NCBI GenBank assembly: GCA_043754535.1
Contig: JAYUUN010000028.1
Span: 1 to 53,358 of the forward strand
Direction of reading: 5' to 3'
Length of the DNA: 53,358 nucleotides
Source: Chloroflexota bacterium
GTDB lineage: Bacteria; Chloroflexota; Chloroflexia; QHBQ01
In this document: in pieces, positions 1-53,358 of the stretch
Layout of the letters: the number at the start of each line of letters is the position of its first letter
Position numbering within the stretch: the stretch's first letter is position 1
The notes under the pieces: model-generated
Told to the model about the DNA's origin: nothing
Database searches by the model: none
The model's input: only the letters and a program-made list of their open reading frames with translations
Made by a program: the position numbers and the translations under genes

Positions 1-433
1 CCCAACCCACCGTTTCACCGCTGAAGTCCACCTCGGTGAGGATACCCGCTACCTTGCCGCCACTCAGGTAGAGGTCGTTCGGCCACTTGAGATAGAGCGC
101 GTCGCCAGGGGCGCAGGTCTGCTGCACGCTCTGCCACAGGGCCGCCCCCATCGCGGCGGTGAGCAGGAAGGCAGAGCGGGTGGGCAGGCCTTGCGGGCGC
201 AGGATGAAGCTGGCGAGGATGCTGCTGCCAGGGGGGGCGACCCAGCGACGACCTAGCCGCCCGCGCCCTCCCGTCTGCTCCTCGGCGAGGATCACAGTGC
301 CGTCAGCCGCCTTGCGGGCGAGCAGGCTGCGGGCGACATCGCTGGTGCTGACTACTGTCTGGCGGTGCTGTACCTTGCCGCCGATCAGGCCGGGTAGTGG
401 GTCGGGCGGCCAGCCTTGTTCTACGTCCTTCAT
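1..433 (-). CDS. birA: Biotin--[acetyl-CoA carboxylase] ligase, partial (runs off the window start)
   Basis: Not in the ORF track. Manual translation from ATG 433 (ATGA overlap with the upstream stop) gives MKDVEQGW...AEEQTGGRGRLGRRW...LKWPNDLYLSGGKVAGILTE, containing the GRGR, KWPND and KxxGIL motifs. No N-terminal HTH. Confidence 0.93.
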   Translation of the reverse strand, partial: MKDVEQGWPPDPLPGLIGGKVQHRQTVVSTSDVARSLLARKAADGTVILAEEQTGGRGRLGRRWVAPPGSSILASFILRPQGLPTRSAFLLTAAMGAALWQSVQQTCAPGDALYLKWPNDLYLSGGKVAGILTEVDFSGETVGW

Positions 434-1065
434 CGTGAGCCAGCCTCGACTGGCACGACCAGGCGTTGCGCCCCCGCCTGCACCAGGGCGTTGCCGTTGC
501 TGCTGGCGGCGGCCTTCAGCTTCAGCCCGGCTCCGCGCAGGGCAAGTAGCTGCTGCTCGCTGGTCTGGCGGTCACCGAAGCCGCTAGCCGGTTGCAGGTA
601 GTCGGGCCGCCCTTGCTGCGCCGCTGCTACCACCGTCTGCACCTGCGCTGCGCTCAAGAGGCTGCTCTCAAAGATCAGCGTCACCTCCACTGCATCGTCG
701 GCGGCCAGGCGCGCCTGCTTGACCACGTAGGCAATCTCCTGTGCGCTGGCTGGTGGGTCGTTGAGCAGCACCGCCGGGTTGAGGACAAAGGCCAGCAGTT
801 GCGCGCCATCAGTGACGGCTAGCCGTGCTGCCAACCCCTTGACCGAGGCGATCTCGGCACCGAGCGGGTAGCCAACCACCGTGCCGACTTGCACCGCACT
901 CTCCTTGCCCAGGTGAGCGCGGGCCAGACGCAACCAGTACGGCTGCACCAACACTGCCGCGTAGCCACTGTGGGCCGCCACGTCGCAGAGGGCGCGCACT
1001 TCGTCGGCGGTGGCAGCGGGGTTGAGGTTGGCGTATTCGATCAAGCTGGCGGGGTTACTGCTCAT
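430..1065 (-). CDS. DeoC (deoxyribose-phosphate aldolase)-fold protein, catalytic residues degenerate
   Basis: LNPAAT..EVRALC, GTVVGYPLGA and SGFG segments follow the DeoC layout; gene follows cdd. The Schiff-base Lys motif FVKTSTGF reads YLQPASGF. Confidence 0.8.
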   Translation of the reverse strand: MSSNPASLIEYANLNPAATADEVRALCDVAAHSGYAAVLVQPYWLRLARAHLGKESAVQVGTVVGYPLGAEIASVKGLAARLAVTDGAQLLAFVLNPAVLLNDPPASAQEIAYVVKQARLAADDAVEVTLIFESSLLSAAQVQTVVAAAQQGRPDYLQPASGFGDRQTSEQQLLALRGAGLKLKAAASSNGNALVQAGAQRLVVPVEAGSR

Positions 1066-1483
1066 TGTCTTCCTCCAATTGGGCGGCGGTGAAGGGGCGG
1101 GTATAGATACGATCCAGGCTGGTCGTCACCACCGCGCCCGCCAGGTTAGCGAGGGTGAGTGGTAGCTTGGGGTTGAACTCGGCGATCACTTGACAGCAAG
1201 CCCCACAGGGACTACTCAGCCGCCCGGCAGGTACGTCGGTGACGACGCAGATAGCTAGCAGGCGGCCTGCACCGTGCGCCACCGCGCTACAAATCGCCGT
1301 CCGTTCGGCACAGATCGTCGAACCATAGGCAGCGTTCTCCACATTCACCCCAATGTGGATCGTACCACCCTCGACTAGCAGGGCAGCCCCCACCTTGAAG
1401 CTAGAGTAGGGGGCGTAAGCCTGCTCCCGCGCCGCCACCGCTGCCACATACAACAAGGTCGTTTGTTCGTCCAATTTGGTCAA
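1055..1483 (-). CDS. cdd: Cytidine deaminase (homotetrameric type)
   Basis: AYAPYSSFKVGAA, GVNVENAAY, CAE and PCGAC zinc motifs. Confidence 0.95.
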   Translation of the reverse strand: MTKLDEQTTLLYVAAVAAREQAYAPYSSFKVGAALLVEGGTIHIGVNVENAAYGSTICAERTAICSAVAHGAGRLLAICVVTDVPAGRLSSPCGACCQVIAEFNPKLPLTLANLAGAVVTTSLDRIYTRPFTAAQLEEDNEQ

Positions 1484-2910
1484 TCTCCTTCAATATTATG
1501 GTCTAGCGGCTGGTCGAGATTGCGGCGATCGGGGTTGTAGGGTAGCATAAAGGGACGGGTACCACTGCGCGAGCCGTTGCCGCTACTGCCGTTGCCACGC
1601 TGCTCGCTGGCATCCTCGCTGCTGTCGCCGCTGACCCGCACCAGGTAGAGTTGGCGCAAGCGGCGGCCCTCAGTGCTGCGAACCTGTATCTGCACCCCAT
1701 CGAGGGCGATCTCATCCCCAATCACTGGGATGCGCCCCAGGCGGTCAAAGACGAGGCCGCCAATCGTGTCGTATTCGTCGCTATCCCAATGCACGTTGAA
1801 CAGTTCGTTCACCTCGGCTACGCCTGTGCGCGCATCTACCAGATAACCACCCGCTTCGGTGGGCTGGATGTCTGGCTCCTCCACGTCGTACTCGTCCTGT
1901 ATCTCACCGACGATCTCCTCCAACAGGTCTTCGACAGTGACGAGGCCAGCAGTGCCACCGTACTCGTCCACCACCACGGCCATTTGCACGCGGCGAGTCC
2001 GCATCTCCTTAAGTAGTTCGTCTACCTTCTTCGCCTCTGGCACGTAGAGTGGCTGGCGGGCCAGGCTGGTCAGATCAAAGGTCGGTGGGTTGTTGGCGGT
2101 GTAATCGCGCAGCAGGCCAAGCAAGTCTTTGACATAGAGGATACCCTTGATCTCGTCCACTGTCTCGCTGTAGACTGGTAGGCGGCTATATCCAGACTCC
2201 AGCGTAATATCCAGGATCGAGCGCAGGTCGGCCCCGCTCGGCACGGCCACAATGTCGGGGCGCGGCACCATCACCTCGCGCACGAGCGTAGAGCGAAACT
2301 CTACCAGGCTCTCCAACATCTCCTCCTCCTCAGCGGGCATCCCGCCCTCATCATCTCCGCTGCTGATCAGTTCCAACACCCCCTCTTGCACATCCGAAGG
2401 GGCTACTACCGGCTGCTTGCCCGCTACCCGCAGGACAACGCGGCTGACCGCCAGCAGGGGGCGCAGCAGCCAACTGGTGGCCGAGCGGATCGCGCCCAGG
2501 TAGGGGAGGTACTTGAGAGCAACGTACTCTGGCTCGTAACCGGCGCGGGTGCGCGGTAGCACCACCCCCAGCAGCAGCACGACCAGGATCGCCAGGATCG
2601 CTACCAGCCAGGCCAGTCCCAGGTTGTCGCCCGGTTGCTCGATCAGGCGTAGGGCAAAGCGACCAATCAGCACCGCGTTGATCATGCTCAGGAGCGACTC
2701 GGCAAGCTCTGCCGCAGAGATGTAACCACGGGGGCTATCCACCGCCAACATCAGGCGATTGAGCGAGCGCGGATTGACAGCCATCTCGCGCAGCCGCACC
2801 CGGCTGATACTGTTCAGGGCGGTCTCGACCGCAACGGCTACCGCCATCAGCATGGTGCAGATGGCGATAGCCAGGATAGAGAGATAGTCAGGGACATCCA
2901 AGTAGCGCAC
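1480..2910 (-). CDS. HlyC/CorC (CNNM-like) membrane protein with CBS pair and CorC_HlyC domain
   Basis: N-terminal TM helices; VREVMVPRPDI, GYSRLPVY and VVVDEYGGTAGLVTVEDLLEEIVGEIQDEYD. Confidence 0.93.
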   Translation of the reverse strand: MRYLDVPDYLSILAIAICTMLMAVAVAVETALNSISRVRLREMAVNPRSLNRLMLAVDSPRGYISAAELAESLLSMINAVLIGRFALRLIEQPGDNLGLAWLVAILAILVVLLLGVVLPRTRAGYEPEYVALKYLPYLGAIRSATSWLLRPLLAVSRVVLRVAGKQPVVAPSDVQEGVLELISSGDDEGGMPAEEEEMLESLVEFRSTLVREVMVPRPDIVAVPSGADLRSILDITLESGYSRLPVYSETVDEIKGILYVKDLLGLLRDYTANNPPTFDLTSLARQPLYVPEAKKVDELLKEMRTRRVQMAVVVDEYGGTAGLVTVEDLLEEIVGEIQDEYDVEEPDIQPTEAGGYLVDARTGVAEVNELFNVHWDSDEYDTIGGLVFDRLGRIPVIGDEIALDGVQIQVRSTEGRRLRQLYLVRVSGDSSEDASEQRGNGSSGNGSRSGTRPFMLPYNPDRRNLDQPLDHNIEGD

Positions 2911-2925
2911 TCCTTTTGATCAGCC

Positions 2926-3867
2926 CTAGCGGAACAAGGTGCTGACCGACAAATCTTTGTGGATGTGGATGATCGCCTCGGCCAACAAGGGGGCGATGGT
3001 CAATTGGTGGAACTTGCCTGCGCTGTCAATGTCAAAGGGTACACTGTCGCTGACCAGGATTTGCTTGAAGGGGGCCGCTTGCAGGGCCGCCGCCGCCCCC
3101 TCAATCAGGGCGGCATGGGTGGCGCAGGCGTAGACTTCCAGTGCGCCCCGCTTGAGCAGCATCTCGCAAGCAGCAATCAGGGTGCCACCAGTGAGGATCA
3201 TGTCGTCGGCAATGATCGCCACCTTACCAGCCACCTCGCCCACCATGTCCATTGCCACCGACACGTCAGGGCTGGGGTGCATCTTGCTAATGAAGGCCAG
3301 GCTGCCCTCTGCGCCGATTCGGTCGCGCAATTCTAGGGCGCGGCCCACCCTTCCGGCATCGGGAGCGACGATTACGAAGTTCTCTGGGTGCAGATTGCGG
3401 AAGTAGTCGGCGACGATCTGGGTTGCTCGCAGGTGGTCAACTGGGATGTCGAAGAAGCCCTCGATAGCCGGGGCGTGTAGGTCAACGGTGAGGATGCGAT
3501 CAGCCCCCGCTTTGGTAATCAGGTCGGCCAGCAGCTTGGCAGCAATCGGCTCGCGCCCAGTCATCTTCTTCTCCTGCCGCGCATAGGCGTAGTAGGGGAT
3601 GACAGCGGTGATCCGCCCTGCCGAGGCTCGTTTGAGCGCGTCGATCATCAGCAGCATCTCCATGATGTGGTGGTTGGCCGGGCCGGAGAGGGCTTGCAGC
3701 AGGAACACGTCGTTGCCGCGCACATTCTCCTCTATCCGCACCCGCGTCTCGCCATTGCGCCAAAAGCCGACGACTGCCTCGCCCAGGCGCACGTTGAGAT
3801 GGTAGGCGATCTTCTCGGCCAGTTGCGGGTGCGAGTTGCCACAGAACAGTTGCAAACGACCAGCCAT
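2926..3867 (-). CDS. prs: Ribose-phosphate pyrophosphokinase
   Basis: IPYYAYARQEKK, DLHAPAIEGFFDIPVDHL and DDMILTGGT; directly downstream of glmU. Confidence 0.95.
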   Translation of the reverse strand: MAGRLQLFCGNSHPQLAEKIAYHLNVRLGEAVVGFWRNGETRVRIEENVRGNDVFLLQALSGPANHHIMEMLLMIDALKRASAGRITAVIPYYAYARQEKKMTGREPIAAKLLADLITKAGADRILTVDLHAPAIEGFFDIPVDHLRATQIVADYFRNLHPENFVIVAPDAGRVGRALELRDRIGAEGSLAFISKMHPSPDVSVAMDMVGEVAGKVAIIADDMILTGGTLIAACEMLLKRGALEVYACATHAALIEGAAAALQAAPFKQILVSDSVPFDIDSAGKFHQLTIAPLLAEAIIHIHKDLSVSTLFR

Positions 3868-3917
3868 ATTTCCTCCATTGCAGTGCAGATTGTGGGCAGC
3901 TTGCTAGCTGCTTCGTG

Positions 3918-3953
3918 CTTCCTACTGGCTACTCACTTCCTACTGGCTACTCA
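3918..3953. repeat. Perfect 2 x 18-bp tandem repeat CTTCCTACTGGCTACTCA overlapping the glmU stop
   Basis: Copies at 3918-3935 and 3936-3953. Confidence 0.9.
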
Positions 3954-5350
3954 ACTGAAGGCGGCTCTGCCTTCTTCGGCAACATACGGGCTGGTACGCC
4001 GACGGCGATCATGCCCGCCGGTACATCTCGCGTCACTACTGCGCCCGCTCCAGTGCTGGCCCCTGCGCCGACGGTCAGCGGGGCGCGCAGGATAGTATCG
4101 CTGCCAATGAACACGTTATCGCCGATCAGCGTCCTGTTCTTGCGCTTGCCATCGTAGTTGGCAGTAATCGCGCCAGCCCCAACGTTGACGTGCTGGCCCA
4201 GCGTCGCGTCGCCAAGATAGCTGAAGTGACCCATCGCGCTGTGGTCACCTATGGTAGAGCGGTTGACTTCGGCGAAGTTGCCGAGGCGGACATGGTTGCT
4301 GAGGTGGCTGTCGCCGCGCACGTGGCAAAAAGGCCCCATCCTTACCTCATCATCCAGGCGCGAGTCCTCGACGTAGCTAGCAGTGACCCGCACATGGTCG
4401 CCCAGGCTGGCATTCAGCAGGCGGCTGCCTGGGCCAATCTCGCAGCCCTCACCAACGACAGTGCTGCCCTCAAGGTAGCTGTTGGGCAGGATAGTGCTGT
4501 CGCGGCCAACCTCTACGCCGATGTGCAGATAGACGCTGGCTGGGTCGGGCATGGACACGCCAGCCAGCATCAGCCTTCGGCGCAGAGTCTCCTGCACCCG
4601 CCCCTCGGCCTCAGCAAGCTGGATGCGGTCGTTGATGCCCTGCGTCTCGTAGTAGCCAGGCAGACCCAGGGGCAAGGCGTGTGCGCCCCCCTCGGCCACC
4701 GCCATCGCCAGCAGGTCGGTAAGATAGTACTCTCCGGTGCGCGGGCTGGGGCTTAGCAGCGGCAGGTGCGCCCAGAGCCAGGCGGCCTCGTAAGCAAACA
4801 CGCCACTATTGACTTCGCTGATCGCCCGCTGTGCTGCGTCCGCTTCCTTCTCCTCTACGATAGCAGCGACGTTGCCCGCCACATCGCGCACGATCCGCCC
4901 ATAACCGTAAGGGTCAGGGGCTTGGGCGGTCAGCACCGTCAGCTTCGCCCCCGACTGGCGGTGCGTTTCGAGCAATGCCGTCAGGGTGACAGTGCTGATC
5001 AGCGGCACGTCACCAGCGAGGACGATCACCTGGGCTAGCTCCAGGCGGCCTTGCAGCAGGGGGGCTGCCTGCATCACCGCGTGGCCTGTCCCCTGTTGCG
5101 CCGCTTGCAAGGCAAACTGGCTGCCAGGGAAAGCCTGCTCTGCATAGGCCTGCACCTGCGCCGCCTGATGCCCGACGACCAGGAGCGGCTGCACGCCCAG
5201 CGGTTGCACTGCGGCCAGCACGTGGCCGACGAGTGGGCGGCCAGCGAGCGGGTGTAGCACCTTGGGCAGGGTAGATTGCATCCGCTTACCCAGGCCCGCT
5301 GCCAGGATCACGGCGGCAACGCTGGGGTTTGCTACTTCGTGGTTGTCCAT
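3947..5350 (-). CDS. glmU: Bifunctional UDP-GlcNAc pyrophosphorylase / GlcN-1-P acetyltransferase
   Basis: ILAAGLGKRMQS..PKVLH, GTGHAV, hexapeptide beta-helix, HFSYLGDA and NYDG. Start set to ATG 5350 after SD AAAGGAG. Confidence 0.97.
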   Translation of the reverse strand: MDNHEVANPSVAAVILAAGLGKRMQSTLPKVLHPLAGRPLVGHVLAAVQPLGVQPLLVVGHQAAQVQAYAEQAFPGSQFALQAAQQGTGHAVMQAAPLLQGRLELAQVIVLAGDVPLISTVTLTALLETHRQSGAKLTVLTAQAPDPYGYGRIVRDVAGNVAAIVEEKEADAAQRAISEVNSGVFAYEAAWLWAHLPLLSPSPRTGEYYLTDLLAMAVAEGGAHALPLGLPGYYETQGINDRIQLAEAEGRVQETLRRRLMLAGVSMPDPASVYLHIGVEVGRDSTILPNSYLEGSTVVGEGCEIGPGSRLLNASLGDHVRVTASYVEDSRLDDEVRMGPFCHVRGDSHLSNHVRLGNFAEVNRSTIGDHSAMGHFSYLGDATLGQHVNVGAGAITANYDGKRKNRTLIGDNVFIGSDTILRAPLTVGAGASTGAGAVVTRDVPAGMIAVGVPARMLPKKAEPPSVE

Positions 5351-5370
5351 GCTCTCCTTTTGCGGGCAAC

Positions 5371-5398
5371 AAAAATGGTGAAGCAGAGTCGCTCCACC
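5371..5398 (-). terminator. Intrinsic terminator-like hairpin inside the glmU 5' leader (attenuator)
   Basis: Minus strand GGTGGAGC-GACTCT-GCTTCACC followed by ATTTTT, ~20 nt upstream of the start codon. Confidence 0.65.
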
Positions 5399-5505
5399 GC
5401 CCTTGCGCGGCAACCCGCAATATGATCTTGTGGCCTACGTTCACCAGCGTCCATCAGGGCGGTCACAGTCTCTACTTAGGCTAGCTGTTGCACATTCCTG
5501 CCTCA

Positions 5506-5534
5506 ATAGTAACGGATCGTGGGGGGAGTGTCAA
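5506..5534 (-). promoter_or_regulatory. Sigma70-type promoter of the glmU-prs operon
   Basis: Minus strand TTGACA-17 bp-TACTAT. Confidence 0.8.
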
Positions 5535-5587
5535 GCCTCGTAGCGATGGGAGGCGGGCGCAGCGGTTGTAGCGGGAGGGCAATTTGC

Positions 5588-5601
5588 AGAACCTAAGTTC
5601 T
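5588..5601. promoter_or_regulatory. Putative LexA (SOS) box
   Basis: AGAAC-CTAA-GTTCT, the same palindrome as in the lexA promoter (29749-29762). Confidence 0.6.
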
Positions 5602-5606
5602 AGCTC

Positions 5607-5635
5607 TTGCCAAAAGGAAGGGTTTGCAGTATAAT
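5607..5635 (+). promoter_or_regulatory. Sigma70-type promoter of greA
   Basis: TTGCCA-17 bp-TATAAT. Confidence 0.8.
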
Positions 5636-5695
5636 GAAGGCTAGGGTTCGTCGGCTTCCACAAAGACCGAGGTGCCAATATCAACCAGGCAGTAC

Positions 5696-5722
5696 AACTG
5701 AGGCGGCCTGCCTCAGTTTTTT
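5696..5722 (+). terminator. Intrinsic terminator in the greA 5' leader
   Basis: AACTGAGGC-GGCCT-GCCTCAGTT-TTTT between the promoter and the greA ATG. Confidence 0.75.
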
Positions 5723-5781
5723 CAATCCTGCCAGCCATACCGCCTTGCGATGATGCAGCGGCGGGGAGAAGGAAGACGAAG

Positions 5782-6249
5782 ATGATCGACCACACCGTGT
5801 ACCTTACCGTTGAAGGTAAGGCCCAACTTGAACAAAAACTGCACCACCTGCTTACCGTGCGCCGCCCCGAAGTTGCCGACCGCATCCACAACGCCAAAGC
5901 CGACGGCGACATCAGCGACAGTGGGGAGTATGACGACGCTAAGAACGAACAGGCAATGGTCGAGGGCCAAATCCGCGACCTGGAACATAAGCTAGGTAAC
6001 TCGCAGATCATCGCGGACAGTGGCAGTCGCGAGACTGTGGCCCTCGGCTGCACCGTCGTGGTGCGTGAGGATGACGGCACAGAGGAGCGTTACAGCATCG
6101 TCGGCTCTGCCGAAGCCAACGCTCGCCAGCGCAAGGTGAGCAACGAGTCGCCCACTGGTCGCGCCCTGATGGGCCACAAGATCGGCGACACTGTCAACGT
6201 CTCTACGCCTGGTGGCCTGCTCAAACTTGTCATCGTCAGTATCGAGTAA
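5782..6249 (+). CDS. greA: Transcription elongation factor GreA
   Basis: YLTVEG, RPEVADRI, GDISDSGEYDDAK and SNESPTGRALMG. Confidence 0.95.
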   Translation: MIDHTVYLTVEGKAQLEQKLHHLLTVRRPEVADRIHNAKADGDISDSGEYDDAKNEQAMVEGQIRDLEHKLGNSQIIADSGSRETVALGCTVVVREDDGTEERYSIVGSAEANARQRKVSNESPTGRALMGHKIGDTVNVSTPGGLLKLVIVSIE

Positions 6250-6375
6250 GTGCTGCCTGCCTGAGTGCCAGGTGCTACGTAGATGCTGGCCGGGGGCGCG
6301 TGGTGCGCCCCTTTGTTGTGACAAGAGCAATCGCCGCAGGTGGAGCAAGGCGGGAGCAGCGGGAGGAGCAGGAGC

Positions 6376-8001
6376 ATGGAAGAACAGCAGCAGCTTGACG
6401 CACAGTTCGTGCGCGACCTTGATCTGAGCGACCAGGCCGAGCAGCGGATCGCCAAGCTGCGTCGCTTGCAGGCAGCAGGTAGCGACCCCTACCCCGCCTG
6501 TGCCGAGCGCAGCCACAGCAGCGAGGCCGCTCGCAATCTGTGGGCCGAGATCAGCACAGCGGGCCTGGACGAGCATGGAGAGCCGCGCTCCCCCGGCGTG
6601 ACGGTCGAGCGCGAGGATCATGCGCAGGGCGAGATGACTACTTTCGCAGGCGATGCTAGCGAGCGCAACCCGACGATCAGCCTGAGCGGGCGGATCGTAC
6701 TGGTGCGGATCATGGGCAAGGCTAGCTTCGTTACTATTGAGGACATTAGTGGGCGGCTGCAACTGTACTTCAAGAAGGAAGTAATGGGCGAGGCAGCTTA
6801 CCAGTCGTTTAAGGACGATCTAGACCTCGGCGACTTCATCAGCGTCAGTGGTACACTGTTCGAGACCCGCACCCACGAACTTAGCCTCAAGGTGCTGGGC
6901 TGCACGCTGATTAGCAAGTCGCTGCGCCCACTGCCCGACAAGTGGCACGGCGTAACCGACGTGGAGACGCGCTACCGCCAACGCTACGTTGACCTGTTGG
7001 CGAACCCAGAGACGCGGGAGGTCTTCCGCACCCGTGCGCGCCTGGTGGCGTTCGTCCGCCGCTTTCTGGACGAGCGCGATTACTACGAGGCCGAAACGCC
7101 GATTTTGCAGCCTGTCTATGGCGGCGGGGCAGCAGTGCCGTTTACTACCGAATACAAGGCACTAGACCAAACCTTCTACCTGCGGATCGCCGACGAACTC
7201 TACCTCAAGCGGCTGATCGTCGGCGGCTTCGAGCGAGTGTACGAGATAGGCCACGACTTTCGCAACGAGGGGACGGACGCGACCCACAGCCCAGAGTTCA
7301 CCATGATCGAGCTGTACCAGGCATACGCCAACTACGAGACGATGATGGAGCTTTTCGAGGCGATGTGCGTAGGGCTGGCCCAGCAGATCAAGGGCAGCTT
7401 GCAGTTTGACTACCAGGGGATGCAACTGGACTTCACCCCGCCCTGGCCGCGCGTAGATATGCGGCAGGCTTTGATCGAGCAGGCGGGCTTCGACTTCCTG
7501 GACTACCCCGACGATGAAGTGGGTCGGCGGCGGCTCTGTGAGCATCTGCGCGGGCGTGGCCTGCGGGTTGAGCCAACGATGCGCTGGGCCAAGCTGGTGG
7601 ATGAGGCACTAGGCGAGTACGTGGAGCCGGGCTTCACCAGCCCCACCTTCCTGCTCGGCCACCCAGTCGCTCTCTCGCCGCTGGCGAAGCGCAAGAGCGA
7701 CAACCCACTGCTGACTGAACGCTTCGAGGCGTACATGGGTGGCTTTGAGATTGCTAATGCCTTTAGCGAACTGAACGACCCCATCGACCAGTACGCCCGC
7801 TTCCTGGCTGCTGGCCGCGATGCTGCCGCTGGCGACGAGGAGGCGCACCGCATGGATGTGGACTTCCTGACCGCCCTTAGCTACGGGATGCCGCCCACTG
7901 GTGGTATGGGAATTGGTATAGATCGACTGGCGATGATCTTCACCAATCAAGCAGCAATCCGCGACGTGATCCTGTTCCCGGCTTTGCGAAGCAAGGAGTA
8001 A
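6376..8001 (+). CDS. lysS: Lysine--tRNA ligase (class II)
   Basis: LRPLPDKWHG, RYRQRYVDL, FRNEG..HSPEFTMIELY and YGMPPTGGMGIGIDRL. Start set to ATG 6376 after AGGAG. Confidence 0.97.
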   Translation: MEEQQQLDAQFVRDLDLSDQAEQRIAKLRRLQAAGSDPYPACAERSHSSEAARNLWAEISTAGLDEHGEPRSPGVTVEREDHAQGEMTTFAGDASERNPTISLSGRIVLVRIMGKASFVTIEDISGRLQLYFKKEVMGEAAYQSFKDDLDLGDFISVSGTLFETRTHELSLKVLGCTLISKSLRPLPDKWHGVTDVETRYRQRYVDLLANPETREVFRTRARLVAFVRRFLDERDYYEAETPILQPVYGGGAAVPFTTEYKALDQTFYLRIADELYLKRLIVGGFERVYEIGHDFRNEGTDATHSPEFTMIELYQAYANYETMMELFEAMCVGLAQQIKGSLQFDYQGMQLDFTPPWPRVDMRQALIEQAGFDFLDYPDDEVGRRRLCEHLRGRGLRVEPTMRWAKLVDEALGEYVEPGFTSPTFLLGHPVALSPLAKRKSDNPLLTERFEAYMGGFEIANAFSELNDPIDQYARFLAAGRDAAAGDEEAHRMDVDFLTALSYGMPPTGGMGIGIDRLAMIFTNQAAIRDVILFPALRSKE

Positions 8002-8008
8002 GCGAGCA

Positions 8009-8904
8009 ATGCTCACCTCGGTGATGTTCTGGAACGAGCCAAACAACCTCAGTCATTGGGACTTCCTACTAGACCCAGAGTGGGAGCAGTTTGGCACGAT
8101 GCTGCGCTGGGCTGGGCAGGTGGTGCGCGAAGCCAACCCGAACCTGACCCGCGTGTTGGGTGGCATCTCGCCCATAGACCCAGGGTTTGTGGAGAAGCTG
8201 GGCGAACATGGTGCGTTGCAGGCGATAGACGTAGTGGCAGTACATGGCTTCCCCCTAGACTGGAACAACTGGGCAATCAACGACTGGCCGCAGAAGGTGC
8301 TGCTGATCGAGCGACTCGCGGGCAAGCCGGTCTGGGTGACAGAGGTGGGGGTGAGCAGCTTTGGGGCTGAGGAAGTGCAGCAGTTTGGCCTGCAACGGAC
8401 GGTGGAACTGCTGCGGGAAGTAGAGCGTGTCTACTGGTACTCCCTATTCGACCTGCCAGGCCACCGCCCTGCGACCACGCGGCACAAGGAGAGCGAGGGT
8501 AGCGCGTACTACCGCCACTTCCACATGGGCCTGATCAACGAGGACAAGCAAACCCCTAAGCTAGCTTTGGAGACCTTCAAGCAGCTTGCCCACAAGCCTG
8601 GTATCTGCCAGTGGTTCCACTACGAGGATTATGAGACGCTAGAACGCGCCGTCTGGTGGCTGAAGCACCTGGGGGTGAAACAGGTACGCACCGGCCTGAG
8701 TTGGGCCGACTCACACATCCCTGGCGCATGGGCCTGGTTCGACGCGCAGATGAAGGCGTTGGAGAGCTTCGACGTGCTGGCGACCCTCTGCTTCACGCCG
8801 CCCTCGCGGGGGCAGCGACCCGACCACACCAGCCCGCCACTTGATGCAGGCGAGTTCTCCTACTTCTGCCGCGAAGTCGCCACCAGGTACGCGCCGGGGC
8901 GGGG

Positions 8905-8908
<4 letters not shown>
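8009..8908 (+). CDS. Clan GH-A glycoside hydrolase ('beta-xylosidase'-like), apparently circularly permuted
   Basis: WNEPN acid/base motif at residues 8-12; WVTEVG nucleophile motif mid-protein; LGVKQVRTGLSWAD in the C-terminal third. Confidence 0.8.
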
Positions 8909-10527
<1,619 letters not shown>

Positions 10528-10572
10528 CCAGTAGTCCCTACAACCAAGTTGGAGCTACAAATCGCATCCTTT

Positions 10573-10809
10573 GGTGGATAACTTTTGTCGCGCAGTGGGA
10601 AAGAGGTGCGCAATGTTCTATTTTTGTGGAAAAGACGGTGGATAACCAATTGGTTATGGGGAAAAGCGATGAGCAGCGGACGATTGTACCAGCCGCTAGC
10701 ATCAGCGACCTTGTGATTGAACCGTAGGCAATAATGCTAGCACATTAACTAACTTCACTTGACATAATTGTGGAAAGTCGGTGGAAAATCGATCCAAATC
10801 TGTGGATAA
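10573..10809 (-). promoter_or_regulatory. Array of seven co-oriented DnaA boxes
   Basis: Minus-strand 9-mers: TTATCCACC (10573, 10637), TTTTCCACA (10625), TTTTCCCCA (10657), CTTTCCACA (10769), TTTTCCACC (10780) and perfect TTATCCACA (10801), in an AT-richer intergenic region. Confidence 0.8.
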
Positions 10810-10814
10810 CTCTC

Positions 10815-10843
10815 TTGACAGGAGTCGGCGAATCTGGTACTAT
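10815..10843 (+). promoter_or_regulatory. Sigma70-type promoter of the dcd operon with two GANTC sites in the spacer
   Basis: TTGACA-17 bp (GGAGTCGGCGAATCTGG)-TACTAT, 5 bp downstream of a perfect DnaA box. Confidence 0.8.
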
Positions 10844-10848
10844 AGGGG

Positions 10849-11026
10849 AGTCAGGTAAGTGTTCTAATCGGCTACAAACTGAATCGGCGGGCGGCAATCG
10901 GCTTTCGGGCCGATTAGTGATTCTAGGGCCGCGATCAGGTTTGTAGCAGCAACGTCTAGCAGTCAGGGTGCAAAGTGCAGTCCTTTCCCAACCACACAGG
11001 CCGCTGCAACCAAGGTGGCCTGTTTT
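10849..11026 (+). ncRNA. Putative structured leader or small RNA ending in a terminator-like hairpin
   Basis: Stem 10871-79/10939-47 enclosing a UUCG-capped hairpin 10896-10915; hairpin ACAGGCCGC/GTGGCCTGT plus TTT at 10996-11026. Confidence 0.5.
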
Positions 11027-11060
11027 GATTCAGCGACTGTAGCAGAGAGGATTGGCTACC

Positions 11061-11660
11061 ATGATCCTGTCAGACAGGCACATCCGCGAAGCAGTCCTCA
11101 CAGGCCGCATCAAGATTGAGCCGCTGGCAGCGGACTGGCAGAGCCGCCTCGGTAGTTGCTCCATCGACTTCCGCCTCGGCAACCGCTTTGGGGTCTTCAA
11201 CTTTAACAGCTACCCATACGTAGACTCCCGCGACAAGGAAAGTGCTGCCGCCATCGTGCGCCAGATCGAGGTCGCCGAAGACAAGCCGTTCATCATGCAC
11301 CCCGGTGAGTTCATCCTGGCAACTACCCGCGAGTGGCTGGAACTGCCCGACGACCTGCTGGGCCGCATCGAGGGGCGTAGTAGCCTCGGTCGCCTCGGCA
11401 TCATCGTGCATGGCACCGCCAGCATCTTCGACCCTGGTTGGCGCGGCAACCCGACAATGGAACTGGGCAATCTCGGTCGCCTACCGGTCGCTCTCTACCC
11501 CGGTATGCGAATCTGCGCCTTCACCTTCGAGGAACTGACCAGCCCGGTTGACGTACCTTACTACAAGAAGGTGGGCAACAAGTATGCGGGCCAGCGGCGG
11601 CCCGAAGCTAGCCGCCTCGCCCAGGACGACGAACTCCGCCACATCGGTGAGGAGCAGTGA
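11061..11660 (+). CDS. dcd: dCTP deaminase
   Basis: MILSDRHI, SIDFRLG, EGRSSLGRLGIIVHGTA..FDPGW.G and KYAGQ. Confidence 0.93.
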   Translation: MILSDRHIREAVLTGRIKIEPLAADWQSRLGSCSIDFRLGNRFGVFNFNSYPYVDSRDKESAAAIVRQIEVAEDKPFIMHPGEFILATTREWLELPDDLLGRIEGRSSLGRLGIIVHGTASIFDPGWRGNPTMELGNLGRLPVALYPGMRICAFTFEELTSPVDVPYYKKVGNKYAGQRRPEASRLAQDDELRHIGEEQ

Positions 11661-13201
11661 TGACCGCTGTCCGCCAACAGCCAGATTCGCTCACAGACGA
11701 TCAGCCAGCCCTGCCGGTACCCTGGCCCGTCGTCCACGCCGACACCTTGTTGTGCGGCAACCCAGCCTCCCCGGTCGCGGTCTGTTCACTCTGGACCGAG
11801 ACAAAGCGGGTGGCAAAGTTGCTTGACCCGGCCTGCTACTCCGTGATCGGCAATCTCTACCGCCATCGCGGGGTCAACGCTCTGATTCGCAACATCCTGG
11901 CTAACCCGCGCATCCGCCACCTCTACCTCTGGGGCAATGACTTGAGCGAGACGGGGGATACACTGGCTGCTTTCTTCGCGCAGGGGTTGTGCGATGGCAT
12001 GATTAGGGGAACGAACGTAGCTGTCGAGCCAGAGCTACCACCGGCTGCGGTAGAGTTGGTGCGTCAGCAGGTGCGCTTTGTTGACTTGCGCGGCCTGCCC
12101 GCCGAGCAGTTGCAGGCCGCAGTCAGCCGGGCAGCCTGGCTACCACCCTTTGCCGAAGCCAGCTACTATCCCCTGCTCAGGCCAGAGACAGAAAGCATGG
12201 CTGCCGAAGCGTCGGGCTACCGCGTAGTTGGCGAAACAGTCGCCCAGGCCTGGATCAAGCTGGTTAACCAGGTGATGCGCTACGGTCAGGTCAAGCGCAA
12301 TCCGACTTCGAGCAGCGATGAGATCAAGGAGTTGTACAACGTGGTGGCAGTGGTGACGGCAGAGAACCCCGATGAGCCGTTCATCCCCCCCTATATCGCC
12401 AGCATTCCTGATGCACCGACGACGGCGGAGAACATCAAGCGGTACTACGGTGACATCCTCAGCGGCACGGGGGCCGAAGGGGTCAGCTATACCTACGGCC
12501 AGCGGCTACGCAACTACCCTGGCGGGATCGACCAGGTAGCAGAGATGATCGCGGCGGCCCGCCAGCAACCACACTCGCGGCGGATGTTCGCCACTACCTG
12601 GGCGGTGGCGGTGGACGGAGCCAGCGGCGAACCGCCCTGCCTGACCCAAGTGCTGGGCAGCGTGCGCGAAGGCCGCTTCTACCTGACGGCCCACTTCCGC
12701 AGCCATGATTGCTACAAGGCGTGGGTAAAAAACACCTTCGCGCTGCGGGCCTTGCAACAACTGGTCGCGGGCGAAGCAGGGCTAGCGATGGGCTGGCTGA
12801 CCGTGATCAGCCACTCGGCGCACATCTATGCCAGCGACTGGCTGGCCGCCGACACTACATTGGAGAGCAGCTATGCGACTAGCCTAAAGCGCGGGCGCAA
12901 GGGGCAGTACGACCTCGATCCGCGTGGCTACTTCATCATCAAGATTGAGGGCAGCGAGATCGTCGCCACCCTGCACGATTACGCAGACCGCCCGCTGCAC
13001 ACCTTCCGAGCGGACAAGGCGCGCAAGCTGGTAGTAGAGTTGGCCGACGGCGGCTGGCTTAGTCAGCCAGGCCACGCGCTCTATCTAGGCACTGAGTTCC
13101 AGAAGGCGGAGATCGCCCTCACGCTCGGCCTCGCATATCGGCAAGACAGGTCGTTGCCTCTGGCAGAGAGGGCTGGGGGTGACGACGCAGTACCAGATTG
13201 A
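11657..13201 (+). CDS. Three-domain fusion: MtrA-like N-terminal domain + thymidylate synthase (ThyA-type) + DUF4346-like C-terminal domain
   Basis: N-terminus GNPASPVAVCSLWT...IRNILANPRIRHLYLWG; TS core YTYGQRL, SRR, PPC, FRSHD, N and SAHIY; C-terminus DPRGYFII...HALYLGTEFQKAEIAL...YRQD. Start overlaps the dcd stop. Confidence 0.8.
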   Translation: MMTAVRQQPDSLTDDQPALPVPWPVVHADTLLCGNPASPVAVCSLWTETKRVAKLLDPACYSVIGNLYRHRGVNALIRNILANPRIRHLYLWGNDLSETGDTLAAFFAQGLCDGMIRGTNVAVEPELPPAAVELVRQQVRFVDLRGLPAEQLQAAVSRAAWLPPFAEASYYPLLRPETESMAAEASGYRVVGETVAQAWIKLVNQVMRYGQVKRNPTSSSDEIKELYNVVAVVTAENPDEPFIPPYIASIPDAPTTAENIKRYYGDILSGTGAEGVSYTYGQRLRNYPGGIDQVAEMIAAARQQPHSRRMFATTWAVAVDGASGEPPCLTQVLGSVREGRFYLTAHFRSHDCYKAWVKNTFALRALQQLVAGEAGLAMGWLTVISHSAHIYASDWLAADTTLESSYATSLKRGRKGQYDLDPRGYFIIKIEGSEIVATLHDYADRPLHTFRADKARKLVVELADGGWLSQPGHALYLGTEFQKAEIALTLGLAYRQDRSLPLAERAGGDDAVPD

Positions 13202-13233
13202 GAGGATGCGGCAGCCCATTTTACGCTAGCTCC

Positions 13234-14550
13234 TCAAAGGGTCGTGGCTGGTTCGTTTGTCCGCACGGGGCCATACGTGCAGACGGGTGGGCCAGCCACT
13301 ATCCTTTTTAGTTGACAATCCCGCCCCTCAATAGTGGTTGGTGAACGGTAACGCGAAGGAGGGCTGGCAGCTTGTAACAACGGTAACACCGCCCTGGCTG
13401 CCCCACTCGCCCGCCCTGCGGCACCCGCCAGCCCTGCAATCAGCAGGCTGCTGACGACAACCAGACCGAGACCAATGCTCAGACCGAAACCCCTACCGAC
13501 AAAGCCGATCAGCGGCGGCCCTGCGAGTAGGCCGAAGTAGCCACAGGTACTGACCGCCGCCACCGCTGGCCCAGCCACTGGCCCACTGCGCCCCGCTGCG
13601 CTCAGCAGGGTGGGAAAGATCGTTGCCAGCCCCGCGCCCACACAGGCGAAGCCGAGGATCGCAGCGTAGGGATTGCCTGCTAGCAGCCCCAGGCCGAGGC
13701 CGACCGCCGCCAGCAAGCCGCCCCCACGCACAACAGCGACCGGCCCCAGACTGCTGTTCACCCAGTCGCCGACTAGCCGCCCCAGCGTCATCGTCAGCGA
13801 GAAGGCTGCGTAGCCGACCGCCGCCAGCCCCGCACTGGTTGCCAGCGTCCCTTGCAGGTAGACCGCGCTCCAATCGGCCACTGCGCCCTCCGCCAGCAGG
13901 CAGCAGAAGGCAACCGCCCCCAGGCCCAGCACGGCCCTACCCGGCAAGGCGAACACTGGCCCACCCGCCTTCGCCAGGTCTTCGCCCAACATCAGCCGCC
14001 CAGCAGCCAGGGCGATCAGCACCAGCACGAGACCAACCGCCAACAGGTGGATCGCCGGGTCGAGGCCACTGTTGGCGACCAACCCACCTAGCACCGCCCC
14101 GCTGATCGCCCCCAGGCTATAGAGGGCGTGGAACGATGACATGATTGGGCAACCATACACCCCCTCCACCGCTACTGCATTCGAGTTCATCGCCACGTCC
14201 ATTGCGCCGGTGCTGGCTCCACCAAGCATCAGGGCGAAAAAGAGGGTGGGCAGGTTAGTAGCAAAGGCGGGTAGAGCGAGGACGAGGAAGTAGGCAACCG
14301 CCGCCAGCGTCGTCACCAAGCGGCTGCCGAAGCGGGCGACCAGGCCGCCAGTTAGCGGCATCAGCAGCAGCGCACCGATCCCGCCGCCCAGCAGGGCCAG
14401 CCCCAACCCACCCGCGTCCAGCCCCGCCCGCTGCTGGATCGCGGGGATGCGCGCCACCCAGTTCGCCCCTGCCACCCCGTTGATGAAGAACATAGTGGCT
14501 ACCGCAAAACGGGCGGTCGCTGGGGCTGCCTGCACTTTCGGCTTCAACAT
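13234..14550 (-). CDS. MFS transporter
   Basis: About 12 hydrophobic helices; WVARIPAI, DVAMN, IMSSFHALYSLG and EGAVADWSAVYL. Start set to ATG 14550 after AAAGGA. Confidence 0.9.
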   Translation of the reverse strand: MLKPKVQAAPATARFAVATMFFINGVAGANWVARIPAIQQRAGLDAGGLGLALLGGGIGALLLMPLTGGLVARFGSRLVTTLAAVAYFLVLALPAFATNLPTLFFALMLGGASTGAMDVAMNSNAVAVEGVYGCPIMSSFHALYSLGAISGAVLGGLVANSGLDPAIHLLAVGLVLVLIALAAGRLMLGEDLAKAGGPVFALPGRAVLGLGAVAFCCLLAEGAVADWSAVYLQGTLATSAGLAAVGYAAFSLTMTLGRLVGDWVNSSLGPVAVVRGGGLLAAVGLGLGLLAGNPYAAILGFACVGAGLATIFPTLLSAAGRSGPVAGPAVAAVSTCGYFGLLAGPPLIGFVGRGFGLSIGLGLVVVSSLLIAGLAGAAGRASGAARAVLPLLQAASPPSRYRSPTTIEGRDCQLKRIVAGPPVCTYGPVRTNEPATTL

Positions 14551-14671
14551 ATTTGCGTTCCTTTGCTGCACCACGCAACTGCCACTTCGACTCCGTTCGC
14601 CAGCATTACAACTTCGCGTTCGTGCATATGCAGAGGCAAAACGTGCATAATCGGGCAGGATCGTGCAGAGT

Positions 14672-15880
14672 TTAGCGGCCCAGCACCATCTGGCGCACTG
14701 CTGCGAGCCGCTTGCTAAGGGCTAGCAGGTCTGCGTCGCTGTAAGCATGGTCGCCGAGGCTGCTGGCGCGGTCGAGTTCGCTCAACAGCGCAAGCAGGGC
14801 GGCGCGGTCGATGGGGCGGGGGCTACTGCGGGCGATCTCGTCAGTCAGGGCAGCCACTGGCGAGTCGGGGTCGAGGCCAAAAGCCTTGCCGAGGTCGGAG
14901 CGCAGACCCCGCCGATAGTGGTCAACCACCCAGCGGCGGCGGCCCGCCCGGCGGAACATCCCCCCAACCGCCGCCACGTACTCGCCACTACTGCGCCGTG
15001 TCCCCGGCGGCACTAGTGGCACGATCCGCCCAAACCGCCGCCCACTGATCACCAGGTAGGCAGCCAGCACCAGCGCGCCGTAGAGGACGGCCCATCCCCA
15101 GCGCGTGCCGAAGATCGCAGCCCCAATGCTCTCAGCCTGCACGTAGCCATGATGATACTCGTCGAAGGCAACGCTCGCCCCCGGCTCCACCGCTTCCAAC
15201 AGGTTGAGGATCAGCTTCGCGTTATCCTCCTTGCCCAGGTTAGCGTTGGCGAACAGAGCAGGCGCGCTGCACAGGTAGACGCGCCCCTCACCCAGCCCCA
15301 AGCCGACGAAGATCGGCTGCCTGCTGCTGGCACTGCTGCCCTGCGCCAGGTAGACAGTATAGCCATCCTTGCGCTTCTGCGCGTCCAGCACATACTCACT
15401 GTCGGCCTGCACCCGGCGCACTGGCGGTCGCTGCCAGAGCGGTTGGCTGGTAGTTAGCACTGGGCGGGCGGCTCCGTTGTCGAGGGCGAAGTCCAGCCCG
15501 GCCAGCAGCTTGCTGGCGGTCGTCCCCCCTTCAGCCAGCACGAGGGTATGGCCCGCTCGTACCCAATCCAACACGGTATCGCGGTTCACGTTGCTGAAGT
15601 CGCTCTGCGGGTCAAGCACGAACAGCAGATCAGCCGTGTCGGGGATAGCAAAAGGGCCGTACTCGATCCGCTGCGGCTGGTAGCCGAGGCGATCCAGCCA
15701 GCGGTAGAGGGCTTCACCGCCGTCCGCCGCTGCCGAGTGGCTTGAGCCGCTGGCGACATCGCTGCTGCGTGGGGGATTGCTGGCGAAGGCGAACAGGCCG
15801 ACGACCACCAGTCCGCCAAAGACGATCAGCAAAACGCGCTGATCGGTGTCGAGGCTGAAGCGACGGTGCGACTGGCTCAT
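14672..15880 (-). CDS. DUF4350-domain membrane protein
   Basis: N-terminal TM; S..ADGGEALYRWL, WVRAGHTLVLA, FDEYHHG, RRFGR and EYVAAVG. Confidence 0.75.
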   Translation of the reverse strand: MSQSHRRFSLDTDQRVLLIVFGGLVVVGLFAFASNPPRSSDVASGSSHSAAADGGEALYRWLDRLGYQPQRIEYGPFAIPDTADLLFVLDPQSDFSNVNRDTVLDWVRAGHTLVLAEGGTTASKLLAGLDFALDNGAARPVLTTSQPLWQRPPVRRVQADSEYVLDAQKRKDGYTVYLAQGSSASSRQPIFVGLGLGEGRVYLCSAPALFANANLGKEDNAKLILNLLEAVEPGASVAFDEYHHGYVQAESIGAAIFGTRWGWAVLYGALVLAAYLVISGRRFGRIVPLVPPGTRRSSGEYVAAVGGMFRRAGRRRWVVDHYRRGLRSDLGKAFGLDPDSPVAALTDEIARSSPRPIDRAALLALLSELDRASSLGDHAYSDADLLALSKRLAAVRQMVLGR

Positions 15881-17079
15881 CGTGCCGCCTGCCCGGCCAG
15901 CGCAGGCAAACCCACCTGGGCTACGGTGCGAACCTGCTCCACCAGCCCGGCGTAGCGTTGGTACTCCGCCGCGTCGGGGATGCTGTGGCCGTACCAGGTG
16001 CGGTCGAAGGTCTCTACGATGGGGGTGAGCAGGTCGCTCAACTGCCCCTCGCGGGCCAGGCGCAGCAGGTACTCGCGGTTGGTCAGCGAACGGTCGTAGC
16101 GCAGCAGGCCACGCTCGTCCAGCAGGATCAACGTAGTCAAGTAGAGGTAGCGGATCGCGTCGCGGTAGTTACCCTGCCCTGCCTCCACGCTAGCCCGGCT
16201 GCTGCTCTGCTGCGAAGTCATCTGCTGCTCGTCAGCCAGCACCGCCGCCTCGCTCTGTGCGCTGCTCAGTAGCCGCCCACTGTAGGTGACGAAGGCCAGG
16301 ATGATCGCCAGCAGCACAACAGCCAGCCCCAGCAAAGCCCAGGGGCCAAGCAAGTTGATCGACTGCCGCCCATCCTCCGCTTGCAAGACTAGCATATAGA
16401 ACAGGGTGAGCAGGAAGACTGCTCCCCCACTGCCTACGATCCAGAGGCGGCGCACCCTTGCGCTCAGGCGCGTCCCCCGCGTGGCAAGCCAGGCGAAGGC
16501 TGCCGCCAGCAGCCCCAACCCAGCAGCGGTGCCAAAAGCGCGCACTGGGCGGTCAAGCCGCTGATACCAGTTGATGATCCCCTGGAAGAAGTCTACAACG
16601 CCGTCCAGGAAGTCGCGGGGGCGATCCGGCTTGCCATACTGATAGCGGCGGTCGTTCAGCACCTCACCGAGGCGGGCTAGCTGGCCGTCCGCAGGGCCAA
16701 CTGCGGTGGTGCCGAGCGCAGCAACCAGGGCTGTCACTTCGCGCTCAAGCGGGGCAAGGTCAGTCGGGGGGTCGGCCAGAACTGCTAGCAGCAGGCTATT
16801 GTCGGGCGTGAAGCTGCTACCATCCGCCAGGGCCACTGCGCCGATCACCGCCAGTTGGCTGCGGGCTGGGGCTACAGTTGTGCTGGCCGCTCCCTTGCTC
16901 TGGCCCTCTGCCCGCTTCAGGGCAGCGGCTACCTCGGTCAGCGTCTGGCGGTACTCGGCTAGCGTCACCGTCGCAGCCCGCGCCAGGCCAGGCAGCAGCA
17001 GGCTGATGGTCAGCAGCAGCAAGGTGGTCAAGCCCAGCCCAGCCCGACCCCTCTGTTGTCTACTACGTAGAATGATCAA
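15877..17079 (-). CDS. DUF4129-domain membrane protein
   Basis: C-terminal AIRYLYL..L..LDERG...DRSLTNREYL...FDRTWYG. Start set to TTG 17079, overlapping the upstream TGA. Confidence 0.75.
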   Translation of the reverse strand: MIILRSRQQRGRAGLGLTTLLLLTISLLLPGLARAATVTLAEYRQTLTEVAAALKRAEGQSKGAASTTVAPARSQLAVIGAVALADGSSFTPDNSLLLAVLADPPTDLAPLEREVTALVAALGTTAVGPADGQLARLGEVLNDRRYQYGKPDRPRDFLDGVVDFFQGIINWYQRLDRPVRAFGTAAGLGLLAAAFAWLATRGTRLSARVRRLWIVGSGGAVFLLTLFYMLVLQAEDGRQSINLLGPWALLGLAVVLLAIILAFVTYSGRLLSSAQSEAAVLADEQQMTSQQSSSRASVEAGQGNYRDAIRYLYLTTLILLDERGLLRYDRSLTNREYLLRLAREGQLSDLLTPIVETFDRTWYGHSIPDAAEYQRYAGLVEQVRTVAQVGLPALAGQAAR

Positions 17080-18053
17080 GCCTGCACCTCGTTGGCGGCT
17101 ACCTCTTGCGTCAGTTGCGCCAGGGTATAGCCCTCCTGCCTTGCGCGTAGCTCGAAGTAGAGCAGGACGAGGGCGGCGAAGCCGAAGGGTAGCACCAACA
17201 GGCGCAACAGGTAGCCAAACACATCCACCGCCCACACCGCTAGCGGGCTGTTCCCTGCCGCACTGAAAAAGGGCAGGATGATCGGGGCCACCCCGGTTAG
17301 CAGCAAGGCGGGCAGCACCGCCAGGACGATCAACCCCCCCGCGTGCAGGAAGTTGCGGCCAGTTAGCTGCCAGCTACGCCCCAGTGACCGCCCGCTATTC
17401 TCGCGTTCCATCATTACCACTGGCACAACCAAAGCCCAGCGCAGCAGTAGAAAGCTGACCGCCAGCAGCACTGGCGAACTCCAGTAAACTGTCTGCTTGA
17501 CCGGCTCTGGCAGGCTGGCGAAGCCACCGTCCCCCGGCTTGAAGCCCTGGTCGGCGATTGCCTGGAAGTTGAGGATAGTGAGGAAGACGGTGAGGATGAC
17601 CACCAGGATCAGGCTGGCTAGCCCGGCGAAAATTACCGCTCCGATACCGCCCAGCAGCGGCTTGAGCCGGGGCCGCACCGCCGCATATGCCCCCCCCACC
17701 CCCAGCCGCTGGCCGACATAGAGGTAGCTGATCGCCCGCGTTAGGGCCGCTAGGATGATGAAGCTAGCGACCACCTCGACTAGCACTAGCAGCAGGCGGA
17801 TCAGGATGTAGAAGGCAAGGGCGAGGATGTAGTCGCGGTTGTAGATGTTCTCTGGTCGGCCTGCACGGTCGGGGTTGAGCAAGGCAGAGGTGACAGAGTT
17901 GAAGACGGCCAGCGGCAGTTCCAGCGGCAGGATGATGGCGAACAGCAGACCGAACTGCGCGCCGTACAGCCGGGCTGCGTCGGCCAGGATCACCCACAAG
18001 CTGCGCTGGTGCAGTGGCAAGGAAGTAACCTTTGACTGCCCCAAATCATCCAT
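17076..18053 (-). CDS. Multi-pass membrane protein (GDPD-membrane-domain-like; paralog of the next gene)
   Basis: ILADAARLY, PVVMMERE...SLGRSWQL and LLYFELRARQEG. Alternative GTG start at 18068. Confidence 0.7.
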   Translation of the reverse strand: MDDLGQSKVTSLPLHQRSLWVILADAARLYGAQFGLLFAIILPLELPLAVFNSVTSALLNPDRAGRPENIYNRDYILALAFYILIRLLLVLVEVVASFIILAALTRAISYLYVGQRLGVGGAYAAVRPRLKPLLGGIGAVIFAGLASLILVVILTVFLTILNFQAIADQGFKPGDGGFASLPEPVKQTVYWSSPVLLAVSFLLLRWALVVPVVMMERENSGRSLGRSWQLTGRNFLHAGGLIVLAVLPALLLTGVAPIILPFFSAAGNSPLAVWAVDVFGYLLRLLVLPFGFAALVLLYFELRARQEGYTLAQLTQEVAANEVQA

Positions 18054-18064
18054 CTGCGCCCCCT

Positions 18065-19132
18065 TCACACCCGGCCCAGTTCTGGTTGGGCCGCATCTAC
18101 GGCCCGTTCGCGGCGCAGGCGGTCTAGCGCGATGTCGAAGTCCAAGCCCTCCTGCCGCACCCGCAAGTCCAGGTAGAACAGGGTGAAGGCGATCACCGAC
18201 ACTGGTTCGAGCAGGAAGCTGGTCACCCCACTGACCACCGCGCCAATTGCCGCTACCAAGTTGAGGTCAAGGGTGGGCAGGAGGATTTGCACGAGGGTGT
18301 CCACCAGTTGGCGCACCCCGCCGGTCAGCAGCAGACTGAGCAAGATGGTCAGCAACCAGAGGCCGATGCTGCGCCCCCATGCGCCGTTCTTGATCAGGGC
18401 GCGGCTGCGGTTCAGCGCGCTGAGTGGCCCCAGCCGCTCGATCACCAGCACTTGTAGGCTGACCAGGTAGAAGGGGGCGAGGAAGAAGGCGGCCACCGGC
18501 CCAGCAAAGAGGCAGAGTACGCCCAGGCCAGCCACGGCAAGGGCGAGACTGACCAGGGCCAGCCAACCGAGGAGGCTACCCAGCCGCCCAAAGGTGTAGC
18601 GGTAGGTTTCGACCAGGGTGAGTGGCTGGCCCAGGTAGCTCTCTGCCGCTGACTTGATCAGGGCCGCCGTTGCGATCTGCAACAGCACCCCCAGCAGCAG
18701 GCTGAGGCCGAAGTACAGGCCTAGCCCAGCGTAGATGCGACCCAAAGAGTTGATGAACTCAGGGCTGCGCGTAAATTGTGGATCGCTCAAGCCAGTGTTC
18801 AGACTCCAGCTTGTGAACCACTGGATCAGGAAGGTGTTGATCATAATGTAGGGGACGTAGGCGAGGCCGAGGATCGCCAGGAAGCGGCTGGCATGGCGAC
18901 GGTAGAGGGCGAAGCTGCGGTCGAGTATCTCGCTGATCAGCAGTGGGCGCAGCAGCCCGCCGCCCGCCCCGTAGTTGTAGGGGATCGCCCGTTCCTGCGC
19001 CAGCGGCTGGGCCACTGCTGCTGCCGCCGCTACTGCTGCTGGCGGGGGGGCTGGTACAGCATAGGGATTGTAGGGTACGAAGTTGGGGCTGGCTGGTAGC
19101 CCCCCGCTAGCATCTTGTGTTCGCTCGTCCAT
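18065..19132 (-). CDS. Multi-pass membrane protein (GDPD-membrane-domain-like)
   Basis: LRPLLISEILDRSFALYRRH, VIERLGPLSALNRSRAL and LFYLDLRVRQEGLD. Start set to ATG 19132. Confidence 0.75.
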   Translation of the reverse strand: MDERTQDASGGLPASPNFVPYNPYAVPAPPPAAVAAAAAVAQPLAQERAIPYNYGAGGGLLRPLLISEILDRSFALYRRHASRFLAILGLAYVPYIMINTFLIQWFTSWSLNTGLSDPQFTRSPEFINSLGRIYAGLGLYFGLSLLLGVLLQIATAALIKSAAESYLGQPLTLVETYRYTFGRLGSLLGWLALVSLALAVAGLGVLCLFAGPVAAFFLAPFYLVSLQVLVIERLGPLSALNRSRALIKNGAWGRSIGLWLLTILLSLLLTGGVRQLVDTLVQILLPTLDLNLVAAIGAVVSGVTSFLLEPVSVIAFTLFYLDLRVRQEGLDFDIALDRLRRERAVDAAQPELGRV

Positions 19133-19226
19133 CACGCCCCCTTTTGCTCTGCGCTTGTTACTCAAATATAGCATAACTAAGGCGGCTAGACAAGGGTGGC
19201 TAGGTGGCAAAGCAAGCACCAAATAG

Positions 19227-20081
19227 CTAGCTGCCGTCGTCGGGTAGCTGAACTACTGCACTGCTCATTTGCGTGCCGTCCACTGTGACTCGCACGTAAT
19301 GGTAGTAGCCGCCCATCCAGGCTGGCAAATGGAGAGGCGAACCAGCCCCGCCTGTGATGATGCGTGGCACCCCCGCCCGCTCGTAACTGGCGTAGGCTTG
19401 CAAGTGGCCGCTAAACACCGTCGCCACCTGCGCCGCGCTGACGATCTGCTGGAACTCAGCCGCGCCCGCTTGCAGCACCCGCTCGGCGTTGAGCGGCAGG
19501 GCGAAGGGGGTCTCTGAGGGGATGTGCATGAAGACGAACTTGAGCGGCTGACTGCTGGCTGCCAGGTCGTCGCGCAGCCAGGCTAGCTGGGCGGCAGCCA
19601 ACTGGTTGTCGGCATCGTCGTAGAGGGTGAAGTGGGCCGCTCCATAGTCGAAGCTCTGGTTGAGCGGCCAGCGCACTGCGAACGAAGCCCGCCCACCATT
19701 CAGCACGTCGTGGTTGCCCGGCACGGGGTAGACTGGCTTACCCAGCCCGCTGGTTAGCCGCTGGAAGTCGTCGAACTGGCTGGCATAACCCTGAGGCGTG
19801 ATGTCACCCACCACGATCATGAAAGCGTCGTTGCCCGCCACAAAGTCGCGGATGATCCGCCGAAAGATCGGCTGATCCTTCCAACTGTCGCCGCAGACGA
19901 TGAAGCTGAAGCGAGGGCTGGCGGTGGCGGTTGGCGGCAGGGGTGGATAGGTCGGGGTGGGAAAGAGGGTTGGCTCGACGAGAGCGATTCCCTCACCCGC
20001 AGGCGCAAGCTGGGGGATGGGGCTGGTTGCGCCGTCGCAGGCGAGCAGCAGCAAGAGCAGTAGAGCGAAGCTAGCCCTCAC
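19227..20081 (-). CDS. Calcineurin-like metallophosphoesterase lipoprotein
   Basis: Lipobox LLAC; GD, GD, GNHD, H and GHxx motifs. Confidence 0.85.
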   Translation of the reverse strand: MRASFALLLLLLLACDGATSPIPQLAPAGEGIALVEPTLFPTPTYPPLPPTATASPRFSFIVCGDSWKDQPIFRRIIRDFVAGNDAFMIVVGDITPQGYASQFDDFQRLTSGLGKPVYPVPGNHDVLNGGRASFAVRWPLNQSFDYGAAHFTLYDDADNQLAAAQLAWLRDDLAASSQPLKFVFMHIPSETPFALPLNAERVLQAGAAEFQQIVSAAQVATVFSGHLQAYASYERAGVPRIITGGAGSPLHLPAWMGGYYHYVRVTVDGTQMSSAVVQLPDDGS

Positions 20082-20686
20082 GGCTGAGATTGCTGAGCCT
20101 GCACTGTCTTCTGCAACAAGCGCGCCCGTGCCAGGGCGGCTGCTGGGCGCAGACGCACCTGCAAGAAGTAGAGGGCGGCCAGCGCAGGCAGCAGTAGTAG
20201 GGCGGCTACCACTGGCGCGAAGATCGCCAGCACTGCCACCCCAGCAGCGACGATGTCCTCTAGCAGGCTGACTAGCGCGTTGGCGTAGCCGCGAGTGGCG
20301 AGAGTAACGAGTGGGCGGGTGGTCATCTTCAGGGCGTGGACGGCAGCCGCCGCCAGCAGCCCCAGCCCGCCCGCGACCACTGGGCTGACGAACTCACCCC
20401 GCGCCGCATTGTAGGCAAGGAACAGTAGCGCGCCAGCCAGCGGGCGGATTATGGTAGCAACCCGGTCGTTGCGGCTGTCCCACCCCGGTATCTTGTCCAG
20501 CATCAACTCGACGGTCACGGGTAGCAGGATGATGAAGATCGCGAGCCACTCGCTGAGGGCGTGGTAGGGGGCGGGTAGGGCGAGCTTGCCGAACCGCCCC
20601 GCCAGCGCGAGGATCAGCAGGGGTAGGTAAGCGTTCAGGCCCGCAGAGGCGGCCAGGCAGAGACCCGCCAGGATGTCCATAAGCAA
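20078..20686 (-). CDS. DUF4126-family membrane protein
   Basis: LAASAGLNAYLPLL, ELMLDKIPGWD, IRPLAGA and VSLLED. Confidence 0.8.
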   Translation of the reverse strand: MLMDILAGLCLAASAGLNAYLPLLILALAGRFGKLALPAPYHALSEWLAIFIILLPVTVELMLDKIPGWDSRNDRVATIIRPLAGALLFLAYNAARGEFVSPVVAGGLGLLAAAAVHALKMTTRPLVTLATRGYANALVSLLEDIVAAGVAVLAIFAPVVAALLLLPALAALYFLQVRLRPAAALARARLLQKTVQAQQSQP

Positions 20687-20694
20687 CGTAACCT

Positions 20695-21513
20695 CTAACT
20701 TTGTCCGCCACCAGGATTGTTCGGGTTATTTGGGTTGTTCGGGTCATTCGGCTGAACATAGCCGGTTGGCGGCTGCTGGCCGTAGCCCGCTGGCGGCTGT
20801 TGACCGTAGCCCGCTGGTGGCTGCTGGCCGTAGCCCGCTGGTGGCTGCTGATCAAAGCCGGGGGGGACTTGGCCGTAGCCAGTGGGCGCAGGCGGGTAGC
20901 CGCCTTGCTGCTCCTTAGCCTTGTCGAAGGCGGTGCCATAGGGCTGCTGGCCGTAGCCCGCTGGCGGCTGCTGGCCGTAGGGAGGCTGGCCGCCGATCAT
21001 GCCCGCTGGATACATCGCTACTGGCTGCTTGTTGGCGTTGTTGCCAATCGCCCCAGTGATCAGCCCCGCCAGTGCGCCGATCAAGGCCCAGAGTAGTGGC
21101 CCGCCAACCACGCAGCAGAGGCCAACCCCGACCGTGCCGCTGCTGTAGAGGAAGTCGGCAAGCTGGTTGACGCTCAGGTTGGCGCGCTCCAAAGAGGCCG
21201 CAGTGCTGGGGTCAGCATTGACGCGGCTCTGGATCGCGCTCACCACCTCAGCCCGATCTACGCCGTTGAGGGCGAGGGCGAAGGAGACAGTGACGGCAAT
21301 GCCAGCGATCAAGCCGCCAACCAGCCCGGCAATTGCGCCGCTACCGGCCCCGCTGCCAGCCGAGCGGCCCCGGCTGACGAACAGTGCGCCGACTACCCCC
21401 GCCGCAATCGGCGTGAGGAGTACCGGAATGCCAGTGATGTACTGGCTAAAGAACAGTAGTGGGATGGAGATAATGCCAATCAGCAATCCCCCCTTCAATC
21501 CAGCCATACCCAT
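20695..21513 (-). CDS. Hypothetical membrane protein with Gly/Tyr/Gln/Pro low-complexity tail
   Basis: About 4 Gly-rich TM segments, then repeated GYGQQPPA and NPN units. Start set to ATG 21513. Confidence 0.75.
20705..20995. repeat. Coding tandem repeats: 24-bp units (GYGQQPPA) and 9-bp units (NPN)
   Basis: GGCTGCTGGCCGTAGCCCGCT-type units recur around 20769-20850 and 20941-20990. Confidence 0.85.
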
Positions 21514-21642
21514 TGCGAGCAATCCCTTTCTTGAACACAGCTCAGCGAGTCAACGTTGTCGGCTACAGGATAGCACAAGAGGCGGCGGCGGTCAACCAGC
21601 CTCCCCTTGTAGACAGCGTTTGCCACTGTGATGTTGCAGCGA

Positions 21643-22602
21643 TCAGGCTTTGCGTCGTGTCGCGCGACGATAGAAGTAGCCGCCCAGCCAGCCAGCCCCA
21701 GCTCCACCGAGGACGAACAGGATGGTAATGGCGGCCTGCACGTAGGGATTACGGTCTGCGGCAAAGATGCCAATCGCTTGCAATCCTAGCCACAGGCTGA
21801 CCAATAGCGCGCCAAAGCCGACCAACAGACCCGCAGGGAGGCCGCCGCCTGCCAACACTTTGCCGCGTAGGAGGGTGCTGAACACCCCCGCTAGCAGCGC
21901 GCACAGCAGCAAGGTAAGGGGCTGAAGGGGGATGGGCAGGAAGATGCTAACTATCAGCCAGAGCAACAGGCTGAAGAAGGCGGGGATCATTGCCACCCCA
22001 CGACTGGCGATGAAGGCTTCGTGCGCCTCGTCGGGCTGCGCCACCACCAGGGGCGGCAAGTCCTCCAGGGCCATGACCGTCGGGATGTCCAGCACTGCCA
22101 CACTGCCCACCTCGACCATCTCGCTCTGCTCTACGCTCCAGGGCTGCACTGCACTCTGCGCAACTGGGGGCGGTACGTTCTTGAGCTTGATGTAGGTGGG
22201 ATTGGGCAGCACGAAGGCGGGAGCGGGCTGGGCAGGGCGGTAGTTGACGGCGGCGTGCAGCAAGGCACCAATCATGCTGGCTGCCGCTGCGACAGTAAAG
22301 GGGGTGAGGCCAGGCCAGTAGCCGCCACCGCTGACGCTTCGGATCAGTACCAACGAACCGAGCGAGTAGATAGCCGCTGCCACGCAACCGGCGATGATGC
22401 CGCTGATCGCTGTCTGCCAGAAGCTATCCAGTTCGGCTATGCGGCTGCTGAGGATGCCGCAAGCGAAGGCGATCAGGCCGAGCAGCACCCACAGCCAGGC
22501 CGCCTCGCCACCACCAACCCGCACCACCAGGGCGGTGAGCAGCACCAGACAGATCGAGAAGCTGCCGCCCCCAGCCCCAGCCAACAAACCTGCACCTACC
22601 AT
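21643..22602 (-). CDS. Hypothetical membrane protein (two TM bundles joined by a Pro-rich linker)
   Basis: Hydrophobic N- and C-terminal blocks. Start set to ATG 22602 after GGGAGG. Confidence 0.7.
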   Translation of the reverse strand: MVGAGLLAGAGGGSFSICLVLLTALVVRVGGGEAAWLWVLLGLIAFACGILSSRIAELDSFWQTAISGIIAGCVAAAIYSLGSLVLIRSVSGGGYWPGLTPFTVAAAASMIGALLHAAVNYRPAQPAPAFVLPNPTYIKLKNVPPPVAQSAVQPWSVEQSEMVEVGSVAVLDIPTVMALEDLPPLVVAQPDEAHEAFIASRGVAMIPAFFSLLLWLIVSIFLPIPLQPLTLLLCALLAGVFSTLLRGKVLAGGGLPAGLLVGFGALLVSLWLGLQAIGIFAADRNPYVQAAITILFVLGGAGAGWLGGYFYRRATRRKA

Positions 22603-22618
22603 CGTGCTACCTCCCTGC

Positions 22619-23545
22619 TTATTTGTTGTGCGGCGGCCACGCCCCTTTGTCGAGGACAGCGCGTGCGCCTGCTGCATTGGCCTGCTGCAAGATCGATTCC
22701 AGGCTGCCAGCAGCCAATGCGCCCAGCCCTGCCGCCCGTAGTTGGCTGATCAGGGCGGCCATGAAAGCGTCGCCCGCCCCAGTGGTGTCTACCGCCTGCA
22801 CGACGGGGGCTGGCACGCTGCCATACTCACCACTCGCCAGCAGCAGGTATGTACTACCCACATCGCCGAGGGTGACACTGACCAAGCGGGTGGCCGCCCC
22901 TAGCAGTTGCCGCTGCAAGATAGGCAGGGCAGACAACACGTTGGTCTCGCCAGTGAGAAACTCTAGCTCTACCTCGCTGAGTTTCACGATGTCGGCCTCG
23001 CGCACCGCCCGTGCAAGTTGCAGCCGCGCTTCGTCCAGGCTGGCCCAGAGCGACGGGCGGAGGTTGGCATCGAAGCTGATCGGGATACCACGCTGGCGGG
23101 CCAGAGCGACCGCCTGCCAGTTGGCCGCGCGCGCCGGTTCACGGCTGAGGCTGACCCCACCAAAATGCAACCAATCGCCCCTCATTATATACTCTGTTGC
23201 CAGTGGATTCAGTTCAAATTGTGCGTCTGCCCCAGAGAGGAAGCTGAAGTCGCGCTCTCCCGCCGCGGTAAGCGAGACGAAGGCCAGGGTGGTATGGCTG
23301 TTAGCTGGCAGTTGCAGCCCGCCTGCCTCTACCCCACGCTCTTGCAGGGCAGAGCGCAGGTAGCGACCAAAAGCGTCATTGCCAACTGCACCGAGGAAGG
23401 CGACTGGCTGATCGAGAGCAGCCAGCCAGACGGCTACGTTAGCCACCGCCCCACCAGCGGCCTTGATGAAAGCGGGCGCATCCTCCAACCGCCCAGGCTG
23501 GCTGGCTACAAAGTCGATCAGGATTTCGCCGATGCAGATGATCAT
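22619..23545 (-). CDS. PfkB-family carbohydrate kinase (fructokinase-like)
   Basis: GEILIDF, GGAVANVA, FDANLRPSLW and DTTGAGDAF. ATG 23545 lies 7 nt after TATAAT (probably leaderless). Confidence 0.92.
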   Translation of the reverse strand: MIICIGEILIDFVASQPGRLEDAPAFIKAAGGAVANVAVWLAALDQPVAFLGAVGNDAFGRYLRSALQERGVEAGGLQLPANSHTTLAFVSLTAAGERDFSFLSGADAQFELNPLATEYIMRGDWLHFGGVSLSREPARAANWQAVALARQRGIPISFDANLRPSLWASLDEARLQLARAVREADIVKLSEVELEFLTGETNVLSALPILQRQLLGAATRLVSVTLGDVGSTYLLLASGEYGSVPAPVVQAVDTTGAGDAFMAALISQLRAAGLGALAAGSLESILQQANAAGARAVLDKGAWPPHNK

Positions 23546-23590
23546 GCTGGGGATTATACTACTTGCGCGGCGAACTGGCAAAGTGGCTGC

Positions 23591-24259
23591 TTACTTCGCA
23601 AAGTCCAGCGGGTTCTTGTTCACACAGACGCGCTCTGTGGTACCAGATTTGGTCGGGTCACCCTTGCAGAGCCACACCTGATAGTCCACGTGGCAGCCGG
23701 TGGAGTTGCCAGTGGTACCCATCTGGCCGATCACGTCGCCACTGGCTACGCTCTGGCCGTCTTTCACGGCAATCTTCTGCATATGCCCGTAGGTAGTGCT
23801 GTAGTTCTTGCCAACCACGTAGACAAGGTTGCCATACACCGGGTCGTTGAGCAGCGTCTTGACCACGCCAGGGTGGGTGGCGACGAGGGCCGAGCCACAG
23901 GCATCCTTGTCGTGGTAGTAGGCGTAGTCTACCGCCCCATAGGGGCCGGGGCCGCCATGCCCAGCGTAGTCTTTGGTGATCACCCAGTCAGTGCGCTTGG
24001 GGTCAACCGGGCGAATGCTGGGGCGGTCGTCGCTGGTGGGCATGGTCAGTGCGCCGCTCTGAGCGTGGGCGGCGATGGTGCTGACCGCCTGACTAACCTC
24101 CTGCGGGCCGGGGCTGCTAACCGTGAGGTGGCTATCACGGCTGGCATTCCTGAAGGCGGCGAGCAGCAGCACGCCTGCTACCAGGATGGCCGCAACCACA
24201 GCGAGGCTGATCCAGGTGCTATGGCGGTTGCGTTGAGGCTCCGCATTATAGTTCAACAT
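23591..24259 (-). CDS. Membrane-anchored M23-family metallopeptidase
   Basis: N-terminal TM; H....GAVD, YGNLV, YGHM and GTTGNSTGCHVDY. Confidence 0.85.
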   Translation of the reverse strand: MLNYNAEPQRNRHSTWISLAVVAAILVAGVLLLAAFRNASRDSHLTVSSPGPQEVSQAVSTIAAHAQSGALTMPTSDDRPSIRPVDPKRTDWVITKDYAGHGGPGPYGAVDYAYYHDKDACGSALVATHPGVVKTLLNDPVYGNLVYVVGKNYSTTYGHMQKIAVKDGQSVASGDVIGQMGTTGNSTGCHVDYQVWLCKGDPTKSGTTERVCVNKNPLDFAK

Positions 24260-24293
24260 CGCACGGCCCCCCTTGCAGCCCGGCTGGGCTAAA

Positions 24294-26699
24294 CTACACT
24301 ACGTTGATGATCGCCGCGTCGTCGTTGGTGGCAAGTAGCACCTGCGTGCGCTGCAAGGCGGCCACTGCCTGCGCTACGGCGGGCGACAGGTGAGTGAGGG
24401 CAGCAAAGGACGCATAGCTACCCGCATCCTGCCGCAGCAGCAAGTGATGGGGAACGTGGCCGAGCAGCGACGGGCTATCATCGGCTACCAGCAGGTCATC
24501 AGCGCGGTCAGCAAGCAGCCAGAGGCTAAGCGGCTGCCCCTCATCCACCAACGAGCGACGGGCTGCATCAGCCAGGCCAGGATCGCTCAAGGCGGCGGCT
24601 GCGTCAGCGAAGATGAAGGCGGGCCAGTTGCTAGCCCCACGCCGCAGGCCTGGGAAGCCCTCCAACGCCACCCCCGGCGCAGTAGCCCGCAGGTTGACCA
24701 ACAGGCGGCTGACCGTCAGCTTAGCCAGGTAGACGGCGAGCGGCTCTGGCACCTCAGTCGGATGGGCGTGGCCGACGAGCAAGATACTGGCGGCAGGGTC
24801 TGCTTCATGCTCCACCTTGCCTAGCCTGCTATCTTCCTGATTTACAAACAGCCTGCGCCAGCGACCACGACTGAGGGTGAGCAGGGCGTGACCAAGCTGG
24901 CGGTAGCCACCCGCGTTCAGCGTGCTTGCCAGCAGCTTGAGGCTGAGGGGCTGCCGCCGCTCCAGGTGGTTGAGGCCCAGTTGGAACAGGGCCGCCTTCA
25001 GGTGGCTGACTTGCTCCTCGTCCAGGCCGCCAGCCAACAGGGTGAGCAGGTCTGCCGACTCCACGATCCACTGCTCGAAGCGGGCAGGGTCGTCCAGTTC
25101 GGCGTAACTTGTCGCCAGCAGGTTGAGATTACCGCCTTGCTCGCCCTCGGCACCGGGCAGCAGGTAGTGACCGCCAAGCTGCTCGGCGAAGATGCGCCAG
25201 CGGCCTTCGGGGTCGTAGCCGTACAAGTCGAAGCTAGCCAGGTAACTGAGGACTGCCCACTGCTGGGCGAGCTTGTGGCGGTACTCTGGCTTGCCGCCGC
25301 TGATCGTGCGGTGGCCGGGGGCAGCCGCGGCTTCAGGGGCGAAGGTGACTACCGTGCGGTCGCGGGCGAGGCCGAGCGGGGGGTAGGTGAGATCAGGCGG
25401 CGGCGTGGCACAGGCCAGCCAGGTGAGCGGGGCGACGGCTGCTGCATTGAGGGTGAAGTGGCGGCCACATTGGTTGCGGTTGAGGGGCAGGCTGGTACGT
25501 AGCCCGCGCTCGACATCGCTGCGCCCGCGCATGAGCGTGGGAGCAAAGCCGAGCCGTTCCAGTTCGCCAGCGAAGCGGGTCTGCTGGCTAGCGGCATGGC
25601 CTTGCGGCGCACGCAGAGCAAACAGCAGGCTCAACTCCTTCAGCCGATCTTCACCCTGCCGCATCTGGTGTAGCCGCTTTTCCACCTCAGCCCGCTCGAT
25701 CTCCAGGTTGGCGCGCTCGATGAGGGTAGCGGGAGTGGTCGGCTGGCTGTAGACCAAATGGGGGCCAGTGATTGGGCCATCAGGCAGGGGGGTGCGGAAG
25801 CGATCCCGCGGCTGCTCCGCCTCGTCAGGGGCGACCAGTTCGGCCAGGCGCGCATCAATGTGGGTCAGACGACGTTCCAGCACCTTGAGCATCTCAACCT
25901 CGTAGCGGGCTGGTTGCAGGTGGACTGTGACATCGTACTCATAACCGGCCAGCGCATCACTCCGCAAGACCGGCCAGAGCCACTCGCCAGCGGGAGCGGC
26001 AGGACTGGGCGGCTGAGCGCAGTAGAAGCTGACGCTGGTCTGCTTCTCTAGCAAGATGCTGTCGGCGGTGAGGTAGGAGGAGGTGGGGCCGATCACGCTG
26101 AAGGGACTGTCGGCCAGGCGCGCCCGCTCATCCTCGCTCAGGTCGCTGCCGGGGCGCAGCCAGGCCAGCAGCCGTTCGGCGATCTCGTTGCTGCCGAGGG
26201 TGCTGCACTCAAAGGGCAGGCTGGCGTAGAGTTGGGCCAGACGAGCGGCCAATTCGCTCTCGCTGCTGCCGCTGACCGCCAGCCCACACCAGACCTCCGC
26301 CGCGCCATGCTCGTGCCAGCGGCGTACCTGCCCGCTGAAGTCAGCCCACAGTTGCTCCCCGGTCGCCGCCGAGTGGACGAAGCGGCGGGCAACCCGCTTG
26401 CGCCAGCGGGCCACATAGCGATCCACGTCGAGCAACCGCCGCTGCAAGATGAACTGCACCGGGAACTCTGGCAGATGCTGCTGCAAGGTTTGTAGCACGC
26501 CCTGCTCGCGCTCCCGTGCTGCCAGCCAGTAGTTGAGGCCACGCAGTTGTAGTAGGCCAGTCAGTCCGCCACCGGTCAGTTGCAGCGCACCAAACCGCTC
26601 TACGCCCGCCTCGTTGGTGACGGCGTAGAGATCGGTGAAGCCGAGCCGTCTTTCCAACGCCCGACTATCGAAATCAGTGCTGAGGATCGAGAGGAGCAT
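24294..26699 (-). CDS. VirB4/ConE-like conjugative ATPase homolog with degenerate Walker motifs
   Basis: Length ~800 aa; TSLPLN, PLGLARDRTVVTF and YDPEGRW..AEQLGG match the VirB4 layout. The P-loop position reads GHRTISGGKPEYRH; the Walker B position reads FIFADAA. Confidence 0.6.
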   Translation of the reverse strand: MLLSILSTDFDSRALERRLGFTDLYAVTNEAGVERFGALQLTGGGLTGLLQLRGLNYWLAAREREQGVLQTLQQHLPEFPVQFILQRRLLDVDRYVARWRKRVARRFVHSAATGEQLWADFSGQVRRWHEHGAAEVWCGLAVSGSSESELAARLAQLYASLPFECSTLGSNEIAERLLAWLRPGSDLSEDERARLADSPFSVIGPTSSYLTADSILLEKQTSVSFYCAQPPSPAAPAGEWLWPVLRSDALAGYEYDVTVHLQPARYEVEMLKVLERRLTHIDARLAELVAPDEAEQPRDRFRTPLPDGPITGPHLVYSQPTTPATLIERANLEIERAEVEKRLHQMRQGEDRLKELSLLFALRAPQGHAASQQTRFAGELERLGFAPTLMRGRSDVERGLRTSLPLNRNQCGRHFTLNAAAVAPLTWLACATPPPDLTYPPLGLARDRTVVTFAPEAAAAPGHRTISGGKPEYRHKLAQQWAVLSYLASFDLYGYDPEGRWRIFAEQLGGHYLLPGAEGEQGGNLNLLATSYAELDDPARFEQWIVESADLLTLLAGGLDEEQVSHLKAALFQLGLNHLERRQPLSLKLLASTLNAGGYRQLGHALLTLSRGRWRRLFVNQEDSRLGKVEHEADPAASILLVGHAHPTEVPEPLAVYLAKLTVSRLLVNLRATAPGVALEGFPGLRRGASNWPAFIFADAAAALSDPGLADAARRSLVDEGQPLSLWLLADRADDLLVADDSPSLLGHVPHHLLLRQDAGSYASFAALTHLSPAVAQAVAALQRTQVLLATNDDAAIINVV

Positions 26700-26767
26700 C
26701 AACCCACCTTCGCCACAAAGATTAACCAACCGTGCCGCAGAGATCGTGCCACGTCACGCCGCTGCGA

Positions 26768-26797
26768 TTATATACCGTCAGTTTGGCCGCAGGCAAC
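26768..26797 (-). promoter_or_regulatory. Possible sigma70-type promoter for the VirB4-like/M23 pair
   Basis: Minus strand TTGCCT-18 bp-TATAAT. Confidence 0.5.
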
Positions 26798-26802
26798 TAC
26801 GC

Positions 26803-27909
26803 CTATTGTTCGGCGGCCCGCCACTGGGCAACGAGGCTGTTGACCACGTTGGCGTAGCCGTTAGGGTCGTTCGAGTCGCCCGACGGGGCGTAACGAGTGG
26901 TGATCTGCTCTGGGGTAACCAGCCCGTCACCGATGTAGAGGCTACTGGTGAGCAGCTTGTACCAATGTTCTATAGACTGGTCGTAGTTGTCGTACAGAGC
27001 ATAACCGCCATTGACTTTGTAGCACTTGTACTCTGTCACACAGCGTATGTTGCCCCAGGAGTGCGTAATCGTAGCCATGCCCTTAGTGCCAGCACTGCTT
27101 TCGTGGATGAAGAAGGCCAGGGGGTAAGCCGGGTCAATGCCATACTTGAGGCCGAGGTCGTAGAGTACCTGACCCTTGCCCTGGGCTGGCGAACTGTAGT
27201 CCTTCAGCACGCGCTCTATGGTGGCGACGCTGACGCTGGGCAGGCCGCGCAGGTCGTGGGCATCGGAGCCAGGGTGCCGCATCGCCAGGCCGTTGCCAAC
27301 TGGTGGCTGCTGCGGCAGGGCAGGCTGCGGGGGTTGGCTGCCAGTTAGCTGCTCCTGCATCAGTTGGCCGGTTGCCATCGCCGCCCCGCCGCTGAAACTG
27401 ACCGCGCCCAGGTTGCTGGCAACAAAGTGGCTGCTGCCAAAGATCAGGGTAGCACTGAGCAGCAGTGCCGCGCCAGTGGCAGCCAGGAAAGAGGTAGCCT
27501 TACGCCCACCTTTCGCCTGCACCACAGCTTGCACATCTTCGTAGTCTGCGCTGAACATCTCTGCCGAGTAAGTCGGCAGGTTCACCTGCGGCAAGCCCTT
27601 ACTGTGGGCTGGGGTGGGGGGCAGGGGTGAGGCAGCGGGTGGCTGCTTGACAGGCTTGCTCTGCTCTGGCTGGAAGGAAGCGGGTTCACGCTGCCAGGCA
27701 CGGGTGTAGGTCTCGCGGTAGGCTGCCGCTTCAACATCTACTAGCGGGGTCTTGCGAGCGGCTGGTGGCAGAGGGGTGGAGTAGCCGCGCTTGCCCTTCG
27801 TGGGGCTGGCGGTGGGGGCGGCGGGAGCGGGGGCGGCGCGACAGAAGCTGCCAGCCACGTAACTACCTTCCTGCTCAAGCCACTGCTCGAACCTGATCGC
27901 CTTGCTCAC
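26803..27909 (-). CDS. Membrane-anchored glucosaminidase/lysozyme-like peptidoglycan hydrolase with Pro-rich N-terminus
   Basis: C-terminal YGIDPAYPLAFFIHESSAGT..SWGNI and YAPSGDSNDPNGY; single TM. Start set to GTG 27909 after AAAGGA. Confidence 0.75.
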   Translation of the reverse strand: MSKAIRFEQWLEQEGSYVAGSFCRAAPAPAAPTASPTKGKRGYSTPLPPAARKTPLVDVEAAAYRETYTRAWQREPASFQPEQSKPVKQPPAASPLPPTPAHSKGLPQVNLPTYSAEMFSADYEDVQAVVQAKGGRKATSFLAATGAALLLSATLIFGSSHFVASNLGAVSFSGGAAMATGQLMQEQLTGSQPPQPALPQQPPVGNGLAMRHPGSDAHDLRGLPSVSVATIERVLKDYSSPAQGKGQVLYDLGLKYGIDPAYPLAFFIHESSAGTKGMATITHSWGNIRCVTEYKCYKVNGGYALYDNYDQSIEHWYKLLTSSLYIGDGLVTPEQITTRYAPSGDSNDPNGYANVVNSLVAQWRAAEQ

Positions 27910-28070
27910 GGTGCTTTTCCTTTGCGCTAACTGGGCGGGGGACGTAGTTAACCTCTGGCAGATGGGCCATGCGAACAGATAGCAACCTGCAAAGGTGAGT
28001 ACGTTACGGCCATCCAACGTACCCACCTTGCAAGTGGGCTGGCCCTTCCAGCCCTGGGCGAAAAGCCGAT

Positions 28071-28880
28071 CTACTTGGCAGGGGCTGCGGCACTGCCGCT
28101 GACGGGCTGGGCCGCCGCTGTGCTGCTGGCGTTGCCGAGGGCGCGCTCGACGCTGGCTCTCTCCTCCGGCTTCATGGCGCGGAAGGCGGTGCCGTCGTTG
28201 ATATAGGCAGTCTGTGCGCCCTTCGCCGAAATCACCAGGTCGGACTTGCCATCACCGTTCAGGTCACTGATCTCAAGCTGCACTGGCACCTTGTCTTCGC
28301 CCTTGCCGAACAGGTAAGGGCCAGTGATCGTCATCGCCTTGCTGGGGTCGCTACCAGGGAACTCGACCACCGTGATCTGCCCATGCAGGTTGATCGCCAG
28401 GAAATGGCTGGGCAGGCCGCTACTCTCATGGCCGACAAAAGCCTCAACGTGGGTAGTGCAGGCCTGGTCGCAGAGGTAGCCGAGGTTGTCCATGCGGCTG
28501 CCCATGAAACCGACTGCGCTGCTGATCAGCAGGTAGGTGACGATCACTGCGACGGCGAAGCCGCCAGCCAGCATGATCGGCTTGGCCTGCCCGAAGCGGT
28601 CGCCTGCCCCCGCAAACTTGCCGCCCAGGTCGAAGCTGGGGCGCGGCTTGCTCACCTGTTGAGTGGGGGCAGCGTAGGTAGTGGTGCTGGAGCGGCGCAG
28701 GTCACCTGTCGCCTGCCGCTCGGCAGTGCGCACGATGCGGGGGCCGGGTGCGCTAGCAGAGGGCATCTCCTCGGTCGCGCTATCATCCATGAAGTCCAGA
28801 TTACGGTTGACGAGTTGGCTCCAGCCGGTGTTGCGGCTGCTGCGCTCCTCCTGAAACTGACGCTGGGCCTGGCTAGCCAT
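28071..28880 (-). CDS. Hypothetical bitopic membrane protein with an FG-GAP-like Ca-binding loop
   Basis: Strong SD AGGAGGAGG; single TM; DLNGDGKSD. Confidence 0.75.
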   Translation of the reverse strand: MASQAQRQFQEERSSRNTGWSQLVNRNLDFMDDSATEEMPSASAPGPRIVRTAERQATGDLRRSSTTTYAAPTQQVSKPRPSFDLGGKFAGAGDRFGQAKPIMLAGGFAVAVIVTYLLISSAVGFMGSRMDNLGYLCDQACTTHVEAFVGHESSGLPSHFLAINLHGQITVVEFPGSDPSKAMTITGPYLFGKGEDKVPVQLEISDLNGDGKSDLVISAKGAQTAYINDGTAFRAMKPEERASVERALGNASSTAAAQPVSGSAAAPAK

Positions 28881-28985
28881 CTTGCTTCCTCCTCCTGGTT
28901 TGTTCCAGTATGTGTACTAGAACACACTGGCTTTTGAGCCGGGGTACCGCCGTTTGCGATACCCCGCAATCTGGTTGGGTACTGC

Positions 28986-29675
28986 TTAGTTCTCGGCGAA
29001 GCGGCGGATCACGTAGAGCAGGCGCGCCTGCACGCGCACCTCGGCACTGGGGACGAAGATCGGTGTGTAGGCCGGGTTGGCGGGGGCCAAACGGACGGTT
29101 GCACCTTCGTGGTAGAAGTGCTTGAGGGTGACGGTGTTATCGTCCAGGCAGGCGACCACGATCTCGCCGTTGCTGGCGGTGTCACTCGGCTGCACGAGGA
29201 CGAAATCGCCATCGCCAATCCCAGCCCCGGTCATGCTGTTGCCGCGCACCTTGAGGATGTAAGCATCCGGGTGGTGCTGCAACATAGCGGCGGGGAGGTC
29301 GAGGCTGCCGCTCTCTGGGTTGGCCTGTATCGGAGGGCTGGCAGCGATCTCACCGATGATCGGCACACGCACTGCTGGCCGCTCCTCCTTGCGCTCAGTT
29401 TCGATCAGGCGCAGGGTGGGTGGTGGAGGCGGAGCGATCAGCACTTCGATGCTGCGGGCCGCATTGTCGGTGCGGCGGATGTAGCCTTTGCGCTGCAAGG
29501 CATCCAGGTGGTAGACGACGGTGCTGACCGAAGCCATCTTCAAACCCTCGGCGATCTCGCGGTAGGTCGGTGGGTAGCCCTTGTCGTAAGACCACTTGGC
29601 GATGTACTGCCAGACGGCCCTCTGCCGCTTCGGTAGATGTGCGCTTGCCATCAAGCCTGCCCTCTCACTTCTCAT
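28986..29675 (-). CDS. lexA: SOS repressor LexA
   Basis: GYPPTYREIA...SVSTVVYHL..L..KGYI wHTH; VRGNSM (catalytic Ser) and VTLKHF (catalytic Lys). Alternative ATG at 29651. Confidence 0.95.
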   Translation of the reverse strand: MRSERAGLMASAHLPKRQRAVWQYIAKWSYDKGYPPTYREIAEGLKMASVSTVVYHLDALQRKGYIRRTDNAARSIEVLIAPPPPPTLRLIETERKEERPAVRVPIIGEIAASPPIQANPESGSLDLPAAMLQHHPDAYILKVRGNSMTGAGIGDGDFVLVQPSDTASNGEIVVACLDDNTVTLKHFYHEGATVRLAPANPAYTPIFVPSAEVRVQARLLYVIRRFAEN

Positions 29676-29720
29676 GCCCGCTTAAGCGGGATGTACGCTG
29701 CTGTTCGCTACTGCCTTGCT

Positions 29721-29768
29721 AGAACATCTGTGCAAAACTATTGTACTCAGAACTGCCGTTCTTGTCAA
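29721..29768 (-). promoter_or_regulatory. lexA promoter with autoregulatory SOS boxes
   Basis: Minus strand TTGACA-17 bp-TACAAT. AGAAC-TGCC-GTTCT (29749-29762) lies in the spacer; an imperfect AGAACATCTGTGCA lies at 29721-29734. Confidence 0.85.
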
Positions 29769-29881
29769 TACCTTTTGGCCCCAATTTTGGCAAATCTGTT
29801 CTAATTCGCCAAGATCGCTGTTCTAACCCCATGGAAAGGCAGTTGCTGCCACGCCGCCACTGACTAGCTGCTACGAAACCT

Positions 29882-29937
29882 TTGACACTGCAACCATCTT
29901 CGGGTATACTTGCCCTAGCAACGGTTGATGGTGCAAG
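29882..29937 (+). promoter_or_regulatory. Promoter of the MarR gene with two candidate operator sites
   Basis: TTGACA-17 bp-TATACT (29882-29910). TTGA-N4-GCAA occurs at 29882 (TTGACACTGCAA) and 29925 (TTGATGGTGCAA). Confidence 0.6.
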
Positions 29938-29985
29938 CATTGTGTGAGCAAGGGTTGTAGCAGCAAAGAGTGAAAGGTGGCAGCA

Positions 29986-30606
29986 ATGGTGAAGCAACTA
30001 GTAATTGAAAATGAGGAGCCTGGGAGTGCTACCCCGCTGCCAGCAACAGGCGGTGGGCTGATGGGCTGGACGAGCGAGTGGGGGATGGACAACCTGGTGA
30101 CTGACATGGGCAGGGTGATGTACAGCTTCCATCGGGCGGCCCACGTTACTACTGGCCTAACTAGCGCGCAATGGCGGATGATCTCGATCCTGCTACGCCA
30201 CGAAGGGGTGGAGGACGGTGAGTTGGAGCAGGAACTGCACAGCAAACTGCAAGACGAAACCAGCTTTATGCAGAAGTTCAAGAGCGAGGCGCACCCCGGT
30301 CTCAGCCAGCGGCGCATCCAGGAGATGCTTGGTGTGGACGCAGCAGGGATCACGCGCACGGCCAAGCAGCTTGAGCAGGACGGCTGGATCAGGCGCGAAA
30401 GCGACCCGAATGACAACCGCTACACTGTGATCCGCCTGACCGAGCAAGGGCGCAAGCTGGGCGAGGAAATGCCGCAGCGGATGATAGCCATGTGGCAAAA
30501 GGCCAGCAGCGGGATTAGCCGCGCCCAGATGGAGCAGATGCGGGCTACCCTGCACCTGTTGGCAGACAACCTGGGCGCAATTGATGATACAGCTTGTGAA
30601 GAGTAG
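29986..30606 (+). CDS. MarR-family transcriptional regulator
   Basis: LTSAQWRMI and GLSQ...VDAAGITR..KQLEQDGWIRRESDPNDNR...LTEQG. Confidence 0.88.
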   Translation: MVKQLVIENEEPGSATPLPATGGGLMGWTSEWGMDNLVTDMGRVMYSFHRAAHVTTGLTSAQWRMISILLRHEGVEDGELEQELHSKLQDETSFMQKFKSEAHPGLSQRRIQEMLGVDAAGITRTAKQLEQDGWIRRESDPNDNRYTVIRLTEQGRKLGEEMPQRMIAMWQKASSGISRAQMEQMRATLHLLADNLGAIDDTACEE

Positions 30607-30705
30607 CTCTCCCCGCGGCTTTAGCAGAGCGGCCCTCGCACCCTCGCAGCTTGACACCTATGCGGTGTGGCGACTTACGTCCCTTCGCACCCACTATGTT
30701 ACGAA

Positions 30706-30770
30706 TGTGCAATCCATCACTAAAGTGCTATTTCCTGGTAGGTTGGCTGGTAAGGTTGCCCTGCTATAAT
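30706..30770 (+). promoter_or_regulatory. Possible CRP/FNR-type site plus extended -10 promoter
   Basis: TGTGC-N6-TCACT (8/10 match to TGTGA-N6-TCACA) about 62 bp upstream of the start predicted from TGcTATAAT. Confidence 0.4.
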
Positions 30771-30818
30771 GGTGATTGCCAGGAGAAGGTACAAGCCTGA
30801 GTACAAGGAGGGTACAAG

Positions 30819-32474
30819 GTGAACAATATATTGAGGCACAAGGTCAGCGGACTGCTGCTCGCGCCGCTACTGTTTGCGCTACTTGCTAATGGGCTGACTG
30901 GCCTAGCCAGTGGCGCACAGACCGCGCAGGCGCATAGCCAGATCGCTGCTGCGAGCGGGAACTCAGGCAACCAGGCAGACGCACGACCAAACGTCTGCCC
31001 TGATGTGATCGTGAACGGCAACTTCAGCAACAATCTTGTCGGGTGGGGGGTGTCCGCCTCTGGTGGCAGCACCGTCACCATCCAAAACGAGAGCGGCCAC
31101 GGCAACTTCGCTCGTATCAACGATGTCAACGCTAACATCACCCAACTTAGTCAAAACTTCACGGTACCGACTGGTGGTGCAACCCTCAGCCTCCACTATC
31201 GCCTCAGCACCTCCGCTGTAGCGGCCTCTTACGTGTTGCTGTACATCGGAGGCAGTCCCGCAATCCTCGGTTCGATCTACAACAGCAGTTGGACTAACGC
31301 CAGCTATGACCTATCATCCTATGCGGGGCAATCGGTGCAGGTGGTGTTCAACCTGCGGAGCAACACTGGCTCTAGTGCCAACCTGGACATAGATAACGTG
31401 AGTGTGATCGGCTGCAATCTAACTAGCACCAACACGCCTACCGCTAGTAGCACGCCGACCAACACCCCTACGCGCACTCCCACTAACACCCCCACTAACA
31501 CCGCGACCAACACCGCGACCAACACGCCCACGCCTACGCCAACCAGCACAGCGACCAACACCTCCACTAACACCGCGACCAACACGCCTATGCCAACCAG
31601 CACAGCGACCAACACGCCTACGCCGACCAGCACAGCGACTAACACCTCCACTAACACCGCAATCAACACGCCTACGCCGACCAGCACAGCGACCAGCACC
31701 CCTACCCTCACCAGCACAGCGACCAGCACTAGTACCGCCACCGCCATAGTCAGCACGCCTACTCTCACCAGCACAGCGACCAGCACTACTACCGCCACCG
31801 CTACTTTGAGCGCAACGGCAACCCTGACCGCTAGCACGCCGACCGTCACCCCTAGTCCCTGTGCGCCGATCAACTTCAGCGACGTGCTGACGAGCAACAT
31901 CTTTTACAGCGACATCCAGTTCCTCTCTTGCCGCGGGACCATCAGCGGCTTTCCCAATCCGAACCCGCCAGGTGGCTTCAGATTCGAGCCGAACAGCAAT
32001 ACCACTCGTGGTCAGTTCGCCAAGATCGCCGTTAACAGCTTCGCCCTACCCTCCTTCATCCCCCTCACGCCGACCTTTAGCGACGTGCCGAGCGGCAGTG
32101 TCTTCTATGCTTTCGTCGAGACGGCGGCTCACGCGGGGGCAGTCAACGGTCTCAACCAGGCAGACTGCGCAGCTATCCGCGCCACCTTCCCCTGCTACGG
32201 CCCCAATGTGGTCAACGTTACCCGCGCTCAGGTGGTGGTGATCGTGCAGCGGGTGCGCCAGTACGCCACCTACAACCCGTCCACCCCCACCTTCGCGGAC
32301 GTGCCAGCCAACGCCTTTGGCTACGCTGCCATCGAGACACTTGTACACCAGGGCATCATCAGCGGCGCAGCGTGCAGCACTGGCAGCAGCACACTCTGCT
32401 TCCGCGCCAACGACTTCATCAAGCGTGGTGAGCTAAGTAAGGTGATGCGCCGCGCCATCCTGACTCTCCCTTAG
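30819..32474 (+). CDS. Secreted S-layer homology (SLH) protein with a beta-sandwich domain and Thr/Pro-rich linker
   Basis: Signal peptide; NGNF domain start; T/P linker; three SLH-like repeats (FSDV...TRGQFAK, FSDVP..TRAQ, FADVP..KRGELSK). Confidence 0.85.
31425..31860 (+). repeat. Coding imperfect tandem repeats (TNTP/TSTA units)
   Basis: Recurring ACCAACACGCC and ACCAGCACAGCG units. Confidence 0.85.
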
Positions 32475-32651
32475 CACTTTCGCAAAGAGAGCAGTAGCTA
32501 GGGATCGCAGGGCTGGGGCGTAACAAGTTACTCCCCACCTCAACTCAGCAAGCAACAGCCAGCGCAGCAAGTTACGCCCTCACAAACAGGCGAGAATTGC
32601 TGGTCGTAGCGTTCAGGTACTATTTAGGCAACAGAAAGGGTACATAGAGTA

Positions 32652-34418
32652 ATGGCAACTGAAGTAGTTGAGAAACCAAAAGCGGAGATCAAGAACGAGG
32701 AGCCGCAGCTAAATGAGAACCGCCTGAGTGGGCGACCGCTCTACCTGGCGATTGGTGGCATCCTGCTCACCATGCTGATCTCTGCGCTCGACCAAACCAT
32801 CGTTGGCACCGCCATGCCACGGATCATCACCGAGCTAAAGGGCTTCGAACTGATCTCCTGGGTGACAACCGCTTACCTACTCACCTCGACGGCAGGCATC
32901 CCAATCTTCGGCAAGCTATCAGACATCTTTGGCCGCAAATACATCCTGATGGGTGGGATCGCCCTGTTCGTCCTCGGCTCGATCTTCTGTGGGGTAGCCC
33001 AAGACATCAACCAGCTAATCTACGCCCGTGCCTTCCAGGGCATCGGGGCAGGGGCAACCCAGGCCGTCACCTTCACAATCATCGGCGACATCTTCACCCC
33101 GGCAGAGCGGGCCAAGTGGCAGGGTATCTTCTTCTCTGTCTTCGGCCTCGCCAGCGTGATCGGGCCAAGCGCCGGCGGCTGGATCGCCGACAACCCTGGC
33201 TGGCGGTGGGCCTTCTACGTCAACATCCCGCTTGAACTGCTGGCAATCGTCGTTCTTTACTTCGTGCTGCCAGTCAACATCGGGCGCACCTACCAGGAGG
33301 GTTCGGTTCGCAGCAAGCTGGGGCGGATCGACTTCCTGGGCGCGGCCCTCTCGCTCGTCTTCATCGTCCCCCTGCTACTAGCTCTGGTTTGGGGTGGGCA
33401 GACCTACCCCTGGGGTTCATGGCAGGTGATCGGGGCGGTCGGCCTGGCAGCGGTCGGCCTGGCTGCCTTCATCTGGGCAGAGGCGCGGGCGAAGGAACCG
33501 ATCATGCCGCTTGACCTGTTCAAGAACAAGGTGTTCAGTGTTGCAGCCTTGCTGACCCTGTTCAGTGCAGCCGCCCTGTTCGCAGTGATCCTCTATAGCC
33601 CCTGGTTTGTGCAAGGGGTGATCGGCAAGAGCGCAACCAGCAGCGGCGCAATCCTCACCCCGCTGATGCTGATGCTCGTCTTTGGCGGCATCGTAGTAGG
33701 CCAGATCGTGGCCCGCATCGGCAGGTACAAGGTGTTCGCCGTAGCCGGTACCATCGTCCTCACCTTCGGCGTGTACCTGCTCAGCGGCATGGGAGTGGGT
33801 ACGGATGAGGGAACGGTCGTCCGCAACATCCTGATCGTTGGCCTCGGTTTCGGTATGTTCTCGCCCATCGTCAACCTGGCGGCGCAGAACTCGCTGCCCA
33901 TGCAGCGGCTGGGTAGCGGCACGGCCACCATCTCCTTCCTTCGCAGTATCGGCTCGACCCTCGGCGCAGCAGTGGTTGGTACCCTCGTGACCAGCACCTT
34001 CAGCAACGAACTACACGCCAAAATCAGCGACAGCACGATCAGCACTGTTACGCAGGCGGTGGAGAGGTTCGGCCCGTCGCAGGGCTTGACCCCGCAGGCG
34101 GCTACCCAGTTTGCCGAAAACATCTTCAGTGTGCGTTCGCTAACTGACCAGACCTTTCATGCTGCCAGCCAGCTTGCCCTCACGCGCATCGTTGGGGCGG
34201 AGCAAGCAAACAGCATCTTGGGCAACCTTGCCTTCGCCTTGCAACAAGCGTTGCACAACGCCTACATCGCTGGGGTGGTCATCAGCGGGCTGCTGATCGT
34301 CCTCGCCATCGTGCTGAAGGAAGTCCCCTTGCGGGCCAGCCCCAAACGCGAGCGGGCTGTCCAGAACCAGAACAACGAGTCGCTCGCGCCCGCCCCGCCA
34401 ATGGAGCCGGTGATCTAG
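32652..34418 (+). CDS. DHA2 (EmrB/QacA) family MFS efflux transporter
   Basis: LDQTIVGTAMP, WVTTAYLL, GKLSDIFGRK, WRWAFYVNIP and EPIMPLDLFKN. Confidence 0.93.
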   Translation: MATEVVEKPKAEIKNEEPQLNENRLSGRPLYLAIGGILLTMLISALDQTIVGTAMPRIITELKGFELISWVTTAYLLTSTAGIPIFGKLSDIFGRKYILMGGIALFVLGSIFCGVAQDINQLIYARAFQGIGAGATQAVTFTIIGDIFTPAERAKWQGIFFSVFGLASVIGPSAGGWIADNPGWRWAFYVNIPLELLAIVVLYFVLPVNIGRTYQEGSVRSKLGRIDFLGAALSLVFIVPLLLALVWGGQTYPWGSWQVIGAVGLAAVGLAAFIWAEARAKEPIMPLDLFKNKVFSVAALLTLFSAAALFAVILYSPWFVQGVIGKSATSSGAILTPLMLMLVFGGIVVGQIVARIGRYKVFAVAGTIVLTFGVYLLSGMGVGTDEGTVVRNILIVGLGFGMFSPIVNLAAQNSLPMQRLGSGTATISFLRSIGSTLGAAVVGTLVTSTFSNELHAKISDSTISTVTQAVERFGPSQGLTPQAATQFAENIFSVRSLTDQTFHAASQLALTRIVGAEQANSILGNLAFALQQALHNAYIAGVVISGLLIVLAIVLKEVPLRASPKRERAVQNQNNESLAPAPPMEPVI

Positions 34419-34489
34419 CAGCCACCCACCGCCAACCCTCCTCTCTGCGGGGAGGGTGCGGGGGAGCCAAAACTCGTGGCTAGCGAGCC

Positions 34490-34518
34490 TTGACTCTGCG
34501 CGCAGGTTGTGGTATCAT
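34490..34518 (+). promoter_or_regulatory. tRNA-Asp promoter
   Basis: TTGACT-17 bp-TATCAT. Confidence 0.75.
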
Positions 34519-34545
34519 AAGTCTGCGCGAGAGATCGAGCAATGT

Positions 34546-34622
34546 GGAGGTGTGGTGTAGCGGCCCAACATGCATCCCTGTCAAGGATGAGACCGCGGGT
34601 TCGAATCCCGTCACTTCCGCCA
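34546..34622 (+). tRNA. tRNA-Asp (GTC)
   Basis: Acceptor GGAGGTG/CACTTCC; anticodon arm CATCC-CTGTCAA-GGATG; GGTTCGAATCC; encoded CCA. Confidence 0.97.
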
Positions 34623-34624
34623 AA

Positions 34625-34665
34625 ATGAGAGAGGTCAGGCTAACTGCCTGGCCTCTTTTCTCATG
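34625..34665. terminator. Terminator hairpin after tRNA-Asp (likely bidirectional)
   Basis: AGAGGTCAGGC-TAACT-GCCTGGCCTCT followed by TTT. Confidence 0.7.
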
Positions 34666-34696
34666 CTGCATAAGAGCAAGCAAAAAGCCCCTTCTG

Positions 34697-34936
34697 TCAC
34701 CAGAGGAGGCTTCTGCCCGCCACAGATAACTGGCCGCGCCTGCGAGTGAGAGTGGGCAGCAAGGCAAGAGCCAGCCCGAAGACGATCATGGCTAGGCCAA
34801 TCCAAATCCAGGTGGGATTGTTGTTCATGAAGCTAGGCAGGGCAGTGAAGATACCCGTCCCTTGCAAGAAGAAGACCAGGCCAGAGAGAGCCAGTAGGCC
34901 GCCGATGATCTGTTGAACCCGATTTGCCGTAGACAC
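34697..34936 (-). CDS. Small two-TM hypothetical protein
   Basis: GTG 34936 after AAAGGAG; GLVFFLQGTG...SFM...W.WIG pattern. Confidence 0.7.
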   Translation of the reverse strand: MSTANRVQQIIGGLLALSGLVFFLQGTGIFTALPSFMNNNPTWIWIGLAMIVFGLALALLPTLTRRRGQLSVAGRSLLW

Positions 34937-34976
34937 AGTTTGCTCCTTTGTGCTTGCCAACATTGGTTTCGTCGCC

Positions 34977-35444
34977 TCAGCGGTCGTGCATCTCGCGTTC
35001 GGCTTCGCGCTTTTGGTCGCGCTCGGCCAGTGCATCGCGCTTGTCGTAGGTGTGCTTGCCCTTCGCCACCGCTAGTTCGAGCTTGGCCCGCCCATTCTTG
35101 AGGTAGAGGCGGGTAGGGACAAGGGTCAGCCCCTTCTGCTCGGACTTGATGCGTAGGCGCACGATCTCGTCCTTGTGCAGCAGCAGCTTGCGCGGGCGCA
35201 GCGGGTCGTGCTGGAAGTAAACGCCAGCCTGCTCGTAGGGAGAGATGTGCATCCCGATCAGCCAGACCTCGTTGTTCTCCAGGCGGGCATAGCTGTCGCG
35301 CAGGTTGACCTTGCCCGCCCGCAGCGACTTGATCTCGGTGCCACTGAGGACGAGGCCTGCCTCGTAACTCTCCTCTATAAAGTAGTCGTGAAACGCCTTG
35401 CGGTTGGAGGAGATCAACTTCTCGCCCGCTCTATCATCGGCCAT
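34977..35444 (-). CDS. smpB: SsrA-binding protein
   Basis: [30 protein letters not shown] and GKHTYDKR. Confidence 0.97.
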
Positions 35445-35542
35445 CGTCTTGTCCTATCTTCAGCCCTTACACCAGAGTCTCTAGTGCTAGCGAGCTATGC
35501 AGCAATCATACCAACAACCCACCCGCTTGGGCAAGCCCCAAT

Positions 35543-36373
35543 CTACAGCGCAAGGAGCATCTCGTGCTGCGTGCTGACATCCTGGAAGCCCAGGGCGCGG
35601 CAGGCTTGCAGCACATTGCGGTCAGCGGGCAGGTCGGTTAGCTCGATCTCGGCCCACTCACCACCAACGTGCTGGATCAGCAAAGCTAGATCGTTGGCAC
35701 TAAGCGGGTCGATCAGGGCGGCAGCGTAGACGGTTACTTGCTGCGCCCGCCTGCGGTAGATGATCGCGGCAGTCGCGCCACCGGGCCGCATTGCCACCAG
35801 ACCCTCACCGCCTATCGCCACCAGGCTGCTACGCTCGCGGTACCAGATTGGCTGGCGGCCTGTCAGCAGCCAGTCGTGCAGCTTCTCCGACTCGGCGGGC
35901 GTGACCTTCGCGGTAGTCACGTGCTGCGCCAATGCAGCCAACTCAATAGCTAGCTCGATGTGGCCGTATCGGCGGACGAAGCCAACCCCTGCATACAGCC
36001 GCAGCGCGCGCTCGTTCTGGGTCAGCACTTCCAGTTGCAGGCTGGTCAGGCCAGCCTCGCGAGCCACCGCAAGCTGGCGGTCAAGCAGCAGCTTACCCGC
36101 ACCCAGGCCGCGAAACTCTGGCACCAGGGCAAAGCCGCCAAGCCAGCCCCGCTTGCCACGCACCCCCAGTCTGCTGAGGCCGACGAACTGGCCGTCGGCG
36201 GTGTGCATCGCCAGCGAGTGGGTCAAATCCAGGCTGCTGATCCGCATAAAGCTAGCCTCAGTGCTTGCATCACCCCTAACTGGCACATAGTAGTTGGCAA
36301 AGCTGCGGTTGTGCAGGGCGGCGACCTCGGCCATGTTGTAAGCGAGCAGGTCGCTAAAGGTGTATTCGCTCAT
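35543..36373 (-). CDS. GNAT acetyltransferase
   Basis: PEFRGLGAG acetyl-CoA motif and LEVLTQNERALRLY. ATG lies 6 nt after TATACT (probably leaderless). Confidence 0.88.
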   Translation of the reverse strand: MSEYTFSDLLAYNMAEVAALHNRSFANYYVPVRGDASTEASFMRISSLDLTHSLAMHTADGQFVGLSRLGVRGKRGWLGGFALVPEFRGLGAGKLLLDRQLAVAREAGLTSLQLEVLTQNERALRLYAGVGFVRRYGHIELAIELAALAQHVTTAKVTPAESEKLHDWLLTGRQPIWYRERSSLVAIGGEGLVAMRPGGATAAIIYRRRAQQVTVYAAALIDPLSANDLALLIQHVGGEWAEIELTDLPADRNVLQACRALGFQDVSTQHEMLLAL

Positions 36374-36402
36374 GCCGCTAGTATAGCAGGTTGTGGGCTG
36401 GC

Positions 36403-37548
36403 TTACTCGCAGGGAGGTGGGGGCAGAGCCTGGCTGATCGGGGCGAAGGGGGCGACGGATAGGCTGTCGCGGAAGGTGGTGATGGCGGGCTTGGCAGTGT
36501 CGTCGCTGCGGTAGAGACCGTAATGCCCCTCGCTGTTGGCGGCATGATTGGGGAAGTCGTGGAGCGTCCAGCCTAGCAGGCCCACCCCCTCAGCTGCGTC
36601 CGGCAGGGTGTTGGCGTAGAAGGCGCGCTCGGCCTCCTCACTGCCTGCACCTTCACCCGCACTGGACTGACCAGCCTCCTCCACCAGCAGCGGCTTGTCT
36701 GTCCAACTGCGCAGTTCGAGCAGCACGTCGCGCAGGCTGCGCCCTGGGTAGTTGCGACTGTAGTAGTGGAAGGAGATGAAATCCACCAGCCTGGTCAGCC
36801 TGCCTTCGGCCACTGGCACGGCGGCTGCCAATGCCAGACCGACGGTCAGCGGATGGTTGCCGTCCAACGCCCGCACCTGGGCCGCGATGCGGGTCAGCCA
36901 ATCCAGCCGATTGCTGGCGTGATCCAGCCAGAGCCACTCCCGTTCGCTCACCACGTCTGGCTCGTTGGACAAATCCCAGCCGAGGATGCGGGGGTCGCCT
37001 GCGAAGGGGGCAACGACCGCCTTCAAGTAAGCACGCTCGTCGTTGGCTGCCAGATCGTCTGCGCCGGGCCAGGCATCCCAGCCGGGCGCGGGGTATTTGC
37101 GGTAGCCGTCAAAGAGGGTGACTAGCAGGCGCATCCCCTGTGTGTCGGCGATCCGCAGCACGGTGTCCATTTTGGCTGCGCTGTAGTCGCCCTGCTGCCA
37201 GTCGCCGAGGGTGACGAAGACGCGGGCGGTGTTGCTGCCAAGGTCGGCCATGCGCTGGAAGTCGCCGCGAATGGCCTGCTCATCCCACTCGCGCCAGGTG
37301 GCCCACGCATGGTCGCCCGGATAGTAGTTCAGCCCCTTGAGGGTGACACTGTGGATATCAGCCCCAACGACCAGGCGGCTACCCTCTACCCGCACGAAGT
37401 CTACTGCACTAACCTTCATCTCCGCAGCGGCGTAGTTGTAGCCACGAGCGGGCTGGCAGTCGTTGCGGGCTAGCCGCTCAACCAGACCCCAACCGACCGA
37501 TAGCAGAACCAGGCAGGCGATCATGGTCAGGGCGCGCAGAGTTCGCAT
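36403..37548 (-). CDS. GH5-like glycoside hydrolase (clan GH-A), exported
   Basis: Signal/TM; GLNYYP, NTARVF, WDLSNEP, SFHYY and VEEAG. Confidence 0.82.
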   Translation of the reverse strand: MRTLRALTMIACLVLLSVGWGLVERLARNDCQPARGYNYAAAEMKVSAVDFVRVEGSRLVVGADIHSVTLKGLNYYPGDHAWATWREWDEQAIRGDFQRMADLGSNTARVFVTLGDWQQGDYSAAKMDTVLRIADTQGMRLLVTLFDGYRKYPAPGWDAWPGADDLAANDERAYLKAVVAPFAGDPRILGWDLSNEPDVVSEREWLWLDHASNRLDWLTRIAAQVRALDGNHPLTVGLALAAAVPVAEGRLTRLVDFISFHYYSRNYPGRSLRDVLLELRSWTDKPLLVEEAGQSSAGEGAGSEEAERAFYANTLPDAAEGVGLLGWTLHDFPNHAANSEGHYGLYRSDDTAKPAITTFRDSLSVAPFAPISQALPPPPCE

Positions 37549-38542
37549 CCACTAGCTCCTTTGCTTTGCGCTCCCGCCCAGCAAAGAGCAGGTAGCTATA
37601 GAGGACGATGCCAGTAAACAGGCCAAACAGGTAGTGGTAGGGCGGAGGGATGCTGTATGCGGGTGAGAAGAAGCCTTCAATAGTTCCCGCGATCACCAGC
37701 AGCACCGCGCCGCCGATTACCAGCTTGCCTGCCTGCGGGGCGACCAGCGATAGAGCCTCGGTGCGGCTGCGTTGGCCGGGGCGGAGCAGGGCGTTGCCCA
37801 TCATCAAGCCCACCCCACCGGCCAGGAAGATCACCGAAAGCTCGATCACCCCATGCCCGCTGACGAAACTGAGCAGTGGGGTCAGCATCCCATAGCGGGC
37901 GGCCAGGCCACAGATCGCCCCGAAGCTGATGCCGTTGAAGATCGCCACGTATAGGGTGAGCAGGCCGAAGGTCATCCCCCCGGCCAGGGCGACGACGATC
38001 ACCCGGATATTGTTGGTGATGATTTCGGCGGCGGCTTCGGGACGGGCAGCGAAGGGTATCTTGGTCCAGATTTCGTGCTGGCGGAAGTTCTCGATCACCC
38101 CATAAGCCTGGGTCGGGCCGAGCATCGTCACCGCTGTCTGCTCATCTACGAAGGCGGTCAGGCAGAAGGCGATTGCGCCGGGGATGAAGAACAACAGGAA
38201 GGAGAGCAAGGTGAAGCCGAAGGTCTGGCGGTAGAGGCGGGGGAAGCCAGTGGTGATGAAGCGTAGCAGCCGCTTGCCATCGAAGGCTTCGCGGTAGTAG
38301 ACTACCGCATGGGCCTGGGCAACGAGGCGGTTGAGGTAGGCAGCTAGCGGGTCATGGGGGTAGTCGCGGCGGGCTATCGCGAGGTCAGCGGTGGCGTGGC
38401 GGTAGAGTTGGTTGAGCCGCTCTAGTTGGGGCGCGTTGAGCAGACGCATATTGCCGCCGCGCACGCTGTGCAGTAGGCTCTCCAACTCGCCCCACTGCCC
38501 CTGCCTGCTGCTAATGAACTGTTCGACCGACTGACCGGGCAT
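37478..38542 (-). CDS. SpoIIM/DUF95-family membrane protein
   Basis: LYRHATADLAIAR, IITNNIRV, HGVIEL and AGTIEGFFS. Confidence 0.85.
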   Translation of the reverse strand: MPGQSVEQFISSRQGQWGELESLLHSVRGGNMRLLNAPQLERLNQLYRHATADLAIARRDYPHDPLAAYLNRLVAQAHAVVYYREAFDGKRLLRFITTGFPRLYRQTFGFTLLSFLLFFIPGAIAFCLTAFVDEQTAVTMLGPTQAYGVIENFRQHEIWTKIPFAARPEAAAEIITNNIRVIVVALAGGMTFGLLTLYVAIFNGISFGAICGLAARYGMLTPLLSFVSGHGVIELSVIFLAGGVGLMMGNALLRPGQRSRTEALSLVAPQAGKLVIGGAVLLVIAGTIEGFFSPAYSIPPPYHYLFGLFTGIVLYSYLLFAGRERKAKELVDANSARPDHDRLPGSAIGRLGSG

Positions 38543-38703
38543 CTGCCACCCTCCTGATCGTTTTCTCCTGGCCTACTTATGTTATATAATAGTTGTAGGT
38601 CGCGTTTTTGTCAACGGCTAGAGCCGGGGCTACTGCAAGATTGTCCTTGTAGGCAGGGGACAAAAGCAACGGCTAGAGCTAGCCACAGAGAGAGGTAGCC
38701 AGC

Positions 38704-39597
38704 ATGGACGAGATCGAGCAGCAGTTTGTGGTGGACACGCCAGAGAGCGTGGAGTTCCGTTATACGCTGGCGGGGATTGGGTCACGCTTCTGCGCCGCCC
38801 TGATCGACCACCTGATCATGGGGCTGATCCTGCTGCTGGTCATCTTCCTGGGCGGGATCGCAGTCAACTTCCTGAAGCGGGGTGACGCAGAACTGTCCGC
38901 CTCGCTGCTCACCGCCCTGATCGTGATCGTCAGCTTCGTGGTGCTGGCGGGCTACTATGTGGTGTTGGAGACGGTGCAGCGGGGGCAGAGCATTGGCAAG
39001 CGTGCGCTGGGCCTGCGCGTAATCCGCAAGAGCGGCCTGCCGATCACCTTCAGCGACTCGCTGCTGCGTAATCTCCTGCGGGTCGTAGACTTCCTACCCG
39101 TCTCGTACGCCCTCGGTGTGGTAACCATGTTCTTTGATGGTCAGTGGCGTAGGCTGGGCGACCTGGCGGCGAACACGGTGGTGGTGCGCGAGGGGAATGT
39201 CTACCAACTAAGCCAGATTAGTGTGCGGCCACAAGCTCAGCAGCCAGTTTACGCCGTCAGCAGCGGCAACAATCTCTTGCAGAAGGCGGTGCCATTGAGC
39301 CAGCCCCTGCCCTACCAGCCCCAAGCCGCCCGCGTGCTGTCCGCTGCTGAAAGCGGCATCCTGCCCAGCGGCTACCAGTACGTACCCAACATCGAGCGGA
39401 TGAGCGAGTTCGAGTACCAGTTGGTGCGCGACTACCTGATGCGCCGCCTCGCACTGCCCTACGAGCGGCAGGTGACGCTAGCCCGCGACCTCTCTTACCT
39501 GGTGGCGAACAAGATCGCCCTTCACCAGCCGATCAACAACTATCTGATCTTCCTCAACCAGGCCGCCGAGAGTTATGAGCAGAGCAGGCTACGCTGA
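38704..39597 (+). CDS. RDD-family membrane protein
   Basis: TPESVEF..LAGIGSRFCAALID, GQSIGKRALGLRV and RRLGDLAANTVVV. Confidence 0.88.
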   Translation: MDEIEQQFVVDTPESVEFRYTLAGIGSRFCAALIDHLIMGLILLLVIFLGGIAVNFLKRGDAELSASLLTALIVIVSFVVLAGYYVVLETVQRGQSIGKRALGLRVIRKSGLPITFSDSLLRNLLRVVDFLPVSYALGVVTMFFDGQWRRLGDLAANTVVVREGNVYQLSQISVRPQAQQPVYAVSSGNNLLQKAVPLSQPLPYQPQAARVLSAAESGILPSGYQYVPNIERMSEFEYQLVRDYLMRRLALPYERQVTLARDLSYLVANKIALHQPINNYLIFLNQAAESYEQSRLR

Positions 39598-39703
39598 TCT
39601 CCTACTAAAGGAGGAGGAATTGTCCAGGCTCTGCACAAAAGGGGACAACGATGCTGTCACATTTTGCGACTAAAACAATTCGCTTCAAATCTAACAGAAA
39701 AGT

Positions 39704-39733
39704 TTGACAAAGCATTGTCCGCTATGATATTCT
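39704..39733 (+). promoter_or_regulatory. Sigma70-type promoter about 750 bp upstream of the NlpC/P60 gene
   Basis: TTGACA-18 bp-TATTCT with an extended -10 TG; AT-rich upstream region. Confidence 0.65.
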
Positions 39734-39739
39734 TCAGCG

Positions 39740-40400
39740 CATCACGTAGACAGAGGTTACGGCCTGGTCTACGCGGGTAGGCTTCAGTTACAGCCTACCT
39801 CCTGGCTCACCTTCGGCAACGCTGTTGCTGAGGGCTGAAGCCCAAAACCTTCCTTGCCAAAGTAGTACCCCCGAACGCCAGGCGCGAGTTCCGCGCCGGT
39901 AGCCAGCAGCGATGCGGTTGCCCCTTATCAGCGGCGTTCTCAGCGGCAAGGTAGCGCAGGAGGAGCAGTCTTGTCAATCTCAGGTGAAGCAGGCAACCCG
40001 AACAGCAGACGGTTTCTGGCTTTTAGCCTCATGTTGCTGACCTCGGCAGCCACAATCTTGCCCAAGTTCATGGCCCTCAGCGTGGTTGCGCTCTGCAACC
40101 CTGCCAGCCTTGCTACCCACCTGCAATCCCTCTGCCATATAATAGCGCGTCCCGCTTCGGCTCGGCCCACAGCTACCCTTGCAGTGTCCCCCGCAAAGAT
40201 AGCTAGCAAGCCATCCCGCCAATCGGGGATCAGCCATAGCTACCACCCCCAGGCTATCAGCCGCAGGGTGGTACTCTGCTGCCCGCGCGCCTAGTCGAGC
40301 AGCTAGTCGCCCCACGTCAGCTAGCTGTGGTAGTGCGACTATGCTACAAGCGTTCCAGATACAAGCGGGAAGGAGGTTAGTTGTCAGCTTAAGCTCAGTA
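39740..40400 (+). ncRNA. Putative large structured RNA / very long 5' leader of unknown class
   Basis: More than 15 mostly nested helices found by eye, forming three multibranch domains (39798-39963, 39981-40123, 40150-40370). Confidence 0.6.
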
Positions 40401-40487
40401 CACGTACGCTGCACCCGCAGCCCCGCCCCCGGCCCGAATGTCGGCAAGGCGATCAACCAATACCCCAAAGGATAGAGGAGAATCAAG

Positions 40488-41654
40488 TTGTCCAAACGGA
40501 AGATAGGAACTAAATACGCAGTGGTCATGGCCCTGGTTGCCGTTGCCCTGCTCAGCATGACCGGCAGCACGTTGGCTGCCCCCAAGCCAGGTAGCATCGC
40601 TCGCGTTGCTGGTGACAGCAACGACCGCATCAATCTTCGCACTGGCCCCAGCACCAACTACGAGGTTGACACCCGCCTCGCTGCTGGTGAAGCAGTCGAA
40701 GTCTACGACGGCCCCCGCACCGACAGCGAAGGCAACAGCTGGCTGAAGGTTCGTAACCAAAATGGCAGCGGTTGGATGAGCAGCGACTTCCTCGCCAGCA
40801 CCAGCAGCAAGCCCGCCACCAGCAGCAGCAAGCCTGCCGGCAGCAGCAAGACCTCCCCCGCCACGACCAGCAAGCAGCAGGCTGCCACGAGCAGTAGCGC
40901 GGCTAAGATCAAGATTGGCGGAGCGGTTGTGGTCAAGGATGCTGCCAACGCTGGCTTGCGTATCCGCAGCAAGGCAAATGGCAACAGCACAGTGCTGGCA
41001 ACAGTTGACCCTGGTACAGTATTGCGCGTGCGTGCCGAGCCAGTGACCGACGGCAGCGGCCAGCAGTGGTATCCGGTCAACGGTCGCTACACCGTCGGCT
41101 GGGTCGCCAGCGACTACATTGCCCCCAGCAAGGCCGCTGCGCCCCAAGTCAACACCAAGACCGCCGCAGTACAGGCCGCCGCAGTGCAGGCACTGACCAC
41201 TGCCCGCACTGGCGTTTCGCGCAGCCCCCGCCCCAGCACTGACGACACGGCTAGCCGCCCTGCCCCAGCCGTCAACGGCCAGGCTGGTGACATGGTGGCT
41301 GGTGCCTACCGCTATCTCGGCTACCGCTATGTCTACGGTGGCGACAGCCCCCGCAGCGGCTTCGATTGCAGCGGCTATATCGCCTATGTGATGAACAATA
41401 CAGGCTGGAGCATCGGCCACAGCCTCAGTCAGCAGCTTGCCAGTGGCCCCCACGTGGCTATGGCTAACCTCCAGCCAGGCGACCTCGTCTTCTTCGCCAA
41501 CACTTACCATCGTGGCCTGTCGCACGTCGGGATGTATATCGGCAACGGTAACTTCATCCACGCCGAGAGCGAGGCCACTGGCATCCGCATCAGCGACCTC
41601 TATTCGAGCTACTACCAGGCTCACTACTACTCTGCCACTCGCCCGACCCGCTAA
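40488..41654 (+). CDS. Secreted SH3-SH3-NlpC/P60 (C40) peptidoglycan endopeptidase
   Basis: Signal peptide; two SH3b repeats (INLRTGP...GWM; LRIRSK...GWV); YVYGG..FDCSG, PGDLVFF, HVGMYIGNG and FIHA. TTG start after AGAGGAG. Confidence 0.92.
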   Translation: MSKRKIGTKYAVVMALVAVALLSMTGSTLAAPKPGSIARVAGDSNDRINLRTGPSTNYEVDTRLAAGEAVEVYDGPRTDSEGNSWLKVRNQNGSGWMSSDFLASTSSKPATSSSKPAGSSKTSPATTSKQQAATSSSAAKIKIGGAVVVKDAANAGLRIRSKANGNSTVLATVDPGTVLRVRAEPVTDGSGQQWYPVNGRYTVGWVASDYIAPSKAAAPQVNTKTAAVQAAAVQALTTARTGVSRSPRPSTDDTASRPAPAVNGQAGDMVAGAYRYLGYRYVYGGDSPRSGFDCSGYIAYVMNNTGWSIGHSLSQQLASGPHVAMANLQPGDLVFFANTYHRGLSHVGMYIGNGNFIHAESEATGIRISDLYSSYYQAHYYSATRPTR

Positions 41655-41690
41655 CCTTGCCAATAGCTTGGTAGCAGTACACGGTCAAAG

Positions 41691-41726
41691 ACGAACCTCT
41701 CTCCGCAAGTTGGAGAGGGGTTTCGT
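41691..41726. terminator. Terminator hairpin between convergent genes
   Basis: AACCTCTCTCC-GCAAGTT-GGAGAGGGGTT. Confidence 0.7.
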
Positions 41727-41762
41727 GTTGCTCGTCAGGTTTGCAGCCCGAATAAGGGGCGA

Positions 41763-42653
41763 TCAGGCTCCACCTTCGTGCGCTACGTAGACGGCCAGTG
41801 CGTCGCCAACCCGCACACCGAGGCGGCGGGCTGCCGAGCCGTTGCGCGCCGCCAGTTCGAGCAGCAACTCGCTGCCTACGAGGCCAAGCAGCGCACCCTC
41901 CTCCACAGCGGCATAGGTGTGGTGGATGGGGAAGACATTATCGCGGCCCACTGTGGCGCGCAGGTGGCTGAAGTCGGGGTCGAGGCGGGCCAGTTGGTCG
42001 CGGTGCAAGTTGCTGATCAGGTTGCCAAAGCGGTCAATGTGGATCACCTGACCCACTAGCCGCTGGCGGGCTGGCTCTGGCTGGGGGCTGAGGTTGGGCA
42101 GGAGAACAGGATTGAGGACGGCGGGGCCGAACTCGCCCCCTGGCACGCCGAGGCTGAGGTGGGCGGCGGCGGGGGCGAAGATGTCGCGCCCATGGAAAGT
42201 ATTGCTGACCGTCGCCAGGGAGTAGGCCGGGTTCTTCAGTTCGTAGAGCGGCAACGGTGGGTCGTCGGCCAGCCCCTCAAGGTCGAAGGGTGAAACCGCA
42301 AAGGGTAGTTGCTCCCGGTCAGCACGCAGCAAGTGACGTTCAACCAGGTAGATATAGCTGAGAATGCCATTATCGGGGCCGATGAAGCGACCATGCGGCG
42401 TTTCGAGCAGCAAGCAGCGGCGGTCGCTACCCACCCCAGGGTCAACCACCGCCAGGTGGATCGCGTGGGGCGGGAAGAAGCGGTAGGCGCGGTAGAGGAC
42501 GAAAGCGGCCATCGCCACGTTCTGGGCGGCCACCTCGTGGCTGAGGTCAACAACGGTGGCTGCCGGGTTGATCGTGTAGATCACCCCCTTGATCGCGCCC
42601 ACGTAGCCATCGCCCAGGCCAAAATCAGTAGTCAGGGTAATCAAGCTATCCAT
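41763..42653 (-). CDS. SAM hydroxide adenosyltransferase / chlorinase-fluorinase family (DUF62)
   Basis: ITLTTDFG, VVDPGVGS.R, GPDNG, SNTFHGRDIFAPAAA and IDRFGNL. Start set to ATG 42653. Confidence 0.9.
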   Translation of the reverse strand: MDSLITLTTDFGLGDGYVGAIKGVIYTINPAATVVDLSHEVAAQNVAMAAFVLYRAYRFFPPHAIHLAVVDPGVGSDRRCLLLETPHGRFIGPDNGILSYIYLVERHLLRADREQLPFAVSPFDLEGLADDPPLPLYELKNPAYSLATVSNTFHGRDIFAPAAAHLSLGVPGGEFGPAVLNPVLLPNLSPQPEPARQRLVGQVIHIDRFGNLISNLHRDQLARLDPDFSHLRATVGRDNVFPIHHTYAAVEEGALLGLVGSELLLELAARNGSAARRLGVRVGDALAVYVAHEGGA

Positions 42654-44046
42654 CTGCACCCTCCGTTGGGTTGATCGTGATATCGCCGTAAAGTTCACTC
42701 TGCGCCACCCGGCCCAGCCGCCGCCGCTGCACTTCAAGGATCGCCAGGAAGGTGACGACTGCCTCCTGCACCCGCCCGCTGCGCGAAGCCGCCGGGTGCG
42801 CCGCCAGCACCGCCCTGTAGCTAACTGCGCCCTGCTGCAATGCCGCCTGTAGCTCCTTCAGCCGCCCGTTTACGGTAATGCGGTGCGGTTGCAGCGGTGA
42901 AGGCTCGCCCGCCCCTGGACTGAGATCGAGGCTGAGGGCAAGCTGCATCCTGCGCCGAGCCATCGCCGCCAGTTGTGCCAGGCTCACGTTGGTCAAGCCG
43001 TAGTCGGTGGTCACTGCCGCCCCTCGCGGTGGGGTAGGGAGGGGCTGGCGCAGGTAGGTGACCAGCCCCTCTAGCGGGCGCAACTCGGCCACTAGCTCCT
43101 TGATCCGCCGGTACTCTTGCAGGCTGCGGATTAGTTCCTCAGCCACATCATCCTCGTCGGGGGCGTTAGCAGCAGCGGCGGCAGGGCGGGGTAGCAATTG
43201 TTGCGACTTGATCTGGAGCAGCTTGGCCGCCAGCACCAGGAAGCTAGCCATCTCTGCCGGGTCGCGCCGTCCCTGGTCGGCACGCACCAGCACGAGGTAC
43301 TGGTCAGCGACGGCGGCGAGCGAGAGGCAGGTGATCTCCAACTCATCCTTCTCGATCAGGCGCAGCAGCAAGGCTAGCGGGCCGCTGAACTGCGGCAACT
43401 GCACCTCGTAGGCGGGCAAGCGGTTGAGCAGGATGTTCGGCTTGGCAGTGGTAGTCATCACGGTGGCTTTCCCCTTGTGGGCGAGGCAAGGTGGGGCTAA
43501 GTTGCGGTCATCGGCCTGCTGCAAGGCGCGCAGCAGCGGCGGGCCGCCCACTTGCGGCGGACGCTGGTGGAGCAGCACAAGCTCCACTACCGCGCTGTCC
43601 AGGCTATAGCCACGCAGCAGGTCAGCACCAAGCTCACCATGATGCACATTGACGTAGAGGGCGCGCTGCCAGCCTTTCGCCCCCGGCCCGCCAACCCGCG
43701 CCAGCCGCCCTCTGCCCAACGGCAGCCGCAGCAATACCGTCAGCACCCGCGCCCAAAGCGGCACGTGCCAGACCCGCCTGCCGCCCACAAACACGCTCTT
43801 GCCCACATCGTGCAGCAAGGCAGCCTGTAGCAAGGCTGGTGCGTCCTGCCCTGCGGTCAGCAGGTGATTGGCTACTGCCAGGCTGTGGCGGCGGTCGTGC
43901 GCGGGCAGCAGCCGAAACAGGTGTTGCAGATCAGGGCTAAGGTAGAGGGCGAGCAGGGCCGCGTCTGCCTGCTGGTCGGGCTGGGCAAGGAGGCTGCTAA
44001 CGGCCAGGTAGAACTGGCGGATGCGGTAGAGCGATTGCCTGGGCAA
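42646..44046 (-). CDS. scpA: Single ORF joining an HD-domain protein (about residues 1-182) and ScpA (from about 43458)
   Basis: HS..V, LLHDVGK, HHGELGA and QQADD (HD part); FSGPLALLLRLI, LAAVADQYL, FLVLAAKLLQIKSQQLLP and VVTFLAILE..Q..LYGDI (ScpA part). Confidence 0.82.
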   Translation of the reverse strand: MPRQSLYRIRQFYLAVSSLLAQPDQQADAALLALYLSPDLQHLFRLLPAHDRRHSLAVANHLLTAGQDAPALLQAALLHDVGKSVFVGGRRVWHVPLWARVLTVLLRLPLGRGRLARVGGPGAKGWQRALYVNVHHGELGADLLRGYSLDSAVVELVLLHQRPPQVGGPPLLRALQQADDRNLAPPCLAHKGKATVMTTTAKPNILLNRLPAYEVQLPQFSGPLALLLRLIEKDELEITCLSLAAVADQYLVLVRADQGRRDPAEMASFLVLAAKLLQIKSQQLLPRPAAAAANAPDEDDVAEELIRSLQEYRRIKELVAELRPLEGLVTYLRQPLPTPPRGAAVTTDYGLTNVSLAQLAAMARRRMQLALSLDLSPGAGEPSPLQPHRITVNGRLKELQAALQQGAVSYRAVLAAHPAASRSGRVQEAVVTFLAILEVQRRRLGRVAQSELYGDITINPTEGADG

Positions 44047-44048
44047 GC

Positions 44049-44711
44049 TCAGACTCCGAGCAGCAGGCTGCTAACCAGGTCGTGCACCGGGCCGATGATA
44101 CGACCGAGGAAGTTGAGCGGCACCCCAATTACCTGGCCTACGTAGGGTAGCAGGAAAGCGACGACTAGCAGCACGGCCACGCCCGTTCGTTGCAGCGGGG
44201 CCATCAAGCGATACCAGCTGTCGGAGACGAAGCCGCTGATCAGGCCGAAGCCGTCGAGCGGCGGGATCGGGATCAGGTTGAAGGCAAAGAGCAGCAGGTT
44301 GGCGGTGAAGACCGCATCCAGAACTTTGTAGAGGTCGCTGCTGTGGCTGAGGCTGCCGAAGCGTAGGGGGATGACCACGATGGCAGCGAGGATGATATTG
44401 GCGAATGGCCCAGCGAAGGAGACCACCGAGCTACCGCGCCGCCCGCCCGCCAGGTTGGAGGGGTTGACTGGGGTCGGCTTGCCCCAGGCGAAGCCAGAGG
44501 AGCCGAAGGCCAGCAGCACCATAAAGATGAAGCCAACCGGATCGAAGTGGGCCACCGGGTTGAGGGTGACGCGGCCCATCCTCTGCGCCGTGTTGTCGCC
44601 CAGCAGCAGGGCAGAGTAGGCGTGGCCGAACTCATGCACGGTAGTCCCCACGATCAGGCCCAGCAGCAAGCCGAGGGTGTAGACCAGATCAATATTGTTG
44701 AGATTAGGCAC
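44049..44711 (-). CDS. Site-2 (M50) intramembrane metalloprotease
   Basis: HEFGH, WGKP, AGP.AN and NLIPIPPLDG. Confidence 0.92.
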   Translation of the reverse strand: MPNLNNIDLVYTLGLLLGLIVGTTVHEFGHAYSALLLGDNTAQRMGRVTLNPVAHFDPVGFIFMVLLAFGSSGFAWGKPTPVNPSNLAGGRRGSSVVSFAGPFANIILAAIVVIPLRFGSLSHSSDLYKVLDAVFTANLLLFAFNLIPIPPLDGFGLISGFVSDSWYRLMAPLQRTGVAVLLVVAFLLPYVGQVIGVPLNFLGRIIGPVHDLVSSLLLGV

Positions 44712-44769
44712 GCGCAGCCTCCCCTAGTGTGATAGGCTCATTATAACGGAGCGGCGGGCGGCTGGCAAG

Positions 44770-45864
44770 CTACGCGTATCGGCGGGCGTAGATGGTGGCG
44801 GCGGCGAGTAGCAGCAGAGCCGCGATCAGCAGCCCCTCGAAGGCACGCAGCCAGTTGAAGCTACCGCTAGCCACAGTGGTCGGCTGGTAGACGGTGGTGC
44901 CAACCGTATTGTTCTGCGGCAAGGTGTCGCGTGGGGCGATAGCAACGGTGGTCGGCGGCTGGCTGGCCTGACCCAGGTAGGTGGTAACGGTGCTACTTTG
45001 CCTGCGCAGCACGCTGTCGCCACTCTGCGGCGTGTTGCTGCTGACTGAGGGAGCGTAGGAGGGAAGTGGGCTGTTCGTCGGGGAATTATAGTAGTTACTC
45101 GCGGTCATCGCATAGGTAGAGTTGCTGGTCATGGTCGTTGCCTGGGTCTCACTGAGGACGGGAGCGGTTGGGATGTCGGGGCTGGTGGTGGGCGCACTGT
45201 TTGGGCTGGCCGCTGATCCAGTGCTGTCACTGGTGGATGCGGGCGCACTGTCGCTCGCTACGGGGTTGCTACCAGGATCGATAGGGGTCACATTGGAGGC
45301 CGCCGCAGCCACCAGCAACGGCGTGTAGGTGGCTGCAACTTCTGGCAGGGTTGTGCTGCTTGCAGCAGTGGCGAGCGGGGCTTGTTTGGCCGACTCGCTA
45401 GAGCGCGCCACCCCTTTCGCCCCATCCAGGTCTGGCCTGGGCGCAGAGGCGGCTACGGAGGCCACTGCCTGAGTGAAGCTATCCCTGTTCAGGGTGTTGA
45501 GGGTAAAGTCGAGGCCGAGGGTGAAGATCAGCAGCAAGGTGGCGAAGGCGGTAGCTGCCTTCAGGTTGCCATATGCCGCGTTGAGGCTATCCAGCCCGCC
45601 GAAAAAGGGGCGGCGGGGGCTAGCAGCCACCATTGCAGGGCGCAGGGCAAAGCTACGCGGCGTGGACAGCGGCTTGAGGTCGCGCAGCATAGTGGCGGTA
45701 GCACGCAAGGTCGCCAACTCGTTTTCGCAAAGGGGGCAGCGGCGCAGGTGCGCTTCCACCAGGCCACGCTCACCAGCCGACATTTCACCGTCCAGATAGG
45801 CAGACAGGCGGTCGGTCAGGTGCGGGCCATTCAGGTCATTAACATTTTGGTTGGAGCCAGTCAT
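44770..45864 (-). CDS. Zinc-binding (zf-HC2/ZAS) anti-sigma factor with two TMs and a Ser/Thr-rich middle
   Basis: LSAYLDGE...HLRRCPLC and PRSFAL; directly downstream of the ECF sigma gene. Confidence 0.85.
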   Translation of the reverse strand: MTGSNQNVNDLNGPHLTDRLSAYLDGEMSAGERGLVEAHLRRCPLCENELATLRATATMLRDLKPLSTPRSFALRPAMVAASPRRPFFGGLDSLNAAYGNLKAATAFATLLLIFTLGLDFTLNTLNRDSFTQAVASVAASAPRPDLDGAKGVARSSESAKQAPLATAASSTTLPEVAATYTPLLVAAAASNVTPIDPGSNPVASDSAPASTSDSTGSAASPNSAPTTSPDIPTAPVLSETQATTMTSNSTYAMTASNYYNSPTNSPLPSYAPSVSSNTPQSGDSVLRRQSSTVTTYLGQASQPPTTVAIAPRDTLPQNNTVGTTVYQPTTVASGSFNWLRAFEGLLIAALLLLAAATIYARRYA

Positions 45865-45917
45865 CTAAGTTCTTCTTTTCTTCCTAGGATAGCACTACTA
45901 GATTGTTCTCTTATGCA

Positions 45918-45943
45918 AACGGTGTGGGGCCAGCGATTGTTCC
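45918..45943 (-). promoter_or_regulatory. Putative ECF-sigma-dependent promoter upstream of the anti-sigma gene
   Basis: Minus strand GGAAC-17 bp-CGTT. Confidence 0.55.
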
Positions 45944-45964
45944 CCCGCAAACGATCTTCTAATA

Positions 45965-46627
45965 TTACCGCTTCTGGCGGTCGGTGGGTAGGCGCACGCC
46001 GCGTTCTAGTAGGAGATCGCGCATCTTGCTGCGACCACGGCTGATGCGCGACTTGACAGTACCTAGTGAACTGCTGGTAATCACCGCGATCTCCTCATAG
46101 CTGAAGCCCTGCACATCGCAGAGGATCAGGGCGAGGCGTTGATCCTCGGCTAGCTGGACGAGGCTACGCTGAATCTCGCGGCTAAGTTCGGAGCGCAAAG
46201 CACTGGCCTCTGGCTCGTCCCCATGCAGGCTGGTGAACCCGAGGCTGGCGAACTCGCGCTCGCCCGCTAGCTCAATCTGCTGATCCAGACTGCTGGTTGG
46301 GCGGCGTTTACGCTGGCGCAGCACATCGTAGCAGGCGTTGGCGGCAATGCGGAACAACCAGGCGCGGAAGCTGGTGGCCAACTCGCCCTCGTCCTTTGGC
46401 CCACGAAAGCGAGCCAGCGACCGCCAGCAGTTGAGGAAGGCATCTTGGGTGGTGTCGGCTGCCGCTTCGGGGTCGCCCAACATCCGGTAGCACAGGTTGT
46501 AGACCCGCTGCTCGTAGGTGGTCACCAGCTTATTGAAGGCATCGAGGTTGCCCTCCAGCGCGCTTTGCAAGTGCGTGTGAGCCAGCAATTCCTCCTGCCC
46601 GGCGTGGTCGGTACCATTGGTAGACAA
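45965..46627 (-). CDS. ECF RNA polymerase sigma factor
   Basis: DTTQDAF, FRAWLFRIAAN.CYD and GFSYEEIA...GTVKSRISRGR. Start uncertain. Confidence 0.92.
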   Translation of the reverse strand: MSTNGTDHAGQEELLAHTHLQSALEGNLDAFNKLVTTYEQRVYNLCYRMLGDPEAAADTTQDAFLNCWRSLARFRGPKDEGELATSFRAWLFRIAANACYDVLRQRKRRPTSSLDQQIELAGEREFASLGFTSLHGDEPEASALRSELSREIQRSLVQLAEDQRLALILCDVQGFSYEEIAVITSSSLGTVKSRISRGRSKMRDLLLERGVRLPTDRQKR

Positions 46628-46630
46628 GGC

Positions 46631-46659
46631 TTGACTATCCCGCTGCGATTTCTTATAAT
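46631..46659 (+). promoter_or_regulatory. tRNA-Leu promoter
   Basis: TTGACT-17 bp-TATAAT. Confidence 0.8.
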
Positions 46660-46668
46660 TAGCGATAG

Positions 46669-46753
46669 GCCGAAGTGGCGGAACGGCAGACGCATTCGCC
46701 TCAAAAGCGAACGGTTAACAGCCATGTGGGTTCGAGTCCCACCTTCGGTACCA
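46669..46753 (+). tRNA. tRNA-Leu (CAA)
   Basis: Acceptor GCCGAAG/CTTCGGT; anticodon arm TTCGC-CTCAAAA-GCGAA; long variable arm; GGTTCGAGTCC; encoded CCA. Confidence 0.97.
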
Positions 46754-46756
46754 ACC

Positions 46757-46792
46757 AGCGACGATCCTGAACAAGGGTCGTCGCTTTTATTA
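46757..46792 (+). terminator. Intrinsic terminator after tRNA-Leu
   Basis: AGCGACGATCCT-loop-AGGGTCGTCGCT-TTTATT. Confidence 0.8.
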
Positions 46793-46822
46793 TAGCAGTT
46801 AAACAGCGATACGGCTAGCCTG

Positions 46823-46851
46823 TTGACGCTGAACCACCCAGCCGCTATAAT
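46823..46851 (+). promoter_or_regulatory. dprA promoter
   Basis: TTGACG-17 bp-TATAAT, ending 10 nt before ATG 46862. Confidence 0.7.
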
Positions 46852-46861
46852 GGCAAACACG

Positions 46862-47971
46862 ATGAACGATGAGCGACGGTACTATCTGGCCTTTAATCTT
46901 ACCAGTGGGGTTGGCCCCACGCGCCTGCGCTTGCTGCGTGACCGCTGCGGCAGCTTGGCGGCGGCTTGGCAGGCCAGCGCAGCAACCTTGCAAGCGACAG
47001 GGCTTGACGGCAAGACGGTGGAGGCTATCCTCAGCAAGCGGGCGAAGCTCGACCTTGACGCAGAGCTAGCGAAGCTGGAGCGGCTGGGGGTGAGCATCGT
47101 CACCTGGGATGATAATGAATATCCCTTGCGTCTGCGCGAGATTGCCAACTCGCCACCCCTGCTCTACGTGCGTGGTGAGGTCGGGTTGAGGGATGAGACG
47201 GCGGTGGCTATCGTTGGCACCCGCGAGATGTCACCTTATGGCAAGCAGATTGCCTACGAACTGGGGCGCGACCTGGCCCAGAACGGCGTGACTGTGGTCA
47301 GCGGGCTGGCTCGTGGAGTGGATACAGAGGCACATAGGGGGGCGTTGGCGGTGGGCGGGCGCACCATCGCAGTGCTGGGTTGTGGGGTAGACACGATCCA
47401 CCCCTTCAGCAACCGCCAGCTTGGGCAGCAGATCATCGCCAGTGGCGCACTGGTCAGCGACTATGCGGTGGGCATACGGCCAGAGGCGGCCAACTTCCCG
47501 CCCCGTAACCGCATTATCAGCGGCCTCAGCCTGGGGGTGATCGTGGTCGAGGCGGGGGCGCGCTCTGGTGCGCTGATCACCGTCGCCTTTGCTTTGGAGC
47601 AAGGCCGCGAGGTGTTCTCCGTGCCAGGCGACGTGACCAGGCTTAGTAGCATTGGCACCAACGACTTGATCAGGAATGGCGCGCGGCTGGTCAGTAGCGC
47701 GCAAGATGTGCTGGATGAACTGCGCCTGGCAGACGCGCCGGTGCAGTTGGAGATGAAGCAGATGTTGCCGAGCGACCCGACCGAGAGCAGGCTGCTGACC
47801 ATCCTCAGCCGCCAGCCTCAACACTTGGACGAGATCAGCCGCGAGAGCGAACTGTCCGCCGCCCAGGTCAGCGCAACCTTGCTAATGATGGCCCTCAAAG
47901 GGATGGTGCGCGAAGTGGGGCCGGGTCTGTACGTCAGTATGTTAGTACATTTTGAAGGACAGGACGGGTAA
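46862..47971 (+). CDS. dprA: DNA-processing protein DprA
   Basis: PPLLYVRG, VAIVGTR, VSGLARGVD..AH, FPPRNRIISGLS, SGALIT and GREVFSVPG; C-terminal wHTH. Confidence 0.95.
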   Translation: MNDERRYYLAFNLTSGVGPTRLRLLRDRCGSLAAAWQASAATLQATGLDGKTVEAILSKRAKLDLDAELAKLERLGVSIVTWDDNEYPLRLREIANSPPLLYVRGEVGLRDETAVAIVGTREMSPYGKQIAYELGRDLAQNGVTVVSGLARGVDTEAHRGALAVGGRTIAVLGCGVDTIHPFSNRQLGQQIIASGALVSDYAVGIRPEAANFPPRNRIISGLSLGVIVVEAGARSGALITVAFALEQGREVFSVPGDVTRLSSIGTNDLIRNGARLVSSAQDVLDELRLADAPVQLEMKQMLPSDPTESRLLTILSRQPQHLDEISRESELSAAQVSATLLMMALKGMVREVGPGLYVSMLVHFEGQDG

Positions 47972-49156
47972 ATGACCACAATCGGCGAGCCGTCGCTGCA
48001 CCTAATGCTGACCACCGACGCGGTGGGCGGGGTCTGGCGATACAGCCTGCAACTTAGCCGCGCCCTGGCCGCCCACAACGTCGCGGTGACGATGGTCTGC
48101 GTTGGGCGGTCGCCAGACAGCGAGCAGCAGGCGGAGATAGCAAGCATACCAAACCTGCGTCGCCTGCACCTGATCCCTGGCAAGTTGGAGTGGGAGCAGG
48201 ATAGCGCGGCGGAGATAGTGGCGGCCCGCCAGCAGCTAGCCAGCATCGTAGCCGAGGAGCAGCCTGATCTGCTGCACACCAACCAGTTCTGCTTTGGCGA
48301 CCTGCCGACCGCCTGCCCGCGCCTGGTCGTCGGCCACAGCGATATACTCAGTTGGCGCGAGTGGTGTGCAGATGACTACACCGCACCCTCCTGGCTGGCC
48401 TTCCTTGCGTACTACCAACGGCTGGTAGAGGCTGGCTTGCGGGGGGCGCAGGCGGTGGTCGCGCCCTCACACTTCATGGCAGGCTGCCTGCAAAAGCATT
48501 ATGCCTTTGCTACGACCCCGCAGGTGATCGCCAACGGCATCAACATCAAGCCTGCGACGGCAGTGAAGGAGCGGATCGCGATTGTGGCTGGGCGGCTGTG
48601 GGACAAGGCAAAGAATGTGGGTATCATGGTTGAAGCCCTCAAGAGCCTGCCTAGCAGCAGCTACCAGGCTACCGCCAACCTGCTCGTACTGCTAGCCGGG
48701 GAGGGAGATGTGACGGGCACTGGTACGGCGGTGAAGTTGAACGACAGCTTGCCACGCCTGCGCCCCCGCAATGACGGCGCGATCCAGTACCTCGGCTATC
48801 TCGACACCGAGCATCTTTACCAGCAGCTTGCCCGCGCCAGCATCTATCTGGCGGTCAGCCGCTACGAGCCGTTCGGCCTGGCGGTGGTCGAAGGGGCATT
48901 GCATGGCTGCGCAGTATTGGCAAACGACATCCCTACCTTCCGTGAAGTCTGGGGCGACGATGCGGTGTACTTCACCCACAACAGCCCTGCCAGCCTTCGT
49001 TCGCGCCTCAGTTGGCTGCTAACCCACCCGCAGCAGTTGGCCGACTACGGTGAGCGCGCAAGAGCGCGGTCAGCCCGCCTCTACAACGCCAACACAATGG
49101 CAGCGGCATACAATCTGCTGTATAGAAGCACGGTGCAGCACAGGGACGGAGGATGA
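47972..49156 (+). CDS. GT4-family glycosyltransferase
   Basis: MLTTDAVGGVWRY, AGRLWDKAKN and YEPFGLAVVEGA. Confidence 0.88.
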   Translation: MTTIGEPSLHLMLTTDAVGGVWRYSLQLSRALAAHNVAVTMVCVGRSPDSEQQAEIASIPNLRRLHLIPGKLEWEQDSAAEIVAARQQLASIVAEEQPDLLHTNQFCFGDLPTACPRLVVGHSDILSWREWCADDYTAPSWLAFLAYYQRLVEAGLRGAQAVVAPSHFMAGCLQKHYAFATTPQVIANGINIKPATAVKERIAIVAGRLWDKAKNVGIMVEALKSLPSSSYQATANLLVLLAGEGDVTGTGTAVKLNDSLPRLRPRNDGAIQYLGYLDTEHLYQQLARASIYLAVSRYEPFGLAVVEGALHGCAVLANDIPTFREVWGDDAVYFTHNSPASLRSRLSWLLTHPQQLADYGERARARSARLYNANTMAAAYNLLYRSTVQHRDGG

Positions 49157-50316
49157 TGATCGACAAGCCTGGCAGCGACCGCCCTCAGCAGAGCAAACTA
49201 AACTTTGCGATCTTCGGCCATTCGATCCGCTCGGACTGGAACCACGGCAACGCCCACTTCCTGCGCGGTCTGGTGCGGGCGTTGCAGGGGCTGGGCCACC
49301 GCGTTACCTTCTATGAAGCGCGTAGGAACTGGTCGCTGGACAACCTGCGCCGCGATCACGGCGACGCGCCGCTGATCGAGTTCACCGCGCGCTTCCCTGA
49401 CATCGTGATGGAACTCTACCGTCCTGGCCTGCTGCAAGAGCCAGCCGCATTGAGGGCGTGGCTGGGTGAGACGCTGGCGGGGGTGGATGTGGCGATTGTA
49501 CATGAGTGGAACGAACCTGACCTGGTCCACGCGGTTGGCGAACTGCGGCGCAGTGGGCAGTTGCCTGGCAGCCGCGTCTACTTCCACGACACCCATTATC
49601 GGGCCTACAGCGAGCCGGAGGTGATGCGCGCCCTGCGGCTGGAACATTACGACGGCATCCTCTCCTTCAGCCCGGCGATCACCGAAATCTACCAGCGCGA
49701 GTTTGGCCTGCCGCACGTCTATACCCTGCACGAGGCGGCTGACCCCGACACCTTCCGCCCGCTGACCATGCCGAAGGAACAGGACGTGGTGTTCATCGGC
49801 AACTGGGGCGACGGCGACCGCAATGAGCCGCTGGAAAGCTACCTGTTGGAGCCGAGCAACCTGCTACCAGAGCTACGTTTCTCGCTCTACGGCGTACGCT
49901 ACCATGAGGAAGCCCTGCGCCGCGTCCACGAGCAGTCGCGGGTACGCTACCGGGGCTGGGTCGCCAACTACCGCACGCCGCTGGTCTATGCCGCCAGCAA
50001 GATGAGCATCCACCTGCCACGCAAGCAGTACACCGAAGCAGTCTGGGGTACGCCAACGATCCGCGTGTTCGAGGTGCTAGCCTGCGGCCTCCCCCTCCTC
50101 AGCCTGCCCTGGCCTGACCCGGAGGGGCTGTTCCGTGTCGGGGAGGACTACCTGGTGGTGCGCGATCAGGCAGAGATGGTGGCAACCATGCGCGCCCTGG
50201 CGGACGATGAGGCAGCCCGCAAGAAGATCGGGCAGAGCGGTCGCCAGCGCATCCTGGAGCGGCACACCGTCACCCACCGGGCGCGGCAGTTGGTGGAGAT
50301 CGTTACCGCGCAGTAG
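49153..50316 (+). CDS. CgeB-family glycosyltransferase
   Basis: HSIRSDWNHGNAHFLRG, VHEWN, FHDTH, GNWGD and PTIRVFEVLACG. Confidence 0.85.
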   Translation: MMIDKPGSDRPQQSKLNFAIFGHSIRSDWNHGNAHFLRGLVRALQGLGHRVTFYEARRNWSLDNLRRDHGDAPLIEFTARFPDIVMELYRPGLLQEPAALRAWLGETLAGVDVAIVHEWNEPDLVHAVGELRRSGQLPGSRVYFHDTHYRAYSEPEVMRALRLEHYDGILSFSPAITEIYQREFGLPHVYTLHEAADPDTFRPLTMPKEQDVVFIGNWGDGDRNEPLESYLLEPSNLLPELRFSLYGVRYHEEALRRVHEQSRVRYRGWVANYRTPLVYAASKMSIHLPRKQYTEAVWGTPTIRVFEVLACGLPLLSLPWPDPEGLFRVGEDYLVVRDQAEMVATMRALADDEAARKKIGQSGRQRILERHTVTHRARQLVEIVTAQ

Positions 50317-50415
50317 TTAACGGGGCGTAGGGAACAAGAGAAAAGAGAGCCTCGCGGCGGACGCTTGTACTGTGCAGTGATCTTTTCAGCAGCTCACTAA
50401 CTTGAGGAGCAACTT

Positions 50416-51522
50416 TTGGCAAACATCACGATGATCGGCAGCAGCATCGTCTCTGCCTACTGGAATGGCGCAGCGACGTATTATCGGGGCATCTGCAAGG
50501 CACTGGCAGCGCGGGGCCACGCTATCACCTTCGTCGAACAGGACATCCTGGAGCGGCAGCAGCGGCGCGACATCGAGCCACCATCCTACCTGGCTGCCTG
50601 GCGGTTGCTGGACGTGAGCGCGGGGACAGAGCAGCTAGAAGCCGCCATCGCCGAGGCTGGGCAGCAGAGCGAGATCGTGATCTGTTGCAGCGGGCTGGGC
50701 GCGAATGACGGGCTGGTCCAGCAGCTTGTGGCCGAGTTGCCGGGAACGGCGGGCCGCGGGCTGCTCAATATCTTCTGGGATGTGGACGCACCGGCTACGC
50801 TAGAGCAGGCCGCAGAGCGCGACTGGCCCTTCAGCCGCCTCGTGCAGCACTTTGCCATGATCCTTACCTACGGCGGCGGCCTGCCAGTTGTCGAGGGCTA
50901 CCAACGGCTGGGGGCGCGGGCTGTCTACCCGGTCTACAACGCGGTTGACCCAGAGGAGTACCACGTGGTCGTCCCCGACCCGCAGCTAGCCTGCGACCTG
51001 CTGCTGATGGCGAACCGCCTGCCTGACCGCGAGGCGCGCATCCACGACCTGTTCTTTGCGGCGGCACGGCTAGCCCCTGACAAGCGGTTCATCCTCGGCG
51101 GCGAGGGCTGGGCTGATGTGGACTTGCCCGCCAACGTGCGCTACGTCGGCCATGTGCCAACCACCCAACACAACGTGATGAACTGCTCGGCGCAATTTGT
51201 CCTCAATGTCAACCGCCAAGCGATGGTGGATTATGGCTACTCGCCACCCACACGGGTGTTCGAGGCGGCGGGCTGCGCCAGTTGCCTGATCACCGATGCC
51301 TGGAAGGGGGTGGAGATGTTTCTTGAGCCGGGTCACGAGGTGTTGGTTGCTGCCAGCGCAGAGCAGATCGCGAGCTATCTGTACCAGATCAGCGCAGTGC
51401 AGGCCCAGGCTATCGGTGCAGCAGCCCGCCAGCGCGTCCTTGCCGCCCACACCTACGACCAGCGTGCAACACAGCTAGACACGATCTGGCAGCAATACCT
51501 CGCGCACATAGGCCAACAATGA
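50416..51522 (+). CDS. CgeB-family glycosyltransferase
   Basis: GSSIVSAYWNGAATYYRG, FWDVDAPATL, NRLPDREAR and SPPTRVFEAAG. TTG start after GAGGAG. Confidence 0.85.
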   Translation: MANITMIGSSIVSAYWNGAATYYRGICKALAARGHAITFVEQDILERQQRRDIEPPSYLAAWRLLDVSAGTEQLEAAIAEAGQQSEIVICCSGLGANDGLVQQLVAELPGTAGRGLLNIFWDVDAPATLEQAAERDWPFSRLVQHFAMILTYGGGLPVVEGYQRLGARAVYPVYNAVDPEEYHVVVPDPQLACDLLLMANRLPDREARIHDLFFAAARLAPDKRFILGGEGWADVDLPANVRYVGHVPTTQHNVMNCSAQFVLNVNRQAMVDYGYSPPTRVFEAAGCASCLITDAWKGVEMFLEPGHEVLVAASAEQIASYLYQISAVQAQAIGAAARQRVLAAHTYDQRATQLDTIWQQYLAHIGQQ

Positions 51523-52589
51523 AACTGATCTTCTTTGGTCTCTCAATCACCTCTAGCTGGGGCAACGGCCACGCGACCACCTATCGCGGGCTGCTTAAGG
51601 CCCTGGCAGCGGCAGGTCATGACCTCACCTTTATCGAGAAGCGCACCGACTACTATGCGGCCAACACCGACGCGCCTCCAGCAGCCATCCCCTACGCCCG
51701 CGTGATACTGTACGAGGATTGGGTGCAGGAGGGGCAGCCACAAGCCGCCACCGCCGCCCTGGGGGCCGATGCGGTCGTCCTCGGCTCCTATTGCGCCGAC
51801 GGCGTGCAGATCGCCAACTGGCTGGCCGCTAGCTATGACGGCCCCAGCTTCTACTACGACATTGATACGCCGGTGACGCTTAAGGCCTGGCGGGCGGGGC
51901 AGGAGGTAGCCTACATCCAGCGGCGGCAGTTGACCCAGTTTGCGGCAGTCCTCAGCTTCACTGGCGGACAGGCACTGGCTGACCTGCGCCACTTCGGAGC
52001 GCGGGAAGCGGTGCCGCTCTACTGTGCGGTCGACCCCGACCTGCACCGCCCGGTGCCGATCCGCGACGATTTGCAGGCAGAGCTTGGTTACATGGGGACT
52101 TACTCGGTGGATCGGGTGGCGGCGGTGGACTACCTGTTCTTTCAGCCCGCCCGCACTCTGGTAGAGCGACGCTTCATCATTGCTGGGCCACAGTACCCCG
52201 ACGTAGATCGCTGGCCTGCCAACGTGCTGCACATCCCCCACCTCTACCCAGCAGACCACAGCGCGTTCTACTGCTCTACCCGGCTGACGGTCAACGCCAC
52301 AAGGCAGGCGATGGTTTACTACGGCTACTGCCCATCAGTGCGCCTGTTCGAGGCGGCGGGCTGCGCGGCACCCGTGCTGAGCGATGTCTGGCAGGGTTTG
52401 GACGAGCTATTCACGCCCGACAAAGAGATTCTGCTAGCCGAGAACGCCGCCGATGTACTCGCACACCTGCAACGCCCTACTGCGGAGCTACGCGCTATTG
52501 GGCAGGCCGCCTACCAGCGCGTGCTACGTGAACACACCTATGCCGTCCGCGCCCACCAGCTAGAAGGCTATATCGCGGCTGCCCGCTGA
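51519..52589 (+). CDS. CgeB-family glycosyltransferase
   Basis: GLSITSSWGNGHATTYRGL, FYYDIDTPVT, GYMGTYS.DR and PSVRLFEAAGC. Confidence 0.85.
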   Translation: MKLIFFGLSITSSWGNGHATTYRGLLKALAAAGHDLTFIEKRTDYYAANTDAPPAAIPYARVILYEDWVQEGQPQAATAALGADAVVLGSYCADGVQIANWLAASYDGPSFYYDIDTPVTLKAWRAGQEVAYIQRRQLTQFAAVLSFTGGQALADLRHFGAREAVPLYCAVDPDLHRPVPIRDDLQAELGYMGTYSVDRVAAVDYLFFQPARTLVERRFIIAGPQYPDVDRWPANVLHIPHLYPADHSAFYCSTRLTVNATRQAMVYYGYCPSVRLFEAAGCAAPVLSDVWQGLDELFTPDKEILLAENAADVLAHLQRPTAELRAIGQAAYQRVLREHTYAVRAHQLEGYIAAAR

Positions 52590-52634
52590 TCGGCGGAGGC
52601 CCTGGTGCAAGCACGATTCTGCTTCCATACTTGG

Positions 52635-52830
52635 CTTTCCACAATTCGTGTATAACTTGTGGATAACCAGCCTGGGCTGCGATCTCTGGAGCAAGCTGGT
52701 TGGGGCAGAGACAGCCAATGTGCCTGAGAGGTCAGTGGGCCAGCAGAACTGTCCACATCTTTTCCCCATTTGTGGATAACCACTTGCGCCCGATTCTTAG
52801 ATGTGCTAGAATAAACACATCGAACGTGAC
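52635..52830. other. Probable oriC (DnaA-box cluster upstream of dnaN)
   Basis: Perfect TGTGGATAA at 52658 and 52771; near-matches CTTTCCACA (52635), CGTGTATAA (52647), CTGTCCACA (52749) and TTTTCCCCA (52760), in both orientations; AT-richer stretch at 52793-52820. Confidence 0.7.
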
Positions 52831-52891
52831 TAATCCCCATGCTGGGATAAATCGCCTGAACCCAACAGTTGCTAGAGAGGGCGCAATTGAG

Positions 52892-53358
52892 ATGAAGATT
52901 ACTGTACTGCAAGAACACCTGGCGAAGGGTTTGGGGCTGGTCAGCAAGGCTGTAGCGAACAAGACCACTTTGCCGGTGTTGAACAACATCCTGCTGGAGA
53001 CCGAGAACGGTCGCCTCAAGCTGGGGGCAACCAATCTGGAGATGGGCATTACTACCTGGATCGACTGTCAGGTGGAGGAGGAGGGGGCGACTACGATCCC
53101 CGCCAAGCTGCTCAACGACTTCATCTCCAGCCTGCCAAACGAGCGCATTGACATGATCGGTGACGAGCGCAGTCACAACCTCAGCATGAAGTGTGACCGC
53201 TTCGAGGCCAACATCAAGGGCCTGGACGCTGCCGAGTTCCCAGTCATCCCCCAGGTAGGTAACCAACCGGTGGTCGCCACGATCAAGGCCAGCGTATTGC
53301 ATGGCGCACTCACTCAACTGGTCTTTGTCGCTGCTACCGACGACACCCGACCGGTGCT
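52892..53358 (+). CDS. dnaN: DNA polymerase III beta sliding clamp, partial (runs off the window end)
   Basis: Not in the ORF track. Manual translation gives MKITVLQEHLAKGLGLVSKAVANKTTLPVLNNILLETENGRLKLGATNLEMGI...G.DAAEFP...AATDDTRPV. Confidence 0.96.
   Translation, partial: MKITVLQEHLAKGLGLVSKAVANKTTLPVLNNILLETENGRLKLGATNLEMGITTWIDCQVEEEGATTIPAKLLNDFISSLPNERIDMIGDERSHNLSMKCDRFEANIKGLDAAEFPVIPQVGNQPVVATIKASVLHGALTQLVFVAATDDTRPV

Follow-up and report, generated by a model that had tools for sequence, protein, structure and literature searches.

Genes and signals in the gap

The window, which is the whole 53,358-nt stretch of Chloroflexota DNA that was analysed, carries an RDD-family gene (38704-39597) and a gene for a secreted SH3 and NlpC/P60 peptidoglycan hydrolase (40488-41654), both on the + strand. 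Between the RDD-family gene on the left and the hydrolase gene on the right there are 890 bp without an annotated gene. The preliminary description of this DNA reported a gap of that length, and it is found at 39598-40487. The hydrolase matches the Pfam families NLPC_P60 (3.4e-27) and SH3_3 (1.4e-22). Its Ser/Ala-rich low-complexity linker (40795-40832) attracts many unrelated metagenome contigs, which is a mapping artefact. When the whole window is compared with Rfam at gathering score, the only matches are two tRNA genes (34546-34619 and 46669-46750). The DNA of the window is also present in sediment, glacier and freshwater metagenome runs.

The locus can be followed through five genomes of one family. 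G000 is the window's own genome, G001 is a sister genome of the same genus, and G002, G003 and G004 belong to a second genus. They amount to only about three independent lineages (G000/G001, G002/G004 and G003). A DNA search of 41 related genomes, G000 included, gives one other full-length match to the gap, in G001 at 93% identity. Five further matches in this search are 24-38 nt long and at chance level. In G002, G003 and G004 about 1 kb of gap precedes the orthologous hydrolase, and these gaps are connected by nhmmer at E ~1e-7. All five family genomes have a long gap at this place. The RDD gene is upstream of it in four of the five; it was not seen in G004, where the locus reaches the contig end.

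A sigma-70-type promoter lies at 39704-39733 on the + strand. It consists of TTGACA (39704-09), 18 nt, and TG-n-TATTCT (TATTCT at 39728-33), with 10 of 12 consensus matches. A consensus scan finds no second + strand promoter-like site within 39400-41900, and the homologous promoter is likewise the only + strand promoter-like match in the second-genus loci L012 and L011. In the five-genome alignment AAAGTTTGACAA is invariant (5/5), and TG-n-TAT(T/C)CT follows 17-18 nt downstream. The preliminary description placed a promoter at the left end of the gap, and one is present there. Judged from the spacing, transcription would start near 39740.

The conservation extends upstream of the -35 element. 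A block at 39637-39703 (+ strand) is alignable in all 5 genomes. Within it a short T run comes after an imperfect palindrome, GACAACGATGCTGTC (39644-58). When G002 is compared with G004 the homology starts abruptly at the equivalent block, and DNA further upstream is unalignable. The block may serve as an operator or an UP-like element, or it may weakly terminate transcription of the upstream gene.

A simple consensus scan finds no + strand terminator-like site in 39400-41900. In L012 and L011 it likewise finds none from the homologous promoter through the hydrolase gene. This agrees with the earlier statement that no terminator separates the proposed RNA from the hydrolase. Since no promoter-like or terminator-like site intervenes, we infer that the hydrolase is co-transcribed with the sequences in the gap and is the last gene of the transcription unit.

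A small gene and a spacer

The gap contains an unannotated ORF of 107 aa with a TTG start (39971-40294, + strand). Its SD, start and stop are conserved: the frame is open from the same SD/TTG-TCA start to the same TAG stop in all five genomes, over 107-127 codons. Its dN/dS between G000 and G001 is 0.38, lower than in any of the other five frames. The G002/G004 pair has 28 synonymous and 22 nonsynonymous changes in it and a dN/dS of 0.23. Four other frames give 0.83-1.92 over both pairs (0.97-1.49 for G002/G004). The antisense frame that shares the ORF's third positions gives 0.31-0.51 (0.31 for G002/G004), and a low value is expected there because those positions are shared. GC3 also exceeds GC2 in the ORF. 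With these signals the ORF is very probably coding.

The N-terminal half of the predicted protein is hydrophobic and helical; the tail is disordered and basic, with a net charge of +7 to +11. An AlphaFold2 model of low confidence (pLDDT 54.6) places helices at 10-42 and 44-59. Pfam has no match for the protein, NCBIfam has none for it or for four relatives, and the ESM Atlas returned no usable match. A profile of the five proteins finds uncharacterised relatives in public collections (P0002, P0003 and P0005-P0007), which share the C-terminal ...RQQAVLGVQRA. Among 1.84 billion representatives there are only 5 related clusters at E up to 1e-10. We conclude that the ORF probably represents a fast-evolving small protein gene, a member of a tiny lineage-restricted family that matches no described one in these collections.

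The 193 nt from the small ORF to the hydrolase (40295-40487, + strand) hold the hydrolase's ribosome-binding site and have no fold signal. This spacer diverges between G000 and G001 by 0.120, just below the 0.147-0.165 of synonymous sites. One motif in it, ATGC, 7-8 nt and GTTCCAG (40341-58), is conserved in 5/5 genomes, with no convincing SD before the ATG. The differences from G001 are three-periodic, with 17 of 25 in one codon phase, and this may be chance. A second ORF at 40341-40475 (44 aa), the sole one in that phase, was considered for this part of the spacer and rejected, as its frame is not conserved. It meets a stop after 5-7 codons in G003, differs by a 1-nt indel between G002 and G004, and in G001 has both a -1/+1 frameshift pair and, in the homologous frame, a stop.

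Two other start-like signals occur near the hydrolase. At 40370-40392 a mini-ORF of three codons, TTG TCA GCT TAA, comes after a strong SD, AAGGAGG. It is probably non-functional because its start codon is lost in G001. In L011 (the locus of G003) there is an upstream SD and ATG about 120 nt before the equivalent of the hydrolase's TTG start. This ATG is in frame with the hydrolase and would add a basic N-terminal extension. The same upstream ATG opens a separate ORF of 27-29 codons in G002 and G004, and the true hydrolase start in the second genus is uncertain.

The proposed 5' leader and its rivals

That leaves the 231 nt at 39740-39970 (+ strand), which would be the 5' leader RNA of the unit. 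They comprise the 5' hairpins and domain 1 of the preliminary description. In 5/5 genomes they lie on the sense strand between the promoter (39704-33) and the SD/TTG (39957-73). The proposed fold has two 5' hairpins, P1 and P2, and a branched domain closed by P3. P1 (39745-51/39767-73) and P2 (39775-82/39793-800) appear in both the minimum-energy and ensemble structures, and P3 (39849-58/39945-54) has an ensemble probability of ~0.95. P3 encloses helices at 39873-79/39933-39, 39881-86/39892-97 and 39898-922. A further hairpin (39804-42) is specific to the genus.

The fold is stronger than chance. The leader through 39973 has a z of -3.14, and 0/200 shuffles are at least as stable. It contains 6 perfect stems of at least 7 bp (39740-39970) against a shuffle mean of 1.5, a count that 2/300 shuffles reach. 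Pervasive nested pairing had been described for the whole region; folding in excess of shuffles is present in 39740-39973 and absent from the ORF part and the spacer. In the second genus the leader of G002 has a z of -1.94 (9/200 shuffles as stable), and that of G003 has a z of 0.00 (99/200 as stable).

In each of the three pairwise comparisons the leader diverges less than any other segment. G000 and G001 differ in it by 0.039, against 0.147-0.165 at synonymous sites of three flanking genes. For G002 and G004 the figures are 0.067 against 0.400 at hydrolase synonymous sites, and for G002 and G003 they are 0.28 against 0.47 for the ORF and spacer. Strain variants seen in three DNA runs tell of 4 differences in 2.2 kb, with 0 in the leader. 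Every pair of the 5' hairpins and of all domain-1 helices is kept in G001, and the three changes there are all to G-U.

P1, P2 and P3 form in 5/5 genomes with compensatory changes, in a hand alignment whose strands were matched between genera with invariant flanks as anchors, and the counts lean towards structure because the strands were aligned by hand. P1 keeps 6-7 pairs in every genome, and at 4 of its 7 pairs both bases differ between the genera. P2 has 8 kept pairs and 1 double change. P3 keeps 9 pairs, also with 1 double change, a G-C to C-G swap. Within the second genus (G002-G004) the structure has 5 pairs with double changes that are still paired; 0/500 shuffles reach 5, and slid controls give 0-1. 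Folded alone or together with G003 and G004, G002 yields P1, P2 and a long helix that closes around two hairpins. The 3' strand of P3, GGCAAGGUAG (GG-N-A-N-GGUAG), ends 3 nt before the SD in 5/5 genomes, and the order GGUAGC, 3 nt, GGAGG, 7-8 nt, TTG TCA is conserved in all of them. We argue that the leader is probably a functional structured RNA.

The interior of the leader is unalignable between the two genera. This difference argues against a shared aptamer core. The window's leader was found neither by a covariance model built from the second-genus leaders (E up to 10) nor by their nhmmer profile. An RNAalifold analysis of a MAFFT alignment of all five leaders was dropped, since the two genera are misaligned in it. 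We also rejected CCTACCTCC as one conserved anti-SD motif; it is the 3' arm of P2 in the window and the 5' strand of P3 in the other genus.

The distribution of the leader is narrow. It is single-copy in an nhmmer search of the window's genome. G000 and G001 each have a paralogous SH3-NlpC/P60 hydrolase, 53% identical (L038, contig C90 14301-15476; L039, contig C83), whose upstream gap is only ~100 nt, and neither locus matches the leader or the small ORF. Searches with nhmmer and tblastn found nothing at 25 hydrolase loci of the order's two other families, including the unpublished G007, G012 and G015. A motif pattern run on 401 genomes of the phylum has 2 matches outside G000, which is chance level because the reversed control pattern gives 3. 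A pattern scan of metagenomes recovered only the same organism, as two identical contigs that are 888/890 identical to the window, and added no diversity. The best reading of these searches is that the leader is lineage-restricted and probably confined to one Chloroflexia family.

It is worth considering what RNA evidence there is. The metatranscriptome library X12 has one identical contig over 39500-41700. It is 208 nt long and lies wholly on the leader (39756-39963), beginning 16 nt after the proposed start and ending 8 nt before the start codon. A 208-nt piece placed at random would fall inside the leader in about 24 of 1994 positions (~1.2%). X12 has no identical contig over the ORF or the hydrolase, and holes between contigs prove nothing. 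The contig comes from one run at a depth of 2.6, carries no strand or true ends, and could be DNA carry-over. This hints at transcription of the leader, perhaps at a higher level than the rest, but does not prove it.

One can imagine from this contig that the leader is a stable small RNA of ~210-230 nt that is ended or processed near the SD, with the ORF and hydrolase expressed by read-through or from minor transcripts. The contig does stop inside the SD, nothing identical covers the genes behind, and the leader is more conserved than they are. However, contigs at such a depth show neither true ends nor relative levels, and there is no intrinsic terminator-like site near 39965. The 3' strand of P3, the SD and the start codon are contiguous in 5/5 genomes, as one would expect of a cis element, and the presence of one copy in the genome also speaks against a small RNA. 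We consider this scenario unlikely.

Another scenario is that the conservation reflects DNA-level signals (operators or an antisense promoter) or a long unstructured UTR, and that the structure is incidental. The flat z of G003 fits this, and the minus strand of the window's leader also folds well (z = -2.30). In L012 and L011 a minus-strand promoter-like site lies over the conserved GGTAGC...TTGTCA. These sites are at L012 880-909 and L011 847-875, and the window's equivalent is at ~39949-39977. It is possible that they are an antisense promoter in the second genus, or a coincidence. In the window, however, the antisense -10 is too poor to be reported, and the RNA contig reaches ~20 nt past the proposed antisense start. 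The double changes occur in arms that flank loops of ~15 nt in this genus against 29-35 nt in the other. Operator half-sites are unlikely because the loops between compensated arms differ so much in length. A purely DNA-level or unstructured explanation is quite improbable.

The weakest alternative is the one originally put forward, in which 39740-40487 forms one non-coding RNA or cis-regulator, ~750 nt long and made up of three closed domains. All 12 of the two-arm helices named for it are present in the sequence and pair fully, with 6-11 pairs each. The whole 748 nt, compared with only 20 shuffles per strand, has a fold z of -2.58 (+ strand) and -1.91 (- strand), and there is no internal terminator-like site. 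Outside the leader this support disappears. The ORF part has a z of -1.61 (39974-40294; 8/100 shuffles at least as stable) and 4 perfect stems of at least 7 bp against a shuffle mean of 3.2 (39971-40294; reached by 123/300). The spacer has a z of +0.49 (40295-40490; 133/200 at least as stable), and the ORF and spacer together (39971-40487) have 11 such stems against a mean of 7.0 (28/300). The nested complementarities of 6-8 bp outside the leader are what chance gives in GC-rich DNA, because only the leader exceeds shuffles in both fold stability and stem count.

The helices of the other two domains show no conservation either. G001 keeps 4 of 8 pairs in the closing helix of domain 3, and 5 of 7 in each of the helices 40160-66/40294-300 and 40304-10/40335-41. 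A strain variant at 40369 also falls in the domain 3 closing helix. The closing helix of domain 2 is unchanged in G001 and hence uninformative. About 324 of the 748 nt are the conserved ORF, and we conclude that its codons account for domain 2 and for the larger part of domain 3. With a coding signature and conserved start and stop in the middle of the proposed RNA, shuffle-like folding there and in the spacer, broken helices, and spacer divergence near the synonymous level in the sister-genome pair, the one large RNA is already largely refuted and we regard it as very improbable. What survives is a structured element close to the promoter and ahead of the autolysin gene, but neither the proposed size nor the three domains.

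Proposed mode of action and known systems

We return to the most probable reading, a structured leader that acts in cis. The unit would run in the order leader, small ORF (39971-40294), 193 nt, and the SH3-NlpC/P60 hydrolase gene, with the strong, conserved promoter at 39704-33 starting the mRNA near 39740. The leader would probably determine how readily ribosomes reach the SD and start codon of the small ORF, and it may also affect how stable the transcript is. The closing helices had been said to cover or abut SD-like AGGAGG tracts. The closing helix of domain 1 does cover one, and that is the real ribosome-binding site of the ORF. Here CCUCCUG (39798-804, + strand) is complementary to the SD, CAGGAGG (39957-63, + strand). 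In the proposed mechanism the SD pairs alternatively with this upstream CCUCCUG or with the start-codon region, and the expression of both the small protein and the hydrolase would be set through SD access on one mRNA.

The pairing evidence for this step is mixed. The two strands pair perfectly in G000 and G001 (7/7), and the equivalent in G002-G004 has only 5-6 of 9 pairs. In the window's genus the pairing of CCUCCUG with CAGGAGG costs three pairs of P2. The ensemble of the window's leader predicts an SD and start codon that are paired for the most part, with a probability of ~0.44 for pairing of the first SD bases to the start-codon region and of ~0.38 for pairing of the last two G to the anti-SD. 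That SD sequestration is the leader's mode of action is a tentative idea, and we lean somewhat against it.

The promoter motif, the conserved leader sequence with P1, P2 and P3, the coding signal of the ORF and the occurrence of the leader in an RNA library are shown. There are only about three independent lineages, so SD sequestration as the mechanism is inferred, as are co-transcription, the exact start and any sensed signal. The fuller claim, an undescribed cis-regulatory leader together with a small-protein and NlpC/P60 operon in one transcription unit of uncultured Chloroflexia, stands at about even in our judgement. A bolder proposal would make the 231-nt leader an RNA sensor of a new class, whether riboswitch-like or responsive to temperature or protein, or else a stable small RNA with a dual function; it would gate a small membrane protein and the hydrolase. 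This is doubtful. If it were true, the hydrolase would have a new partner or regulator in the small protein with the basic tail, and the hosts would be Chloroflexia that so far come from metagenomes only, here those of ice, glacier, freshwater and sediment samples.

The best reading is that the leader is undescribed and narrowly distributed and that the small gene is new, with support from few lineages. At the level of annotation the locus is corrected, since the seemingly empty 890 bp hold a small protein gene of a tiny lineage-restricted family. The leader is a candidate regulatory RNA before a wall hydrolase operon in Chloroflexia, where the regulation of wall turnover has hardly been studied. 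There is also a general lesson. Long gaps in GC-rich DNA that look structured should be checked for small ORFs first.

The leader does not belong to a known RNA family in the searches made. A search of 39500-40600 against Rfam at E up to 10 gives 6 weak matches (E 1.5-9), mostly to eukaryotic miRNA, snoRNA and lncRNA models, all far below gathering score. The large bacterial ncRNAs and leaders described in Rfam 15, among them OLE, GOLLD, HEARO, ROOL, raiA, RNase P, tmRNA and the group II intron, have no match. The preliminary description had seen no sign of RNase P, tmRNA, a group II intron or a c-di-AMP riboswitch, and it was right in this: no such Rfam match occurs at E up to 10.

Leaders that sequester the SD control translation in translational riboswitches and RNA thermometers. 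The Chloroflexia leader resembles them in that an upstream CCUCC strand can pair with GGAGG at the base of a large stem-loop domain. It differs in that the anti-SD pairing is perfect only in the window's genus, and it is much longer than a typical RNA thermometer. As for transcription attenuators, the consensus scan found no intrinsic terminator in the leader. In Gram-positive bacteria some DL-endopeptidase genes, cwlO of Bacillus subtilis among them, have long 5' leaders that are said to affect mRNA stability. Like the cwlO leader, the one described here is a long untranslated stretch before the gene of a secreted NlpC/P60 endopeptidase. Unlike it, the Chloroflexia leader has conserved helices and a small ORF interposed before the hydrolase.

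The ydaO/yuaA c-di-AMP riboswitch precedes NlpC/P60 and other wall hydrolase genes, for example nlpC of Corynebacterium glutamicum (PMC9960051). Both systems place a structured leader before an NlpC/P60-type wall peptidase, which presumably ties wall hydrolysis to a signal. They differ in that the Chloroflexia leader directly precedes a small ORF, has no terminator-like site that the scan could find, and occurs in one Chloroflexia family only. The leader is not a member of the ydaO class, because the Rfam model of that riboswitch does not match it even at E up to 10. The c-di-AMP riboswitch before NlpC/P60 genes is nevertheless its nearest functional analogue. If the leader does sense a signal, there would be two unrelated RNA answers to one problem, this leader and the c-di-AMP riboswitch that serves NlpC/P60 genes in other phyla.
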